Shown here piece after piece: positions 1 to 64,000 of a DNA stretch of 64,000 nt. The stretch's first letter is position 1; each line of letters begins with the position of its first letter. The position numbers and the translations under genes are program-made. Origin of the DNA: Paracoccaceae bacterium. GTDB taxonomy: Bacteria > Pseudomonadota > Alphaproteobacteria > Rhodobacterales > Rhodobacteraceae. The notes beneath the pieces are model-generated. The model was not told the DNA's origin. It searched no databases and worked only from the letters and a program-made list of their open reading frames with translations. The stretch is taken from assembly GCA_014654775.1 (NCBI GenBank), contig JACVZW010000071.1, positions 58,465 through 122,464 of the forward strand, given 5' to 3'.

Positions 1-732
1 CATCCCGCGCCGCGTGCCGCCATAGCGCGCCTCCATCTCGGCCAGAAAGGACTCCGCCAGATTGGCCCGGTTCGCCGCCGTGGGCGCATGGGTCACCACG
101 GTCGATGGATGCTTCAGCACCGCCTTCAGCACCGCCACGTTGCGCGGCGTCGTCGTCACCACCGCCTGTGGCATCTCGCCCAGACGCAGCGCGAATTGCA
201 GCATGTCCCATGTCTCCTGCGCCTTCGGCCATTTGGCCAGCTCGTCGGCCCAGGCCGCATCGAATTGCGGCCCCCGCAGGCTTTCGGGATCATGCGCCGA
301 AATCACCTGCGCCACCGCCCCATTCGGCCAGACCAGCCGCTTGCGCCCGGCCTCCCATGCGGGGCGCCTATCCGGCGGCGCACAGGCCATGATCCCGCTC
401 TCGCCAAAGATCATCACCTCGCGCACCTGATCCACCGTCTCGCCCACCAGCGCCACGCGCCGCGCGCGGCCCGGATCGGCGGGCCCGGCCCCTTCGACCT
501 GCCCCCGCACCCATTCCGCCCCGGCGCGCGTCTTGCCCGCGCCGCGCCCGCCCATGATCACCCATGTCCGCCACGCCCCATCCGGCGCGATCTGGTGCGG
601 CAGCGCCCAGAACTCGAACAGCCAGGGCAGCGCCAGAAAGGCCTGCTCGCTCAACCCATGCAGGAAATCATTCACCACATCCGGCGTCGCGGAGGCGAGC
701 CAGACGGCGCCCGATCTCAACCCGCGCTGCAT
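1..732 (-). CDS. Terminase large subunit, RcGTA g2-like (N-terminal 244 codons; gene runs off the left edge)
   Basis: Not in the ORF track because there is no stop in the window. Hand translation of the minus strand from ATG 732-730 gives MQRGLRSGAVWLASATPDVVNDFLHGLSEQAFLALPWLFEFWALPHQIAPDGAWRTWVIMGGRGAGKTRAGAEWVRGQVEG..., open to position 1. Walker A is GGRGAGKT. A small overlapping ORF precedes it and no integrase is nearby. Confidence 0.75.
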   Translation of the reverse strand, partial: MQRGLRSGAVWLASATPDVVNDFLHGLSEQAFLALPWLFEFWALPHQIAPDGAWRTWVIMGGRGAGKTRAGAEWVRGQVEGAGPADPGRARRVALVGETVDQVREVMIFGESGIMACAPPDRRPAWEAGRKRLVWPNGAVAQVISAHDPESLRGPQFDAAWADELAKWPKAQETWDMLQFALRLGEMPQAVVTTTPRNVAVLKAVLKHPSTVVTHAPTAANRANLAESFLAEMEARYGGTRRGM

Positions 733-997
733 CGAGGTCGAGGGCACGCCCTCCGACGACACCGGCCACTTCGTTGCGAAGCCTGTCAACTCTCACCCTC
801 TCATCCAGAACCACCGCCAGGGCCATCTGCAACTCGATCACGGCCCGCCGTGCCCGACCCGCCCCATCCCCATGGTTGGTCATCACCCCGGCCAAGGCCG
901 TGGCCAGATCCCGCGCGCTGCGGTCCAGAACCTCCAGCGCGCGATCCAGCGCCTCCGTCCCGCCCCGCCCTGCGGCATGCCCAACGTCTTCCTGCAT
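668..997 (-). CDS. Small helical protein, RcGTA g1-like (putative small terminase)
   Basis: 109-aa ORF directly upstream of the terminase and overlapping it by 65 nt. Its size and position match the first gene of GTA head clusters. No diagnostic motif was recognised. Confidence 0.45.
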   Translation of the reverse strand: MQEDVGHAAGRGGTEALDRALEVLDRSARDLATALAGVMTNHGDGAGRARRAVIELQMALAVVLDERVRVDRLRNEVAGVVGGRALDLDAARVEIGRRLARLRDAGCGE

Positions 998-1292
998 CGA
1001 ACGGCCCGCCCCCCTGTCACCCCGAACGGCGGAAAAGGAAAAGCGGCGCCGGGGTCACCCCCGTGCCGCTTGCCCACCTGTCCCATCATGCATCAACCTA
1101 TACGCCAGAGCGCCCGCCCAAGTCAAAGGAAAAATCGTTTGGGATCAGCAGCTTGGCGACCGCTCCGTTTACACTTTCTTCATTCTTTCCCCACCCCGAG
1201 CCGACCCTTGCCCGGATCGGCTGACCTGCTACGCTAAAGCCTCATAGCCGTCGCCCTCCGTTTTCCTCGTATCTCTGGTAAAGGTGCCCTCG

Positions 1293-2225
1293 ATGTCTGG
1301 AACCATCACCCTCACCACCGGAAATGACCGCTTCGTTCAGGGCACCGCACCCGACGACACGGCGATCACCATCCTCGCCCTCGCTGGCGATGACGACATC
1401 TCCCTTGACCGCAGCGATGATCTGGGCGGCCACAACCGTGTGGATGCCGGGTCCGGGCGGGACATCGTGCGCTCGCGCAAAGAGGACGGAAACATCATCA
1501 GCCTCGGCACAGGCGATGATCGCTATTTCGGCTCCGGTTTCGGGTCCTTCGCCACCGACCTCGCCGATACCGTCCGGGGCGGAGCCGGAAACGACAGCTT
1601 CTTCTTCTCCACCTTCAAGTCCCACTATGACGGCGGCACCGGCAATGATTTCTTCTTTTCCGAAGGCTGGCAGAACATCATTCGCGGCGGCGATGGCGTG
1701 GATACGGTCAGTTACGAACTGCGCAGCACAGGCGTGACCATCAATCTGGCGCGGGACCGAGTCGAAACCGGCGCAGCCCGGTTCGAACGCCTCTCCTCCA
1801 TCGAAAACGCCCGCGGGTCAGGCGACGACGACGTGATCATCGGCAACGCGCTGGACAATGTCCTGCAAGGCGGCGGCGGTCTGGATGTCCTGCGTGGCGG
1901 GCGTGGCGCAGATCGCTTTGTCTTCACCGATCCCAATGACGCCCGCGTCAACGCGACCCGCGCAGAGATCATCGAAGACTTCTCACGCAGACAAGGCGAC
2001 AAGATCGACCTGTCTCAGATCGACGCCCGCCCCGGCCCCGGCAATCAGGCCTTCGCCTTTCTGGGCAGCGATGAATTCACCGGCACCCGGGGCGAACTTC
2101 GCTTCACCCGCAACAGCCCAAGCGATCTGCTGGTCCAAGGCGATATTGACGGTGATGGCACTGCCGATTTCCAGTTCCTTGTCGCCGGGGTGTCCGCGCT
2201 TCTCGCCAGCGACTTCCTCCTCTGA
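1293..2225 (+). CDS. Calcium-binding RTX (hemolysin-type) repeat protein
   Basis: Repeated GGxGxD-type nonapeptides (GGAGNDSFF, GGDGVDTV, GSGDDDVIIGN, GGGGLDVLRGGRGADRFVF) and a C-terminal region resembling secreted RTX proteins. Start taken at ATG 1293; the track start at 1284 is GTG. Confidence 0.7.
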   Translation: MSGTITLTTGNDRFVQGTAPDDTAITILALAGDDDISLDRSDDLGGHNRVDAGSGRDIVRSRKEDGNIISLGTGDDRYFGSGFGSFATDLADTVRGGAGNDSFFFSTFKSHYDGGTGNDFFFSEGWQNIIRGGDGVDTVSYELRSTGVTINLARDRVETGAARFERLSSIENARGSGDDDVIIGNALDNVLQGGGGLDVLRGGRGADRFVFTDPNDARVNATRAEIIEDFSRRQGDKIDLSQIDARPGPGNQAFAFLGSDEFTGTRGELRFTRNSPSDLLVQGDIDGDGTADFQFLVAGVSALLASDFLL

Positions 2226-2268
2226 TCCGGGTCCGGCATCCGGGGCAGATCCCCCGGCTGCGCCCCGA

Positions 2269-3444
2269 TCAATCCTGCACGCCCGACTCCTCTTGCGCCC
2301 CGCGCTCCCGCTCGATGGCCCGCCAGCGCGCGACATTCTCGTTATGCTCGGCCAGCGTGCGCGCAAAGGCATGCCCGCCCGTGCCATCCGCCACGAAATA
2401 CAGGTAATCGCTCTCCTCCGGGTCCAGCGCCGCCGCAATGGACAGCCGCCCCGGATTGGCGATCGGCGTCGGCGGCAGCCCGTCGATCACATAGGTGTTC
2501 CACGGCGTCTCACGCCGCAATTCACTCTGCCGCAGCCCACGCCCCAGCACGCCCTCGCCCTTGGTCACCCCATAGATCACCGTCGGGTCCGTCTGCAGCC
2601 GCATCCCCTGCTCCAGCCGGTTCACGAACACCGCCGACACCCGCCGCCGCTCCTCCGGCACGCTGGTTTCCTTCTCGATGATCGACGCCATGATCAGCGC
2701 CTCTTCCGGCGTGTCATAGGGCAGCCCCTCCACCCGCTGCGCCCAAAGCTCGGCCAGCGTCGCCGCCTGCCGCTCCGCCATCAGCGCCAGCAACTCCGCC
2801 CGATCCGCGCCCCGCGCCACCTCATAGCTGTCGGGCGCCAGCGTCCCCTCTGGCGGCACCTCGGCGATCTCGCCGGTCATGAACTCCGCCCGCTTCAGCG
2901 CGTCCACCACCTGCCAGCTCGTCACCCCTTCGGCCAGCGTCACGCGCCAGCGGATGTCATCCGCCTCCGCCACCTCCAGATATTCCGCAGGCGCCGCCGT
3001 GATGGCCGGATCGAAGGCCACCACCTCCACATAGCGGTTCGTCGCCGGATCAAGCTCGCGCAGCACCACCTCGGCACTCGCGACCGAGATGCGGAAATTC
3101 ACCTCGCGCCCGCAGGTCGACTGCCCGCCCGCCGTGACAGAGTCCAGCACCTGCGCCATGCTCGCCCCCGGCAGCACAAGGTAGGACCCAAATTTCAGAT
3201 CATCCGCCTTGCCCGAATACTCCGCCCCAATCCGGAAAATGCGCGCATCAGAAACCGCGCCCTGTTCCTCCAGCGCGCGGCTGACAGCCGACAGCGAATC
3301 CCCCCGCTCCACCCGAAAGCAGATCGCCTGCTCAAGCGGACCCGCGCCCGAGAACTCCTCCCGCCCCCAGGCCAGCAGCCCCGCCGCCATCACCAGCAGC
3401 ACGATGAACAGCGTCAGCGCATTCGACGCGATGGACCGCCACAT
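2269..3444 (-). CDS. mltG: Endolytic murein transglycosylase MltG (YceG-like)
   Basis: N-terminal TM helix (MWRSIASNALTLFIVLLVMAAG) and a YceG-like body (SIIEKET, VFVNRL, LQTDPTVIYG, NTY...GLPP.PI.NPG). Start chosen at the internal ATG 3444, which overlaps the fabF stop (TGATG). Confidence 0.85.
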   Translation of the reverse strand: MWRSIASNALTLFIVLLVMAAGLLAWGREEFSGAGPLEQAICFRVERGDSLSAVSRALEEQGAVSDARIFRIGAEYSGKADDLKFGSYLVLPGASMAQVLDSVTAGGQSTCGREVNFRISVASAEVVLRELDPATNRYVEVVAFDPAITAAPAEYLEVAEADDIRWRVTLAEGVTSWQVVDALKRAEFMTGEIAEVPPEGTLAPDSYEVARGADRAELLALMAERQAATLAELWAQRVEGLPYDTPEEALIMASIIEKETSVPEERRRVSAVFVNRLEQGMRLQTDPTVIYGVTKGEGVLGRGLRQSELRRETPWNTYVIDGLPPTPIANPGRLSIAAALDPEESDYLYFVADGTGGHAFARTLAEHNENVARWRAIERERGAQEESGVQD

Positions 3445-4706
3445 CAGCCCGCCACCCGACCCAGCACGAGGCTGGCATTGGTCCCGCCAAAGCCGAAGGA
3501 ATTCGACAGCGCCACGTCGATCCGCCGCTTGACGGCCTTGTTCGCCGCAAGGTCCAGCTTCGGCGCGACCGCCGGGTTGTCGAGGTTGATCGTCGGCGGC
3601 GCCACCTGATCGCGGATGGCCAGCACGCAAAAGATAGCCTCAACCGCGCCCGCCGCCCCCAGCAGATGCCCGATGGACGATTTCGTCGACGACATCGTCG
3701 CCCCCGCCGCCGCATCGCCCAAAAGCCGCTCCACCGCGCCAAGTTCGATGGTGTCGGCCATCGTGCTGGTGCCATGGGCGTTGATATAGTCGATATCCGA
3801 AGGCTGCAGCCCCGCCCGCTTCAGCGCGGCGCTCATCGACCGGAACCCGCCATCACCATCCTCGGACGGGGCGGTGATGTGATAGGCATCGCCCGACAGG
3901 CCATAGCCCAACACTTCCGCATAAATCTTCGCCCCCCGCGCCTTCGCGTGCTCATATTCCTCCAGCACGACGACCCCGGCACCCTCGCCCATCACGAATC
4001 CGTCCCGGTCCGCATCATACGGCCGCGACGCCTTGGTCGGATCCTCCGCCCGCTTGGTGGACAGCGCCTTGCAGGCGTTGAACCCGGCGATCCCGATTTC
4101 GGAAATCGGGCTTTCCGCGCCGCCTGCCACCATCACATCGGCATCCCCCCATTGGATCAGCCGCGCCGCATCCCCGATGGCATGGGCCCCCGTCGAACAG
4201 GCCGTCACCACCGCATGGTTCGGCCCCTTGAACCCGAACCGGATGGAGACCTGACCCGAGATCAGGTTGATCAGCGCGCCGGGAATGAAGAAGGGCGACA
4301 CCCGCTTGGGCCCCTTCTCCTTGATCAGCACAGCCGTCTCCGCGATCGAGGTCAGCCCCCCGATCCCCGACCCGATCATCACGCCCGTGCGGAGGCGGCC
4401 TTCCTCGTCCTCTGGCTCCCAGCCGGAATCCTTCACCGCCTGCACAGCGGCGGCCATGCCGTAAAGGATGAAGTCATCGACCTTCCGGCGGTCCTTCGGC
4501 TCCATCCAATCATCGGGGTTGAAGGTCCCGTCGGTCCCATCCCCGAAGGGAATCTCACAGGCATATTGCGTCACCACATTCGACGCATCGAAACGGGTGA
4601 TCGGCCCCGCCCCGGATTTCCCGGCCAGCAGACGGCCCCAGGTCTCCTCCACTCCACAAGCCAGCGGCGTGACCATCCCCAGACCCGTGACAACGACCCG
4701 ACGCAT
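3444..4706 (-). CDS. fabF: 3-oxoacyl-ACP synthase II
   Basis: MRRVVVTGLGMVTPL start and a KAS II body with the active-site context ACSTGAH...HGTST...GHLLGAAG. Start at ATG 4706; the upstream part of the track ORF is an Arg/Gly-rich extension. Confidence 0.95.
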   Translation of the reverse strand: MRRVVVTGLGMVTPLACGVEETWGRLLAGKSGAGPITRFDASNVVTQYACEIPFGDGTDGTFNPDDWMEPKDRRKVDDFILYGMAAAVQAVKDSGWEPEDEEGRLRTGVMIGSGIGGLTSIAETAVLIKEKGPKRVSPFFIPGALINLISGQVSIRFGFKGPNHAVVTACSTGAHAIGDAARLIQWGDADVMVAGGAESPISEIGIAGFNACKALSTKRAEDPTKASRPYDADRDGFVMGEGAGVVVLEEYEHAKARGAKIYAEVLGYGLSGDAYHITAPSEDGDGGFRSMSAALKRAGLQPSDIDYINAHGTSTMADTIELGAVERLLGDAAAGATMSSTKSSIGHLLGAAGAVEAIFCVLAIRDQVAPPTINLDNPAVAPKLDLAANKAVKRRIDVALSNSFGFGGTNASLVLGRVAG

Positions 4707-4741
4707 GCCGCCCCTCCGCGCAATGAAAGCTTCCCGCACGG

Positions 4742-4770
4742 GTGATACACGGGGGGGCAGGCCCGTGCAA
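4742..4770 (-). promoter_or_regulatory. Candidate sigma-70 promoter for fabF
   Basis: Minus strand reads TTGCAC-N17-TATCAC, ending about 35 nt upstream of the fabF ATG. Confidence 0.3.
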
Positions 4771-4929
4771 CACGGCGCCCTGCGCGAAGGCCGCCCCCCG
4801 CCTGCCGCGCACCGACCCGCCCTTTCCGCACCCCGATGGGCAAGGCCGCGCCGCACCCGCCGCGCACGGCCCCGCAGGCTGGCCGCGCCGCACCCGCCAC
4901 GCGCCGCCTTGCCCGGCAGTCTTCACCGC

Positions 4930-5390
4930 ATGCCGATCCGTCCCGCCACCCCGACCGAGGCTGACGCCCTCACCGCCCTCTCCCTCCGCTCCAAGGCGCA
5001 TTGGGGCTATGACGCCGCCTTCATGGCCAAGGGCGCGCCCCATCTCGTCCTCCCGCCCGACCTGCTCGCCCAAGGTCGGGTCTGGGTCGCTGGCACGGCC
5101 GACGGACCCGTGACCGGTGTCATGGCCCTCTCCGCCCCGGACGGCAACCGCAGGCCGACCTCATCCTCCTCTTCGTCGCTCCGCCCGCGATGGGGCGGGG
5201 GCATGGCCGCGCCCTCCTGCGCCATGCCCTCGCCACAGCAGGGGCCGAAGGCGTGCGGCACCTCCGCGTCCTCTCGGATCCCCATGCGCTCGGCTTCTAC
5301 ATCGCGCATGGCGCGCGGCAGATCGGCATGGCCCCCTCCGACGCCATTCCGGGCCGCGACCTGCCGCTTTTGGAATGGACCTTGCCCTGA
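4930..5390 (+). pseudogene. GNAT family N-acetyltransferase, frameshifted (or sequencing error)
   Basis: Frame 1 from ATG 4930 gives MPIRPATPTEADALTALSLRSKAHWGYD...VWVAGTADGPVTGVMALSAPDGN. The GNAT core ADLILLFVAPPAMGRGHGRALLRHALATAGAEGVRHLRVLSDPHALGFYIAHGARQIG continues in another frame to TGA 5390. The switch lies near 5148-5155. Confidence 0.6.
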
Positions 5391-5557
5391 CCACGCACCC
5401 CCCAAGACACGCCCAAGCCGCCGCCTCCTGCCGATAGGCTCCACGGGCTCCTAGACACCCAACTCCCGAAGGACGACGACCGCGAGGGCCAATCGAACCC
5501 TCCCCTTCGCTCCTATCCCAGGTTTCCTTGCCACGCTGCGCCACCACCCACGCACCC

Positions 5558-5635
5558 ACCCCCCTCCATCTTCTGTCGAAAAATATCCTCGGGGGGGAGG
5601 CGCGGTACGCGCCGAGGGGGGCAGACAGCCCCCCT
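5558..5635 (+). repeat. Intergenic repeat family A, copy A1
   Basis: Head CCATCTTCTGTCGAAAAATATCCTCGGGGGGG followed by nested GC-rich palindromes (GGCGCG-gta-CGCGCC; GGGGGG-cagacag-CCCCCC). Nearly identical to A2. Confidence 0.8.
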
Positions 5636-5782
5636 GACCCGGCCGCCACCCAGCGCGACCAGAACCAATCCTCGCGCCCCCCAGGCGCCAGCCCCCCGCG
5701 CCGCATCTCCCCCCCGAGAAACCCGCCTCAACCGACCGGACCCACAGCCCCCGAGCCAATCCCCGACGGAAGGCGAGTCCCA

Positions 5783-5860
5783 CCCCCCTCCATCTTCTGT
5801 CGAAAAACATCCTCGGGGGGTGAGGCGCGGCACGCGCCGAGGGGGGCAGACAGCCCCCCT
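5783..5860 (+). repeat. Intergenic repeat family A, copy A2
   Basis: Same sequence as A1 with a few substitutions, 225 bp downstream and in the same orientation. Confidence 0.8.
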
Positions 5861-6093
5861 TGCCCCGCGCTCCACCCACACCCCAGCGGGTACCCCAGCG
5901 CCCCAGATCTCGGGCGCCCTTGCAGGCCAAAACATCCGACAGACCGCACCACTCCGACCCGGGGCGTCCCCGAACCGTCGCCCTCAGATCAAGACACCCG
6001 CCCGTCGCCCGAAAGCCACCGCCCGAAAGCCACCGCCACAACCTTCTAGCCAACACGGTAACCTTAACGCCCCATGACCCCACCGCGCGTGGC

Positions 6094-6166
6094 CACAGTT
6101 TGCTGCACAGTTTGCGGCACAGAACAGGGCACAGCCGTTTTCCCGCTCCAGTCCAGATTAACAAGC
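6094..6166 (+). repeat. Repeat family C, copy C1 (12-bp-periodic heptamer array)
   Basis: CACAGTTTGCTGCACAGTTTGCGGCACAGAACAGGGCACAG...CCAGATTAACAAGC. The minus strand reads CTGTGCC-N5-CTGTGCC-N5-CTGTGCA-N5-CTGTGGC. The second copy is at 40891-40949. Confidence 0.75.
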
Positions 6167-6191
6167 CATCGCAAGGCCTTGCCGCAGGCGC

Positions 6192-6234
6192 AAAAGAAAA
6201 CGGGCGGCCCCTTCGGGACGCCCGTCACACCTGC
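6192..6234 (-). terminator. Rho-independent terminator of acpP
   Basis: Minus strand has ACGGGCG-(inner CCC/GGG stem)-CGCCCGT followed by TTTTCTTTTG, 14 nt after the acpP stop. Confidence 0.75.
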
Positions 6235-6247
6235 CCTGACAAAAGGA

Positions 6248-6481
6248 TCAGGCAGCTTCCGAGATGAACTTCACCGCATCGCCGAAGGTCTGGATGGTTT
6301 CGGCCGCGTCATCCGGGATCTCGATCCCGAACTCTTCTTCAAAGGCCATCACCAACTCGACCGTGTCGAGCGAGTCCGCGCCCAGATCGTCGATGAACGA
6401 GGCGTTCTCGGTCACCTTGTCCTCTTCGACGCCAAGATGCTCGACGACGATCTTCTTCACGCGTGCGGCGATGTCGCTCAT
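6248..6481 (-). CDS. acpP: Acyl carrier protein
   Basis: 77 aa with the phosphopantetheine site [20 protein letters not shown]. Confidence 0.97.
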
Positions 6482-6657
6482 GTCTCTTCCTCTTTTCCGT
6501 GGCGGGCGCGCCCGTCCCTTGTCCCTGCCCCGAAGGGCACCTGCCCCGCCGTTCCCGACGGGTCGGCCGGGTTTCGCCCGGGCCTTTCGCCGCGCCTATA
6601 CCAAGGGCGTTCCCGCAAGGCAAACGCTTTCCATGGGCCTTTCGGCGCGCACGATCC

Positions 6658-7395
6658 TCAGACCATGTCCATCCCGCCATTCACATGCAAGGTGGCACCG
6701 GTCACATAGGCCGCTTCCTGCGAGGCGAGGTAGAGGACCGCCGCAGCAATTTCGGCCGCCTCGCCCATCCGCCCGGCCGGAACGGCGGTCAGGATGCGCG
6801 CCTTCTGCTCCTCGTTCAGCTTGTCGGTCATGGCCGTGGCGATAAAGCCCGGGGCCACCACATTGACCGTTATCCCCCGGCTCGCCACTTCCGCGGCCAG
6901 CGATTTCGACAGGCCCAGAAGCCCGGCCTTGGCGGCGGAATAGTTCACCTGTCCGCCATTCCCGGTGGTGCCGACGACCGACCCGATATTCACGATCCGC
7001 CCCCAGCGCGCCTTCATCATCCCGCGGATCGAGGCACGGCACAGCCGGAAGGTCGCGGTCAGGTTCACGTCCAGCACGCTCGCCCAATCGTCATCCGACA
7101 TCCGCATGACAAGCCCATCCCGCGTGATGCCCGCATTGTTGACAAGGATGTCGACCGACCCCATCGCCTCGGCTGCCCGCTTCACAAGGCCCTCGACCTC
7201 TTCCGCCACCGACAGGTTGCAGGGCAGCACAAACGCACGGCTCCCCAACTCCGCCGCCAGCGCCTCCAGCGGCTCCACGCGCGTGCCCGACAGCCCGACG
7301 GTCGCGCCCGCCTTGTGCAGCGCCCGCGCGATCTCGGCCCCGATCCCGCCCGAGGCCCCCGTCACCAGCGCCGCCTTGCCCGTCAGATCGAACAT
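6658..7395 (-). CDS. fabG: 3-oxoacyl-ACP reductase
   Basis: MFDLTGKAALVTGASGGIG Rossmann start, an SDR body (NNAG, Y..AK) and the end ...LHVNGGM. Start at ATG 7395, with an adjacent ATG at 7398; GGGAG Shine-Dalgarno upstream. Confidence 0.95.
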   Translation of the reverse strand: MFDLTGKAALVTGASGGIGAEIARALHKAGATVGLSGTRVEPLEALAAELGSRAFVLPCNLSVAEEVEGLVKRAAEAMGSVDILVNNAGITRDGLVMRMSDDDWASVLDVNLTATFRLCRASIRGMMKARWGRIVNIGSVVGTTGNGGQVNYSAAKAGLLGLSKSLAAEVASRGITVNVVAPGFIATAMTDKLNEEQKARILTAVPAGRMGEAAEIAAAVLYLASQEAAYVTGATLHVNGGMDMV

Positions 7396-7459
7396 CATCC
7401 GCTCCCTCAGAAGAATTTCGCCGGTTGTCCTAGCAGCATCCCGCCCGCCGCGCCACCCG

Positions 7460-7939
7460 TCACGCCCGCCGTGCCAGATAGTCCGCCGCTTCCGCGTCCT
7501 CTGCCGCGACGTGATCCGCCGCCGCCGCGGCCAGTGCCGCATCGGTCACCGCAATCAGACGGAATTCCTCCCACCACAGCCACATGTCCGGCGCAAAGAA
7601 CCCGGCGTTTCGGAAATAATCCTCATGCGCCGCTCGCCAGAAGGCCAGCGATCCATCCCCCTCGCCCTCCAGCGCCGCAAAGGCCTCATCGATCCCGTCA
7701 AAGCGTCTGCGGCCCACGGCGACCGTCTCGATCACCGCTACAGCCCGCCCTCCGGCCATCACGGCCCAACGCATGCCCGGCACGGTCGGGTTCTCTTCCC
7801 GCCCGTCCCAGACCGTCGCGCGCTTGCGACCCGCGATCACCAGCGCGGCCAGCCGCTCCTGCATCCCCTCCGACCCGAAGGAGAGGCAGGGCAGCCGCCC
7901 ATGCCCCGCGATTTCGACGAAATCCTGCCCGTCCGCCAT
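7460..7939 (-). CDS. ASCH domain-containing protein
   Basis: 159 aa. The pattern FG..G....L..LV..G.K.AT...(G)...V.D..G..V..IE...V....F..I.E.FA..EGEGD.SL..WR..H..YF is ASCH-like. The gene lies between fabD and fabG. Confidence 0.55.
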   Translation of the reverse strand: MADGQDFVEIAGHGRLPCLSFGSEGMQERLAALVIAGRKRATVWDGREENPTVPGMRWAVMAGGRAVAVIETVAVGRRRFDGIDEAFAALEGEGDGSLAFWRAAHEDYFRNAGFFAPDMWLWWEEFRLIAVTDAALAAAAADHVAAEDAEAADYLARRA

Positions 7940-7963
7940 AGCCCTGCTCCGGGCTTTCCAGCC

Positions 7964-8899
<936 letters not shown>

Positions 8900-9019
8900 C
8901 CTCTGCCCCTCCCTGATCCACGGACCCTGTCCCGGCCCTCGCCCCCGCCTTAGCGAAACGCTCCCGGCGGTGCAATCGCTGCGGCGAGGGACCCGGCACA
9001 CGGGCGAGCGTGGCACGAT

Positions 9020-9035
9020 TGGCACGACTTCTGCA
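9020..9035 (+). promoter_or_regulatory. Sigma-54 (RpoN) type -24/-12 promoter upstream of the chemoreceptor gene
   Basis: TGGCACG-ACTT-CTGCA matches the TGGCACG-N4-TTGCA consensus at 15 of 16 positions with correct GG/GC spacing. It lies about 100 nt upstream of ATG 9137. Confidence 0.55.
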
Positions 9036-9136
9036 GTCAGCTTCACGTTCGATAAACCGGACGGCGCTATTGTCGTTACTCGTGCTGACGGAGGCCCACC
9101 CCGGACCACCGCCCTCCAGCCCATGCCAAGGTGACC

Positions 9137-10609
9137 ATGAAAGACATTTCCACGGACGAAATGCCCCTGATCGCAGATCGTGGCCCCCTCCCCGAAACGC
9201 TTGCCGCACCGGATGCCAGCACGCAACCAATGCTCGAAATCGCCGTCATCAAGGACATCGCGGTCGAAGTGGGCACCCTCTCCGTATCGCTCGCCGATGT
9301 TTCCGGCGCGGTGGAGGATGTGGACAGGCTCATGAACAGCCAGGTCGAAACCCTGCGGGGCCTGCGCGGGCTGTCGGACTCGCTCGCCCGCGGCAATGAT
9401 GCCATCCGCGACGCCGCCCGCAGCGCCCTCGGCGCCACGGTCGAGGCGCGCAACACCGTCGCCTCCGGCCAGACGCGCATTGATGCGGCGCTCGCAGATG
9501 TCACCGCCCTGGCCAATCAGGTCGCCCTCTTTGGCGAAAGGATCGAGGCGCTGACCTCCGCCCTGACCAAAGTCGCGCGCGCCGCAGGCGACATCGACGC
9601 CATCGCCCGCACCACCAACCTTCTTGCCCTCAACGCCTCGATCGAGGCTGCGCGCGCCGGCGCCGCGGGCCGCGGCTTCATGGTCGTCGCGCAAGAGGTG
9701 AAGCAGTTGTCGGGTCGCACGCAAGACGCCACCCGCCAGATCGAAAGCAATCTCGGCGATCTCACGCGCGAGATCACCGCCATCGCCGAAACCGGCCGCG
9801 CCGCCGCCGACCGCGCCGCCAAAGTCCGGCGCGAAGCGGGACATGTCTCACGCGTAATGACCGAAATCGACAGCGCCGTCCTCGCCATTGCCGACAGGCA
9901 GGACCAGATCAACGAAACCAGCGACACCGCCTCCAGCCTTGTCGCCGCGACGGAGGATGGCTTCCACGGCATCGGCGCGGGCGTCACGCAGGCGGCAGGC
10001 CGCCTTTCCGCTGCAAAGTCCAGCCTGTCCGACCTCGTCAATGCCAGCGAAAGGCTCGTCTCCTCCACCGCCCGGCTTGGCGTGGAAACCGTCGACACGC
10101 CCTATATCAACGCGGTGCGGCAGGCCGCCGCCGCCATCTCCGCCGCCTTCACCGCCGAGGTGGAGTCCGGCCGCTTCCCGCTCCGAGACCTCTTTGATCA
10201 CAGCTATCGCCCCATCCCGGGCAGCGATCCGGCACAGGTCATGGCGGCTTTCACCCCGCTCACCGACCGACTGCTGCCCGCGTTTCAAGAACCGCTTCTG
10301 TCCCTCTCTCCCGCCGTCGTCTTCTGCGCAGCGGTCGATGTGAATGGCTACCTGCCCACCCATAACCGCAAGTTCTCGCAGCCCCAGCGCGCGGGTGATC
10401 CCACATGGAACGCCGCCAACTGCCGCAACCGCCGCATCTTCGACGATCGCGTGGGGCTGGCCGCGGGGCGCAATACCAAACCTTTCCTGCTGCAATCCTA
10501 CCGCCGGGACATGGGCGGTGGCACCTTCGCCCTGATGAAGGACGTCTCCGCCCCCATCTTCGTGCTGGGCCGCCATTGGGGCGGACTCCGCCTCGCTTAC
10601 CGCGTCTAA
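9137..10609 (+). CDS. Soluble methyl-accepting chemotaxis protein with a C-terminal domain of unknown type
   Basis: The MCP signalling hairpin motif [36 protein letters not shown] lies in the N-terminal half. No TM or HAMP segment was seen. A ~170-aa C-terminal domain follows ([18 protein letters not shown]...[17 protein letters not shown]...[11 protein letters not shown]). ATG 9137 has AAGG 5 nt upstream. Confidence 0.85.
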
Positions 10610-10682
10610 CGCGCAGGGCAGAACGGGGCGGCGGGGCGCACGGCCCCTTGCCGCCCCGCCCCCGCCATGTCACATCCCGGCC

Positions 10683-11114
10683 ATGGCCCTGCACCATCAC
10701 CCACGCCTGCGTCGCGTCATCTACGCCACCTTGTTCGAGGCGGGCGGCATCCTCCTCTCGACCGCCGTCCTTCTCGCCCTCGCCGACACTACGGCGGGCA
10801 GCAGCCTCGTCTTCTCCATCCTCGCCTCCACCGTTGCCATGCTCTGGAACCTCGCCTTCAACGCAGGGTTCGAAGCGTGGGAGACACGCCAGACCGTAAA
10901 GGGCCGCAGCCTCGCCCGCCGCACGGCGCATGCGATGCTCTTCGAGGCGGGTCTCGTCCTTTTCCTCCTCCCGCTCACGATGTGGTGGTTCTCCGTCACC
11001 CTCCTGCAGGCGCTGGCCTATGAGGCCGCGCTGATCATCGCCTTCCTGATCTACACATGGGTCTTCACCTGGGCCTTCGACCGCCTTTTCGGCCTGCCCG
11101 CATCAGCCCGTTGA
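10683..11114 (+). CDS. PACE-family (AceI-like) efflux transporter, two BTP domains
   Basis: 143 aa with four predicted TM helices and a duplicated motif RRVIYATLFEAG / RRTAHAMLFEAG. Confidence 0.6.
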   Translation: MALHHHPRLRRVIYATLFEAGGILLSTAVLLALADTTAGSSLVFSILASTVAMLWNLAFNAGFEAWETRQTVKGRSLARRTAHAMLFEAGLVLFLLPLTMWWFSVTLLQALAYEAALIIAFLIYTWVFTWAFDRLFGLPASAR

Positions 11115-11163
11115 CCCGTAATCCGGGCAGCCACACTGCGCCCGCCCGCCGCCCCGCAAAGCC

Positions 11164-11191
11164 TTGCACTCCTGCGGCCTTTCTGTATAAG
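11164..11191 (+). promoter_or_regulatory. Candidate sigma-70 promoter of the rpsF-rpsR-rplI operon
   Basis: TTGCAC-N16-TATAAG, leaving a leader of roughly 105 nt before the rpsF ATG. Confidence 0.45.
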
Positions 11192-11301
11192 GCCCCATCC
11201 TTTCCGCATTTAACACGAACCGGCGCAGCCTCTCGTGGACGGGCCGCGGAAAGGCCGAACGCCCGCCCTATGAAATGCGCCTTGTCAGAACTGGAGTGCA
11301 C

Positions 11302-11739
11302 ATGGCTCTTTACGAGCATGTCTTCATCGCGCGCCAAGACCTTTCCAACGCGCAGGCCGAAGGCCTTATCGAACATTTCTCCACGGTTCTCGCGGACAAC
11401 GGCGGCAAGGTCGTCGAGTCGGAGTACTGGGGCGTCAAGACGATGGCCTATAAGATCAACAAGAACCGCAAGGGCCATTACGCCTTCCTGCGTTCCGATG
11501 CCCCCTCTGCCGCCGTGCAAGAGATGGAGCGTCTGATGCGCCTGCATGACGACGTCATGCGCGTGCTGACCATCAAGGTCGAAACGCACAGCGAAGGCCC
11601 CTCGGTCCAGATGCAAAAGCGCGACGACCGTGAACGCGGCGACCGTCCCGAGGGCGGCTTCGGCGGTGGCGAACGCCGCGAACGCAGCTTCGGCGACCGT
11701 CCGGAACGCACGGGCGACCGTGGCGGCTTCCGTCGTTGA
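11302..11739 (+). CDS. rpsF: 30S ribosomal protein S6
   Basis: [15 protein letters not shown]... with an acidic/Arg-rich tail. Start at ATG 11302. Confidence 0.95.
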
Positions 11740-11765
11740 TCAGGCTCAGGAAAGGACCATAACCC

Positions 11766-11993
11766 ATGGCGAACAAACCGTTTTTCCGCCGCCGCAAGGT
11801 CTGCCCCTTCTCGGGCGACAATGCTCCCGCGATCGACTACAAGGACGTCCGTCTCCTGCAGCGCTACATTTCCGAGCGTGGCAAGATCGTTCCGTCCCGC
11901 ATCACCGCCGTCTCGGCGAAAAAGCAGCGTGAACTGGCGCAGGCGATCAAGCGCGCCCGCTTCCTCGCCCTGCTTCCCTATGCCGTGAAGTAA
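11766..11993 (+). CDS. rpsR: 30S ribosomal protein S18
   Basis: [10 protein letters not shown]...[19 protein letters not shown]. Confidence 0.96.
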
Positions 11994-12005
11994 GGAGAGA
12001 CCCAC

Positions 12006-12578
12006 ATGCAAGTCATCCTCCTTCAGCGCGTGGCCAAACTTGGCCAGATGGGCGAAGTCGTGAACGTCAAGGACGGCTACGCCCGCAACTTCCTCCTGCC
12101 GCAGGGCAAAGCGCTCCGCGCCAACGAGGCGAACATCAAATCCTTCGAGGCCAAGAAGGCCCAGCTCGAGGCGCAAAACCTCGAGACCAAGAAGGAAGCC
12201 GACGCCGTTGCAGCCAAGCTCGACGGTCAGGCCTTTGTGGTGATTCGGTCCGCCTCCGACGCCGGTGCGCTTTACGGCTCCGTCACCACCCGTGACGCCG
12301 CCGATGCCGCGACCGCAGCCGGGTTCACCGTGAACCGGGCTCAGGTCGTGCTGGATCGTCCGATCAAGGATCTGGGCCTGCACACCGTCACGGTCGTGCT
12401 GCACCCGGAAGTGACCGTCAAGGTCACGATCAACGTCGCCCGCTCGGTCGAAGAGGCCGAACTGCAGGCTTCGGGCAAGTCGATCCAGGAACTGGCGGCC
12501 GAAGCTGATGCCGCAGCCGATTTCGAAATCGCCGAGCTTTTCGACGATATCGGCGGCGCAGCCTCCGAAGACGCCTAA
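12006..12578 (+). CDS. rplI: 50S ribosomal protein L9
   Basis: [36 protein letters not shown]. Confidence 0.96.
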
Positions 12579-12601
12579 TCCTCGCCGCAAGGCTGGAACC
12601 G

Positions 12602-12633
12602 AAAACCGCGCGGGGCGACCCGCGCGGTTTTTT
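12602..12633 (+). terminator. Rho-independent terminator after rplI
   Basis: AACCGCGCGG-ggcga-CCCGCGCGGTT followed by TTTTTCTT. Confidence 0.8.
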
Positions 12634-12753
12634 CTTGCCATGTGCCCTGCGAGGTCACGGCCCCCAGCCGCGACATGCCCATGTCGCACCCGCCCAAGCC
12701 AAGCCCATCGCCGCAGCCTAGCCTGCCCCCAACCTGCTGGCCAAAGGACGCGC

Positions 12754-13686
12754 ATGACGACCACCGCCCCGCCCCTGCCCGGCCAGACCGCGAAAGGCAT
12801 CGCCTTCCTCGTGGCGGGCGTCGCCGTTTTCTCCATCCAGGACCTGATCCTGAAGCTGCTCTCGGGCGACTATCCACTGCATCAGGCGATGCTCTTGCGC
12901 TCATTCACCGCGATCCCCTTCCTCCTCCTGCTCGTGCATTGGGAAGGGGGCTTGCGCAGCCTCTTCACCCCCGGCACCCGCGCCATGATCTGGCGCGGCG
13001 GCGTGATGTTCGCGGCCTATACCTGCTACTACCTCGCGCTGGCCGCCCTGCCCATGGCCACCACCGTCGCACTCTATTTCTCTGCGCCCCTCTTCATCAC
13101 GATTCTATCGGTCTTCTTTCTTGCCGAAAAGGTCGGCCCCCGCCGCTGGATCGCGCTGATGGCGGGCTTTGCGGGCGTGCTCATCATGGTCCGCCCCGGC
13201 GGCACGCTTTTCGACTGGGCGGCGCTGCTGCCCGTGACCTCAGGCCTGACCTATGCCATCTCCATGATCACCGCCCGCCGCCTCGGCACCACGGAAACCG
13301 CCTCGGCGCTGGCCTTCTGGGGCAATGCCGTCTTCCTTCTGGGCGCCATTCTTCTGTCCGCCATCTTCGGCAGCGGCGCGTGGGAAGGCGACGCCCATCC
13401 CTCCCTCGCCTTTCTGCTGCGCGGCTGGGCCATGCCCACCGCCTTCGACCTCATGCTGATGATGGCCTGCGGGGTCATCGCCGCCATCGGTCTGACCCTG
13501 CTGACCCAAGCCTATCGCGTGGCCGAAGCCTCGGTCGTCACGCCCTTCGAATATACTGGGCTGATCTGGTCGGTGATCTATGGCTGGGTCTTCTGGCAGG
13601 ACTGGCCCAATGGCACCGATTGGACCGGGATTGCCATCATCGTCGGCGCGGGTCTCTACATCCTCTGGCGCGAGGCACGCCGATAG
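12754..13686 (+). CDS. DMT-superfamily (EamA-like) permease
   Basis: 310 aa, about 10 TM helices, two EamA-like halves. Start at ATG 12754 (MTTTAPPLPGQTAKGIAFLVAG). Confidence 0.8.
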   Translation: MTTTAPPLPGQTAKGIAFLVAGVAVFSIQDLILKLLSGDYPLHQAMLLRSFTAIPFLLLLVHWEGGLRSLFTPGTRAMIWRGGVMFAAYTCYYLALAALPMATTVALYFSAPLFITILSVFFLAEKVGPRRWIALMAGFAGVLIMVRPGGTLFDWAALLPVTSGLTYAISMITARRLGTTETASALAFWGNAVFLLGAILLSAIFGSGAWEGDAHPSLAFLLRGWAMPTAFDLMLMMACGVIAAIGLTLLTQAYRVAEASVVTPFEYTGLIWSVIYGWVFWQDWPNGTDWTGIAIIVGAGLYILWREARR

Positions 13687-13716
13687 CAAAAGGGCCGGGG
13701 TGATCCCCCGGCCCTT
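13686..13716 (-). terminator. Terminator hairpin shared by convergent tig and the EamA gene (T-tract on the tig side)
   Basis: GGGCCGGGG-tgat-CCCCGGCCC. The minus strand continues with TTTTGC. Confidence 0.6.
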
Positions 13717-13740
13717 CCAACCTCCCCAGATGGGAAAGTC

Positions 13741-15075
13741 TTACATCTCGTCCAGCGCCTCGATGGCCTTCTGAAGCTCGTCCTTGGCGACTTCCTTCTC
13801 GGTCACCTTGGCCCCGGCCACGATATGGTCGACGACCTTGTCCTCGAAGATCGGCGCGCGCAGCTGCTGCTGCACCTGCTGGTTCTTCTGCACGAACTCG
13901 AAATAGGCGCGCTCCTGCCCCGGATAGTTGCGGGCCTGTGCCAGCACGGCCTGCGTCATCTCCGCATCCGTCACCGTCACCTCGGCCTTGCGCCCGACTT
14001 CGGCCAGCAGCAGGCCCAGACGCACGCGGCGCTCGGCCAGCGTCTTATGCTCGTCCGTCGGCTCGATATTGCCGTGGTTGTGGCCGTGCTCATGCGGGTT
14101 TTCCTCATGCCACAGCTGATGCGCGATCTGCGCAGCTTCGGCATCGACCAGACGCGCGGGAAGGTCGAACTTCACCAACCCGTCCAGCTGATCCAAAAGC
14201 GCCCGCTTCATCACAGCGCGCGAGGCGCCCTTGTATTCGGATTCGAGGCGCTCCGCGATCTGGCCCTTCAGCGCGGCCAGATCCTCGGCCCCGTACTTCT
14301 TGGCCAGCTCGTCATCGATCTCGGCGGGCTTGGCTTCCTTCACCGCCTTCACGGTGCAGGCAAAGACGGCGGCCTTCCCGGCCAGATGCTTGGCACCATA
14401 TTCCTCGGGGAAGGTCACGTTGACCGAAACCTCGTCGCCGACCTTGGCACCGACCAACTGATCCTCGAAGCCCGGGATGAAGGACTTGGAGCCGAGCACC
14501 AGCGGATAATCCTCGGCCGAGCCGCCCTCGAACAGTTCGCCATCGACCGACCCTTTGAAGTCGATCACGATCTGGTCGCCGTCCTTGGCCTTGGCGCCCT
14601 TCTTGCGGTCCTCGAAATTCTTGGCATTGCCGGCGAGGTTCGCCAGCGCCTCATCGATATCGGCCTCCGACGCCTTCACGACCAGCTTTTCCAGCACGAT
14701 CTTTCCGGCATCCAGCTCCGGGATCGGCGGCAGCGCCTCGTAGGACATCTCGACGACGACATCCTTGCCCTCGGCCCAAGTTTCGCCGTCCACCATCTTG
14801 ACGTCCGGCTGCAGCGCGGGGCGGTCACCGGTCTTGTCGAAGTGATCCTTCATCGCGCCGTCGATCGCGTCCTGCATCGCATCGCCCAGCAGGCGCTGGC
14901 CGAACTGCTTTTTCAGGATCGCCAGCGGCACCTTGCCCTTGCGGAAACCCTTCATCTCGATCTCGGGCTGCGCCTCGACCAGCTTTTCCTGCACCTTCGC
15001 GTCCAGCTCGGCCGCCGTCACCGTGATGGTGTAGGCGCGCTTCAGACCTTCGTTCAGGGTCTCGGTGACCTGCAT
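13741..15075 (-). CDS. tig: Trigger factor
   Basis: [19 protein letters not shown]..., GFRKGKVP ribosome-binding motif, central FKBP-like domain. Confidence 0.95.
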
Positions 15076-15100
15076 TCTATCGTCCTTCTCATCTCATCCC

Positions 15101-15185
15101 TGGTGCGGGCGAAGGGACTTGAACCCCCACGCCGTAAGGCGCCGGAACCTAAATCCGGTGCGTCTGCCAATTCCGCCACGCCCGC
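15101..15185 (-). tRNA. tRNA-Leu (anticodon TAG)
   Basis: Reverse complement GCGGGCGTGGCGGAATTGGCAGACGCACCGGATTTAGGTTCCGGCGCCTTACGGCGTGGGGGTTCAAGTCCCTTCGCCCGCACCA. It has a 7-bp acceptor stem, anticodon loop TT-TAG-GT, a long variable arm, a TTCAAGT T-loop and an encoded CCA. Confidence 0.9.
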
Positions 15186-15319
15186 AAACTGCCCAAAGCG
15201 CGCCCGTCCGTCCCCTCAGGTCCGGCCCGCACGCGCCCTGAAAATTCCGCGTCCTTCTAGCAAAGCCCCAAGGGGGATGCGAGAGGAAAATGCCGCGCTC
15301 CGCCGCGCCATCGGCGGAC

Positions 15320-15365
15320 CAAATTCCTTCGAAGGAATTTGCAATTTTCTTCGAAGAAAATTTGC
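15320..15365. repeat. Repeat family B, copy B1 (AT-rich TTCGAA-centred palindromes)
   Basis: CAAATTCCTTCGAAGGAATTTG plus GCAATTTTCTTCGAAGAAAATTTGC, abutting the nnr stop codon. Confidence 0.8.
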
Positions 15366-17366
<2,001 letters not shown>

Positions 17367-17440
17367 TACCGGGGCCGAACCCATCCCCGCCCGGGCCCTC
17401 GCCCAAGGCGGAAACTGAAACAACCAAACCGAAAGGCATC

Positions 17441-18853
17441 ATGATGAGCGCAGTAAAGAATGCTCTGAAGCTGATGAAGGACGAGGAAGTCGAATATGTC
17501 GACATCCGCTTCACCGACCCGAAGGGCAAGCTTCAGCACGTCACCCTCGTGGCCGATCTCGTGGATGAAGACTTCTTCGAGGAAGGCTTCATGTTCGACG
17601 GCTCCTCCATCGCTGGCTGGAAGTCGATCGACCAGTCCGACATGAAGCTCATCCCCGATGCCTCGTCGGTCTATATCGACCCGTTCTATGCCGAAAAGAC
17701 GATGTGCGTGCATTGCAACGTCGTCGAACCCGACACCGGCGAAGCCTACAGCCGCGACCCGCGCGGCACGGCCATGAAGGCCGAGGCCTACCTGAAATCC
17801 TCGGGCGTCGGTGATGCCGCCTATTTCGGCCCCGAAGCCGAATTCTTCATCTTCGACGACGTCCGCTACCAGATCGCGCCGAACAAGGTGTCCTACCAGA
17901 TCGACGCCGAAGCCGCCGCTTGGAACACCGACACCGTGATGGAAGGGGGCAACCTCGCCCACCGCGCCAACTACAAGGGCGGCTACTTCCCGGTGAACCC
18001 GATCGACGAGGCGCAGGACATCCGCGGCGAGATGCTCTCCACGATGAAGCGCATGGGCATCAAGGTCGACAAGCACCACCACGAAGTGGCGACCTGCCAG
18101 CACGAACTTGGCATGATCTTCGGCGGGCTGGTTCAGCAGGCCGACAACATCCAGAAGTACAAGTACGTGATCCACAACGTCGCGGCCGCCTATGGCAAGA
18201 CCGTGACCTTCATGCCCAAGCCCATGAAGGGCGACAACGGGTCGGGCATGCACGTGAACATGTCGATCTGGAAGGAAGGCAAGCCGCTCTTCGCAGGCGA
18301 CAAATATGCTGACCTCTCGCAGGAAGCGCTCTACTTCATCGGCGGCATCCTCAAGCATGCCAAGGCGCTGAACGCGATCACCAACCCGTCGACCAACTCC
18401 TACAAGCGCCTGATCCCCGGCTTCGAAGCCCCGGTTCTGCGCGCCTATTCCGCCCGCAACCGCTCGGGCTGCGTCCGGATCCCGTGGACGGAATCGCCGA
18501 AGGCCAAGCGCGTCGAGGCCCGCTTCCCCGATCCGTCGGCCAACCCCTATCTGGCCTTCGCGGCGCTTCTGATGGCCGGCCTTGACGGCATCAAGAACAA
18601 GATCGATCCGGGCCCGGCGTCCGACAAGGACCTCTACGATCTGCCGCCGGAAGAACTGGCCGCCATCCCCACCGTCTGCGGCTCGCTCCGCGAGGCGCTG
18701 GAAGAGCTGGAGAAGGACCACGACTTCCTGCTCGCGGGCGACGTCTTCACCAAGGATCAGCTCGAAGGCTACATGGCGCTCAAGTGGGAAGAGGTCTACG
18801 CCTTCGAACACACGCCGCATCCGATCGAATATCAGATGTATTACAGCTGCTGA
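17441..18853 (+). CDS. glnA: Glutamine synthetase type I
   Basis: 470 aa with the GSI motifs FDGSSI, GSGMH and NPYL. The adenylylation-site region DLYDLPPEE is present. Confidence 0.97.
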
Positions 18854-18882
18854 TCTCCGGATCGGCTGCCACAATCTTCTCA

Positions 18883-18915
18883 AAAGGGCCGCAATCAGCG
18901 GCCCTTTACTTTTTT
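18883..18915 (+). terminator. Rho-independent terminator after glnA
   Basis: AAAGGGCCGC-aatca-GCGGCCCTTT followed by ACTTTTTT. Confidence 0.8.
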
Positions 18916-19083
18916 CCGACACAGCAGAAGGGCGGCAAACCGGCGGTTTCTTGACATTAACGAACAGAAATTCGCCCGTGGATTGCAACAAATACAGGGA
19001 TTGCCGCGAACCGGTCCACAGAAAGGCCAAATTATGGACACGATTCGGTGTTTGCCTTCCCCAAACAACAGGGGAATGCTGCC

Positions 19084-20274
19084 ATGCTTGATTGCGATGC
19101 CTCCTTCGTTTCGGTGCCCGAGTTTGCCTCGATCCGTCGCTCCCTCCCCAACCGTCTGATGGCCGCCACGGCCCTGCCGGACGGCCCGGAAGCGACCCTC
19201 GCCAGACCCGCGTCCGCGCCCTTATACAAGGCAGAACGGCAAGCTGAAGAAAGCTTTACCGCCATGTGCCCGGCTTTCGTCGATCACCTGCCGGTCTCCG
19301 AACTGCCGCCGATCCCGGTTCCGCCCCTCGCGGACCTGCGCATCGAGGCCGCGCAGAGCTTCGCCCCCGCCCGGGATGACGAAGACGAGGACCTCTCTCA
19401 GCCCGCCGCCGAAGCTGCAGCAGAGGCCGATGCCGAGGCCCGGCCCGTGATCCCGCGCCGCCCCCTCCGCTTCACTGCCGCGCGCGGTGCGGAAGACGCA
19501 GCGCCGATCACCCTGCCCAGCTTCGACCTTTTCGACGGCGTCTTCGATGATGCGGGCCTCGACGGCCCCGGCGTCGATCCGCGCCTGCAACGCAGCCGCG
19601 CCCGCGCCCGCGCCCAACTCGCCCTGATGGAGGCCGCGCTCACCCCGGTGGAACGCAACCTCTGGCACGACGATCCCGAACCCGAAGTGTCGGTCCAGCC
19701 CGTGCTGACCCGCAGCGGACGGGAAACCGCCGCCGCGCCGTCCCCCGAGGCCGCGCCCCGCGCCGAAGGCGCACCCGTGCCCCGCCGTCCGGTGCGCCAA
19801 CTGGCGGCCTCCGACCTCCGGCGCACTCCACGCCCGGCCCCGCAGATCCACGATCCACTGCGCGACCGCCTGCGTGACCTGCGCGACATCCTCTACACCC
19901 CGACCCCGGAAGAGGCCGAAGCCGCCGCCCTCGCCGCCGCCCAACCGCAGCGCCAACCGCTTCCGCAGCGCGCTCTCGCGCTGATGGGGCAGATGGTGGC
20001 CCTTCTCCTGACCCTGCTGCAGGTGGTCCCCGCACTGGCCCGCAGCCTGACTGCCGCGCTGCCGAAGGTCGTGCCGCAAACGGCCCGCGCCGCGCTGCCC
20101 AAGGCCCTGCCTGCAGGACGGACACGAATGCTGACCGGAACCTTGGCGCAGGCGCTATACCGCGTCCTTCCCGCCCCGGCCTTGGCCCCCCGCCTCGCCG
20201 CCGCCGCCGCACTGGCCGTCACAGCCAGTCCGCTCGGCCTGACCGTCCCGCCCGACCTCTTATCGCTCCTCTGA
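19084..20274 (+). CDS. Hypothetical Pro/Ala/Arg-rich protein with a hydrophobic C-terminal region
   Basis: Long ORF with G/C-ending codons typical of this genome. Low-complexity, acidic and Pro-rich middle; C-terminal LMGQMVALLLTLLQVVPALA. No family recognised. ATG 19084 is preferred over GTG 19048. Confidence 0.5.
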   Translation: MLDCDASFVSVPEFASIRRSLPNRLMAATALPDGPEATLARPASAPLYKAERQAEESFTAMCPAFVDHLPVSELPPIPVPPLADLRIEAAQSFAPARDDEDEDLSQPAAEAAAEADAEARPVIPRRPLRFTAARGAEDAAPITLPSFDLFDGVFDDAGLDGPGVDPRLQRSRARARAQLALMEAALTPVERNLWHDDPEPEVSVQPVLTRSGRETAAAPSPEAAPRAEGAPVPRRPVRQLAASDLRRTPRPAPQIHDPLRDRLRDLRDILYTPTPEEAEAAALAAAQPQRQPLPQRALALMGQMVALLLTLLQVVPALARSLTAALPKVVPQTARAALPKALPAGRTRMLTGTLAQALYRVLPAPALAPRLAAAAALAVTASPLGLTVPPDLLSLL

Positions 20275-20517
20275 TCCCGGCGACGGGCGCGACTCAGCCA
20301 AAGGTTGCACCCGCCCCGCTGTTCACAGGCAAGATACAACCCAAGGATGATCGGCGGATATCCGCCAGAACCGGGCCAATCGCGGCAACAATAGGGCATC
20401 AAGCCCGGCCGATCCGGCCAATTTCCACAAACTGATCCGAAAAACGGCACAATTTTCAGTAATCCTTAAGAACACGCGACGCCCGTGGGGGGCAGAACGG
20501 GAAAGGAGGGTTGGACG

Positions 20518-21420
20518 ATGGCTTTGGATGACAGCACCATCGCCCAGTTCGTGTTCGATCGTGATCCGGCGCTCAATCTCGGGCTTCTGGTCAAAGAACT
20601 GGATGCAGCGCTCGAACGCTCGGGTGCAGGACGCCGCAACATCACTTGGGATTGCGACGATGTCGCCATCCTTGATCTCGACGCCGTGCGCTTCACGCTT
20701 TCCTACACCGGCGAAGCCGCCCTTGGCCTGCCCGCCAGCCTGATGATCTCGGTCGGCCCCGGCCCGAACCGCCAGAACGATCCCACCGACCGCCGCCGCT
20801 ATGAGGGGCTCTGCCATCTCATCGCTGAACGGCTCCGCGCCCGCTTTGCTCCGCGCGAAACGCTCTGGCATCAGGTGGCTGGCCCCGTCACCACCGATCT
20901 GGTGGACGATCTTTTCGACCGCCTCCCCGATCTGTCAAACGGCACGCCGCGCCCCATGACCCGCCGCTCCGCCCCGGCCGAGGCGATCCGCGCCTTCCCC
21001 GAGGCCGAGGTGGGCATGCCCGTCTCCTTCGTGGAAAAGGCCATGGCCATCAAGGCCGCCAAGGCCGAACGCGCCCGCGCCGCGATGCAATCCCTGTCCG
21101 GCACCCGGGGCACCGCCGCCCCGCGACCGGCGAACGATGCCCCCGGCCCGCATGCCCATAGCCCGGAACTCGGCCGCGTGCGCGCGGCCCTCTACCCGGA
21201 CGCGGACACCCCGCCCGAGAATGTGCGCATGCGCCTTGCCGCCTCCACGCTCGACGTCACGCTGATGGCCGTCTTCCTGCCGATGGGGGCCGCGATGCTC
21301 ACCTGCTCGCTCTTGCGCGGTGGCGACGTGAACGTCTCCGCCCGTGTCATGGCGCTGACCTGCACCATGATCGGCATCGCGCATTTCTTCGGGATCAGCC
21401 CGGTCGGCATGTCGATCTGA
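20518..21420 (+). CDS. Hypothetical protein with C-terminal TM helices
   Basis: ATG 20518 is preceded by GGAAAGGAGGG. A globular N-terminal ~130 aa, then a disordered linker, then two predicted TM helices. No family recognised. Confidence 0.5.
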   Translation: MALDDSTIAQFVFDRDPALNLGLLVKELDAALERSGAGRRNITWDCDDVAILDLDAVRFTLSYTGEAALGLPASLMISVGPGPNRQNDPTDRRRYEGLCHLIAERLRARFAPRETLWHQVAGPVTTDLVDDLFDRLPDLSNGTPRPMTRRSAPAEAIRAFPEAEVGMPVSFVEKAMAIKAAKAERARAAMQSLSGTRGTAAPRPANDAPGPHAHSPELGRVRAALYPDADTPPENVRMRLAASTLDVTLMAVFLPMGAAMLTCSLLRGGDVNVSARVMALTCTMIGIAHFFGISPVGMSI

Positions 21421-21424
21421 CAGG

Positions 21425-22207
21425 CTAGATCCCCGCCGCCTTCAGCCCCTCGCGCGCCGCCGCGTCCAGCGCCGTCATCGGCACGATGGTCGTATGGATG
21501 GAAAAGACCACCGCCTGCGTCTGCGGCAGGCGCAGCACCACCTGTCGCTCTGACCGCAGATAGATCCGCTCCACGGGCCGGGGCCGCCGCTCCGTCTCCA
21601 GCCGGGGCTGATGCAGCGTCGGGTCGTCATAGATGAGCGCGTTATACCGCTCCATTGGCGCACCGACCCGCACCATGTCGAACAGCCGCTGCACCCGCCG
21701 CGCCAGTTCCGCATCGTAATGCGCGACTGGGGCATGGATGCCCGTCATCGGCCGCCCAATCTTCTGCGCAAGGGTCCAGCTTGCCGGAAAGCAAAGGATC
21801 GCGCCCATCAGCACGCTTTCCTCGCCCTGCTTGACCATCAGGCAAAGATCCTCCTGCACCAGCCGCCCCAGCGTGATCAGGGGAAAGGCCCGGTCCACCG
21901 GCACCACCACCCCGTCGGGCCGCGTCACCGTGGCCGCCCCGACAACATACCCGTCGCGCCCCGCCAGCAGCGCCAGCGCCATGTCAAGGAGTTCCGCCGC
22001 CGCCGCCCGCCCCTCGGGCAGCATCGCATGCACCAGCGGGGCCCGCGTCGCGATCAGCCAGTCCCGCTCCGCCATTTGCCCGGCATAGGCCTCATCCCGC
22101 CGCAGCCAATCCTCTGCCCCGCAGGGCCGCATCCCTGGCAGGCGGGCGGTGGCCGGGTCCATCCACGGCACATGGGGCAGTCTGTCCTGAAGCACGGGCG
22201 CACGCAT
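21425..22207 (-). CDS. DUF3445 / heme-dependent oxidative N-demethylase alpha-subunit-like protein
   Basis: 260 aa. W...D..Y...M..R..L near the N-terminus, CFPASW, and a C-terminal ERQVVLRLPQTQAVVFSIHT resembling DUF3445 proteins. Confidence 0.6.
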   Translation of the reverse strand: MRAPVLQDRLPHVPWMDPATARLPGMRPCGAEDWLRRDEAYAGQMAERDWLIATRAPLVHAMLPEGRAAAAELLDMALALLAGRDGYVVGAATVTRPDGVVVPVDRAFPLITLGRLVQEDLCLMVKQGEESVLMGAILCFPASWTLAQKIGRPMTGIHAPVAHYDAELARRVQRLFDMVRVGAPMERYNALIYDDPTLHQPRLETERRPRPVERIYLRSERQVVLRLPQTQAVVFSIHTTIVPMTALDAAAREGLKAAGI

Positions 22208-22336
22208 CCCCCTTGCCTATCCCCCGCGCGAAACCACTGCAAGCCGGTCTGAAACCGACGCGGCCCCGTCGCGCCCCGGCAACCGCCCCCGCCCGCCCCG
22301 CGCCACCATCGCCCCATCCATGGGAGAGGATCGCAG

Positions 22337-23680
22337 ATGACCGTCCAGTACCACGCCGACCGCCGCAAGATCGACCCGACTCGCGGCCCGCATCTCGGCG
22401 ATGGCAGCCCCAATGACAATGACCGGGTCGAAATCGGCCCCACCCAGCTTGCCTTCAAGGAATGGGAGGCGGCAGGCCTCACCCCGCCCGACCTGTCCAC
22501 CATGCGCCACTACCGCTGGGATCGTCTGGTCAAGGCGCTTCATGCCCGCGATTACGGCGGCCTTCTGATGTTCGATCCGCTGAACATCCGCTACGCCACC
22601 GACACGACCAACATGCAGTTGTGGAACACCCACAACCCCTTCCGCGCCTGCCTGCTCTGCGCCGATGGGCATATGGTGATGTGGGAATACAAGAACTCCC
22701 CCTTCCTCGTGACCTTCAACCCGCTGGTCAAGGAACTCCGCTCGGGTGCCACCTTCTTCTACAACTCCACCGGCGACCGGGGCGAAGCCGCCGCAAAGGC
22801 CTTCGCCGCACAGGTGGATGAGGTGATGCGCGAACATGCAGGAACCAACCGCCGCCTCGCGGTGGACAAGATCATGGTCCACGGCCTGCGCGCTCTCGAA
22901 GGCATTGGCTTCGAGGTGATGGAAGGCGAAGAGGTGACCGAACGCACCCGCGCCATCAAGGGCCCCGACGACATGCTGGCGATGCGCTGCGCCGCCCATG
23001 CCTGTGAAAGCGCGGTCGCGGCGATGGAAGCCTTCACCCGCGAGAACGTCCCCAAGGGCAATGTCTCAGAAGACGACATCTGGGCGGTCCTGCATGCAGA
23101 GAACATCCGCCGCGGCGGCGAATGGATCGAAACCCGCCTCCTCGCCTCCGGCCCCCGCACCAATCCATGGTTTCAGGAATGCGGGCCAAGGATCGTGCAG
23201 AACAACGAAATCGTCGCCTTCGACACCGACCTGATCGGTGCCTACGGTTTCTGCATCGACATTTCCCGCACGTGGTGGGTGGGCGACGAACGGCCCAGCA
23301 ACGCGATGATCTCGGCTTACGCCCATGCGCTCGACCATATCCGCGACCATCAAGCGCGGCTGAAACCGGGCGTGTCGATCCGCGAACTGACCTTCGGCGG
23401 CCATCAGCTTGATGACCAGTATTGGAAGGGAAAATACTCCTGCAAGATGCACGGGGTCGGGCTCTGCGATGAATGGCCCTATGTCACCTACCCTGACGGC
23501 TGGATGGAAGGCGCCTTCGACGCCGTTCTTGAACCAGGGATGACGATCTGCGTCGAGGCACTGGTCAGTCCCGAAGGGGGCAACTTCTCGATCAAGCTAG
23601 AAGATCAGGTGCTTATCACCGAAACCGGATGTGAAAACTTAACACGCTATCCGTTCGACAAGGCGCTGATGGGGGCCTAA
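22337..23680 (+). CDS. dddP: DMSP lyase DddP (M24 metallopeptidase fold)
   Basis: 447 aa with RRKIDPTRGPHLGDGSPNDNDRVEIGPTQLAF near the N-terminus. Metal-ligand contexts FDTDLIGAYGFCIDISR, KMHGVG, EPGMTICVE and KLEDQVLITE match what I recall of DddP. Confidence 0.7.
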   Translation: MTVQYHADRRKIDPTRGPHLGDGSPNDNDRVEIGPTQLAFKEWEAAGLTPPDLSTMRHYRWDRLVKALHARDYGGLLMFDPLNIRYATDTTNMQLWNTHNPFRACLLCADGHMVMWEYKNSPFLVTFNPLVKELRSGATFFYNSTGDRGEAAAKAFAAQVDEVMREHAGTNRRLAVDKIMVHGLRALEGIGFEVMEGEEVTERTRAIKGPDDMLAMRCAAHACESAVAAMEAFTRENVPKGNVSEDDIWAVLHAENIRRGGEWIETRLLASGPRTNPWFQECGPRIVQNNEIVAFDTDLIGAYGFCIDISRTWWVGDERPSNAMISAYAHALDHIRDHQARLKPGVSIRELTFGGHQLDDQYWKGKYSCKMHGVGLCDEWPYVTYPDGWMEGAFDAVLEPGMTICVEALVSPEGGNFSIKLEDQVLITETGCENLTRYPFDKALMGA

Positions 23681-23705
23681 GGCGCGGGGTTCACCCCGCC
23701 CCCCC

Positions 23706-24035
23706 TCACCGGTCGCGATAGACCCCCACCGTCTCGCTGCCGTCATCGGACAGGAACCGCAACCGCGCTCCGTCCCGCTCCAGATCATAGCAGGCCCAGC
23801 GGTCCGAGGGCGGCCAGACCGAACAATAGCGCTCCCCTTCCACCCGCCACTGCCCCCAACTGTCCGCGCCATAAAGCGTCCGCCCATCCGCGCGGAAATC
23901 CTGCACCGTGCCGTCCGCATAGACCAAAGCCCGCCCCTCCAGCGCCGCCCGCACGCCCGCGCCGTCCAGCCGCTCCCATCCCTCCGCCGCCGCCGCCATC
24001 GGCCACAGCGCCACCAGCACCCCGATCCAGCGCAT
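23706..24035 (-). CDS. Small exported hypothetical protein
   Basis: Signal-peptide-like MRWIGVLVALWPMAAAAEG, then about 90 aa with two Cys (RYCSVWPPSDRWACY). Start at ATG 24035. Confidence 0.5.
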   Translation of the reverse strand: MRWIGVLVALWPMAAAAEGWERLDGAGVRAALEGRALVYADGTVQDFRADGRTLYGADSWGQWRVEGERYCSVWPPSDRWACYDLERDGARLRFLSDDGSETVGVYRDR

Positions 24036-24123
24036 GCCACCCTCCCCGATGCTTGCCACCCGTCCCGTCCCGGCATAAGGGGGGCGCGACTTCACCGCAT
24101 CCTAGCACAAAGGCCGCGCCGCG

Positions 24124-25428
24124 ATGATCCCCCGCTATTCCCGCCCCGACATGGTCGCCCTCTGGGACCCCCAGACCCGCTTCCGCATCTGGTTCGAGAT
24201 CGAGGCCCACGCCTGCGACGCGCAGGCCGCGCTCGGCGTCATCCCCAAGGCCAATGCCGATGCCGTCTGGAAAGCCAAGGATGTCACCTTCGACGTGGCC
24301 CGGATCGACGAGATCGAGGCGGTGACCAAGCACGATGTGATCGCCTTCCTCACCCACCTCGCCGAAATCATCGGCAATGACGAAGCGCGCTTCGTTCATC
24401 AGGGCATGACCTCATCGGATGTTCTCGACACCACGCTGAACATCCAACTCGCCCGCGCCGCAGACCTCCTCCTCACAGGCCTCGACCGTGTCCTCGCCGC
24501 CCTCAAGACCCGCGCATACGAACACAAGGACACCGTCCGTATCGGCCGCAGCCACGGCATCCATGCCGAACCCACGACAATGGGCCTGACCTTCGCGCGC
24601 TTCTACGCGGAAATGGCCCGCAACCGCGCCCGCCTTGTGAATGCCCGGGCAGAGATTGCCACGGGTGCCATCTCCGGCGCCGTCGGCACCTTCGCCAATA
24701 TCGACCCTGCGGTCGAAGAACATGTCTGCAAGATGATGGGCCTCACCCCCGAACCCATCTCCACCCAAGTCATCCCCCGCGACCGCCACGCCATGTTCTT
24801 CGCCACGCTGGGCGTCATCGCCTCCAGCATCGAAAACATCGCCATCGAGATCCGCCACATGCAGCGCACAGAGGTGCTGGAGGCTGAGGAGTTTTTCTCC
24901 CCCGGCCAAAAGGGCAGCTCCGCCATGCCGCACAAGCGGAACCCGGTGCTGACCGAAAACCTCACGGGCCTCGCTCGCCTCGTGCGCATGTCCGTCACGC
25001 CCGCGCTGGAAAACGTGGCCCTCTGGCACGAACGCGACATCTCGCATTCCTCCGTTGAACGCGCCATCGGCCCGGACACGACCATCACCCTCGACTTCGC
25101 GCTCCATCGCCTTGCGGGCGTAATAGAGAAGCTGGTCATCTACCCGGAGAACATGCTGAAGAACCTCAACAAGTTCAAAGGCCTGATCATGTCCCAGCGC
25201 GTCCTCCTCGCCCTGACGCAAGCGGGCGTCAGCCGCGAAGACAGCTACCGTCTGGTCCAGCGCAACGCGATGAAGGTCTGGGAACAGGGCGCCGACTTCA
25301 AGACCGAACTCTTGGCCGACCCCGAGGTGACCGCCGCCCTCTCTCCCGCCGAGATCGAAGAGAAGTTCGATCTCGGCTATCACACCAAACATGTGGACAC
25401 GATCTTTGCCCGCGTTTTCGGCACCTGA
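24124..25428 (+). CDS. purB: Adenylosuccinate lyase
   Basis: MIPRYSRPDM start and the fumarate-lyase signature GSSAMPHKRNP. Confidence 0.96.
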   Translation: MIPRYSRPDMVALWDPQTRFRIWFEIEAHACDAQAALGVIPKANADAVWKAKDVTFDVARIDEIEAVTKHDVIAFLTHLAEIIGNDEARFVHQGMTSSDVLDTTLNIQLARAADLLLTGLDRVLAALKTRAYEHKDTVRIGRSHGIHAEPTTMGLTFARFYAEMARNRARLVNARAEIATGAISGAVGTFANIDPAVEEHVCKMMGLTPEPISTQVIPRDRHAMFFATLGVIASSIENIAIEIRHMQRTEVLEAEEFFSPGQKGSSAMPHKRNPVLTENLTGLARLVRMSVTPALENVALWHERDISHSSVERAIGPDTTITLDFALHRLAGVIEKLVIYPENMLKNLNKFKGLIMSQRVLLALTQAGVSREDSYRLVQRNAMKVWEQGADFKTELLADPEVTAALSPAEIEEKFDLGYHTKHVDTIFARVFGT

Positions 25429-25588
25429 TCCCGCGATCACGCAAGCGTGAGGCAGCCCCCTGCCGCGCAAGAAAATTTCGCCCTTGCCCGGCGCGATTCT
25501 GTGCTAGCCTCAAAGACACGCACCGGATGCGGATTTTCCGACCGCCGGTCGCCCTGCCCAAAGCCATATGCGAAAGAAAGGACGACCC

Positions 25589-25759
25589 ATGAAGATCAAG
25601 ACCACGTTCATTGCACTGACGCTGTCTCTTGCCCCGACGCTCGCGTTGGCAGGCCCGGGCTGCGATTACGAAAAGACCAAGATTTCGGCCTCCTCTTGCG
25701 TCGAAGGCACGGTCTATGACGCCGCCTCGGGCACCTGCGTGCCGCAGACCACCTCGTAA
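25589..25759 (+). CDS. Small secreted Cys-containing protein
   Basis: MKIKTTFIALTLSLAPTLALAG signal peptide plus about 34 aa with three Cys. AAAGGA lies 7 nt upstream of ATG 25589. Confidence 0.45.
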   Translation: MKIKTTFIALTLSLAPTLALAGPGCDYEKTKISASSCVEGTVYDAASGTCVPQTTS

Positions 25760-25847
25760 CCTACAACCCCGGTTGATCCGCTGCTGCTAAGCCCGGATTA
25801 ACCCGCCCCCTCTACCCTTCCCGGCAGACCAACCGGGAAGGGACATC

Positions 25848-26951
25848 ATGCAGGACGAAAGCCCTGTCTCTCACGCGCTTCTGACCACTGGCCCGGGCTT
25901 CGCGCCCCCCGCCAATGCGGGCTTTGCCCCGCGGCTCGTCCCCCGGCCCACGACCCCGCTGGAAAAGGTGGCGATCATCGTCCGCCTTCTGCTGGCCGAA
26001 GGCATCTCCCTCCCCCTCGCCGACCTGCCCGAACAACACCAGACCCGCCTCGCCGAACAGATGGCGCGCATGGGGCTGGTCGACCGCGCCACCCTGACCG
26101 CCACGATTGAGGAATTCTGCGCCGCGCTGGAAGCGACCGGTCTCACCTTCCCCGACGGGCTGGTCGGCGCGCTCGCCCTTGTCGACAGCCACATCTCCCC
26201 CGACGTCGCCAGCCGTCTGCGCCGCATGGCCGCCGGCCAGACCCGCGCCGATCCTTGGGACCGCATCGCAGCACTCCCGCCCGAAGACCTGCTTCCCCTT
26301 CTGGCGGAAGAAGCGCCCGAAACCGCCGCCGTCGCCCTCTCGCGCCTGCCTGTCCCGCGCGCCGCCGATCTGCTATCCCGCATGCCGGGCGATCGCGCCC
26401 GCCGCGTCGCGCTCGCCATGTCACGGACCGCCGCCACCGCACCCGAAACGCTGCGCCGCATCGGCCAATCCCTTGTGGCCCAACTCGATGCCCGCCCGCC
26501 CCGCGCCTTCCAGAACGGCCCCGTCGCCCGCATGGGCGCGATCCTCAACGTCTCGTCCACCACCACGCGCGAAGACGTGCTCGCGGGCCTTGACGAGGCC
26601 GACGCCACCTTCGCCGAACAGGTGCGCAAGGCGATTTTCACCTTCGCCCATATCCCCGCCCGCATCGCCCCGCGCGACCTGCCCCGCATCCTGCGCGCCA
26701 CGGACCCGGCCCAGATCACCACGGCCTTCGCCGCCGCCACCGCCGACCCCGCCCTCGCCCCGGTGGTGGAGGACATCCTCGCCGCCCTCTCGCCCCGCAT
26801 GGTGCAGCAGATGCGCGACGACATGGCCGCCCGCGGCAAGGTCACCGCAAAGGATGCCGACGCCGCCTATACCGCCCTCATCACCGCGATCCGCCAACTC
26901 GAAGCCGCAGGCGAACTCACCCTGAAACAAGACGAGGAGGGCGAGAGCTGA
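25848..26951 (+). CDS. FliG-like protein (orphan, outside any flagellar cluster in this window)
   Basis: 367 aa. The middle and C-terminal regions resemble FliG (EKVAIIVRLL.., ..LLPLLAEE.PETAAVALSRLP...AADLLSRMP..RA.RV, ...ILAALSPRMVQQMRDDM...A..A...I...IRQLE..GEL). Confidence 0.6.
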   Translation: MQDESPVSHALLTTGPGFAPPANAGFAPRLVPRPTTPLEKVAIIVRLLLAEGISLPLADLPEQHQTRLAEQMARMGLVDRATLTATIEEFCAALEATGLTFPDGLVGALALVDSHISPDVASRLRRMAAGQTRADPWDRIAALPPEDLLPLLAEEAPETAAVALSRLPVPRAADLLSRMPGDRARRVALAMSRTAATAPETLRRIGQSLVAQLDARPPRAFQNGPVARMGAILNVSSTTTREDVLAGLDEADATFAEQVRKAIFTFAHIPARIAPRDLPRILRATDPAQITTAFAAATADPALAPVVEDILAALSPRMVQQMRDDMAARGKVTAKDADAAYTALITAIRQLEAAGELTLKQDEEGES

Positions 26952-27097
26952 CCGCCGCCGCGCTCGGTCATCTGCTGTCGAACAGCAACCACAGGGTCTG
27001 AACCGCCCGGGCGCGGACCTACCATCGCCCCCGCCCCCGACGCGCGGCCCGCAGCCTCCACTGCCCGCAGGCCCCCTGCCCAACCTCCCGAAAACCC

Positions 27098-27262
27098 CAC
27101 CCCCCTTCATCTTCTGTCTTAAAATATCCTCAGGGGGTGAATTGGCCGCAGGCCAAGAGGGGGCGGAACGCCCCCTGAACCGGAGCCGGACGCGCGGCAC
27201 GCGCGGGAGGCGACAGAAAAGGCTTGCGTCGGGGGCCTGCCCCCGGCGCTCCGCCGGATCAC
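27098..27262 (+). repeat. Intergenic repeat family A, long form, copy A3
   Basis: CATCTTCTGTCTTAAAATATCCTCAGGGGGTGAATTGGC...GAGGGGGCGGAACGCCCCCTGAAC...GCGCGGCACGCGCG...GGCTTGCG. About 90% identical by eye to A4 over ~150 bp. Confidence 0.8.
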
Positions 27263-27327
27263 CGTCCCCACCCGCTTGCACCTTCCCCCGCCCGCGCCTA
27301 GGGTCCCGCCCGATCAAGGGACCCATC

Positions 27328-28203
27328 ATGCAGACCCCGACCGAAGCCTCCACCCGCACCGGCATTCTTCTGATGCTGGGCTCTCTCGTGCTCTTCACGG
27401 CGATGGATGCGCTGGCCAAGGGGCTTGTGCAGACCTATCCCACCGCGCAGGTTGTCTGGGCGCGCTTCGCAGGCCAGCTTTTCCTCGTCATCCTCATCCT
27501 CAACATCCGTCTCGGCCCCGCGCTGCGCACCCGCCACCCCAAGCTGCACGCGCTGCGGTCCCTGACGCAGCTTGGCGCGACCGGCTTCTTCTTCGCCTCA
27601 CTCAGCCATATCGGTCTGGCCGAGGCGACGGCGCTTGCCGACATAAACCCCGTCCTCATCACGCTGGGCGCCGCCCTTTTCCTTGGCGAAAAGCTCGGCC
27701 CCCGCCGCATCGCGGGCGTGCTGGCCGCCATGATCGGCGCGATGATCATCATCCGCCCCGGCGCGGATGTCTTCACCCCCGCCGCGCTTCTGCCGCTGGC
27801 CTGCGCTGTCTCCTACGCCGCCTCCGCCCTTCTCACCCGCAAGGTCGGCATGACGGAAAGCCCGTGGACGGCCATGTTCTACGGCGCGCTGCTGGGCACC
27901 ATCGTCACCTCCGCCCTTATGCCCGCCGTCTGGCAACCGATCGCGGCCAAAGACCTCTGGCTCTTCGCCACCGTCGGCTGCCTCGGCACCGCTGCCCAAA
28001 TCTGCCTGATCCGCGCCTTCTCGCTGGCCGAGGCCGGGGCCATCGCCCCTTTCGGCTATGTGGGCATCATCCTCGCCACCGGCTGGGGGATCGTCCTGTA
28101 CGACGAATGGCCCGACGCCATCACCCTACTGGGCGCGGCGATCATCGTGGTCGCGGGCCTCTATGTCTGGCACCGCGAAACACAGGCGCGCCGCAAGGGC
28201 TAG
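27328..28203 (+). CDS. DMT-superfamily (EamA-like) permease
   Basis: 291 aa, about 10 TM helices. Start at ATG 27328 (MQTPTEASTRTGILLMLGSLVLFTAMDALAK). Confidence 0.8.
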   Translation: MQTPTEASTRTGILLMLGSLVLFTAMDALAKGLVQTYPTAQVVWARFAGQLFLVILILNIRLGPALRTRHPKLHALRSLTQLGATGFFFASLSHIGLAEATALADINPVLITLGAALFLGEKLGPRRIAGVLAAMIGAMIIIRPGADVFTPAALLPLACAVSYAASALLTRKVGMTESPWTAMFYGALLGTIVTSALMPAVWQPIAAKDLWLFATVGCLGTAAQICLIRAFSLAEAGAIAPFGYVGIILATGWGIVLYDEWPDAITLLGAAIIVVAGLYVWHRETQARRKG

Positions 28204-28206
28204 GGC

Positions 28207-28935
28207 TCACTCCACCCGCGCCGCCGCCAGCACCGCTGCAGGCCCCACCTCTTGCAGGATCACCACCACCGGATCGGCCCCCGGCGCGGGCACCACCATC
28301 TCCAGCGGCGTCAACCCCGGCCAATCCGCCAGCTTCGTCCATTCCGTCACGATGTTGTGGTAAGTCACCGTCTTCCCGGCATTTTCGCCGCGCGCGATCT
28401 CGACCACAGCCTCGGGCATATAGCGCACCAGCTGCACCTCCACGCCTTCGGTCAGCGGCGGCTCCGCCACGGCCCGGATCACCAGCTGATCCCCGTCCCG
28501 CCCCAGCGTCAGCCGCACCGGCCGCTCCACCGCCAGATGTTTGCCGATCAGCTTGACCACCGCATCCGGCGTATGGCCCTCCACCCGATCCAAGCCACCC
28601 ACGATCATCTGCGGGGTATAGATCATCCGGCTCTTCACCGCGCGGGCATAGCTTTTCTGCCGTTCGGTAAAGGCCGCTTGGGCGAAACTGTCCTCCCAAC
28701 CGATATAGTCCCAGTAATCCACATGCAGGGCGAGGGCGATTACCTCTTCATGCGCGGCAAGCTCTGCCAGAAACTCGTCCGCTGGCGGACAAGAGGCGCA
28801 GCCCTGGCTGGTGTAAAGCTCCACCACCACCGGCTGGCGAACCTCGGCACCGCCTGCCCCGCCCTGATCTTGGGCAAAGGCCGGCGCAGCCAGCGCAAGG
28901 GTCGCGCCACACAGGGCGCTGACGAAATGTCGCAT
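28207..28935 (-). CDS. DUF1223 thioredoxin-fold exported protein
   Basis: Signal peptide MRHFVSALCGATLALAAPAFA, then VVELYTSQGCASCPPAD...HVDYWDYIGW. Start at ATG 28935. Confidence 0.7.
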   Translation of the reverse strand: MRHFVSALCGATLALAAPAFAQDQGGAGGAEVRQPVVVELYTSQGCASCPPADEFLAELAAHEEVIALALHVDYWDYIGWEDSFAQAAFTERQKSYARAVKSRMIYTPQMIVGGLDRVEGHTPDAVVKLIGKHLAVERPVRLTLGRDGDQLVIRAVAEPPLTEGVEVQLVRYMPEAVVEIARGENAGKTVTYHNIVTEWTKLADWPGLTPLEMVVPAPGADPVVVILQEVGPAAVLAAARVE

Positions 28936-29218
28936 AGGTTCCTTCCCGGTCGTCCCCAGTCCCATCCCTGTTACAAAAAGCCCGCCTGCCCCGCCAATCA
29001 AGGTTTTGCGAGGGTACGACACATCCTTTTCACCCTCCTGCGTGTCGCCCCTGCCGCAGCCCCAAACGCAGGCTGTCGAAAATCGGGGCTGGATTTTCGG
29101 CATACAATTGCATACAACACCGCAGACACCCTTGCATCGCAAGATTCCTTGATGCATCGGACCCGCACCGCCACCCGTTCCGGCCCCCCGGACGACAGCC
29201 ATTTCGCAGGAGGCATCC

Positions 29219-31906
<2,688 letters not shown>

Positions 31907-31929
31907 TCCCGGCCCTTCGGAGGTCATTC

Positions 31930-31968
31930 GCAACACCCCGCGCAATGCCGCGGGGTGTTCGCATTTCC
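31930..31968 (+). terminator. Terminator-like hairpin after acnA
   Basis: AACACCCCGCG-caatgc-CGCGGGGTGTT followed by CGCATTTCC, a weak T-tract. Confidence 0.5.
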
Positions 31969-32167
31969 GCCCAAATCCTGCCCGAATCCCGATGCATCAC
32001 CACATCACGCAACAGACGTGAGCCCGCGCAACCGGGCGCGCCGTCCACGCGTGTTGGTGGAAACCCATTGTTTCCACATCCCTGGGCTGATTCCCGGGTC
32101 ATTTCTGGTACAACGATCCCGTCGCGTATGAGTGTTTCCCTCCATCCGCTCCGGGTTCCGCCAGATG

Positions 32168-32268
32168 TCAGTCGCCGATCTCCCTCCTCCTCCCGAACGG
32201 CCGCTGATGCGCACCGGCGCAATCCTCCCTTGGGGCGAGGTCGTCATGGCCCTCGCCTTCCTTCTTGT
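32168..32268 (+). ncRNA. Candidate CcsR/cuckoo-like small RNA (core: motif hairpin plus terminator)
   Basis: Hairpin TCAGTCGCCG / CGGCCGCTGA (10 bp, one mismatch) with the 20-nt loop AUCUCCCUCCUCCUCCCGAA. A single-stranded CCUCCC follows, then GGCGAGG-N10-CCTCGCC plus TTCCTTCTTGT. It lies in a ~490-bp region with no credible CDS. Confidence 0.35.
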
Positions 32269-32349
32269 AATCTGCTCGCGTGTGTGACGGCACCACCTTC
32301 GGTTCCTTTGGGCGCTTGCCCACCCGGCCATTCCCGGCCGGTCTTTGCT

Positions 32350-32376
32350 AAAGGGGGGGCGCACTGCCCCCCCTTC
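32350..32376. terminator. GC-rich hairpin between the sRNA candidate and the ccmG 3' end
   Basis: AAGGGGGGGC-gcact-GCCCCCCCTT, with T-rich runs on both sides; 26 nt beyond the ccmG stop. Confidence 0.55.
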
Positions 32377-32401
32377 TTCTTTCCAGCAAAGTTCTGAACC
32401 G

Positions 32402-32947
32402 TCAGCTGCCCGCCGCCTCGGCCAGCGCAGCCTGCAGCGCGGGCACGAAGCGCGCCTCGTAATCCGTCCCAACCAGCGGCCCGATAAAGCGGAACGCCAC
32501 CGTCCCGTCCCCGCGCAGGATAAAGGTCTCCGGCGGCGCAGTCACACCCCATTCCACCCGGTCCCGCCCGCTGGGATCGAAGCCAAGCGCGAAGAAGGGA
32601 TTGCCCTCCTCCTGCAAATAGGCGGTCGCATCCTCGGCCTTGTCGCGCATGTTGATGCCCGCCACCCGGATGCCCTGCTCGGCCATTTCCAACAGCACGG
32701 GATGTTCCGCCCTGCAGGGCGGGCACCAGCTCGCCCAGAAATTCACCACCGTCACCTGCCCCGTCCGCAGATCGGCATCCGTCAGCAGCGGAAAGCCCGG
32801 CAAGGCCTCCGCCGGAACCGCCGGCGCCTGCCGGTCCAGAAAGACCGAGGTCAGGTCATCCGGGCTTTCCCGCTGCATTCCCGCATAGAACAACCCCGCC
32901 AGCCCCAGAAACAGCGCCGGCGGCAGCACCATCAGCCATCTAGCCAT
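32402..32947 (-). CDS. ccmG: Thiol:disulfide interchange protein CcmG/DsbE (HelX)
   Basis: TM anchor then VNFWASWCPPCRAEHP. Start at ATG 32947, overlapping the ccmD end. Confidence 0.9.
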   Translation of the reverse strand: MARWLMVLPPALFLGLAGLFYAGMQRESPDDLTSVFLDRQAPAVPAEALPGFPLLTDADLRTGQVTVVNFWASWCPPCRAEHPVLLEMAEQGIRVAGINMRDKAEDATAYLQEEGNPFFALGFDPSGRDRVEWGVTAPPETFILRGDGTVAFRFIGPLVGTDYEARFVPALQAALAEAAGS

Positions 32948-33116
32948 CCGCCCGCCCCCCCGACATCGCCTCCGTCCGCGCCTCAACCTCGGCCAGCCGC
33001 CGCTTCACGCGCCGCCCCTGCCACACCGTCAGCCCCACGATCAGCGCCAAAAGCAGCAGCGAAGCCGCATAGGAGGACAGGACCTCGAAAGCATATTTCC
33101 CCAAGTCCGGCATCAT
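32940..33116 (-). CDS. ccmD: Heme exporter protein CcmD (HelD)
   Basis: Not in the ORF track. Hand translation gives MMPDLGKYAFEVLSSYAASLLLLALIVGLTVWQGRRVKRRLAEVEARTEAMSGGRADG: one TM helix plus a basic tail. ATGA overlap with the ccmC stop. Confidence 0.7.
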   Translation of the reverse strand: MMPDLGKYAFEVLSSYAASLLLLALIVGLTVWQGRRVKRRLAEVEARTEAMSGGRADG

Positions 33117-33841
33117 GCCAGCCGCTCCCGCGCCAACAGAGCCTGCAACCGCCGCGCCCTGATCTCGGTCCGCGTCCGCATCAGGACCAGCGCCACGAAC
33201 AACAGGACAAAGCCACCGATGCAGACCAGCAGCGGAAACCAGAACACATCCGCCACATTCTCCTCCTTATCAAGCGACAGCGACGCCCCTTGATGCAGCC
33301 CCTGATTCCAGAACAAGACCGCATAGCGCGACAACAGCGCAAAGACCGATCCCACCAGACAGAGCACCGCCGTCAGGTCCGCCGCCGTATCGGGGTTCTC
33401 GATCGCCTCCCACAGCGCGATATAGCCCATGTAGAACAGCGTCAGGATCAGAAAGGACGTCAGCCGCGGGTCCCAGGCCCACCACGTCCCCCACATCGGC
33501 TGCCCCCACAGCGCCCCCGTCACCAGCGCGATCACCGTAAAGGTCAACCCGACAGGCGCCGCCGCCTTGGCGGCCAGCGCGCTCACATGATGCCGCCGCA
33601 CCAGCCAGATCAGGCTCGTCACCAGCATCATCACCCAAGCATTGATCGCCATCATCGCGGCGGGCACATGCAGATAGATGATCTTCACGGTCGATCCCTG
33701 CCGGAAATCATCCGGCGTGAAGAAGAACCCCCAGATCAGCCCCGCCACCAGCGACAGCACCGCCAGCCCCATCACCCAAGGCAGCGCCCAGGCCGAGGTC
33801 TGCATGAATTTCTTCGGATTGGCATATTCCCAGATCGACAT
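33113..33841 (-). CDS. ccmC: Heme exporter protein CcmC (HelC)
   Basis: 242 aa polytopic protein with the WGxxWxWD tryptophan-rich motif (WGTWWAWDPRL). Confidence 0.92.
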   Translation of the reverse strand: MSIWEYANPKKFMQTSAWALPWVMGLAVLSLVAGLIWGFFFTPDDFRQGSTVKIIYLHVPAAMMAINAWVMMLVTSLIWLVRRHHVSALAAKAAAPVGLTFTVIALVTGALWGQPMWGTWWAWDPRLTSFLILTLFYMGYIALWEAIENPDTAADLTAVLCLVGSVFALLSRYAVLFWNQGLHQGASLSLDKEENVADVFWFPLLVCIGGFVLLFVALVLMRTRTEIRARRLQALLARERLA

Positions 33842-33896
33842 GCGCCTTCCCTAATCCCTCGCCCCCAAAGCCTCAATTCACTATCACGCGCGCGGC

Positions 33897-34553
33897 CTAT
33901 CGCAGATTGACGCGGATTGCCGCAGCCGCCGCGAAAGGCAACAGCGCCGCCGCCCCCAGCGTGATCCCCGCCAGCAGCAGCAGCGGCACCACCACCTCCA
34001 GCCCCGCCGCACCCCGTTTCACCACCTCCGCCCCGAAGATCAGCGTCGGCACGTAAAGCGGCAGCACCAAGAGCGACAGGAGCAACCCCCCCCGCTTCAC
34101 CCCCACCACCAGCGCCGCGCCAAAGGCCCCGATCACCGAAAGCGCAGGCGTCCCCAGCAGCAGCGACAGCACCAACCAGCCATAGCCCTCCACCGGCAGG
34201 TTCAACAGAACCCCCAGCACCGGCGCCACGGCGGTCAGCGGCAACCCCGTCACCAGCCAATGCGCAAGCGCCTTCACCGCCACCACCGCCTCCAGCGGCA
34301 TGGGGCTCGTCGCCAGCAGGTCCAGCGACCCATCCTCGAAATCCAGCGCAAAGATACGGTCCAAGGACAGCAGGCAGGACAGCAGCGCCCCCACCCACAG
34401 GATGCCCGGCGCGATCTTGCCCAGAACACCACCCTCCGGCCCCACGCCCAAAGGCACCAGCACCGCCAGCAGCAGGAAAAAGGCCAGCCCCAGCCCGAAC
34501 CCGCCCCCGGCCCGCATCGCCAGCCGCAGGTCCCGGCTCAGAAGTGCGCCCAT
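33897..34553 (-). CDS. ccmB: Heme exporter protein CcmB (HelB)
   Basis: 218 aa, six TM helices; positioned between ccmA and ccmC. Confidence 0.9.
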   Translation of the reverse strand: MGALLSRDLRLAMRAGGGFGLGLAFFLLLAVLVPLGVGPEGGVLGKIAPGILWVGALLSCLLSLDRIFALDFEDGSLDLLATSPMPLEAVVAVKALAHWLVTGLPLTAVAPVLGVLLNLPVEGYGWLVLSLLLGTPALSVIGAFGAALVVGVKRGGLLLSLLVLPLYVPTLIFGAEVVKRGAAGLEVVVPLLLLAGITLGAAALLPFAAAAAIRVNLR

Positions 34554-34635
34554 GACGCCCCCCCGGCTTCATCTTGGCCCAAATACTCACTGCACCGGTC
34601 GACACCAGACGCAACGCCGAAGAGAAGCCCTGCGC

Positions 34636-35265
34636 TCATCCGAAGGCCTCGTCAAACTGCCCGATCCGCCCGCCCGCCGCAGGCGCCTTGGCGCGATAAG
34701 GCGACAGGTCCAGAACCCCCGCCTCCGCCAGCCCCAGATCGATATGCGTGGCCATCAGCGCCGCCCCGCCCGCCGCCAGATGCGCCCGGACGACCGAACC
34801 GAACAGCGCAACCGACCCCGCATCCAGCGACACCGTCGGCTCATCCAGCAGCCAGATCGCCCGCCCGGTGACCAGCAGCCGCGCCAGACCCAGCCGCCGC
34901 TTCTGCCCCGCCGACAGGTTCGCCGCCATCCGTCCGCGCAGGCCGCGCAGGTCCATCGCTTCCAGCGCCGTCTCCACCGCGCCCGTGCCATGGATCGCGG
35001 CCCAAAACCGAAGGTTCTCCTCCACCGTCAGCACGGCCTTCAACCCATCGGCATGGGCCGCATAGGCGATGCTTTCCGCAGGCACCGACACGCGCCCCGC
35101 CAGCGCCGGCTGCAATCCAGCCAGCGTGCGCAGAAGCGTGGTCTTGCCCACCCCGTTCGGGCCCCGCAGGATCAGCGCGGCGCCTGCCACCAGCCGGAAG
35201 GACAGCCCCTCCAGCACCGGCACGCCACCGCGCGCCACGGCCAGATCCTCGACGATCATCTCCAT
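34636..35265 (-). CDS. ccmA: Cytochrome c biogenesis ATP-binding export protein CcmA (HelA)
   Basis: [16 protein letters not shown] Walker [15 protein letters not shown] signature, LLDEP Walker B. Start at ATG 35265 or 35259; the latter has better Shine-Dalgarno spacing. Confidence 0.9.
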
Positions 35266-35290
35266 CCTTCGCCCCCGCCCCTCGGGCGGG

Positions 35291-35348
35291 CCGAAAAATC
35301 TTCGTACGAAGATTTTTCGCGAAAAGTTTTCGCAGAAAACTTTTCGCC
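35291..35348. repeat. Repeat family B, copy B2
   Basis: CGAAAAATCTTCGTACGAAGATTTTTCG, a 28-bp palindrome, plus GCGAAAAGTTTTCGCAGAAAACTTTTCGC. It lies between the Mth938-like stop and the ccmA start. Confidence 0.8.
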
Positions 35349-35356
35349 CGGACGCG

Positions 35357-35731
35357 TCACGACGCGTCCCCCACAGGCAGAACAGGCAGCAAGGCCGCCG
35401 CGATCCTCCGCCCCTCGCCCAGAAGCACATTATAGGTGCGGCAGGCGGCGGGCGAGGACATCACCTCGACCCCGATCCCCGCCTCTTCCAGCGCCGCGCG
35501 AAAGGCGCGCGGCGGATGGCCGATCTCGGCACCCATGCCCAGCAGCAGCACATCGATCCGCCCCACCATGGCCAGCGGTGTCTCCGTGTCGGACAGCCCG
35601 CCCCAAAGCCCGGCATCCCACGGCGTGATCAGGCAGGCCCCGCGCAGCACATGCCCGCCCACGCGGAAGAAGCCGGGGCCATAACCCTCCACCGGCTGCG
35701 CGCTGCCATAGCTGATTTCGGTCAGGCGCAT
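35357..35731 (-). CDS. Mth938-like (DUF498 / NDUFAF3-like) domain protein
   Basis: 124 aa with I..Y....F.V.G......L.. and the IDVLLLGMG...P region typical of this family. Confidence 0.55.
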
Positions 35732-35753
35732 GCGCCCTCCTCAGGCCGCCACA

Positions 35754-36728
35754 TCAGGCATCCACATGGGCGAAATCATCCGGCGTGCCCTTGTTCTTCG
35801 GCTTCTCGCTCCGGTCCAGCCCGATCATCAGCACGATGTTCTTGGCCACATAGACCGAGGAATAGGTCCCAAAGACGATCCCCACGAAGATTGAGAAACA
35901 GAAGCCGCGAATCACGTCTCCGCCAAAGACCATCATGATTCCCACCGCGATCAGCGTGGTGACAGAGGTCATCAGCGTACGACTCAGCGTTTCGTTCACC
36001 GACAGGTTCATCACGTCCCGCAAGGGCATGGTCTTGTACTTCTGCAGATTCTCCCGCAGCCGATCGAACACCACCACCGTGTCATTGATCGAATAGCCGA
36101 GGATCGTCAGCAGCCCCGCAATGATGGTCAGGTCGAACTTGATCTGGAACAGCGCGAAAATGCCGATGGTGATGAAAACGTCATGCAGCAAGGCCAGCAC
36201 CGCCCCCAGCGCATACTGCCATTCGAACCGCATCCAGATATAGGCCAGCACCCCAAGCGAGGTCAGCGCCACCGCGATGATCGACCCCCAGACCAACTCG
36301 CCTGAAACCTTAGGCCCCACGCTTTCCACACTGGGAAAGGTCATCGCCGGATCGATGGTCCGCAGCGCCGCTTCCACGGCGGCGATGGTTTCTGGCGTCA
36401 CCGCCTCGGTCGCATCCAGCGCGGCAATGCGCACCATCGCCACATTCTGATCGGGACCGAAGGACGGATCGAACACTTCGGTGATCGACACGTCGCCCAA
36501 AGGCAGGACCTCCAGCGCCGCGCGATAGGCACCCACATCCACGGGCATCGCGCTTTCCGTCCGGATCGTCGTGCCGCCCTTGAAATCGATCCCGAAATTC
36601 AGCCCCATCACCGCCCAGGCGACGAAGGCCAGAACCATAAGCAGCATGGACCCGCCGAAGGTGATCCACTGAAAGCGGAAGAAATCGAAACTGGTCTTTT
36701 CCGGTGCAAGCCGCAGTCGCCAGGCCAT
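35754..36728 (-). CDS. secF: Protein translocase subunit SecF
   Basis: 324 aa, GIDFKGGT, six TM helices. Confidence 0.93.
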   Translation of the reverse strand: MAWRLRLAPEKTSFDFFRFQWITFGGSMLLMVLAFVAWAVMGLNFGIDFKGGTTIRTESAMPVDVGAYRAALEVLPLGDVSITEVFDPSFGPDQNVAMVRIAALDATEAVTPETIAAVEAALRTIDPAMTFPSVESVGPKVSGELVWGSIIAVALTSLGVLAYIWMRFEWQYALGAVLALLHDVFITIGIFALFQIKFDLTIIAGLLTILGYSINDTVVVFDRLRENLQKYKTMPLRDVMNLSVNETLSRTLMTSVTTLIAVGIMMVFGGDVIRGFCFSIFVGIVFGTYSSVYVAKNIVLMIGLDRSEKPKNKGTPDDFAHVDA

Positions 36729-36738
36729 TCCGCCCTCC

Positions 36739-38421
36739 TTACACGATCACGGTGCTGGGCTTGCGCAGCCCATACCAGATTTCCACCATCTGCCGCGTCA
36801 CATAGAGCGCCGTGAAGACCGACGTCACGATCCCGATGGCCAGCGTCACGGCAAAGCCCCGGACCGGCCCCGCCCCCATCGTGAACAAGACGGCAGAGGT
36901 GATCAGCGTCGTCAGGTTCGCGTCGATGATGGCCGACAGGGCCCGCTCATACCCAATCTCGATCGCCCGGGCAGCCGATTTGGCATTCTTCAATTCCTCG
37001 CGGATGCGCTCAAAGACCAGCACATTCGCATCCACCGCCATCCCGATGATCAGCACGATCCCCGCGATCCCCGGCAGGGTCAGCGTCCCGCCGATGGCCG
37101 ACAGGATGCCGAAGATCATCGCCATGTTCAGCGCCAGAGACAGCACCGCGAACACCCCGAAGGTGCCATAGGAGGCGATCATGAACAGACTCACCGCCAC
37201 CATCGCGATCACCGCCGCAACGCGGCCTGCATCGATCGAATCCTGCCCGAGTTCCGGCCCGATGGTCCGCTCCTCAAGGAAGGTCATGCTCGCAGGCAAG
37301 GCCCCCGCCGAGAGCAGCACCGCCAGACGGTTCGCCTCTTCCACCGTGAAATTCCCGGTGATGATCCCCGACCCGCCCGGAATATGGCTCTGGATCACGG
37401 GGGCAGAGATCACCTTGCCGTCAAGCACGATGGCGAAGGGCGCGCCGATGTTCTGCGCGGTGTAATCGCCAAAGGCCCGCGCGCCCCGCGCATCGAACTG
37501 AAAGGCCACCGCAGGCCGCCCGTTCTGATCGAAATCGCCCTTGGCATTGGTCAGATCCTCGCCCGAAACGACGGGCACTTCCTCGACCGTGTACCAGACA
37601 TTCTCTTCGTCCAGCGACGGCAGGCTCACATTGCCCGGCCCCGGCGTCTGATCCTCGCTCGTGCCGCGCCGCACCACCGGGTTAAAGCTCAGCTTCGCCG
37701 TCGTCCCGATCAGCGCCTTCAATTCCGCCGCCGACCCGATCCCCGGCACCTGAATCAGGATGCGGTCCGCCCCCTGCCGCTGGATCGTCGGCTCCCGCGT
37801 CCCGGCCTGATCGACCCGCGTGCGGATGATCTCCAGCGATTGTTGGATGGTCCGCAGATCCACTGCCTCGCGCTCCGGCTCCGACAGCTGCACGATCAGC
37901 ACATCGCCCTCGGCCGTCACGTCGATATCCGTCTGCCCCACCCCGGTCAGCGTCACGACATTCGACGCCAGCGCCCGCACCGCCTCTACCGCTGCCGCCA
38001 TGCCCTCGGGCGTCTCGATCTGCACGCGCAACTCATAAGCGACCTGCGTCGGCTGCCGCCGCACGCTGCCCACCTGATCGCGCACCTCGCGCAGGGCGTC
38101 GCGCACCTCCGGCCACCACGCATCCATCCGCGCCTTGTAGACGTCGGCCACCTCCACCTCGGCCAGCAGATGCGCCCCCCCGCGCAGGTCAAGGCCAAGG
38201 TTCACCAGACCCGACGGCATCCAACCGGGCCACTGATCCAGTGCCGCCTGCTGCTCGGTCGTGGCGAACCCCGCCTCCTCCACCGCCGCGGCGGCGTCGT
38301 TATGCGACTCCACCTGCGTGTAAAAGACGTTCGGCACCGACAGCAGAAGGCCCACCCCGACCAGCGCCCAGATCAGGGTCCGCTTCCACAGCGGCGTTCT
38401 CGTCATGGGGAGGTATTGCAT
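36739..38421 (-). CDS. secD: Protein translocase subunit SecD
   Basis: 560 aa with LGLDLRGGAHLL, a large periplasmic loop and a C-terminal six-TM block. An alternative start is ATG 38406. Confidence 0.93.
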   Translation of the reverse strand: MQYLPMTRTPLWKRTLIWALVGVGLLLSVPNVFYTQVESHNDAAAAVEEAGFATTEQQAALDQWPGWMPSGLVNLGLDLRGGAHLLAEVEVADVYKARMDAWWPEVRDALREVRDQVGSVRRQPTQVAYELRVQIETPEGMAAAVEAVRALASNVVTLTGVGQTDIDVTAEGDVLIVQLSEPEREAVDLRTIQQSLEIIRTRVDQAGTREPTIQRQGADRILIQVPGIGSAAELKALIGTTAKLSFNPVVRRGTSEDQTPGPGNVSLPSLDEENVWYTVEEVPVVSGEDLTNAKGDFDQNGRPAVAFQFDARGARAFGDYTAQNIGAPFAIVLDGKVISAPVIQSHIPGGSGIITGNFTVEEANRLAVLLSAGALPASMTFLEERTIGPELGQDSIDAGRVAAVIAMVAVSLFMIASYGTFGVFAVLSLALNMAMIFGILSAIGGTLTLPGIAGIVLIIGMAVDANVLVFERIREELKNAKSAARAIEIGYERALSAIIDANLTTLITSAVLFTMGAGPVRGFAVTLAIGIVTSVFTALYVTRQMVEIWYGLRKPSTVIV

Positions 38422-38440
38422 CGCGCCCGTCCGTCCCGGC

Positions 38441-38767
38441 TCAGGCCGCAGCCGGTTCGGTCTTGCTCATCACCTGCACGATGGTGTGGCGCATGACCTT
38501 CACCTTCACGTTCTCGGCGATTTCCACTTCCAACTGGCCGTCTTCCTGCACCTTGGTCACCTTGCCGACGATGCCGCCCTGCGTCAGCACCTGGTCACCG
38601 CGCCGCAGCGCCTCCACCATCGCCTTGTGTTCCTTCATCTTCTTCTGCTGCGGACGGATCAGCAGGAAATACATGATCGCGAAGATCAGGATCAGCGGAA
38701 CGAAAGAGGCAAAAGCGGAACCGGCACCGGCACCGGCGGCTTGGGCATAGGCGGGGGTTGCGAACAT
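38441..38767 (-). CDS. yajC: Preprotein translocase subunit YajC
   Basis: 108 aa with PLILIFAIMYFLLIRPQQKKMKEH. Start at ATG 38767. Confidence 0.9.
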   Translation of the reverse strand: MFATPAYAQAAGAGAGSAFASFVPLILIFAIMYFLLIRPQQKKMKEHKAMVEALRRGDQVLTQGGIVGKVTKVQEDGQLEVEIAENVKVKVMRHTIVQVMSKTEPAAA

Positions 38768-39035
38768 CGTGGCGTCCTCACTGTCTGATGTGGCCGGGGA
38801 ACCGCCCCGACGAATTTGCGCGCACCCTATAATCGGGGCCATGGGAAGGCAAGAAGCCGCCCGAACCCGCGCGGACACCCCACCCTCCCGGCCCATATAT
38901 GAACCGCCCCCGGATTTACCAGCCTTTCCGCAGCATCCAGAGCGCGGTCCCCATCGCCCCGGACCACCCCGCCCATAGCCAAGGTTGCCGACACAGGCGC
39001 GCCCGTCCGTAAAGGGGGGGCCACCCCACCGCGCC

Positions 39036-40670
39036 CTAGAACTCCAACCGCCCCTGCCGCGAGGCATCCTCCTCCCGCGCCGCCGCCCGGAAGGTGTCGC
39101 CCCGCCGCAACGGCAGGCGCACCGCCCGGTCACGCAGGCGCATCGCCTCTTCCACCGTCACGATCTGCACGCGCGGCACCGCGACGCCGTCCACCTCCAC
39201 CTGCCCCGCACTCGCCGCCTCCTCCACCATGGGCCGCGTCGGCGGGGTCAGGGTCAGGAACACTGCAAGGTCTGCCTTCTGCCGATCCATCACCCCTTTC
39301 AGGTCGCCGATCATCGCGCGCCCCACATTGTCCCCGGCCTTGACCGACACGATCCCCCGCCCCGTGCGCCCGAAATAAAGGTTGCCGTCAAAGCCCCCAT
39401 CCGCCCCCCGCTTGCCAAGGTTCCCCGGCACCGCATCGATCAGGGACAGCGCCCATTTCTCGAACTCGAAGTAATAGCGCCCATCCGTCCGCCCCCTGCG
39501 CGCAAGGTCCTGCGCCGAGGCAAGGTCCTGCGGCACCCCCTGCGTGGTGAAGGCCACCCCCGGAAAGGCCTGCCGCAGGCGCTTTTCGATCAACCCGATG
39601 GCCAGATGGGTGACGTCGATCCCGATCCAGGCGCGGTAAAGCTTTTCCGCCGCATGGACGGTGGTGCCACAGCCGCAGAACGGGTCCAGCACCACATCGC
39701 CGGGATTGCTGGAGGCGTTGAGGATACGCTCCAACAGCGCGACGGGTTTCTGGGTGGGGTAGCCGAGGCGTTCTTGGGCTTGGGAGTTGAGGGGCGGGAT
39801 GTCGGTCCAAATGGTGCCCATAACGCCACCCGATTGCTCGTTTAGGTATCGCTTTAGCTGAGGCCTCTTTGATACATCAACTTCTCCACTTCGATTGCGG
39901 GGATACCAAACTCGACCCTCGGAGTCCAAACGCGCCATAGTTTCCAGCGAGTATCGCCATCCCTTTGGCGGGCTTTCATGCCCTTTCCATGCATACATCA
40001 TGTTCGGGCGTGGATTCGGGCTTGTCATGTTGTCAAGCCGGTAGCGTCCCCTTCCGTCGCCATCGTCGTAACGATACTTGTCGGTCAAATACTCTTCCGA
40101 ATGCGGTTCCCTTGGCGTGTTCCAAGAAAATGAGTCTGACTTCGAGAAGAAGAAAATCTTGTCTGCTACCTTGCTCCAAGTCTTGCTGTCACTATGAGTT
40201 GTCGTCCGCTTCCATGTTATCTCGTTCTGATATCCCTTCCCCCCAAACACCGCATCCAGCAACACCTTCAGGTAATGGCTCGCCGTCGGGTCGCAGTGGA
40301 GATAGAGGCTCCCTGTCGGCTTCAGCACCCGGTGCAATTCGATAAGCCGCACCGCCATCATGGCCAGATAGGCCATCATGTCATTCTCGCCCAAAAAGCC
40401 CCGCATCGCGCGCAGCATCTCTGCCGCCGCCGCGTTCCCAGACCGCATCACGTCCGTATAGGCCTCTTCCGCGCTTTCGCCCCAGTGCCATGTGTCGTCA
40501 AAGGCCTGAATCTGCGCCGCCGCCTCCTGCCCCTGCGGGGACTTGAACAGCACGTTATAGCTCGCATTCGAATTGAACGGCGGGTCGAGGTAGATCAGGT
40601 CCACCGTCTCGGCCCGGATGCTCTCGCGCAGCACCGCGAGGTTGTCGCCATAGTACAACGTATTCACCAT
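39036..40670 (-). CDS. Beta-class N6-adenine/N4-cytosine DNA methyltransferase fused to a C-terminal PD-(D/E)xK (Mrr-like) nuclease-fold domain
   Basis: Motif [13 protein letters not shown] at the N-terminus; motif [20 protein letters not shown] after a ~130-aa variable region. The C-terminal ~190 aa carries FE..KW...L.....[10 protein letters not shown]...GIVSVKAG...L.G.....KADLAVFLT. No separate restriction gene lies adjacent. Confidence 0.85.
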
Positions 40671-40890
40671 TCACCCACTCCGCGCCGCATGGGCGGCATC
40701 ACTCGCACAAAACCTTCAACCGCAGGTTAACCCACCCGCGCCGCCCGTCAACATCAGGCCAACCCCGTCTCGGGACCTCCCGCTCCCCCCGCCCGCAGAC
40801 TGGCCCCCTCCACCACCGCCGGCCCCTTTCTGTGCACCCACGCACCCTTAACCAACTTTCGGCCCCCTCGCCTCTCGCAATTTGTATGTA

Positions 40891-40949
40891 CACTTTGCTG
40901 CACAGTTTGCGGCACAAAACAGGGCACAAGCTTTGTAGCCAGATCAAGC
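40891..40949 (+). repeat. Repeat family C, copy C2
   Basis: CACTTTGCTGCACAGTTTGCGGCACAAAACAGGGCACA...CCAGATCAAGC, in the same orientation as C1. It lies between the methyltransferase start and the serS start. Confidence 0.75.
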
Positions 40950-41023
40950 ACTTACCGCCCCCTTTCCCTTCTTCGCCAAAACGGGCATACCTGCCCCCGT
41001 TCACGAACCGCTAGGACAGGGCC

Positions 41024-42316
41024 ATGCACGACATCCGCGCCATCCGCGACAATCCCGCCGCCTTCGACGAAGGCCTGCGCCGCCGTGGCCTGCCCCCCGC
41101 CTCGCCCGAGATCCTTGCGCTGGACGCCGACCGCCGCGCCAAGATTGCCGCAGCTGAAAACGCCACCGCCGACCAGAACCGCGCCTCCAAGGATGTGGGG
41201 GCCGCCAAGGCCCGTGGAGACGATGCCGAATTCGAACGCCTCCGCGCGTTAGTGGCTGAAAAGAAAGCGGAAATTGCCCGCCTCACAGCCGAGGCAGAGG
41301 CGCAGGATGCCGCCCTGCGCGACATGCTGATGCGCATCCCGAACCTGCCTCACCCGGCTGTACCCGAAGGCCGCGACGAAGAGGACAATGTCGAAATCCG
41401 CTGCTGGGGCACGCCGCGTGCTTTCGACTTCAAGCCCTTGGAGCATTTCGACATTCCCGCCGTGAAACCGGGCATGGACTTTGAGGCGGCGGCAAAACTT
41501 TCCGGCTCCCGCTTCGTGGTGCTCAAGGGCGCCGTGATCCGCGTCCACCGCGCGCTGGCGCAGATGATGCTGGACACCCACATCACCGACCACGGCCTCA
41601 CCGAAACCTGGACCCCGGTCCTGGTGAAGGAAGACGCCATGTACGGCACCAACCAACTGCCGAAATTCGCTGAGGACAGCTATCAGACGACGAATGGCTG
41701 GTGGCTTGTCCCCACCTCCGAAGTCACCCTGACCAACATGGTCGCGGGCGATATTCTTGAAGAAAATCAACTCCCTCTGCGCATGACCGCACATACCCAA
41801 TGCTTCCGCTCCGAGGCGGGGTCTGCGGGCAAGGACACCACAGGCATGCTCCGCCAGCATCAGTTCGAAAAGGTCGAGATGGTGTCGATCACCACCCCCG
41901 ACAGCAGCATGGCCGAACATGACCGCATGACGCGCTGCGCCGAGGCGATCCTCGAAAAGCTGGACCTGCCTTACCGCACCATCGTGCTCTGCACCGGCGA
42001 CATGGGGTTCGGCGCGCAAAAGACCCATGATCTGGAAGTCTGGCTTCCCGGCCAGAACCGCTACCGCGAGATCAGCTCCGTCTCCGTCTGCGGCGATTTT
42101 CAGGCCCGCCGGATGAATGCTCGTTTCCGCCCCGCAGGCGGCGGAAAACCCGAATTCGTCCATACACTTAATGGCTCGGGTCTTGCCGTGGGCCGCACCC
42201 TTATCGCGGTGCTGGAAAACGGCCAGCAGGCCGACGGCTCTGTCACCCTGCCCGCCGCCTTGCACCCCTATCTCGGCGGCAAGACAAGCATCGCCCCCGA
42301 CGGCACGCTGGCATGA
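41024..42316 (+). CDS. serS: Serine-tRNA ligase
   Basis: [18 protein letters not shown] start, coiled-coil arm, class II core, 430 aa. Confidence 0.97.
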
Positions 42317-43020
42317 CCGCCCGCGCAATACTGCTCCTCTTTGTCACCCTCGCCTTCGGCGCGGCGCCCTTCCTGACGCCCCCGTTCCGGGGCTATGACC
42401 CCGCGCTCTTCCCGGTGCAGATCGCGCGGCCCTCCATTCAACCCGCAGGCTATGCCTTTGGAATCTGGAGCGTTATCTACCTCTGGCTCCTCGTCCATGC
42501 CGTCACGAGCATCTGGAAGCGCCGCGCCGTCGCAGCATGGGACCGCACGCGTTGGCCCCTGATCACGGCAATCGCCTTGGGCTCCGCATGGCTTTCCATC
42601 GCCCCGGTCGCCCCCATCGCCGCCACGGTGACGATCCTGATCATGGCCGCCGCCGCCGTCACGGCCTTCCTGCTGGCGGATACGGAAACCGACCGCTGGC
42701 TTCTCTCCGCCCCCACCGCGATCCTCGCAGGCTGGCTTTCCGCCGCCGCCGCCGTCTCCACGGGCGTGGTCATCGCGGGCTATGGCTGGCTCTCCGACAC
42801 GGGGGCTGCCTTGACCATGATCGCAGCCACCCTCGCGCTGGCCGCATGGGTGCAGCGCAGGAAACCCCGCATGCCGGTCTATGGCTTGACCGTGATCTGG
42901 GCCCTTGCGGGCATCGTCGTGGCCAATGCGGGTATCAACCCTGCCATCGCCATCGCCGCAGGTCTTGGCATCGGCGTCATGGCGCTGGTCCTCGGTCGCC
43001 AGGTTACCGTTACCCGCTAG
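42313..43020 (+). CDS. Polytopic membrane protein, possibly TspO/MBR-related
   Basis: 235 aa with 6-7 TM helices. [16 protein letters not shown] resembles TspO-type motifs. ATGA overlap with the serS stop. Confidence 0.4.
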
Positions 43021-43085
43021 GCTCTTTCACCTCGGGCCGAATACCCATGCGCCGCCCCTACTGGGCGCGGCCTCGGGGGGAAGGA

Positions 43086-44552
43086 TCACTCCTTCCGCCC
43101 CTCGATATGCTTGCGCAGCCGAGACGGCGTGTGGAACTTCCGCTCCTTGAACGGGTTCTTGTCGGACTGGCTGCGGAACATGATGCGGATCGGCACCCCC
43201 GGCATCTCGAAATGGTCGCGCAACCCATTGACCAGATAGCGCTTATAGCTTTCGGGCACCTCGTCAGGGCGCGAGCACATGACCACGAAGCCCGGCGGCC
43301 GCGCCTTCACCTGCGTCATGTAGCGCAGCTTGATCCGGTGCCCGCCGGGGGCCGGCGGCGGATGCGCCTCGGTCATCGCGCCCAGCCAACTGTTCAGCCG
43401 CGCCGTGGTGATCCGCTTGTTCCAGACGTCATGCGCCCGGCAGATGGCATCGTGCAGACGGTCCAGCCCCCGCCCCGTCTTGGCCGACACCGTCACCAGC
43501 GGCGCGCCGCGCAGCTGTGGCAGAAGACGTTCGAACATCTCCTTGAGTTCGGCCAGCTTTTCCTGCTTTTCGTCCTCGAGGTCCCACTTGTTCACAGCGA
43601 TGACGACGGCGCGCCCCTCGGTCTCGGCATAGTCCGCGATGCGCAGATCCTGCGTCTCGAAGGGAATCTCCACATCCAGCAGGACGACCACCACCTCAGC
43701 AAAGCGCACAGCCCGCAGTCCATCTGCCACCGACAGCTTTTCCAGCTTCTCCACCACCCGCGCCTTCTTGCGCATACCCGCCGTGTCGAAGATGCGGATG
43801 GGCGTGCCCTGCCAATCGGCCCGGACAGAGATCGCATCCCGCGTGATCCCCGCCTCCGGCCCCGTCAACAGGCGATCTTCGCCGATGATCTTATTGATCA
43901 GGGTGGATTTTCCGGCATTGGGCCGCCCGATCACCGCGATCTGCAACGGTCGTTTGGCGGTCGGGCGATGGGCCGCCGGATCGACTTCTTCCTCGCCGAT
44001 CTCGCCCTCGATCTCCACTTCCGTCTCGGGCGTGTTGGCGGCCTCGCGCTCGGCGAACTCCTCGCGGAACGGGGTCAGGATGCGATAGAGGTCATCCATC
44101 CCCTCGCCATGCTCTGCAGACAGTCGCACCGGCTCGCCAAGACCCAGCGACCAAGCCTCCAGCGCGCCGCTATCCCCCGCCGCCCCTTCTGCCTTGTTCA
44201 CCCCCAGCACGACACGGGCATTCTTCTTGCGCAATATATCGGCAAAGACCTCGTCCGACGGCGTGACACCCACGCGCCCGTCGATCAGGAAAAGGCAGAC
44301 ATCCGCCAGTTCGACCGCCCGCTCGGTCAGCCGCCGCATGCGGCCCTGAAGGCTGTCATCGGTCACTTCCTCCAGCCCCGCCGTGTCGATCACGGTGAAG
44401 CGCAGGTCGTAAAGCCGCGCATCCCCCTCGCGCAGGTCGCGTGTAACGCCGGGCTGGTCATCGACCAGCGCCAGCTTCTTGCCGACCAGACGGTTGAACA
44501 GCGTGGATTTGCCCACATTGGGCCGCCCCACGATCGCAAGGGTAAAGCTCAT
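43086..44552 (-). CDS. der: Ribosome-associated GTPase Der (EngA)
   Basis: Two G domains ([12 protein letters not shown]; [12 protein letters not shown]) plus a KH-like C-terminus. Confidence 0.96.
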
Positions 44553-44600
44553 CGCCCGCTCCCGGTTTTCCGAAGGGGAACCCCTTACACGGGGTTGGCG

Positions 44601-45965
44601 TCAACGGAAAGCGTGAAGTTGCCCATTGCCGGACACCACATAAAGCGTCCCGCCCGCCAAGGCCGGGGGGGCCGAGGCACCTCCCGGAATCTCCGCCCCG
44701 CCCAGCAGCGCGCCGTCGACCGGGTTGAAGAGCCGCATCTGCCCATCGCCCGACACCACAACCAGCCGCCCGCCCGCCAGAACGGGGCCGAATTGCGGGA
44801 AAATCGCGATGCGCCGCTTGGGCTTTTCCTTTGTGAAATAGGGCATGTCGACCGCCCAGATCGCCTCGCCCGTCGCCGCATCCAGCCGCACCAGACGGTT
44901 CTCGTCATTTACAAGGAAAACCGATCCCCCCACCACCAGCGGCGGGTTCAGCGCGCCTTCAACGGCAGTCCAGATGCGTTCACCCGATGACGTGTCCACC
45001 GCCGCCGTCCGCCCCGAGGCGGTGCCGACATAGGTGACATCCCCAAGGATCACCGCATCCCCAGTGATATCCGTAAGGCCCGCATAGCCGCGCCCGACCC
45101 GCTGCCCGGTCACAGGTGCTTGCCACACCTGCAGCCCCGACACCTTGAGCGCCGCCGTGATCGACCCGTTTGTGAAGGGGAACAGCACAAGCTGATCCCC
45201 CACCGAAGGCGCGGCAGAGCCGAGGACGCCCGTCGCCCCCGCGGCCCCCGGCACGGTCCAGAGCACGCGCCCGGTATCCGCCGCGATGGCCCAGCCCGAT
45301 CCGTCACGCCCCGACACGTAGACCGTCCCGCCCGCCACGGCAGGGGCACCCGTCACCGGCGCATCCAGCCTTTGCCGCCACACCACCGCGCCCGTCGCCG
45401 CATCCAGCGCAACCAACTCGCCATAGGCCGTCGCGGCATAGACGCGCCCGCCTTGCGCCGCCAGACCACCGCCCGACACGCCACCGCCCCGGTCGAAATC
45501 CGCCGTCAGATCCGCGCGCCAGAGCACGCCACCCGCACTCGACGTCGCCTGCACCACCGATGCAGAGTCAAGCGTGAAGACCCGCCCACCCGCTACCACC
45601 GGGGCCGCGCTCACGCGGTTCTTGCGGCTGTTGCCTGCGCCGATCGACGCAGACCATACACGCGCCGGGGTCGCGGACAGCGCGCCATGCAGCGAGGCAT
45701 GGTTTGCGGAAGCACCGCGCATCCCCCAATCGGCATTGTTCACGGCGGCAGGAAGGGAAATCGGCTCGGCCCGGTTTTCCGGCCGGTCAGCCGGGGCGAC
45801 CGGTGCGGGTTGGCCCTCCACCGGAACCGAGGCCTCCAGATCGGCCCGCACAGGGAACCGCTCACCCGGCAGGATCAGTTCCCGCTCACACCCGGCCAGA
45901 ACCGTCACCACGGCCAGACCCGAGATCGTTCCCCACACCCTGCGCTTCACAGTCCCGGCCCCCAT
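44601..45965 (-). CDS. PQQ-like beta-propeller lipoprotein, BamB-like
   Basis: Lipobox VLAGC after MGAGTVKRRVWGTISGLAVV, then repeated propeller blades (..G.V.A.D..TG...W). It sits between the yfgM-like gene and der, as bamB usually does. Confidence 0.7.
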   Translation of the reverse strand: MGAGTVKRRVWGTISGLAVVTVLAGCERELILPGERFPVRADLEASVPVEGQPAPVAPADRPENRAEPISLPAAVNNADWGMRGASANHASLHGALSATPARVWSASIGAGNSRKNRVSAAPVVAGGRVFTLDSASVVQATSSAGGVLWRADLTADFDRGGGVSGGGLAAQGGRVYAATAYGELVALDAATGAVVWRQRLDAPVTGAPAVAGGTVYVSGRDGSGWAIAADTGRVLWTVPGAAGATGVLGSAAPSVGDQLVLFPFTNGSITAALKVSGLQVWQAPVTGQRVGRGYAGLTDITGDAVILGDVTYVGTASGRTAAVDTSSGERIWTAVEGALNPPLVVGGSVFLVNDENRLVRLDAATGEAIWAVDMPYFTKEKPKRRIAIFPQFGPVLAGGRLVVVSGDGQMRLFNPVDGALLGGAEIPGGASAPPALAGGTLYVVSGNGQLHAFR

Positions 45966-45996
45966 CTGTCGTTCCTTGCCGCCCTGCGTGGCACGG

Positions 45997-46683
45997 TCAG
46001 CCCGCATCGTCCTCTGTCGCCGCCTCCGACGGGACCGTGGCAGGTGCCACCTCGCCCCCCAGCGCGACGATCATCTGTTCCGCCCGCGCCCGCAGGCCGC
46101 CGGGCGATTCCTGATCGCTCAGCAGCGCTGTCAGCGCAGCCACCGCCTCATCCGTCTTGCCTTCTTCCACCAGAAGATAGGCCATCTGTTCCAGCGCCAT
46201 CGTCCGGAACGGCCGCCCCGGCGCGGCGATCGGGTCCAGCGCCGCGCGGCGCTCGGCCAGCGGCATCTCTGTCCCTGCGATCACCACCTTCCGCAGGGCG
46301 GCAAGGTCGCGATAGCTCGTCGGCATCGTCGTGTCATTGGCCAGCTTTTCCAGCGCGGCCAGAGCGCCCGCCCGATCCGCGACCGGATCCGAGGCCAGCA
46401 AAAGGTTCAGGATCGCCACCTGTTCGCCATCCACCGGGATCGTCGCCAGCTGCGCCACCCGATCCTCAGGCGCCCCCAGATCAAGCGCATCCAGAACCGC
46501 ATCGCCAAAGGCTTCTGCCCGCGCTTCGGCCTGTGCACGCTGCCATTCGGTCCAGCCCGCACCACCGACCACGCCAATCACCAGCAGGACACCAATCCAG
46601 CCGTATTTCCGCATCAAGGCGAACAGCCTGTCGCGGCGGACCTCTTCGGTCACCTCGTCGATGAAGCTGTCGGGGTTGCTCAC
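45997..46683 (-). CDS. YfgM-like TPR-fold membrane-anchored protein
   Basis: FIDEVTEEVRRDRLF..., a single TM helix, then a helical domain. GTG 46683 is preceded by GGAGAGG. Conserved neighbourhood with the bamB-like gene and der. Confidence 0.55.
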   Translation of the reverse strand: MSNPDSFIDEVTEEVRRDRLFALMRKYGWIGVLLVIGVVGGAGWTEWQRAQAEARAEAFGDAVLDALDLGAPEDRVAQLATIPVDGEQVAILNLLLASDPVADRAGALAALEKLANDTTMPTSYRDLAALRKVVIAGTEMPLAERRAALDPIAAPGRPFRTMALEQMAYLLVEEGKTDEAVAALTALLSDQESPGGLRARAEQMIVALGGEVAPATVPSEAATEDDAG

Positions 46684-46770
46684 GGGCCTCTCCACATTCT
46701 TTTGCACCGTCTTACACGCAAGCGGGAAGCCTTGCCAAGCCCTGCCCCCTCCGCCCATAGGCGGCGACGG

Positions 46771-48609
46771 TCATTCCGCCGCCAAAGTCTCGTCCTCTTC
46801 GGAAGATTGCCGCGCCCACATCGCGGCATAGCGCCCGCCCTGCGCCAGCAGGACCTCATGCGTGCCCTGCTCCACGATCTCGCCCGCCTCCAGCACGACG
46901 ATCTGGTCGGCATCGGCGATGGTCGACAGGCGATGCGCGATGGTGATCACCGTACGCCCCTGCCCCATCTCGCGCAGACTGTCCTGAATGTCCCGCTCCG
47001 TCTGGGTATCAAGCGCGGAGGTCGCCTCGTCGAGGATCAGGATTGGCGGGTCCTTCAACAGCGTGCGCGCGATGCCCACCCGCTGCTTTTCACCGCCCGA
47101 CAGCTTCAATCCCCGCTCACCCACCTTCGTTTCATAGCCTTCGGGAAGCGACACGATGAAATCATGGATCTTCGCGGCCTTTGCTGCCGCCACGATGTCC
47201 TCTTCGGTCGCCCCGTCCCGGCCATAGGCGATGTTGTAGCGCACAGTGTCGTTGAACAGCACCGTATCCTGCGGCACCACCCCGATCTGGGCATGGATGG
47301 AGCTTTGCGTCACATCCCGCAAATCCTGACCGTCGATCCGGATCGCGCCCCCGTTCACGTCGTAAAAGCGGAACATCAGCCGCCCGATGGTGGACTTCCC
47401 CGATCCCGACGGCCCGACCAGCGCATAGCGCTGTCCCGCCGGAACAGAAAGGCTGATCCCCTTCAGGATTGGCCGCGCTGCGTCATAGCCGAAATCCACG
47501 CGGTCAAACTCCACCGCGCCGCCCCGCACCACCAGCGCAGGCGCCCCGGGCTTGTCCACCACCTCTGCCGGTTGGCCCAGCAGTCCAAACATCTCGCCCA
47601 TATCCACCAGCGCCTGCCGGATTTCCCGATAGACCGTGCCGAGGAAGTTCAGCGGCATCGTGATCTGGATCATGTAGGCATTGACCATGACGAAATCGCC
47701 AACGGTCAACCCGCCCCGCTGCACCCCCATCGCCGCCATCGCCATCACCGCGACAAGGCCCGACGTGATCAGCAGCGCTTGCCCCCCGTTCAGGAAGGAC
47801 AGGCTCAGCCCCGTCTTGACCGCCGCCACCTCATAGCGCTGCATGGCGCGGTCATAGCGCGCCGCCTCGCGGGTTTCGGCGTTGAAATACTTCACCGTCT
47901 CATAGTTCAGCAGACTGTCGATCGCCTTCTGATTGGCGTCCGTATCCTGATCGTTCATCTCGCGGCGGATCTTCACCCGCCATTCCGTCACGGCCAGCGT
48001 GAACCAGACATAAAGCGTGATCACCCCCACCACGACCAGCATGTAGGACATGCCGAAGACCGTGGCGAAAATCACCGCCACCATCGCCAGTTCAAGGATC
48101 AGCGGCCCGATGGAAAACAGCATGAAGCGCAGCAGGAAGTCGACGCCCTTCACACCACGCTCGATGATCCGGCTGAGCCCACCCGTTTTCCGCGTGATGT
48201 GATAGCGCAGCGACAGGCGGTGAATATGGGTGAACGTCTCCAGCGCCAGCCGCCGCAGCGCCCGCTGACCCACCCGCACGAAGATCGCGTCCCGCAATTC
48301 CTGAAAGGCCACAGTCCCCAGTCGCGCCATGCCATAGGCCACGGTCAGGCCCACGGCCGTCAGGCCCAGCAGGGTGCCTGTATCCGGCGTCTCGCCCGCC
48401 AGCGCATCCACCGCCTGCTTGTAGAAATACGGGGTAGAGACCGAGACGAGCTTTGCAGCAACCAGCATGAGCAGGGCCGCAACCACCCGCCGCTTCACCC
48501 AAGCCTCGCCCTCGGGCCAGAGATAGGGCAGCACCCGGCGGATCGTGTTCAAACCGCTGGCAGGCTTTTCCACGGTGTCTTCTGCGGAACGGACAGGGCT
48601 CTTGCGCAT
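46771..48609 (-). CDS. ABC transporter permease/ATPase fusion, Atm1/ABCB-like exporter
   Basis: Six TM helices plus an NBD (GPSGSGKST, LSGGEKQRVGIAR, ILILDEATSALD). Confidence 0.85.
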   Translation of the reverse strand: MRKSPVRSAEDTVEKPASGLNTIRRVLPYLWPEGEAWVKRRVVAALLMLVAAKLVSVSTPYFYKQAVDALAGETPDTGTLLGLTAVGLTVAYGMARLGTVAFQELRDAIFVRVGQRALRRLALETFTHIHRLSLRYHITRKTGGLSRIIERGVKGVDFLLRFMLFSIGPLILELAMVAVIFATVFGMSYMLVVVGVITLYVWFTLAVTEWRVKIRREMNDQDTDANQKAIDSLLNYETVKYFNAETREAARYDRAMQRYEVAAVKTGLSLSFLNGGQALLITSGLVAVMAMAAMGVQRGGLTVGDFVMVNAYMIQITMPLNFLGTVYREIRQALVDMGEMFGLLGQPAEVVDKPGAPALVVRGGAVEFDRVDFGYDAARPILKGISLSVPAGQRYALVGPSGSGKSTIGRLMFRFYDVNGGAIRIDGQDLRDVTQSSIHAQIGVVPQDTVLFNDTVRYNIAYGRDGATEEDIVAAAKAAKIHDFIVSLPEGYETKVGERGLKLSGGEKQRVGIARTLLKDPPILILDEATSALDTQTERDIQDSLREMGQGRTVITIAHRLSTIADADQIVVLEAGEIVEQGTHEVLLAQGGRYAAMWARQSSEEDETLAAE

Positions 48610-48700
48610 GGTGGGACGTCCTTTCGACGCCCTACCTAAGCCGCTTTGGCGGGACGCACCAGAGGCCGCAACGCAGCCCCCTCTGTGCGTCCCTGCGCGT

Positions 48701-50194
48701 TCACTCCGCCGCCGGAATGGTGAAGACCTGCCCCGGATAGATCAGGTCCGGATCGCGGATCTGGTCCTTGTTCGCCTCGAAGACATGCACATAGCGAATG
48801 CCATCGCCCAGATTCTCGGTCGCGATCCGCCACAGGGTAAAGCCCGGCTGCACTGTGACGGTCGTCGGGCTGACGACAGTCGGTTCACCCGCTGCCTCGG
48901 TCCCGGCTTCTGACGAGGATATGTCGCCGTCGGTCGCCGCCGTTTCGCTCTGCCCCGTCTGCGCGGATGTGGCTTGCGTTTCCTCCGCTGCAGTCTCTGC
49001 CGCACCAGAGGCAGCGGCCAACGCCTCCACCGTCTCTCGCTTGAAAGGCGTCTCGAAGCGGCTTGTCACCTTGCCGGTGCCATCCAGCTGATCGGCACGC
49101 AGCACATAGACCCCCGGCGCCACCTCTGGCAGCGTCACCGCCCAGTCGCCCGTGGCCCCGATCGGCGTCTCGGCCACCTGTGCATTGTCGAGGTAAAGAC
49201 GCACCACCCGCTCTGCCGTTCCGCGCCCGGCCAGTTGGACGTCACCCGCATCGGTATAGGTGATCGTGTCGATGGTGACATTCGCCACCAGCTCCGGCGA
49301 CACTTCCGCCGCTGATTGCAGCACCTTCGCCCCGTCCTCCGTCACCAGCAGCGCAGCGGGGGCCTCGGCCACCGGTTCTGCCACAGGCTCGGCCGCAGGT
49401 TCCGCAGCGGCCACCTCCGCGTCGGCCACCGCCTCGCCCGTCGCCTCTATGGCCTCCGGAACCTCGGCCACGACGGCGGGTGCGACGGTCGGCCCGATCA
49501 CCACGGTCGCATCGGCAGGCACCACCGTGCCATCCGCCAGCGCCATGCTCATAGACAGAACGCGGGGCGCGGCACTGGGTGCAAGGTTGAACATCGCCAC
49601 GAACTTGCCCTGACCATCGGCAGGCACGGCAGCCAGTTCCGCGCCCGTGACGCGCAGCGACACGCTCGCCCCCGGGGCGGCCGATCCGGCCACCAGCGCC
49701 GATCCGTCCTTCTCCACCCGCACAAGGTCAAAGCTCGGCGGGGGCGGCGCAGGCGCCTCCGGCGCGGCCTCTGCGACCTCCGCCTCGGCAGGTGCAGTGT
49801 CGGCTGCGGCCTCGGTCTCGGTCTCGGGCGCGGGCTCGGCCGCCGTACCCTCTTCTGCCACGGTCGCAGCCTCGGTCGTCGGCTCGGCCTCGCCCGACGG
49901 CGCCGCCTCTTCCGCAGACGCATCCGGTGCCTCGACCGCCGACGCTGCCTCTTCTGCCGCAGGCTCCGCCGCCGCGGCATCCGCCTCGGGCGCGCTTGCC
50001 GGAGCCGTCTCTGCCGACCCCTCTGCCGCCCCTTCAGGCTCCGCTTGCGTGCCCGTTGCCGTCACGACCGCCTCCTCCACGACAGGCGGACGGCTCACCG
50101 TCCATGCCCCGTAGAACAGCGCCGCGATCACCGTACCCACGACAGCCACAACGCCACCGCGCCCAGCCGATCCCATTTCCGCCCAAGACTTCAT
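48701..50194 (-). CDS. LysM domain protein with a long Ala/Glu/Pro-rich region
   Basis: N-terminal TM helix, low-complexity AEP-rich repeats, and a C-terminal LysM (VQPGFTLWRIATENLGDGIRYVHVFEANKDQIRDPDLIYPGQVFTIP). Confidence 0.7.
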   Translation of the reverse strand: MKSWAEMGSAGRGGVVAVVGTVIAALFYGAWTVSRPPVVEEAVVTATGTQAEPEGAAEGSAETAPASAPEADAAAAEPAAEEAASAVEAPDASAEEAAPSGEAEPTTEAATVAEEGTAAEPAPETETEAAADTAPAEAEVAEAAPEAPAPPPPSFDLVRVEKDGSALVAGSAAPGASVSLRVTGAELAAVPADGQGKFVAMFNLAPSAAPRVLSMSMALADGTVVPADATVVIGPTVAPAVVAEVPEAIEATGEAVADAEVAAAEPAAEPVAEPVAEAPAALLVTEDGAKVLQSAAEVSPELVANVTIDTITYTDAGDVQLAGRGTAERVVRLYLDNAQVAETPIGATGDWAVTLPEVAPGVYVLRADQLDGTGKVTSRFETPFKRETVEALAAASGAAETAAEETQATSAQTGQSETAATDGDISSSEAGTEAAGEPTVVSPTTVTVQPGFTLWRIATENLGDGIRYVHVFEANKDQIRDPDLIYPGQVFTIPAAE

Positions 50195-50299
50195 CCCGAC
50201 TCCCCGAAATCGGGGCCTGTTCCCGGCCCCTTCTTCCCTTAACTCTCCAAGCCCGATAACACGTATGTACAGATCAGCCCATAGCCCGAAAGCAGGTCC

Positions 50300-50854
50300 A
50301 TGTCCGCGTTTCGTTCCATCTGTGTCTTCTGCGGCTCACGCTCCGGGGTGCGCCCCGCCTATGCTGCAGCTGCCCGCGACTTTGGACAGGCCATCGCGGC
50401 CGAGGGCTGGCGCCTTGTCTACGGTGCGGGCGACGTGGGTCTGATGGGCGAGGTGGCGCGCGCCGCGCAACTGGCAGGCGCCCGCACCATGGGCGTCATC
50501 CCCACCCATCTGATGGCCCACGAACAAGGGCGCCGAGACCTGTCGCAACTGGTGATCACCGAAGACATGCATGAACGCAAGAAGGTGATGTTCATGAATT
50601 CCGACGCCATCGTCGTCCTGCCGGGTGGGGCCGGATCGCTGGATGAATTCTTCGAAGTGCTTACCTGGCGGCAGATCGGCCTACATTCCAAGCCGATCTT
50701 CCTTCTCGATACCGAAGGCTACTGGCAGCCCCTCACCAGCCTCGCCCGCCACGTCATCACCGAAGGCTTCGCCGAAGCCCCGCTGCTCGACTACTACAGC
50801 ACGGTTCCGGACGTGCGATCACTGGTCGTGGCATTGCGCGCGGCCCTTTCCTGA
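50300..50854 (+). CDS. LOG family (TIGR00730) nucleotide 5'-monophosphate nucleosidase
   Basis: ICVFCGS..., GGG.GLMG-like segment, and the PGGAGSLDEFFE motif. Confidence 0.8.
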   Translation: MSAFRSICVFCGSRSGVRPAYAAAARDFGQAIAAEGWRLVYGAGDVGLMGEVARAAQLAGARTMGVIPTHLMAHEQGRRDLSQLVITEDMHERKKVMFMNSDAIVVLPGGAGSLDEFFEVLTWRQIGLHSKPIFLLDTEGYWQPLTSLARHVITEGFAEAPLLDYYSTVPDVRSLVVALRAALS

Positions 50855-51714
50855 CGCCACCCCTCCAGCGAGTAAAGCGCAAGCGCCCCCCAGATCAAGG
50901 CGAAGGCCGCCCCGTGCCAGCCCGTGAAAGGCTCGCGGAACACCAGCACCGCCGAGACCGCCTGCAGCGTGGGGTTCAGATATTGCACAAGCCCCAGCGT
51001 CGACAGACGCACCCGCTGCGCGCCCCATGAAAACAGGATCAGCGGCCCCCCGGTGATCAGCCCAGACAAGGGCAGCATCGCGGTGACAAAGGCATCCTGA
51101 CCAAAGTGCCCGCCTGCCACGACCCCGCCATGCGCCAAGGCCAGCCAAAGCACCGCCAGCGGCAGCAAAAGCATCACCTCCGCCGTGACCGACACCGCCG
51201 CCCCCGCCGCCATCTGCTTCTTGATCAGCATGTAGGGCGCAAAGGAAAAGGCCAACGCCAGCGCCACCCATGGCGCGACCCCCAACCCATAAGTCAGAAC
51301 GATGACCGCCCCAGCGGCCAATCCGACCGCCAACCCCTGCCCCCGCGTCAGCCGCTCGTCCAGCACCAGCACGCCCAGCACCACCGTCACCAGCGGGAAG
51401 ATGTAGTAGCCAAGGCTGGCCTGCACCGCATGGCCGGACTGTATGGCCCAGATGAACAGGCCCCAGTTCACCGCGACGATCCCCGCCGCCAGCCAGACGC
51501 GGCCCCGCACTGGCCCCCGCAGCAGCGCGACCGCCCCGCCGAACCGCCCCTGCACCGCAAGCAGGATCCCAAAGAAGACAAAGGTCCAGACCGTGCGATG
51601 CGCCAGCATCTCCAGCGGCGGCACCGTGGCAAGCGCCTTGTAATACAGCGTGGCCAGCCCCCAGATCGTGCAGGCCGCCACGATTGCCAAGATCCCTTTG
51701 CCGGCGTCAGTCAT
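50794..51714 (-). CDS. rarD: RarD-like EamA family permease
   Basis: MTDAGKGILAIVAACTIWGLATLYYK start typical of RarD, 10 TM helices. Start at ATG 51714. The 3' end overlaps the LOG gene by 61 nt. Confidence 0.75.
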   Translation of the reverse strand: MTDAGKGILAIVAACTIWGLATLYYKALATVPPLEMLAHRTVWTFVFFGILLAVQGRFGGAVALLRGPVRGRVWLAAGIVAVNWGLFIWAIQSGHAVQASLGYYIFPLVTVVLGVLVLDERLTRGQGLAVGLAAGAVIVLTYGLGVAPWVALALAFSFAPYMLIKKQMAAGAAVSVTAEVMLLLPLAVLWLALAHGGVVAGGHFGQDAFVTAMLPLSGLITGGPLILFSWGAQRVRLSTLGLVQYLNPTLQAVSAVLVFREPFTGWHGAAFALIWGALALYSLEGWRQERAARNATTSDRTSGTVL

Positions 51715-51839
51715 GCGCGGCCGCCTCCCTGCGACCCTGGCCTTCCTCGCATTCCGCCCCGCCCACGGCAAGCCATCCCTGCAAAGGACAAGGCCCGCCG
51801 CATCCCTGCAGCGGGCCTTGCCAACACCGTCAACGACGA

Positions 51840-52442
51840 TCAGAGCTTCGCGGCAACCGCTTCCCAGTTCACCAGCTTCTCGAGGAAGTTGGTCAGATAG
51901 GCCGGGCGCTTGTTGCGGAAGTCGATGTAGTAGGAATGCTCCCACACGTCGCAGCCCAAAAGCGCGGTTTGGCCAAAGCAAAGCGGGTTCACCCCGTTCT
52001 CCGTCTTGGTCACCTTCAGCGCGCCGTCCTTGTCCTTCACCAGCCAAGCCCAGCCGCTGCCGAACTGGCCTGCACCCGCGGCGGAAAAGTCCTCCTTGAA
52101 CTTCGCCACCGACCCGAAGGCCTCCACCAGCGCCTTCTCAAGGCTGCCCGGCATCTTCTTGTCCTCGCCCGGACCCATCACTTCCCAGAACAGGTTGTGG
52201 TTCCAATGCTGCGAGGCGTTGTTGAAGATGCCGTTCTGCGCCACAGCGCCCGCCTGATACGTGCCGACGACGATCTCATCCAGCGACTTGCTTTCCCACT
52301 CGGTCCCGGCGATCAGCTTGTTGCCGTTGTCGACATAGGCCTTGTGGTGCAGGTCGTGGTGATATTCGAGCGTCTCCTTCGACATGCCGAGCGCGGCAAG
52401 CGCATCATGGGCATAGGGAAGGTCGGGAAGCGTGAAAGCCAT
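51840..52442 (-). CDS. sodB: Fe/Mn superoxide dismutase
   Basis: MAFTLPDLPYAHDAL...HH..HH..Y...DVWEHSYY. Start at ATG 52442. Confidence 0.95.
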   Translation of the reverse strand: MAFTLPDLPYAHDALAALGMSKETLEYHHDLHHKAYVDNGNKLIAGTEWESKSLDEIVVGTYQAGAVAQNGIFNNASQHWNHNLFWEVMGPGEDKKMPGSLEKALVEAFGSVAKFKEDFSAAGAGQFGSGWAWLVKDKDGALKVTKTENGVNPLCFGQTALLGCDVWEHSYYIDFRNKRPAYLTNFLEKLVNWEAVAAKL

Positions 52443-52574
52443 GGGAGTGCTCCTCTCTGTTCGCGTGTTCACGGGATGGCGCAGATAAGATGCCTCGCGC
52501 CGCCAAGGTCAAGGCCGAAAGCAGAGTTTTCCCGGTGATGACATTCTGCCGGGGTCGAAGAAAACCAGCCAAGC

Positions 52575-52632
52575 CCTTCATTTTCTGTCTGAAAATATCC
52601 CACGGGGTCCGGAGGTGTGAAACCCCCGGCTC
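52575..52632 (+). repeat. Intergenic repeat family A, divergent short copy A5
   Basis: CTTCATTTTCTGTCTGAAAATATCCCACGGGGTCCGGAGGTGTGAAACCCCCGGC shares the head TTCTGTC..AAAATATCC with A1-A4. Confidence 0.6.
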
Positions 52633-52652
52633 TGGCCACAGGCCCGACGCTT

Positions 52653-53204
52653 TCAGTAAAGCTCTGACCCCAGCTTCGCACTCGTCGCCAGCAGGTCAAA
52701 GACATAGCGCGCCACCGACCGGAAACAGACAAGCGTGTAGCCCTCGCCCTCCTTCCAGAAGGCCGCGGCCACCTGTGCGGCCCGTGTCCGGCGCAACTCG
52801 CCCGGCTCCAGCCGTGCGAAGTCGACGGGTGACAGCTTTGCCAGCACCTCTTCCGCCTTTGCCCCCTCGATCCGGAACACCGCCCGCGCGTCCGACACGT
52901 CCACGGCCAGATGGTGCTCCTTGCCCATGGTCTTCGCCACGGCTGCAAGTGCGTCCGGAACAGCCTTGTATGGCATCACAAGAAGATACTCGTCCGGGCT
53001 CATCCAGCCACAGGCGCGGTCCCCCTCCACCACGACCCGCCGCAGGGCGGGCAGGCCCGTCCCCACCGCCGCCTTGATCGCCTTCGGCAACGCCTTCACA
53101 TCGGCCTTGCAGCGCAACGTGACCATGCCCAGCGGCCCGATCTCGCGGATGGAGACAAAACCGTCCGACACCGCCCCGTTCAACGCGCTCATGGGTTCAG
53201 ACAT
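52653..53204 (-). CDS. soxG: Sarcosine oxidase gamma subunit
   Basis: Last gene of the soxBDAG order, about 183 aa, matching the gamma subunit in size and position. Start at ATG 53204, overlapping the soxA end. Confidence 0.8.
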   Translation of the reverse strand: MSEPMSALNGAVSDGFVSIREIGPLGMVTLRCKADVKALPKAIKAAVGTGLPALRRVVVEGDRACGWMSPDEYLLVMPYKAVPDALAAVAKTMGKEHHLAVDVSDARAVFRIEGAKAEEVLAKLSPVDFARLEPGELRRTRAAQVAAAFWKEGEGYTLVCFRSVARYVFDLLATSAKLGSELY

Positions 53205-56200
53205 TCTGCTTCTCCCCTTCCTTGTCATAGAAGACGGGGTCCACGACCCGGGCCTTCACCGTGCCGCCCTTCACCGTGTTGAACTCCACCACATCGCCCA
53301 TCCGCTCGGGTCCGCGATGCAAAAGGCCCATCGCAATGCCTTTCTTCAGCGTCGGAGAGTAATAGGTCGACGTCACGCGGCCTTGGGTGTTCCCCTGCCC
53401 GTTCGCATTCGCTCCCGACGCAACGATATAGGCCCCGTCCGGGATCACAGACCCGTCCAGCGTCTCAAACCCCACAAGCTTCCAACGTTCCCCGCTCGCA
53501 AGGAAATTCCTCTGCTGGCCGCGCTTGCCAAGGAAATCCGCCTTCTTCTTCGAAATCGCCCAATCAAGCCCAAGGTCCTGCGGGATGACCGTCCCGTCCG
53601 TTTCATCCCCGATCATGATAAAGCCCTTCTCGGCCCGCATCACATGCAGCGCCTCAGTGCCGTAGGGCATTACCCCAAACTCGGCCCCCGCCGCATGCAG
53701 CGCCTCCCAGAAGGCCGCGCCATGGCTTGCAGGCACCGCGATCTCGTAAGACAACTCGCCCGAGAATGAGATGCGGTAGACGCGGCACGGGAACCCGCCC
53801 AGCGTGCCATCGGCCCAAGCCATGAAGGGCAGCGCCTCTTTCGAGACATCCATCCCGCCCAGTTTCTCCAGCAGCTTCCGCGCATTGGGACCGACGACCG
53901 CGACCTGCGCATACTGCTCGGTCACATTCGCGGTGTAGACCTGCCAATCCCACCATTCGCACTGCAGCCAGTCTTCCATCCACGCATGGATGCGGTCCGC
54001 CCCGCCCGAGGTGGTGTGGCAGAGCCACGTCTCCTCGTCGATCCGCGCCACCACACCGTCGTCAGACAGGAAGCCCTGCTCGTTGCACATCAACCCATAA
54101 CGGCATTTGCCCACCGGCAGGGTGGACATCACGCCTGTGTAAAGCATGTCGAGGAATTTCCCCGCATCCGGCCCCTTCACGATGATCTTGCCAAGGGTGG
54201 AGGCATCCAGCAGCCCAAGCGCCGTGCGGGTGTTGACCACCTCACGGTGCACCGCCTGCTCATGCGTCTCGCCCGCCCGGGGGAAGCAATAGGGGCGGCG
54301 CCACAGACCCACGGGTTCGAAATAGGCGCCGTTCTTTTCGTGCCAGCCATGCATCGGCGTGCGGCGCAGCGGCTGGAAGATCTCCCCGCGCGCCTCGCCC
54401 GCCAGCGCGCCCAGTGTGACGGGCGTGTAAGGCGGACGGAACGTCGTCGTGCCGACCTGCGGAATATCCTCGTTCAATGCCTGAGCAAGCACCGCCAGGC
54501 CATTGATATTGGACAGCTTCCCCTGATCCGTCGCCATGCCAAGCGTGGTGTAGCGCTTGGTGTGTTCGACCGATTCATAGCCTTCACGCGCGGCCAGTTG
54601 CACATCACTGACCTTCACGTCGTTCTGGTAATCCAGCCACATCTTGGACTTCAGCTCGATGGATGCCCCCTGCGGCATGATCCAGACCGCTTCCATCGGG
54701 CCTTCGACCACCGCCTCGGCCAACGGGGCTTTGGCCTTCTTCGGCTTCATCCCAAGGGCCGCCACCGCCGCCTCGGCCTGCGCCGTGGCGTCCAGCAGCG
54801 CCGCATCGGCCGTCATCGCGCCATTGGCGGCACCTGCCGCCACCACCAGCGCACCGCCGTCATGGTTCAGCGGAGGCCGTGCCGGATCAGGGCGGAAACA
54901 GGCATGCTCCATGTCCCAGATCAACTTGCCGCCGCAATGGCTCCACAGATGCACGACAGGCGACCAGCCGCCCGACATGGCGACGGCGTCGCAGGCGATC
55001 TCATCGATCACCGCGCCCTCGCCCGCCTGCAGGCAGATCGCGACAGAGGTGACCCGCTTGCCGCCCTTCACCTTGGCGATCCCGCGCCCGGCCTCGATCC
55101 GCAGCCCCAGCGCCCGTGCGCGTGCCACCAGATCACCCGCCGGACTGGCCCGCGCATCCACGATGGCAGGCACCGCCAGCCCCGCCTCACGCAGCGCGAT
55201 GGCCGTGCGATAGCCGTCATCGTTGTTCGTCACCACGACCGTACGATCGCCCGGCGACACGGCCCAGTTCACCACATAGTCCCGCACAGAGGCCGCAAGC
55301 ATCACGCCCGGAATGTCATTTCCCGCGAAAGACAAAGGCCGCTCGATCGCCCCGGTCGCCGTCAGGATCTTGCCCGCCCGGATGCGCCACAGCCGATGCT
55401 TGGGCCGCCCGTCCCCCGGCGCGTGATCCGCCACCTTCTCATCCGCCAACACATAGCCGTGGTCATAGACGCCCGCCGCCATGCAGCGCGCACGCAGGGT
55501 GACGGTCTCCATCCCCTCCAGCGCTGCGACAGCCTCGTCCACCCACTGCCCCGCAGGTTTGCCGTCGATCACATCGCCATCGACCGGCGCGCGCCCGCCC
55601 CAATGTGCGTTCTGCTCCAGAACCAGAACCCGCGCCCCGGCCCGCCCCGCGACCAACGCCGCCTGCAGTCCCGCAATTCCGCCCCCCACGACCAGCAGGT
55701 CGCAGAAGGCATAGGCCTGTTCATACCGATCCGCATCGCGGTCCTTCGGTGCCTTGCCCAGTCCGGCAGATTGCCGGATCACCGGTTCGAAGACATGCTT
55801 CCAGAAGGACCGGGGATGGATGAAGGTCTTGTAATAGAACCCCGCCGGAAGGAAGCGGGACACGTAGTTGTTCACCACCCCAACGTCGTATTCCAGACTT
55901 GGCCAATGGTTCTGGCTCGTCGCCTCCAGACCGTCGAACAACTCCGTCACCGTCGTGCGCTGGTTCGGCTCCAGCCGCCCCCCCGACCCGAGGTTGACGA
56001 GCGCATTGGGTTCTTCCGGCCCCGCAGCCACGATGCCGCGCGGGCGGTGATACTTGAAGGAACGCCCCACCAACATCTGGTCATTGGCCAACAGCGCCGC
56101 CGCCAGCGTATCGCCGCGATAGCCCTTCAACCGCTTGCCATTGAAGGAAAACTCCAGCGCCGCCGCCCGGTCGATCAGGCGGCCCCCTTTCGCAAGACGG

Positions 56201-56208
56201 GTGCTCAT
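53197..56208 (-). CDS. soxA: Sarcosine oxidase alpha subunit
   Basis: 1003 aa. N-terminal 2Fe-2S-like/FAD-NAD region (DLLVVGGGIAGL) and a C-terminal GcvT-like folate-binding domain. Start at ATG 56208, with an ATGA overlap with soxD. Confidence 0.92.
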   Translation of the reverse strand: MSTRLAKGGRLIDRAAALEFSFNGKRLKGYRGDTLAAALLANDQMLVGRSFKYHRPRGIVAAGPEEPNALVNLGSGGRLEPNQRTTVTELFDGLEATSQNHWPSLEYDVGVVNNYVSRFLPAGFYYKTFIHPRSFWKHVFEPVIRQSAGLGKAPKDRDADRYEQAYAFCDLLVVGGGIAGLQAALVAGRAGARVLVLEQNAHWGGRAPVDGDVIDGKPAGQWVDEAVAALEGMETVTLRARCMAAGVYDHGYVLADEKVADHAPGDGRPKHRLWRIRAGKILTATGAIERPLSFAGNDIPGVMLAASVRDYVVNWAVSPGDRTVVVTNNDDGYRTAIALREAGLAVPAIVDARASPAGDLVARARALGLRIEAGRGIAKVKGGKRVTSVAICLQAGEGAVIDEIACDAVAMSGGWSPVVHLWSHCGGKLIWDMEHACFRPDPARPPLNHDGGALVVAAGAANGAMTADAALLDATAQAEAAVAALGMKPKKAKAPLAEAVVEGPMEAVWIMPQGASIELKSKMWLDYQNDVKVSDVQLAAREGYESVEHTKRYTTLGMATDQGKLSNINGLAVLAQALNEDIPQVGTTTFRPPYTPVTLGALAGEARGEIFQPLRRTPMHGWHEKNGAYFEPVGLWRRPYCFPRAGETHEQAVHREVVNTRTALGLLDASTLGKIIVKGPDAGKFLDMLYTGVMSTLPVGKCRYGLMCNEQGFLSDDGVVARIDEETWLCHTTSGGADRIHAWMEDWLQCEWWDWQVYTANVTEQYAQVAVVGPNARKLLEKLGGMDVSKEALPFMAWADGTLGGFPCRVYRISFSGELSYEIAVPASHGAAFWEALHAAGAEFGVMPYGTEALHVMRAEKGFIMIGDETDGTVIPQDLGLDWAISKKKADFLGKRGQQRNFLASGERWKLVGFETLDGSVIPDGAYIVASGANANGQGNTQGRVTSTYYSPTLKKGIAMGLLHRGPERMGDVVEFNTVKGGTVKARVVDPVFYDKEGEKQNV

Positions 56209-56528
56209 TTGTAACCCTTCCAGTCCGGCCTGCGGGCCTTGATCTTCTCGATGATGTCGGCGGGTGGCTCGCCCACTTGCGCCGGATAGGTGCCAAAGAC
56301 CTCCAGCGTCGCGGTGCAGCGCGCGGCAAGGAACCACTTCCCGCAGCCGTACGTGTGCCGCCAGCGTTCGAAATGCACGCCCTTGGGGTTCTTGCGGGCG
56401 AACATATAGGCTTCGAACTCCTCATCCGTGGACCCCGGCCCGAACCGCTTCAGATGCGCCTCATAGCCGGGCGACAGTTCCGTCTCCTCGGCCTTCACGC
56501 CGCAATAGGGACATTCAAGAAGCAGCAT
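56205..56528 (-). CDS. soxD: Sarcosine oxidase delta subunit
   Basis: MLLLECPYCG zinc-ribbon start, about 107 aa. Confidence 0.9.
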   Translation of the reverse strand: MLLLECPYCGVKAEETELSPGYEAHLKRFGPGSTDEEFEAYMFARKNPKGVHFERWRHTYGCGKWFLAARCTATLEVFGTYPAQVGEPPADIIEKIKARRPDWKGYK

Positions 56529-56557
56529 GTTGCACCCCGTTTCCATTCTCGCGCCCC

Positions 56558-56617
56558 CGAAAAATCTTCGAACGAAGATTTTTCGCCTTCGAAGAATTTT
56601 CGTACGAAAACTCTTCG
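56558..56617. repeat. Repeat family B, copy B3
   Basis: CGAAAAATCTTCGAACGAAGATTTTTCG differs by 1 nt from the B2 palindrome. It is followed by CCTTCGAAGAATTTTCGTACGAAAACTCTTCG and lies between the soxB stop and the soxD start. Confidence 0.8.
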
Positions 56618-56633
56618 TTCCCGCACCGCCCCA

Positions 56634-57881
56634 TCAATGCGCCACCCCGGCGGCCACCGACTCGTCGATGAACCGCCCTTCCTTGAAGCGCCACATGTCG
56701 AATTCCGCAGCCAGCGGCCCCGGCTCGCCCTTCGCCATGAGTTCGGCCATCGCCCAGCCGGACCCGGGGATCGCCTTGAACCCGCCCGTCCCCCAGCCGC
56801 AGTTGATGAAGCAGTTCCCCAGCGGGGTTTTCGAGATGATGGGCGACCGGTCCCCGGTCATGTCCACGATCCCGCCCCACTGCCGCAGCATCTTGAGGCG
56901 GCTGATGATCGGGAAGGTCTCGATCAGCGCACGCAGCGTTTCCTCGATATGGTGGAAGCTGCCGCGCTGGGTGTAGTTGTTGAAGCCGTCCGTGCCGCCG
57001 CCGATGACCATTTCGCCCTTGTCGGACTGGCTCATGTAGCCATGCACGGTGTTGGCCATCACCACGATGTCCATGCAGGGCTTGATCGGCTCCGACACCA
57101 AAGCCTGCAGCGCCACCGCCTCGACCGGCAGGCGGAACCCCGCCATTTCGGCCAGTTGCCCGGAATGCCCCGCCACCACGATGCCCAACTTGCGGCAACC
57201 GATGAAGCCCTTGCTCGTCTCGACCCCGGTCACCTTGCCGTTTTCCGACCGGACGCCCTTCACCTCGCATTGCTGGATGACATCCATGCCCATCTCGGAA
57301 CAGGCCCGCGCATAGCCCCAAGCCACCGCATCATGCCGCCCCGTGCCGCCCCGCGCCTGCCACAGCGCCCCCAACACCGGATAGCGCGGCCCGTCGATAT
57401 TCAGGATCGGGCACAGCTCCTTCACCCGCTGCGGCGTGATGAATTCGGTCTGCACCCCTTGCAGCGCATTGGCATGGGCCGTCCGCAGATAGCCCCGCAC
57501 CTCGTGATGTGTCTGCGCCAGCATCATCACGCCGCGCGGGCTGAACATCACGTTGTAGTTCAGGTCCTGACTCAGCGTCTCATAGAGCGACCGCGACTTC
57601 TCATAGATCGCGGCGCTCGAGTCCTGCAGATAGTTCGACCGGATGATCGTGGTGTTCCGGCCCGTGTTGCCGCCACCCAGCCACCCCTTTTCGATGATCG
57701 CCACATTGCGAATGCCGTGGTTCTTGCCAAGGTAATAGGCCGTCGCCAGCCCATGCCCGCCCGCCCCCACGATGATGGCGTCATATTCCTTCTTCGGCTC
57801 GGGCGATTTCCACGCCCGTTCCCACCCGGTGTGGTGCCGCAGTGCCTCGCGCGCGATAGCGAAAACCGAATAGCGTTTCAT
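56634..57881 (-). CDS. soxB: Sarcosine oxidase beta subunit
   Basis: YDAIIVGAGGHGLATAYYL FAD fold, 415 aa. Start at ATG 57881. Confidence 0.92.
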   Translation of the reverse strand: MKRYSVFAIAREALRHHTGWERAWKSPEPKKEYDAIIVGAGGHGLATAYYLGKNHGIRNVAIIEKGWLGGGNTGRNTTIIRSNYLQDSSAAIYEKSRSLYETLSQDLNYNVMFSPRGVMMLAQTHHEVRGYLRTAHANALQGVQTEFITPQRVKELCPILNIDGPRYPVLGALWQARGGTGRHDAVAWGYARACSEMGMDVIQQCEVKGVRSENGKVTGVETSKGFIGCRKLGIVVAGHSGQLAEMAGFRLPVEAVALQALVSEPIKPCMDIVVMANTVHGYMSQSDKGEMVIGGGTDGFNNYTQRGSFHHIEETLRALIETFPIISRLKMLRQWGGIVDMTGDRSPIISKTPLGNCFINCGWGTGGFKAIPGSGWAMAELMAKGEPGPLAAEFDMWRFKEGRFIDESVAAGVAH

Positions 57882-58092
57882 GGCAAACCCCCGATCCTGC
57901 GGCCCGCTGCGAACCTGCGCCTCTTCTGGAACGCCCCGCCCTTTATGCCCCACCCTCCAGCGGCACAATCGGGAAAAATGCGACATCCCCCGCCTGCGAC
58001 GGCGTCGCACAGGTCACTTTCGCGTTTCCTCCTTTCGATTGCGCGCCCAAGCCGTTACATCCGCTGCAAATGCTGGACACGGGATAGACGCG

Positions 58093-59316
58093 ATGGAGAC
58101 AGCCGCTTTCTGGGCCGCCGCAGGTGGGATCGGCCTTGCCGTTGCCGCACTGTTCCTGCTGGCGTTGCGCCGGGCGCGGGCCGAGATCGCCGCCGCCGCC
58201 GATTTCGACCTCAAGGTCTATCGCGACCAGTTGGCCGAGATCGACCGCGATCTTGCCCGCGGCACCCTTCCACCGGACGAGGCGGATCGTCTGCGCACCG
58301 AAGTCTCGCGCCGCCTGCTCGATGCCGACCGCCATGCGCAATCGGCCAGCCGACAGGCCAGCACCGGCGGCATCGCCCTCGCCGCCGTCATCATCCTCGC
58401 CCTCATCGGCAGCAGCTACTGGGTCTATTTGCGTCTCGGCGCACCGGGCTATCCTGACCTGCCGCTCGCCACCCGTTTCGCCATGTCCGAAGAGATGCGC
58501 GCCAACCGGCCCAGCCAAGTGGAGATGGAGGGAGAGGCGGCCGCCACCCTCCCCGCCCCGATCGAACCGGACGCCGATTTCGCCGTGCTGATGGATCGCC
58601 TGCGGCAGGCCGTGGCCGACCGTCCCGACGATGCGCGCGGGTTAGAGCTTCTTGCCTCCAACGAAGCCCGCCTCGGCAATCTCACCGCCGCCCGCGAGGC
58701 CATGCAGGCCCTCATCCGCGTCAAGGGCGAAACCGCCACCGCCGCCGACCATGCCGCGCTGGCGGAACTGATGATCATGGCTGCAGGCGGCAGCGTCTCG
58801 CCCGAGGCCGAAGCCGAACTGACCCGCGCCCTGACGCTCGACGCCCGTAACGCCACGGCCCGCTACTACTATGGCCTGATGGCCGCACAGGTGGGCCGCT
58901 TCGACCGCACCTTCGCCCTCTGGCGTCCCCTTCTGGACGAAGGCCCTGCAGATGCCCCTTGGATCGCGCCGATCCGCGCCCAGATCGAGGATGTCGCAAT
59001 GCGCGCAGGCGTCCAGTACAGCCTTCCCGAAGCCGTTGCCGGCCCGGACGGCGCCGCCGTCGCGGCCGCCGAGGACATGTCGCCCGAAGATCGGCAGGCC
59101 ATGATCGAAGGCATGGTTGCCCAGCTCGGGCAGCGCCTCGCCACCGAAGGCGGCACGGTCGAGGAATGGGCGCGGCTGATCTCCTCCCTCTCCGTCCTCA
59201 ACCGCAAGGACGAGGCGCAGGAAATCTATGCCGAGGCGCTGACGCGCTTCGAAGGCTCCCCCTCGCAGCAAAGTTTCCTACGTGAACAGGCCCTCAACGC
59301 GGGCCTGACCCCGTGA
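58093..59316 (+). CDS. ccmI: c-type cytochrome biogenesis protein CcmI (CycH)
   Basis: Two N-terminal TM helices flank [15 protein letters not shown]; a TPR-like C-terminal domain follows. Start at ATG 58093. Confidence 0.8.
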
Positions 59317-59795
59317 TCTGCGCCACGCTGGAAGAGTTTCTCGCCGCTCTGCCGCCCAACCGCGCTATCTGCGGGCTCGACTTCGGCGACAAGACGATCG
59401 GCATCGCCATCTCCGACTTGCGCCGCATGGTGGCCACCCCGTCAGAAACCCTGCGCCGGGTGAAGTTCACCGAAGACGCCACGCGGCTGCTTGCGCTTCT
59501 GGCCGCGCGCGACGTGCGGGGCATCATCCTCGGCCTGCCCCTCAACATGGACGGCTCCACCGGTCCCCGCGTGCAGGCGACACAGGCCTTCGCCCGCAAT
59601 CTCACCCGCTTGACCGACCTTCCCATCGCCTTCTGGGACGAACGCCTGTCCACCGTTGCGGCAGAAAGGGCACTGCTAGAGGCGGATACGTCGCGAAAAC
59701 GTCGGAAAGAGGTGATCGACGCTGTCGCCGCGGGCTATATCTTGCAGGGTGCCCTCGACCGGATGGGCCATATGGGAAACGGGGTGCCGTCTTGA
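59313..59795 (+). CDS. ruvX: Holliday junction resolvase-like protein RuvX (YqgF)
   Basis: [15 protein letters not shown]..., ..GLPLNMDGS..., WDERLST. GTG start overlaps the ccmI stop. Confidence 0.9.
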
Positions 59796-60022
59796 AAGAC
59801 GAAGTCTGGAAGCGCGACGAGGTTCAATCGCCTTGCATCAAGCTTTGCACCATCCATCCCGCCGAACGCATCTGCGTCGGCTGCTATCGCACGATCGAGG
59901 AAATCTCCGCCTGGTCCCGCCTCACGCATGAGGCGCGCGGTGCCATCATGGCCGAGCTTCCCTCCCGCGCCCCGCGCCTTGCAAAGCGGCGCGGTGGCCG
60001 CATGGGCCGCCTGCAGGACTGA
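59792..60022 (+). CDS. DUF1289 domain protein
   Basis: [29 protein letters not shown] matches the DUF1289 Cys pattern. The track start is TTG, so the true start is uncertain. Confidence 0.65.
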
Positions 60023-60035
60023 CGCCCGACCAGCG

Positions 60036-60186
60036 CCCCTGCCATCTTCTGTCTTCAAATATCCTCAGGGGGTGAATTGGCGCCCTTGCGCCAAGAGGGG
60101 GCGGAACGCCCCCTGAACGCGGAGCCGGAGCGCGGCACGCGCGCAGGCGACAGGAAAGGCTTGCGCGAAGCGCTCCGCCAGATCAC
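60036..60186 (+). repeat. Intergenic repeat family A, long form, copy A4
   Basis: Collinear with A3 over ~150 bp. Its right end overlaps the stop codon of the FrhB-like gene. Confidence 0.8.
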
Positions 60187-61430
60187 CGCCCGTCGCGCCG
60201 TTCCTCCTCCGTCGCCCGCTCCAAACCATAGGGCGCCACCAGCCGCCAGACATGATCCGGCACCATGGTCTTCACCCGCGCCGGGAAGGCCCGGCGCAGG
60301 TGCAGCACCGTTTCAATTGCTTTCATCTCCACCCGCGCCCGTGCGAATTCCAGCCCACGCGGCCCGATCCGCGGCTGCAGGAAGACCACGATGGGGCGCG
60401 CCCAATCCGGCATCGACCGCAGCGGCAGGCCACCCGCCGCCCGCGCCACATTGCCAAGGAACCCTTTTACTGCCCCCTGCCGCTTGCCCTTGTCCGTCAG
60501 GGGCCGCAGGGTCAGCCGATCCGCAAGCAGCGCCAGCATCTCCTCGCCCCGCGCATTGCGCGCGATCACCCATTGATCCCCATCGCCGCCCATATAGCCC
60601 ACGGTGATATCGGCCAGACGATTGGTGTAATCGACACAGGTCTTGCAGGTCATGGGAAAGAAATCCGCCGGAAGCTTTGACAGCGGCAGCTTCAGGAAGG
60701 GCACCGTCCGCGTCGCCCGCCCATCGTCATAGCGCAATTCCACCCGGTAATCGGCGCGGAATTCCAGATAGCTGATCCGGTCCGGGCGCGGGTCGATCTG
60801 GGCCAGGAAATGATGGAAATTCTCGGTCGTCGTGTTGTCCGAACAGGGCGTGCCAATGACATAAAGCCGCTCCAGCCCCAACTCCGCCTCCAGCACCCGC
60901 AGGGCATGGACTTGGCAAGGGATTCCCACCACCGCGATGCGCCGATGCCCCGCCGCCACGGCAGGCTCCAACAGCGCCAGCGTCGGCGCAAACCCCATCC
61001 GCATCCCCCGCACGCCCGCCAAGGCCGCCGGATCGGTCACGATCACTGGCAGGGGCTTCCAGCGGTCCTGCGGATCGGGGGCCGTCGCCAACACCGCCGT
61101 CACCGCGCCCGACTCCAGCAGCCGCGCCGCCAGCGCCGTGGTGATGCCCGTCCATTGCGCCCCCGGCAGGGGATCGGTCATCCGCGCCCGCAACATCCGC
61201 CGCGTCACGCCGAAAAATGCCTCCTCGCCCTGCCCCGGATCGGCCACGCGCCCATGCACCTCGGCTTCTCGCGCCGGATAGTCGGGCGCGATGAACTGGC
61301 AGGCCTTCCCGCAGGCCTTGCCATCCCCCATCCGCGACACACCGCAATCGGTGCAAAGCCCGGGCCGCGCCGCGCCCGTCAGGAAAGGGGCTTCAAGACC
61401 GGGATGTGCGGGAAAGGGGCCGTCGGGCAT
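60183..61430 (-). CDS. Coenzyme F420 hydrogenase/dehydrogenase beta-subunit (FrhB)-like Fe-S flavoprotein
   Basis: 415 aa with an N-terminal Cys cluster (CTDCG...C..AC), IGTPCQV and a TCKTCVDY context typical of the FrhB/HCAR-like family. Confidence 0.6.
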   Translation of the reverse strand: MPDGPFPAHPGLEAPFLTGAARPGLCTDCGVSRMGDGKACGKACQFIAPDYPAREAEVHGRVADPGQGEEAFFGVTRRMLRARMTDPLPGAQWTGITTALAARLLESGAVTAVLATAPDPQDRWKPLPVIVTDPAALAGVRGMRMGFAPTLALLEPAVAAGHRRIAVVGIPCQVHALRVLEAELGLERLYVIGTPCSDNTTTENFHHFLAQIDPRPDRISYLEFRADYRVELRYDDGRATRTVPFLKLPLSKLPADFFPMTCKTCVDYTNRLADITVGYMGGDGDQWVIARNARGEEMLALLADRLTLRPLTDKGKRQGAVKGFLGNVARAAGGLPLRSMPDWARPIVVFLQPRIGPRGLEFARARVEMKAIETVLHLRRAFPARVKTMVPDHVWRLVAPYGLERATEEERRDGR

Positions 61431-61506
61431 CTGCGCCTCGCTTCCGGGCCGGACTGGCCCTCAGCCCAAACCTACTGCGTGACAAGCAATCCGTCCAGCC
61501 AAGCTG

Positions 61507-62028
61507 TCAACTTTGCCTGACGGCGCGATCAGGTCCGGTTGCAGGCGGGCGATGCAGATCGGCGATCAGCCCGGGCAAATCCTCGGCCCAACTGTCCCGC
61601 CCGGTCAGCAGCGACACCGAATGCCGCGCGCTGTCGGCATTCAGCACCTGCAGGCCGGACAGCACCTCCTGCAGCGGCCGCCGCGACAGCAGCACATGCG
61701 CCTGTGCCAGAACCAGCAACCGGTGATGCACCGCCTGCCGAAGCCCGGCCCAAGCCGGTGCATCGGTCAGCCGCGTATAGGCCCAAAAGCGGATGGGAAA
61801 GGGATCGAAATCGCCCTGCAGAGTCCGGCTCCAGCCCGAAAGCCCGCCACAAGGATCGGCCGGATCCTCCAGCGGCTCCACACTTTGGATCACCACTTCG
61901 GACAGGCCCCCGATCCGCGCTGTGGAGATCATCGTCGCCCCCCGGCGTCGCGGGCGCGACCAATCCAGCGCGACATGCGGCGCCAAAAGCGAGGCAGCCA
62001 AGGTCACTCGGTCAAGCATGCGCGACAT
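61507..62028 (-). CDS. Hypothetical protein
   Basis: ATG 62028 is preceded by GGAGGG 8 nt upstream and lies downstream of the nrdJ terminator. 173 aa, no family recognised. More A/T-ending codons than the core genes. Confidence 0.4.
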   Translation of the reverse strand: MSRMLDRVTLAASLLAPHVALDWSRPRRRGATMISTARIGGLSEVVIQSVEPLEDPADPCGGLSGWSRTLQGDFDPFPIRFWAYTRLTDAPAWAGLRQAVHHRLLVLAQAHVLLSRRPLQEVLSGLQVLNADSARHSVSLLTGRDSWAEDLPGLIADLHRPPATGPDRAVRQS

Positions 62029-62132
62029 CAGGTCCGCCCTCCGGTCGCGGATATTCAGATCTATAGCGCATCCCGTTGCGCGGCACAGGATGGCAAGGCG
62101 GATTGGTGGCAGACCAAGGGATGCCGGAACGG

Positions 62133-62166
62133 AAAAGGGCGGCACCGTCCCCAGTGCCGCCCCTTT
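62133..62166 (-). terminator. Rho-independent terminator (ancestral nrdJ terminator, now serving the inserted cassette)
   Basis: Minus strand has GGGCGGCAC-tggggacg-GTGCCGCCC followed by TTTTCC, 24 nt after the displaced nrdJ stop codon. Confidence 0.7.
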
Positions 62167-62189
62167 CAAATCCATCCGTGCCGGCTGCC

Positions 62190-62240
62190 TCAGCTGCACC
62201 CGCTCGTCGCGCCGCAGGTGTTGCACTTCATGCAGGTGCC
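62190..62240 (-). pseudogene. Displaced 3' fragment of nrdJ (last 16 codons plus stop)
   Basis: Reads [19 protein letters not shown], against the functional end [19 protein letters not shown] at 62795-62845. No upstream reading frame is attached. Confidence 0.8.
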
Positions 62241-62241
62241 A
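62197..62241. repeat. Direct repeat, left copy (nrdJ 3' end duplication)
   Basis: 45 bp matching 62802-62846 with 2 mismatches. 31 bp are perfect (62211-62241 = 62816-62846). Confidence 0.9.
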
Positions 62242-62246
62242 AATGA

Positions 62247-62795
62247 TTAACCTAGCGCCAGTTCCGCAACTCGCCGCTTGACGGCTTTTTCAGTCACGAA
62301 GAAGAGCTTCGCAAGAGCCGACTGATCACCGGCCAGCCGCGAGAAAGCCGGCCTGAACTGGTTAGCGGGCATGAGAAGGGCAGTGGCGAATTGGTTGGCT
62401 TCTGATTCCATTATTTGATCACTTGGTTCCAAGTAAATGAAGGGATCCGTTGCGCTTTGGCTGTCTCGGTTGATACGACCGTCAAAAATGTCGCGTCCGG
62501 CCAAATGTGCCTTGTGCAGGACAAAATGACCAAGCTCGTGGGCGACCGTGAAGTTCTGAACCTCCGCACGGTCCTGTTGGTTAAGCTTCACGACCCAGCC
62601 AGAAGGCGAGCCGTAGCTTGGCGCATTTTGAAGATAACCCCGTTCGTACGGAAGCAAATCCTCCACCAGAACTTTCAGACCAAACTCACGTGCCAAAGAG
62701 ACAATATCTCCCTCCAGCGTTGCGCAGAAGTTCCGAAGTTTGTCCCTCTCCCAGTCACTGATGCGACCGTCCGCCTTGAAGGAATAGTCGGCCAT
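62247..62795 (-). CDS. ImmA/IrrE family (Peptidase_M78, COG2856) zinc metallopeptidase
   Basis: [15 protein letters not shown]...; HEXXH in FTVAHELGHFVLH and the downstream ESEANQFATALLMP motif. The ATG overlaps the nrdJ TAA (TAATG). The N-terminal extension in the track ORF is the nrdJ overlap. Confidence 0.85.
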   Translation of the reverse strand: MADYSFKADGRISDWERDKLRNFCATLEGDIVSLAREFGLKVLVEDLLPYERGYLQNAPSYGSPSGWVVKLNQQDRAEVQNFTVAHELGHFVLHKAHLAGRDIFDGRINRDSQSATDPFIYLEPSDQIMESEANQFATALLMPANQFRPAFSRLAGDQSALAKLFFVTEKAVKRRVAELALG

Positions 62796-64000
62796 TACGA
62801 ACACCCGCTCGTGCCGCCGCAGGTGTTGCACTTCATGCAGGTGCCATTGCGCACCAGCGTGTAGTTGCCGCATTCACCACAGGGATCACCCTCATAGCCC
62901 TGCATCTTGGCCTTGGTCCGGGCATCCATGCTGACGGTCCCGGTGGCCAGCGCGGTGGATGTCGCCACTTCGGGCATCATCGCGCTGATCGCGGCCAAGC
63001 CATCCGTCCCGGTCGACAGCGCGGTCGCCCCCATGCCGCCCTGGAACACGACCAGTTCCTGCGGCAGGCGCTTCCTCAGATAGCCGGTCGACGATATCGA
63101 CTTCAGCAGTTCAACCGATTTCGACGCCGCCGACTCGCTCACTTCCCCGAAGTTGCGCTTGCCCTCGTCATCGCCACGGCCGAGGTCGTCAAAGGCCGCG
63201 CCGGTGGGCTTCACATGTGCAAGATCGGTGCGGTCGAGGTAGGAGATCGCCAGTTCGCGGAAGATGTAGTCAAGGATCGAGGTCGCGTTCTTGATCGAGT
63301 CGTTGCCCTGCACCATCCCCGCCGGTTCGAACCGCGTGAAGGTGAAGGCCTCCACGAACTCCTCCAGCGGCACGCCGTATTGCAGGCCCACCGACACCGC
63401 GATGGCGAAGTTGTTCATCATCGCACGGAAGCCAGCGCCTTCCTTATGCATGTCGATGAAGATCTCGCCCAGACGTCCGTCGCCATATTCCCCGGTGCGC
63501 AGATAGACCTTATGGCCCCCCACGATCGCCTTCTGGGTATAGCCTTTGCGACGCTCCGGCAGCTTTTCGCGATGGGTGCGGATGATCTCCTTCACCACGA
63601 TCTTCTCGACGATCTTCTCGGCCAGAACGGCAGCCTTTTCTTGCGCCGATCCGGTGGCGAGGATTTCCTCGGCCTCCTCGTCATCCTCGACCAGCGCGGC
63701 GGCGAGGGGCTGCGAGAGCTTCGATCCGTCCCGGTACAGGGCATTGGCCTTGATCCCCAGCGACCAAGACAGCTCATAAGCCGCCAGCGTTTCCGCGATC
63801 GTGGCCGAGTTGGGCATGTTGATCGTCTTGGAAATCGCGCCCGAGATGAAGGACTGCGCCGCCGCCATCATATGGATATGGCTTTCCACCGACAGGAACC
63901 GCTTGCCCTTCTTGCCGCAGGGATTGGCGCAGTCGAAGACCGGGTAATGCTCCGTCTTCAGGAAGGGCGCGCCTTCCAGCGTCATCGTCCCGCAGACATG
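62795..64000 (-). CDS. nrdJ: Class II (adenosylcobalamin-dependent) ribonucleotide reductase, C-terminal part (gene continues beyond the right edge)
   Basis: ...[15 protein letters not shown]..., [35 protein letters not shown] and the Cys-rich tail [31 protein letters not shown]. Confidence 0.95.
62802..62846. repeat. Direct repeat, right copy (inside the functional nrdJ 3' end)
   Basis: See the left copy at 62197-62241. Confidence 0.9.

Follow-up and report, generated by a model that had tools for sequence, protein, structure and literature searches.

A single-gene ImmA/IrrE-type peptidase cassette at the 3' end of nrdJ in a Rhodobacteraceae genome, with the resident gene end displaced downstream

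The right end of the window, that is, the whole stretch of 64,000 nucleotides that was analysed, carries the 3' part of nrdJ, followed on the same strand by a small peptidase gene, a second copy of the nrdJ end, a terminator and a conserved host gene (Table 1). Full-length nrdJ orthologues encode 1218-1237 aa (L001-L003, L135, L141 and L144). The ATG of the peptidase gene, hereafter immA, shares the A of the nrdJ stop (TAATG), and this overlap with a 182-aa ORF was found exactly where an earlier note on this DNA had placed it. A repeat search returned the 45-nt direct repeat (62197-62241 and 62802-62846) as by far the longest and best of the region, with the two mismatches and the 605-nt offset that the note had counted. 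The second copy of the nrdJ end was also located after the ORF, as described there, except that it begins 5 nt and not 6 nt past the ORF stop. The G+C content was confirmed to be low, with 0.51-0.54 within the ORF (0.539 for the whole ORF, GC3 0.60), compared with flanks at 0.62-0.68 and a window average of 0.658. A recombinase gene, flanking inverted repeats and an HTH gene or partner repressor were sought inside and adjoining the interval and, in agreement with the note, none was found.

Table 1. Features around the nrdJ 3' end in the window.
Feature	Position	Strand	Remark
nrdJ 3' part (class II ribonucleotide reductase)	62795..64000	minus	truncated at window end 64000; Pfam Ribonuc_red_lgC and TSCPD
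nrdJ stop TAA, ending a Cys-rich tail	62795-62797	minus	
Direct repeat, upstream copy, within the working nrdJ tail	62802..62846	minus	repeat search, 43/45 identity, spacing 605
Left cassette junction	62793..62815	minus	cassette-type nrdJ end GGC ACG AGC GGG TGT TCG TAA with TAATG stop/start overlap
immA-like gene, 182 aa, "type A" M78 zinc metallopeptidase	62247..62795	minus	promoterless
Right junction, spacer from immA stop to displaced tail	62242..62246	minus	sequence; 5 nt, TCATT
Displaced nrdJ 3' end ("psi-tail")	62190..62241	minus	45-nt repeat, last codons and TGA
Native nrdJ 3' UTR with intrinsic terminator	62126..62189	minus	hairpin 62132-62167, then TTTTCC
Next host gene, conserved hypothetical, 173 aa	61507..62028	minus	outside the cassette; without Pfam family; TH137 orthologue L144:5403-5924, equal length and position

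The displaced copy stays in the nrdJ frame up to its own TGA (62190-62192), and the final codons of the two copies differ synonymously, being TGT TCG TAA in the working gene and TGC AGC TGA in the displaced one. The cassette-type last codons are shared with another carrier of the cassette, L001 (TGT TCG TGA), unlike those of the displaced copy and of Tabrizicola sp. TH137, the closest relative found (TGY AGC TGA). The last 42 nt of the working tail are identical in L001 and not in TH137; the window nrdJ is of carrier type only over the last 20-42 nt or so, and clearly so over about 20 nt. In one homologue, P0026, the called N-terminus is the nrdJ tail read out of frame, which is consistent with a TTC-type end too. 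Since the displaced tail runs directly into the native 3' UTR and the terminator (an inverted repeat with 14-nt arms, 93% complementary), both orthologous to those of TH137, and the working tail resembles that of L001, the insertion brings in the last nrdJ codons itself and displaces the tail of the resident gene, in line with the proposal of the note that the element restores the nrdJ C-terminus. The cassette thus consists of the last nrdJ codons, an immA-type gene with its ATG on the nrdJ stop and a few 3'-flank bases, and the resident nrdJ tail persists as a non-coding copy attached to its native terminator. A read-through fusion was considered for the window, where immA and the displaced tail share a reading frame, yet they do not do so in L001 and L138, and the in-frame state is therefore a coincidence.

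The 182-aa ORF carries HELGH and EANQFATALLMP, which the note had taken as an ImmA/IrrE (M78) signature. A profile search matched Pfam PF06114 (Peptidase_M78) over residues 37-176 with E = 1.5e-18 and 67.3 bits, compared with a cut-off of 22, and the capP profile of PADLOC with E = 4.6e-21, covering profile positions 13-152 of 242. The AlphaFold model of the protein (pLDDT 86.8) gave as top PDB matches the Mtb XRE-type regulator 6cz6, IrrE (3dti), CapP (7t5t) and PprI (8sln), with probability 1.0 and TMq of 0.51-0.59. Residues H86, E87, H90, E130, A133 and N134, corresponding to the HEXXH zinc site and the downstream Glu (E..EAN), are invariant among 26 sequences. By profile and modelled fold, the cargo is assigned to the ImmA/IrrE-type M78 peptidases (PF06114, COG2856). 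With dN values of 0.15-0.35 and saturated dS, the comparison of homologues indicates that immA is under purifying selection and is a functional gene.

The neighbours of immA in the window are nrdJ upstream and the gene of the 173-aa protein, then FrhB, downstream; an XRE/HTH repressor gene adjoining immA was not found at any fetched locus. A promoter scan gave one weak promoter-like match, located inside the immA ORF. Since immA has no obvious promoter of its own, it is probably translated from nrdJ mRNA by termination-reinitiation at TAATG, and its level would then follow nrdJ expression. ImmA/IrrE/CapP proteases are damage-triggered cleavers of a neighbouring repressor. From its sequence, the window protein is predicted to be an active zinc peptidase of this kind, which probably cuts an unlinked regulator, or possibly NrdJ, in a manner that would be coupled to replication or dNTP stress.

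About 30 type A homologues with 60-75% identity were collected. The overlap with the nrdJ stop, given as 4 nt, is the same in nine of the ten with readable surroundings, which fits the translational coupling suggested by the note; the nrdJ stop overlaps the immA start in the window, L001, L002, L003/4, L135, L136/7, L138/9, L141/2 and P0025, and three further homologues have called N-termini that correspond to an out-of-frame reading of the nrdJ tail. Seven carriers have a displaced nrdJ tail of 32-92 nt after immA, with 32 nt in L001, 38 nt in L136/7, 45 nt in the window, 58 nt (perfect) in L138/9, 84 nt in L002 and 92 nt (decayed) in L003/4, and with a further tail in L140. In L141 immA is followed by none. 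The spacer between immA and the displaced tail is 4 to 26 nt in the other carriers. GC3 is foreign in every carrier lineage (immA 0.51-0.62, nrdJ 0.78-0.86), and the host-like composition in relatives that the note had named as speaking against its reading was not seen. In L001 and L138, which have a common downstream gene, the intergenic DNA is unalignable and yet both displaced tails are near-perfect, which argues that the displaced tail is not neutral.

No second tail or type A gene was found at 104 Rhodobacterales species-representative loci with the same nrdJ tail, these being the loci with at least 700 nt after the stop, where a second tail was sought within 3 kb downstream. Likewise, none of 120 species loci had a second tail within an 8-kb stretch, a check that decayed tails would escape, and no contig was hit twice. 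The closest nrdJ relatives of the carriers also have neither the type A cassette nor a second tail. Since the cassette is missing from the 104 loci and from these nearest relatives, it is an insertion and not the ancestral state. Import of a foreign nrdJ tail by the cassette was considered for L135 and ruled out, since L141 places this tail type in a host clade beyond the sampling reach of the 23-mer search.

The same position holds other genes in other genomes. TH137 (L144) has an identical flank order to the window (EamA-nrdJ ... 173-aa gene-FrhB-DUF1289-RuvX), with FrhB 95% identical at the amino acid level and nrdJ 90.6% identical at the nucleotide level, but the slot is filled by a different gene, encoding 205 aa with HEXXH..EAN (type C). 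Homology between the two genomes restarts at the terminator, at position 62170. Given the same flanks around another peptidase gene, at least one replacement or gain has therefore occurred since TH137 and the window split. The empty site that the note had hoped for in close relatives was not obtained, as no strict empty site was found for the window's own species and, in other relatives without the cassette, the DNA on the downstream side cannot be aligned.

The type C family begins 10 nt after nrdJ in L145-L150, and one genome of this set has a 78-nt tail duplication (74/78) that extends 9 nt beyond the stop. Since this duplication belongs to another cargo and ends at another boundary, the structure must have formed on two occasions or more. 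In an hhalign comparison, type C proved to be a remote relative of ImmA/IrrE (probability 94%), and its best fold matches were CapP and PprI. In three marine genera, nrdJ is followed at a distance of 8-12 nt by a further M78 gene, type B (Pfam E = 9.5e-18), and other small ORFs of low G+C begin 5-11 nt past the nrdJ stop in further genomes. By these sequence comparisons, the nrdJ 3' flank serves as a slot, which is occupied by ImmA/IrrE-like cargo of no fewer than three divergent types and also by other small ORFs. The single cassette described in the note thus holds for the window, where the interval contains one gene, and has to be widened to a slot for the group. For a conserved element of about 95 nt that follows nrdJ in marine Rhodobacterales, Rfam offered no known RNA family, either with the gathering threshold applied or with matches up to E <= 1 admitted.

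The explanation that we favour, with a probability of roughly 55%, is an old family of promoterless single-gene cassettes at the nrdJ 3' end in Rhodobacteraceae, expressed from nrdJ, spread by host recombination and encoding a stress-tied peptidase. The cassette probably entered the site, and has since been exchanged, through homology-anchored recombination ("C-terminal displacement"); it would rely on RecA-type recombination of the host and not on a recombinase of its own. The extremely conserved nrdJ 3' end would anchor incoming DNA of a related bacterium, delivered for instance by a gene transfer agent or transformation. At the far end, an illegitimate joint would give a duplication if it fell inside the recipient tail and none if it fell beyond the stop; in later transfers, the displaced tail could instead pair homologously with the recipient tail and so act as a portable right-hand arm. 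The same repeats would permit precise loss and gene conversion. Transmission would be mainly vertical, and now and then a cassette would be exchanged or give way to another one of the slot.

Nothing in the compared sequences shows current mobility of the cassette. They point to an old family and not to a recent hop, since no near-identical cassettes were found in two different hosts among the approximately 30 homologues, dS is saturated and immA distances track those of nrdJ (Mantel r = 0.70, p = 0.006). On this measure, immA broadly co-diverges with nrdJ. L136 departs from the pattern, with its nrdJ nearest to L001 and the window but its ImmA nearest to L002; there is also a hint of mosaic structure, at few sites, among L001, L122 and the window. 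Comparing immA and nrdJ dS to date transfers was given up, as dS has reached saturation in immA and codon bias keeps it low in nrdJ.

The search of phage and plasmid databases proposed in the note gave no source for the cassette. Its DNA had no match in phages or viral contigs, matches in the plasmid database were short and confined to the conserved nrdJ tail, and all phage and plasmid protein relatives of ImmA were below 40% identity, so that a phage or plasmid was rejected as the immediate source. A metagenome scan with the ImmA protein (exact 8-residue patterns) returned distant M78 genes only, and a viral-contig scan with the cassette matched nothing.

Several points run against exchange. 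Most of the data can be explained by one old insertion with subsequent vertical descent, loss and gene conversion. Direct evidence of transfer was not found, and the recombination-tract signal in the nrdJ sequence adjacent to the cassette is weak. The tail boundaries of L136 (relative to L003) and L140 (relative to L002) look derived by deletion and not by separate insertions. Finally, a right-hand arm of 32-92 nt is short for efficient RecA recombination.

The alternative that survives best, which we consider possible but unlikely, is a fossil of one ancient illegitimate insertion in a freshwater Rhodobacteraceae ancestor, followed by vertical descent and repeated loss via the repeats, without any transfer; gene conversion would keep the displaced tail like the working one while it erodes from its edges. 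The correlated distances, the age of the family indicated by saturated synonymous sites and the absence of near-identical copies from different hosts all agree with it, as do the L136 and L140 tail boundaries, compatible with internal deletions of a longer copy, and the decayed tail of L003 and missing tail of L141, both expected from erosion. However, one insertion does not account for TH137, where the same flanks enclose another peptidase gene and at least one replacement or gain is required, nor for the unrelated type C cargo, whose own duplication with another boundary implies at least two origins of the structure. The discordant L136, with nrdJ closest to L001 and the window and ImmA closest to L002, also speaks against this alternative, and GC3 has not drifted to the host value in any lineage, although dS is saturated.

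A site-specific mechanism, in which a tyrosine or serine recombinase, encoded elsewhere, uses the nrdJ tail for attachment and the 0.6-kb unit excises as a circle and reintegrates, is considered unlikely. The enzyme would come from a larger integrative element, of which a cis-mobilisable remnant is seen here, or from the host (integron- or Xer-like). Direct repeats around a single promoterless ORF, with the incoming copy restoring the gene end, are what is classically seen with elements targeting the 3' ends of genes; the target is the same for two different cargo genes, and a unit of about 0.6-0.7 kb is similar in size to an integron cassette. Integrative elements, CIMEs and integron cassettes likewise have inserts flanked by direct repeats of the target end, with the gene restored, or a single promoterless ORF served by an outside promoter. 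In contrast, no locus has a recombinase gene inside or adjoining it, and the gene tables of the examined carrier loci contain no recombinase or integrase in or near the cassette. Direct repeats of 0, 32, 38, 45, 58, 78, 84 and 92 nt were found, with length and boundaries specific to the lineage, and since their extent varies between 0 and 92 nt, the repeat is not a fixed att site or core. An inverted-repeat core or an inverted repeat at the cassette end was not found either, and an integron cassette or Xer-type element was rejected as no attC-like or dif-like features were seen. No larger or parent element using the nrdJ site was found, with 0/120 species loci having a second tail in 8 kb, and phage, plasmid and viral collections hold no close relatives. 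Of the integrative-element logic put forward in the note, insertion and displacement of the tail are retained.

An assembly or binning artefact, in which reads of another organism were mis-joined to give the duplicated tail and the low-G+C ORF, might be suspected as the window stems from a metagenome-assembled genome and the related contigs L135, L148 and L068 break at or near the tail, but this concern of the note is settled, since at least seven other samples, assembled independently and with different assemblers, show the same architecture and junctions, both junctions lie well within contigs, of 30-930 kb, and the ORF is intact and under purifying selection.

Under homology-anchored exchange, "C-terminal displacement", so far known from toxin loci, would extend to an essential housekeeping gene, and a very conserved gene end may anchor the entry and swapping of tiny cassettes without a recombinase, which bears on the gene flow that gene transfer agents mediate in Rhodobacterales. 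Three diverged ImmA/IrrE-type lineages, whose partner was lost or never existed, are each wired to the gene of the B12-dependent ribonucleotide reductase, which sets dNTP supply. Since this pairing recurs in three diverged lineages, it suggests an unrecognised functional link between protease and nrdJ; the literature searched contained no paper connecting ImmA with nrdJ, or COG2856 with the nrdJ-tail arrangement. A bolder reading, which we regard as rather improbable, takes the nrdJ 3' end as a docking site for recombinase-less, promoterless cassettes whose orphan ImmA/IrrE-like proteases, of at least three types, are functionally tied to ribonucleotide reductase. Such proteases might cut the variable linker or redox tail of NrdJ or, alternatively, a phage or defence regulator upon disturbed nucleotide supply or replication. 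If true, this would amount to a new dNTP-linked stress or immunity switch and a recombinase-free cassette platform on a housekeeping gene.

The arrangement may also be compared with other known systems. C-terminal displacement and orphan modules are known from Rhs, CdiA and T6SS effector loci and were reportedly described by Jackson in 2009. Displacement through a homologous anchor and an illegitimate joint has been put forward to explain T6SS, Rhs and CDI loci (Poole 2011, PMC3150448; Kirchberger 2017, PMC5361080), where, without a dedicated recombinase, a module brings its own copy of the conserved 3' end, recombination takes place in the conserved part and the resident end is pushed downstream, leaving a core-homologous fragment. 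At nrdJ, an incoming gene end also displaces the resident end, which is retained downstream. On the other hand, the target is a housekeeping enzyme gene and not a toxin gene, both tails give the same peptide, ending in (G/A)TSGCS, so that nothing is diversified, the cargo is a peptidase in place of a toxin tip with an immunity gene, and the unit is only 0.6 kb and predicted to be translationally coupled.

With the M78 peptidases ImmA of ICEBs1, IrrE/PprI of Deinococcus and CapP of CBASS, which cut an XRE-type repressor after DNA damage, the window protein shares the Pfam match, the HEXXH and E..EAN motifs and the predicted fold, and it is close in size to ICEBs1 ImmA. It differs in having no adjacent HTH/XRE partner, in lacking a C-terminal GAF-like sensor domain, and in its expression, which appears joined to nrdJ and not to a repressor operon.

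In the minimal mobile elements of Neisseria, cassettes are swapped through transformation, with homologous recombination in the conserved genes on either side. Differing genes at one site are found at nrdJ as well, between conserved flanks in the window and TH137 and with types A, B and C as cargo, without mobility genes or transposon-type terminal repeats. In contrast to those elements, the downstream flank of nrdJ is unconserved across hosts, and many nrdJ cassettes hold a copy of the upstream gene end, a possible right-hand arm that is undescribed there.

The ORF upstream of the peptidase gene matched the ribonucleotide reductase barrel and TSCPD domains (Pfam) and is nrdJ. The earlier note had described a stop/start overlap between nrdJ and an M78 ORF, together with a 45-nt direct repeat with two mismatches at an offset of 605, and this anatomy was correct; the profile search of the 182-aa protein matched Pfam Peptidase_M78 (PF06114, E = 1.5e-18), while the gap between the ORF stop and the second nrdJ end was 5 nt instead of the 6 nt proposed. 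This second end (the displaced tail, as distinct from the coding or working tail) belongs to the standout repeat of the repeat search, and remains in the nrdJ frame up to its own TGA, with a hairpin terminator behind it. The G+C content is 0.51–0.54 in the ORF interior versus 0.62–0.68 on its sides and 0.658 in the window. Neither a recombinase gene, a flanking inverted repeat nor an HTH gene was found at the cassette locus by gene table, repeat search and Pfam.

Coordinates of features in the window and in loci of other genomes
Feature	Location	Strand	Remark
nrdJ	past window end at 64000	minus	
182-aa peptidase ORF	62247-62795	minus	
Base common to nrdJ stop and ORF ATG	62795	minus	A
Direct repeat, 45 nt	62197-62241 / 62802-62846		43/45 identical, spacing 605
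TGA of displaced tail	62190-62192		
Point where TH137 homology picks up again	62170		at terminator
Hairpin terminator	62132-62167		
NrdJ linker	62900-63060		hypervariable, Ala/Gly/Thr-rich
Imperfect repeat in linker, 31 nt	62926-62956 / 62995-63025		77%
173-aa conserved protein	61507-62028	minus	no Pfam family
L140 type A locus	L140:3-1376 and 1468-2202		TniQ-family gene (Pfam E = 5e-14) and AT-rich stretch upstream of peptidase gene
Frameshifted type B gene, HLUCCO18	L006:5190-5720		
Conserved ~95-nt element (example)	L026:2159-2308	minus	

The linker, which connects the TSCPD domain of NrdJ to its Cys-rich tail, shows indels among close relatives. The 173-aa protein is encoded between the nrdJ terminator and an FrhB-like gene, and its orthologue occupies the equivalent place in Tabrizicola sp. 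TH137.

The window peptidase has about 30 close homologues (60–75% identity, 181–186 aa), nearly all metagenomic, and the genomic surroundings were readable for ten distinct members of this family (type A). The position is fixed and the overlap conserved: in nine of the ten (the window, L001, L002, L003/4, L135, L136/7, L138/9, L141/2 and P0025, according to the gene table), a full-length nrdJ ends on the type A start through TGATG or TAATG. In three more homologues the called N-terminal extensions are nrdJ tail in another reading frame, and the genes past the cassette vary between genomes. The exception is L140, with a TniQ gene upstream and the first peptidase codons replaced, which still has a displaced tail downstream. 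This locus resembles the outcome of a transposon inserting between nrdJ and the cassette, or of a translocation; a TTG after GGAGGA is a possible start of its peptidase gene.

Scanning one genome per species with a 23-mer from the nrdJ tail gave at least 120 loci, and all 120 listed are genuine nrdJ ends. In the 104 listed loci that extended 700 nt or more past the stop, neither a second tail within 3 kb nor a close homologue of the type A peptidase was found. The type A cassette and the second tail are likewise missing from the carriers' closest relatives by nrdJ among the listed matches (Cypionkella, Pseudorhodobacter, Pararhodobacter, Gemmobacter and Paragemmobacter). MAGs labelled Terriglobia and Chloroflexia carry the exact 23-nt motif too, as do Rhizomicrobium, Acetobacteraceae and Rhodospirillales (loci L017 and L024, plus L011, L025, L076 and L085), either by extreme nucleotide conservation of the Cys-rich tail, by nrdJ transfer or by bin contamination.

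The closest relative found was TH137, with the FrhB-like neighbour 95% identical, nrdJ 90.6% identical (nucleotides) and the same gene order on either side of the slot. Since its homology to the window resumes at the terminator, the displaced tail, 19 nt and the terminator constitute the expected cassette-free site. The last 42 nt of the window working tail are identical to those of carrier L001, including TGT TCG, and unlike both TH137 and the displaced copy (TGY AGC in both). Therefore, the cassette carried in at least the last nrdJ codons, which bears out the earlier claim that the insertion brought its own nrdJ end. The TH137 slot is filled by another gene, and allelic replacement has taken place between these two closely related genomes.

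The TH137 gene is also low in G+C (0.52), begins 9 nt past the nrdJ stop and encodes a 205-aa protein (type C) with the motifs NFILAHEAGH ... EEEEANLAA and no match in Pfam. About 20 proteins make up its family, and UniRef names one of them IrrE N-terminal-like. The catalytic core aligned with the window family (hhalign probability 94%, E = 1.4e-7), and the best PDB matches of the predicted structure (pLDDT 83.7) were CapP, PprI and IrrE. In another genome (L145-L150), a type C member 10 nt past nrdJ is followed by a 78-nt tail copy (74/78 identical) reaching 9 nt beyond the stop codon; next comes the 3' element of the host itself. A third cargo, type B, matches Pfam M78 (E = 9.5e-18) with just 30–35% identity to the window protein and sits 8–12 nt past nrdJ in three marine genera without duplication. 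One copy, in Rhodobacteraceae bacterium HLUCCO18, is frameshifted, either as a pseudogene or through a MAG sequencing error. Tail duplication is both present and absent for each of two sequence-unrelated cargo genes. The nrdJ 3' site is a slot whose cargo recurrently is an ImmA/IrrE-like peptidase, and the window cassette is one allele of it, which the earlier note had overlooked. In further species other small ORFs, several low in G+C, begin 5–11 nt past the nrdJ stop and lie before the conserved 3' element (L023, L053, L088, L114, L124, L048, L015 and L118), with lengths of 71, 89, 98 and 146 aa and, in two genera, a 62-aa protein beginning MAKNTG... among them. Small genes that lack a promoter have a general hot spot in the 3' flank of nrdJ.

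Pairwise dN of type A was 0.15–0.35 with dS saturated in nearly all pairs, compared with a dS of 0.5–1.1 for the neighbouring nrdJ. GC3 was 0.51–0.62 in every type A lineage versus 0.78–0.86 in nrdJ, and the zinc-site residues are invariant across the family. The predicted structure of the window peptidase (pLDDT 86.8) matched IrrE (3dti), CapP (7t5t), a mycobacterial XRE-type regulator and PprI with ssDNA (8sln); the top defence-system profile was CapP, limited to its peptidase part. Judging from these data, the type A gene is functional and old. ImmA and NrdJ distances are correlated (Mantel r = 0.70, p = 0.006), with one conspicuous discordance: L136 groups with L001 and the window by NrdJ and is nearest to L002 by ImmA. 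Among the type A homologues found, no two hosts had near-identical cassettes. A purely vertical fossil with gene conversion is considered rather improbable.

Local alignment of each nrdJ tail with the DNA after the peptidase gene gave repeats of 32 nt in L001, 38 nt in L136/7, 45 nt in the window, 58 nt (perfect) in L138/9, 84 nt (one mismatch) in L002 and 92 nt (decayed, with gaps) in L003/4, starting 4–26 nt after the type A stop. In L141 no displaced tail was detected, the alignment score being at shuffle level. The L136 copy looks like a long tail of the L003 type with an internal deletion, and the related cassettes L140 and L002 have part of the spacer in common (GCGAAAC) with different tail joining points. 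Since lengths and joining points vary between carriers, the repeat is not a fixed attachment core. A recombinase acting in trans, or the remnant of a larger element, is markedly less probable than the vertical fossil, and an artefact can be dismissed. L001 and L138 have the same next gene and unalignable intergenic DNA, yet near-perfect tail copies in both, so the displaced tail is not ordinary neutral DNA and must be maintained, whether through gene conversion, by being renewed at transfer or through selection acting on the lineage of the cassette. The displaced tails of L003 (type A) and L145 (type C) present the same TGC-to-TTC change (GGCACCTTCATGAAG), either by chance or by common ancestry across cargo types.

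In the preferred reading, homologous recombination by the host would install and exchange the cassette, with the nrdJ end as its anchor. This end is conserved at the nucleotide level in more than 120 species, and the far end of the incoming DNA would join illegitimately or via the displaced tail. This single scheme would account for the lack of a recombinase and the strict site, the duplicated and non-duplicated configurations of one cargo, the lineage-specific boundaries and the confinement to hosts that share the tail. The earlier reading as a mobile cassette is plausible. Gene transfer agents of Rhodobacterales deliver chromosomal fragments of about 4 kb for homologous integration. Translation of the peptidase would reinitiate at the stop/start overlap on the nrdJ transcript: the scan gave one weak promoter-like match, which lay inside the peptidase ORF, the nrdJ-immA junction showed no terminator-like site, and the native hairpin is located only beyond the displaced tail. 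The recombination scheme above is the one put forward for displaced effectors of T6SS clusters in Vibrio (PMC5361080) and for the orphan modules of Rhs and CDI loci (PMC3150448).

The mechanism class is already known from toxin loci and minimal mobile elements, from which the nrdJ target, the peptidase cargo and their recurrent pairing differ; these are what is new here, and the searched literature contained no description of the nrdJ-tail/ImmA arrangement. The ImmA/IrrE family is known for cutting a neighbouring XRE-type repressor upon DNA damage, and none was found beside the window cassette. Since three diverged lineages of the fold occupy one housekeeping gene, coupling to nrdJ expression, or NrdJ itself, arguably matters for this cargo. 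Our reading is a predicted active peptidase whose level would follow nrdJ expression and which would act on an unlinked regulator; action on the variable linker or Cys-rich tail of NrdJ is less likely and speculative.

A conserved element of about 95 nt plus terminator was observed downstream of nrdJ in 46 of the 120 Rhodobacterales species among the matches listed (loci in the range L005-L124), the window being without it. It has the form GGGGCGGG-TGCG-CTCGCCCC, then GACGCGGATCAGGCC GCAGGC ... CGGGCGGT ... GAGCCTGATCAGCGAAACTG. Compensatory changes were seen at 17 of 20 predicted pairs. Rfam gave no match, either at the gathering threshold or with a cut-off of E ≤ 1. A structured RNA not yet described, or an sRNA derived from the 3' UTR, is a possible identity of this element.
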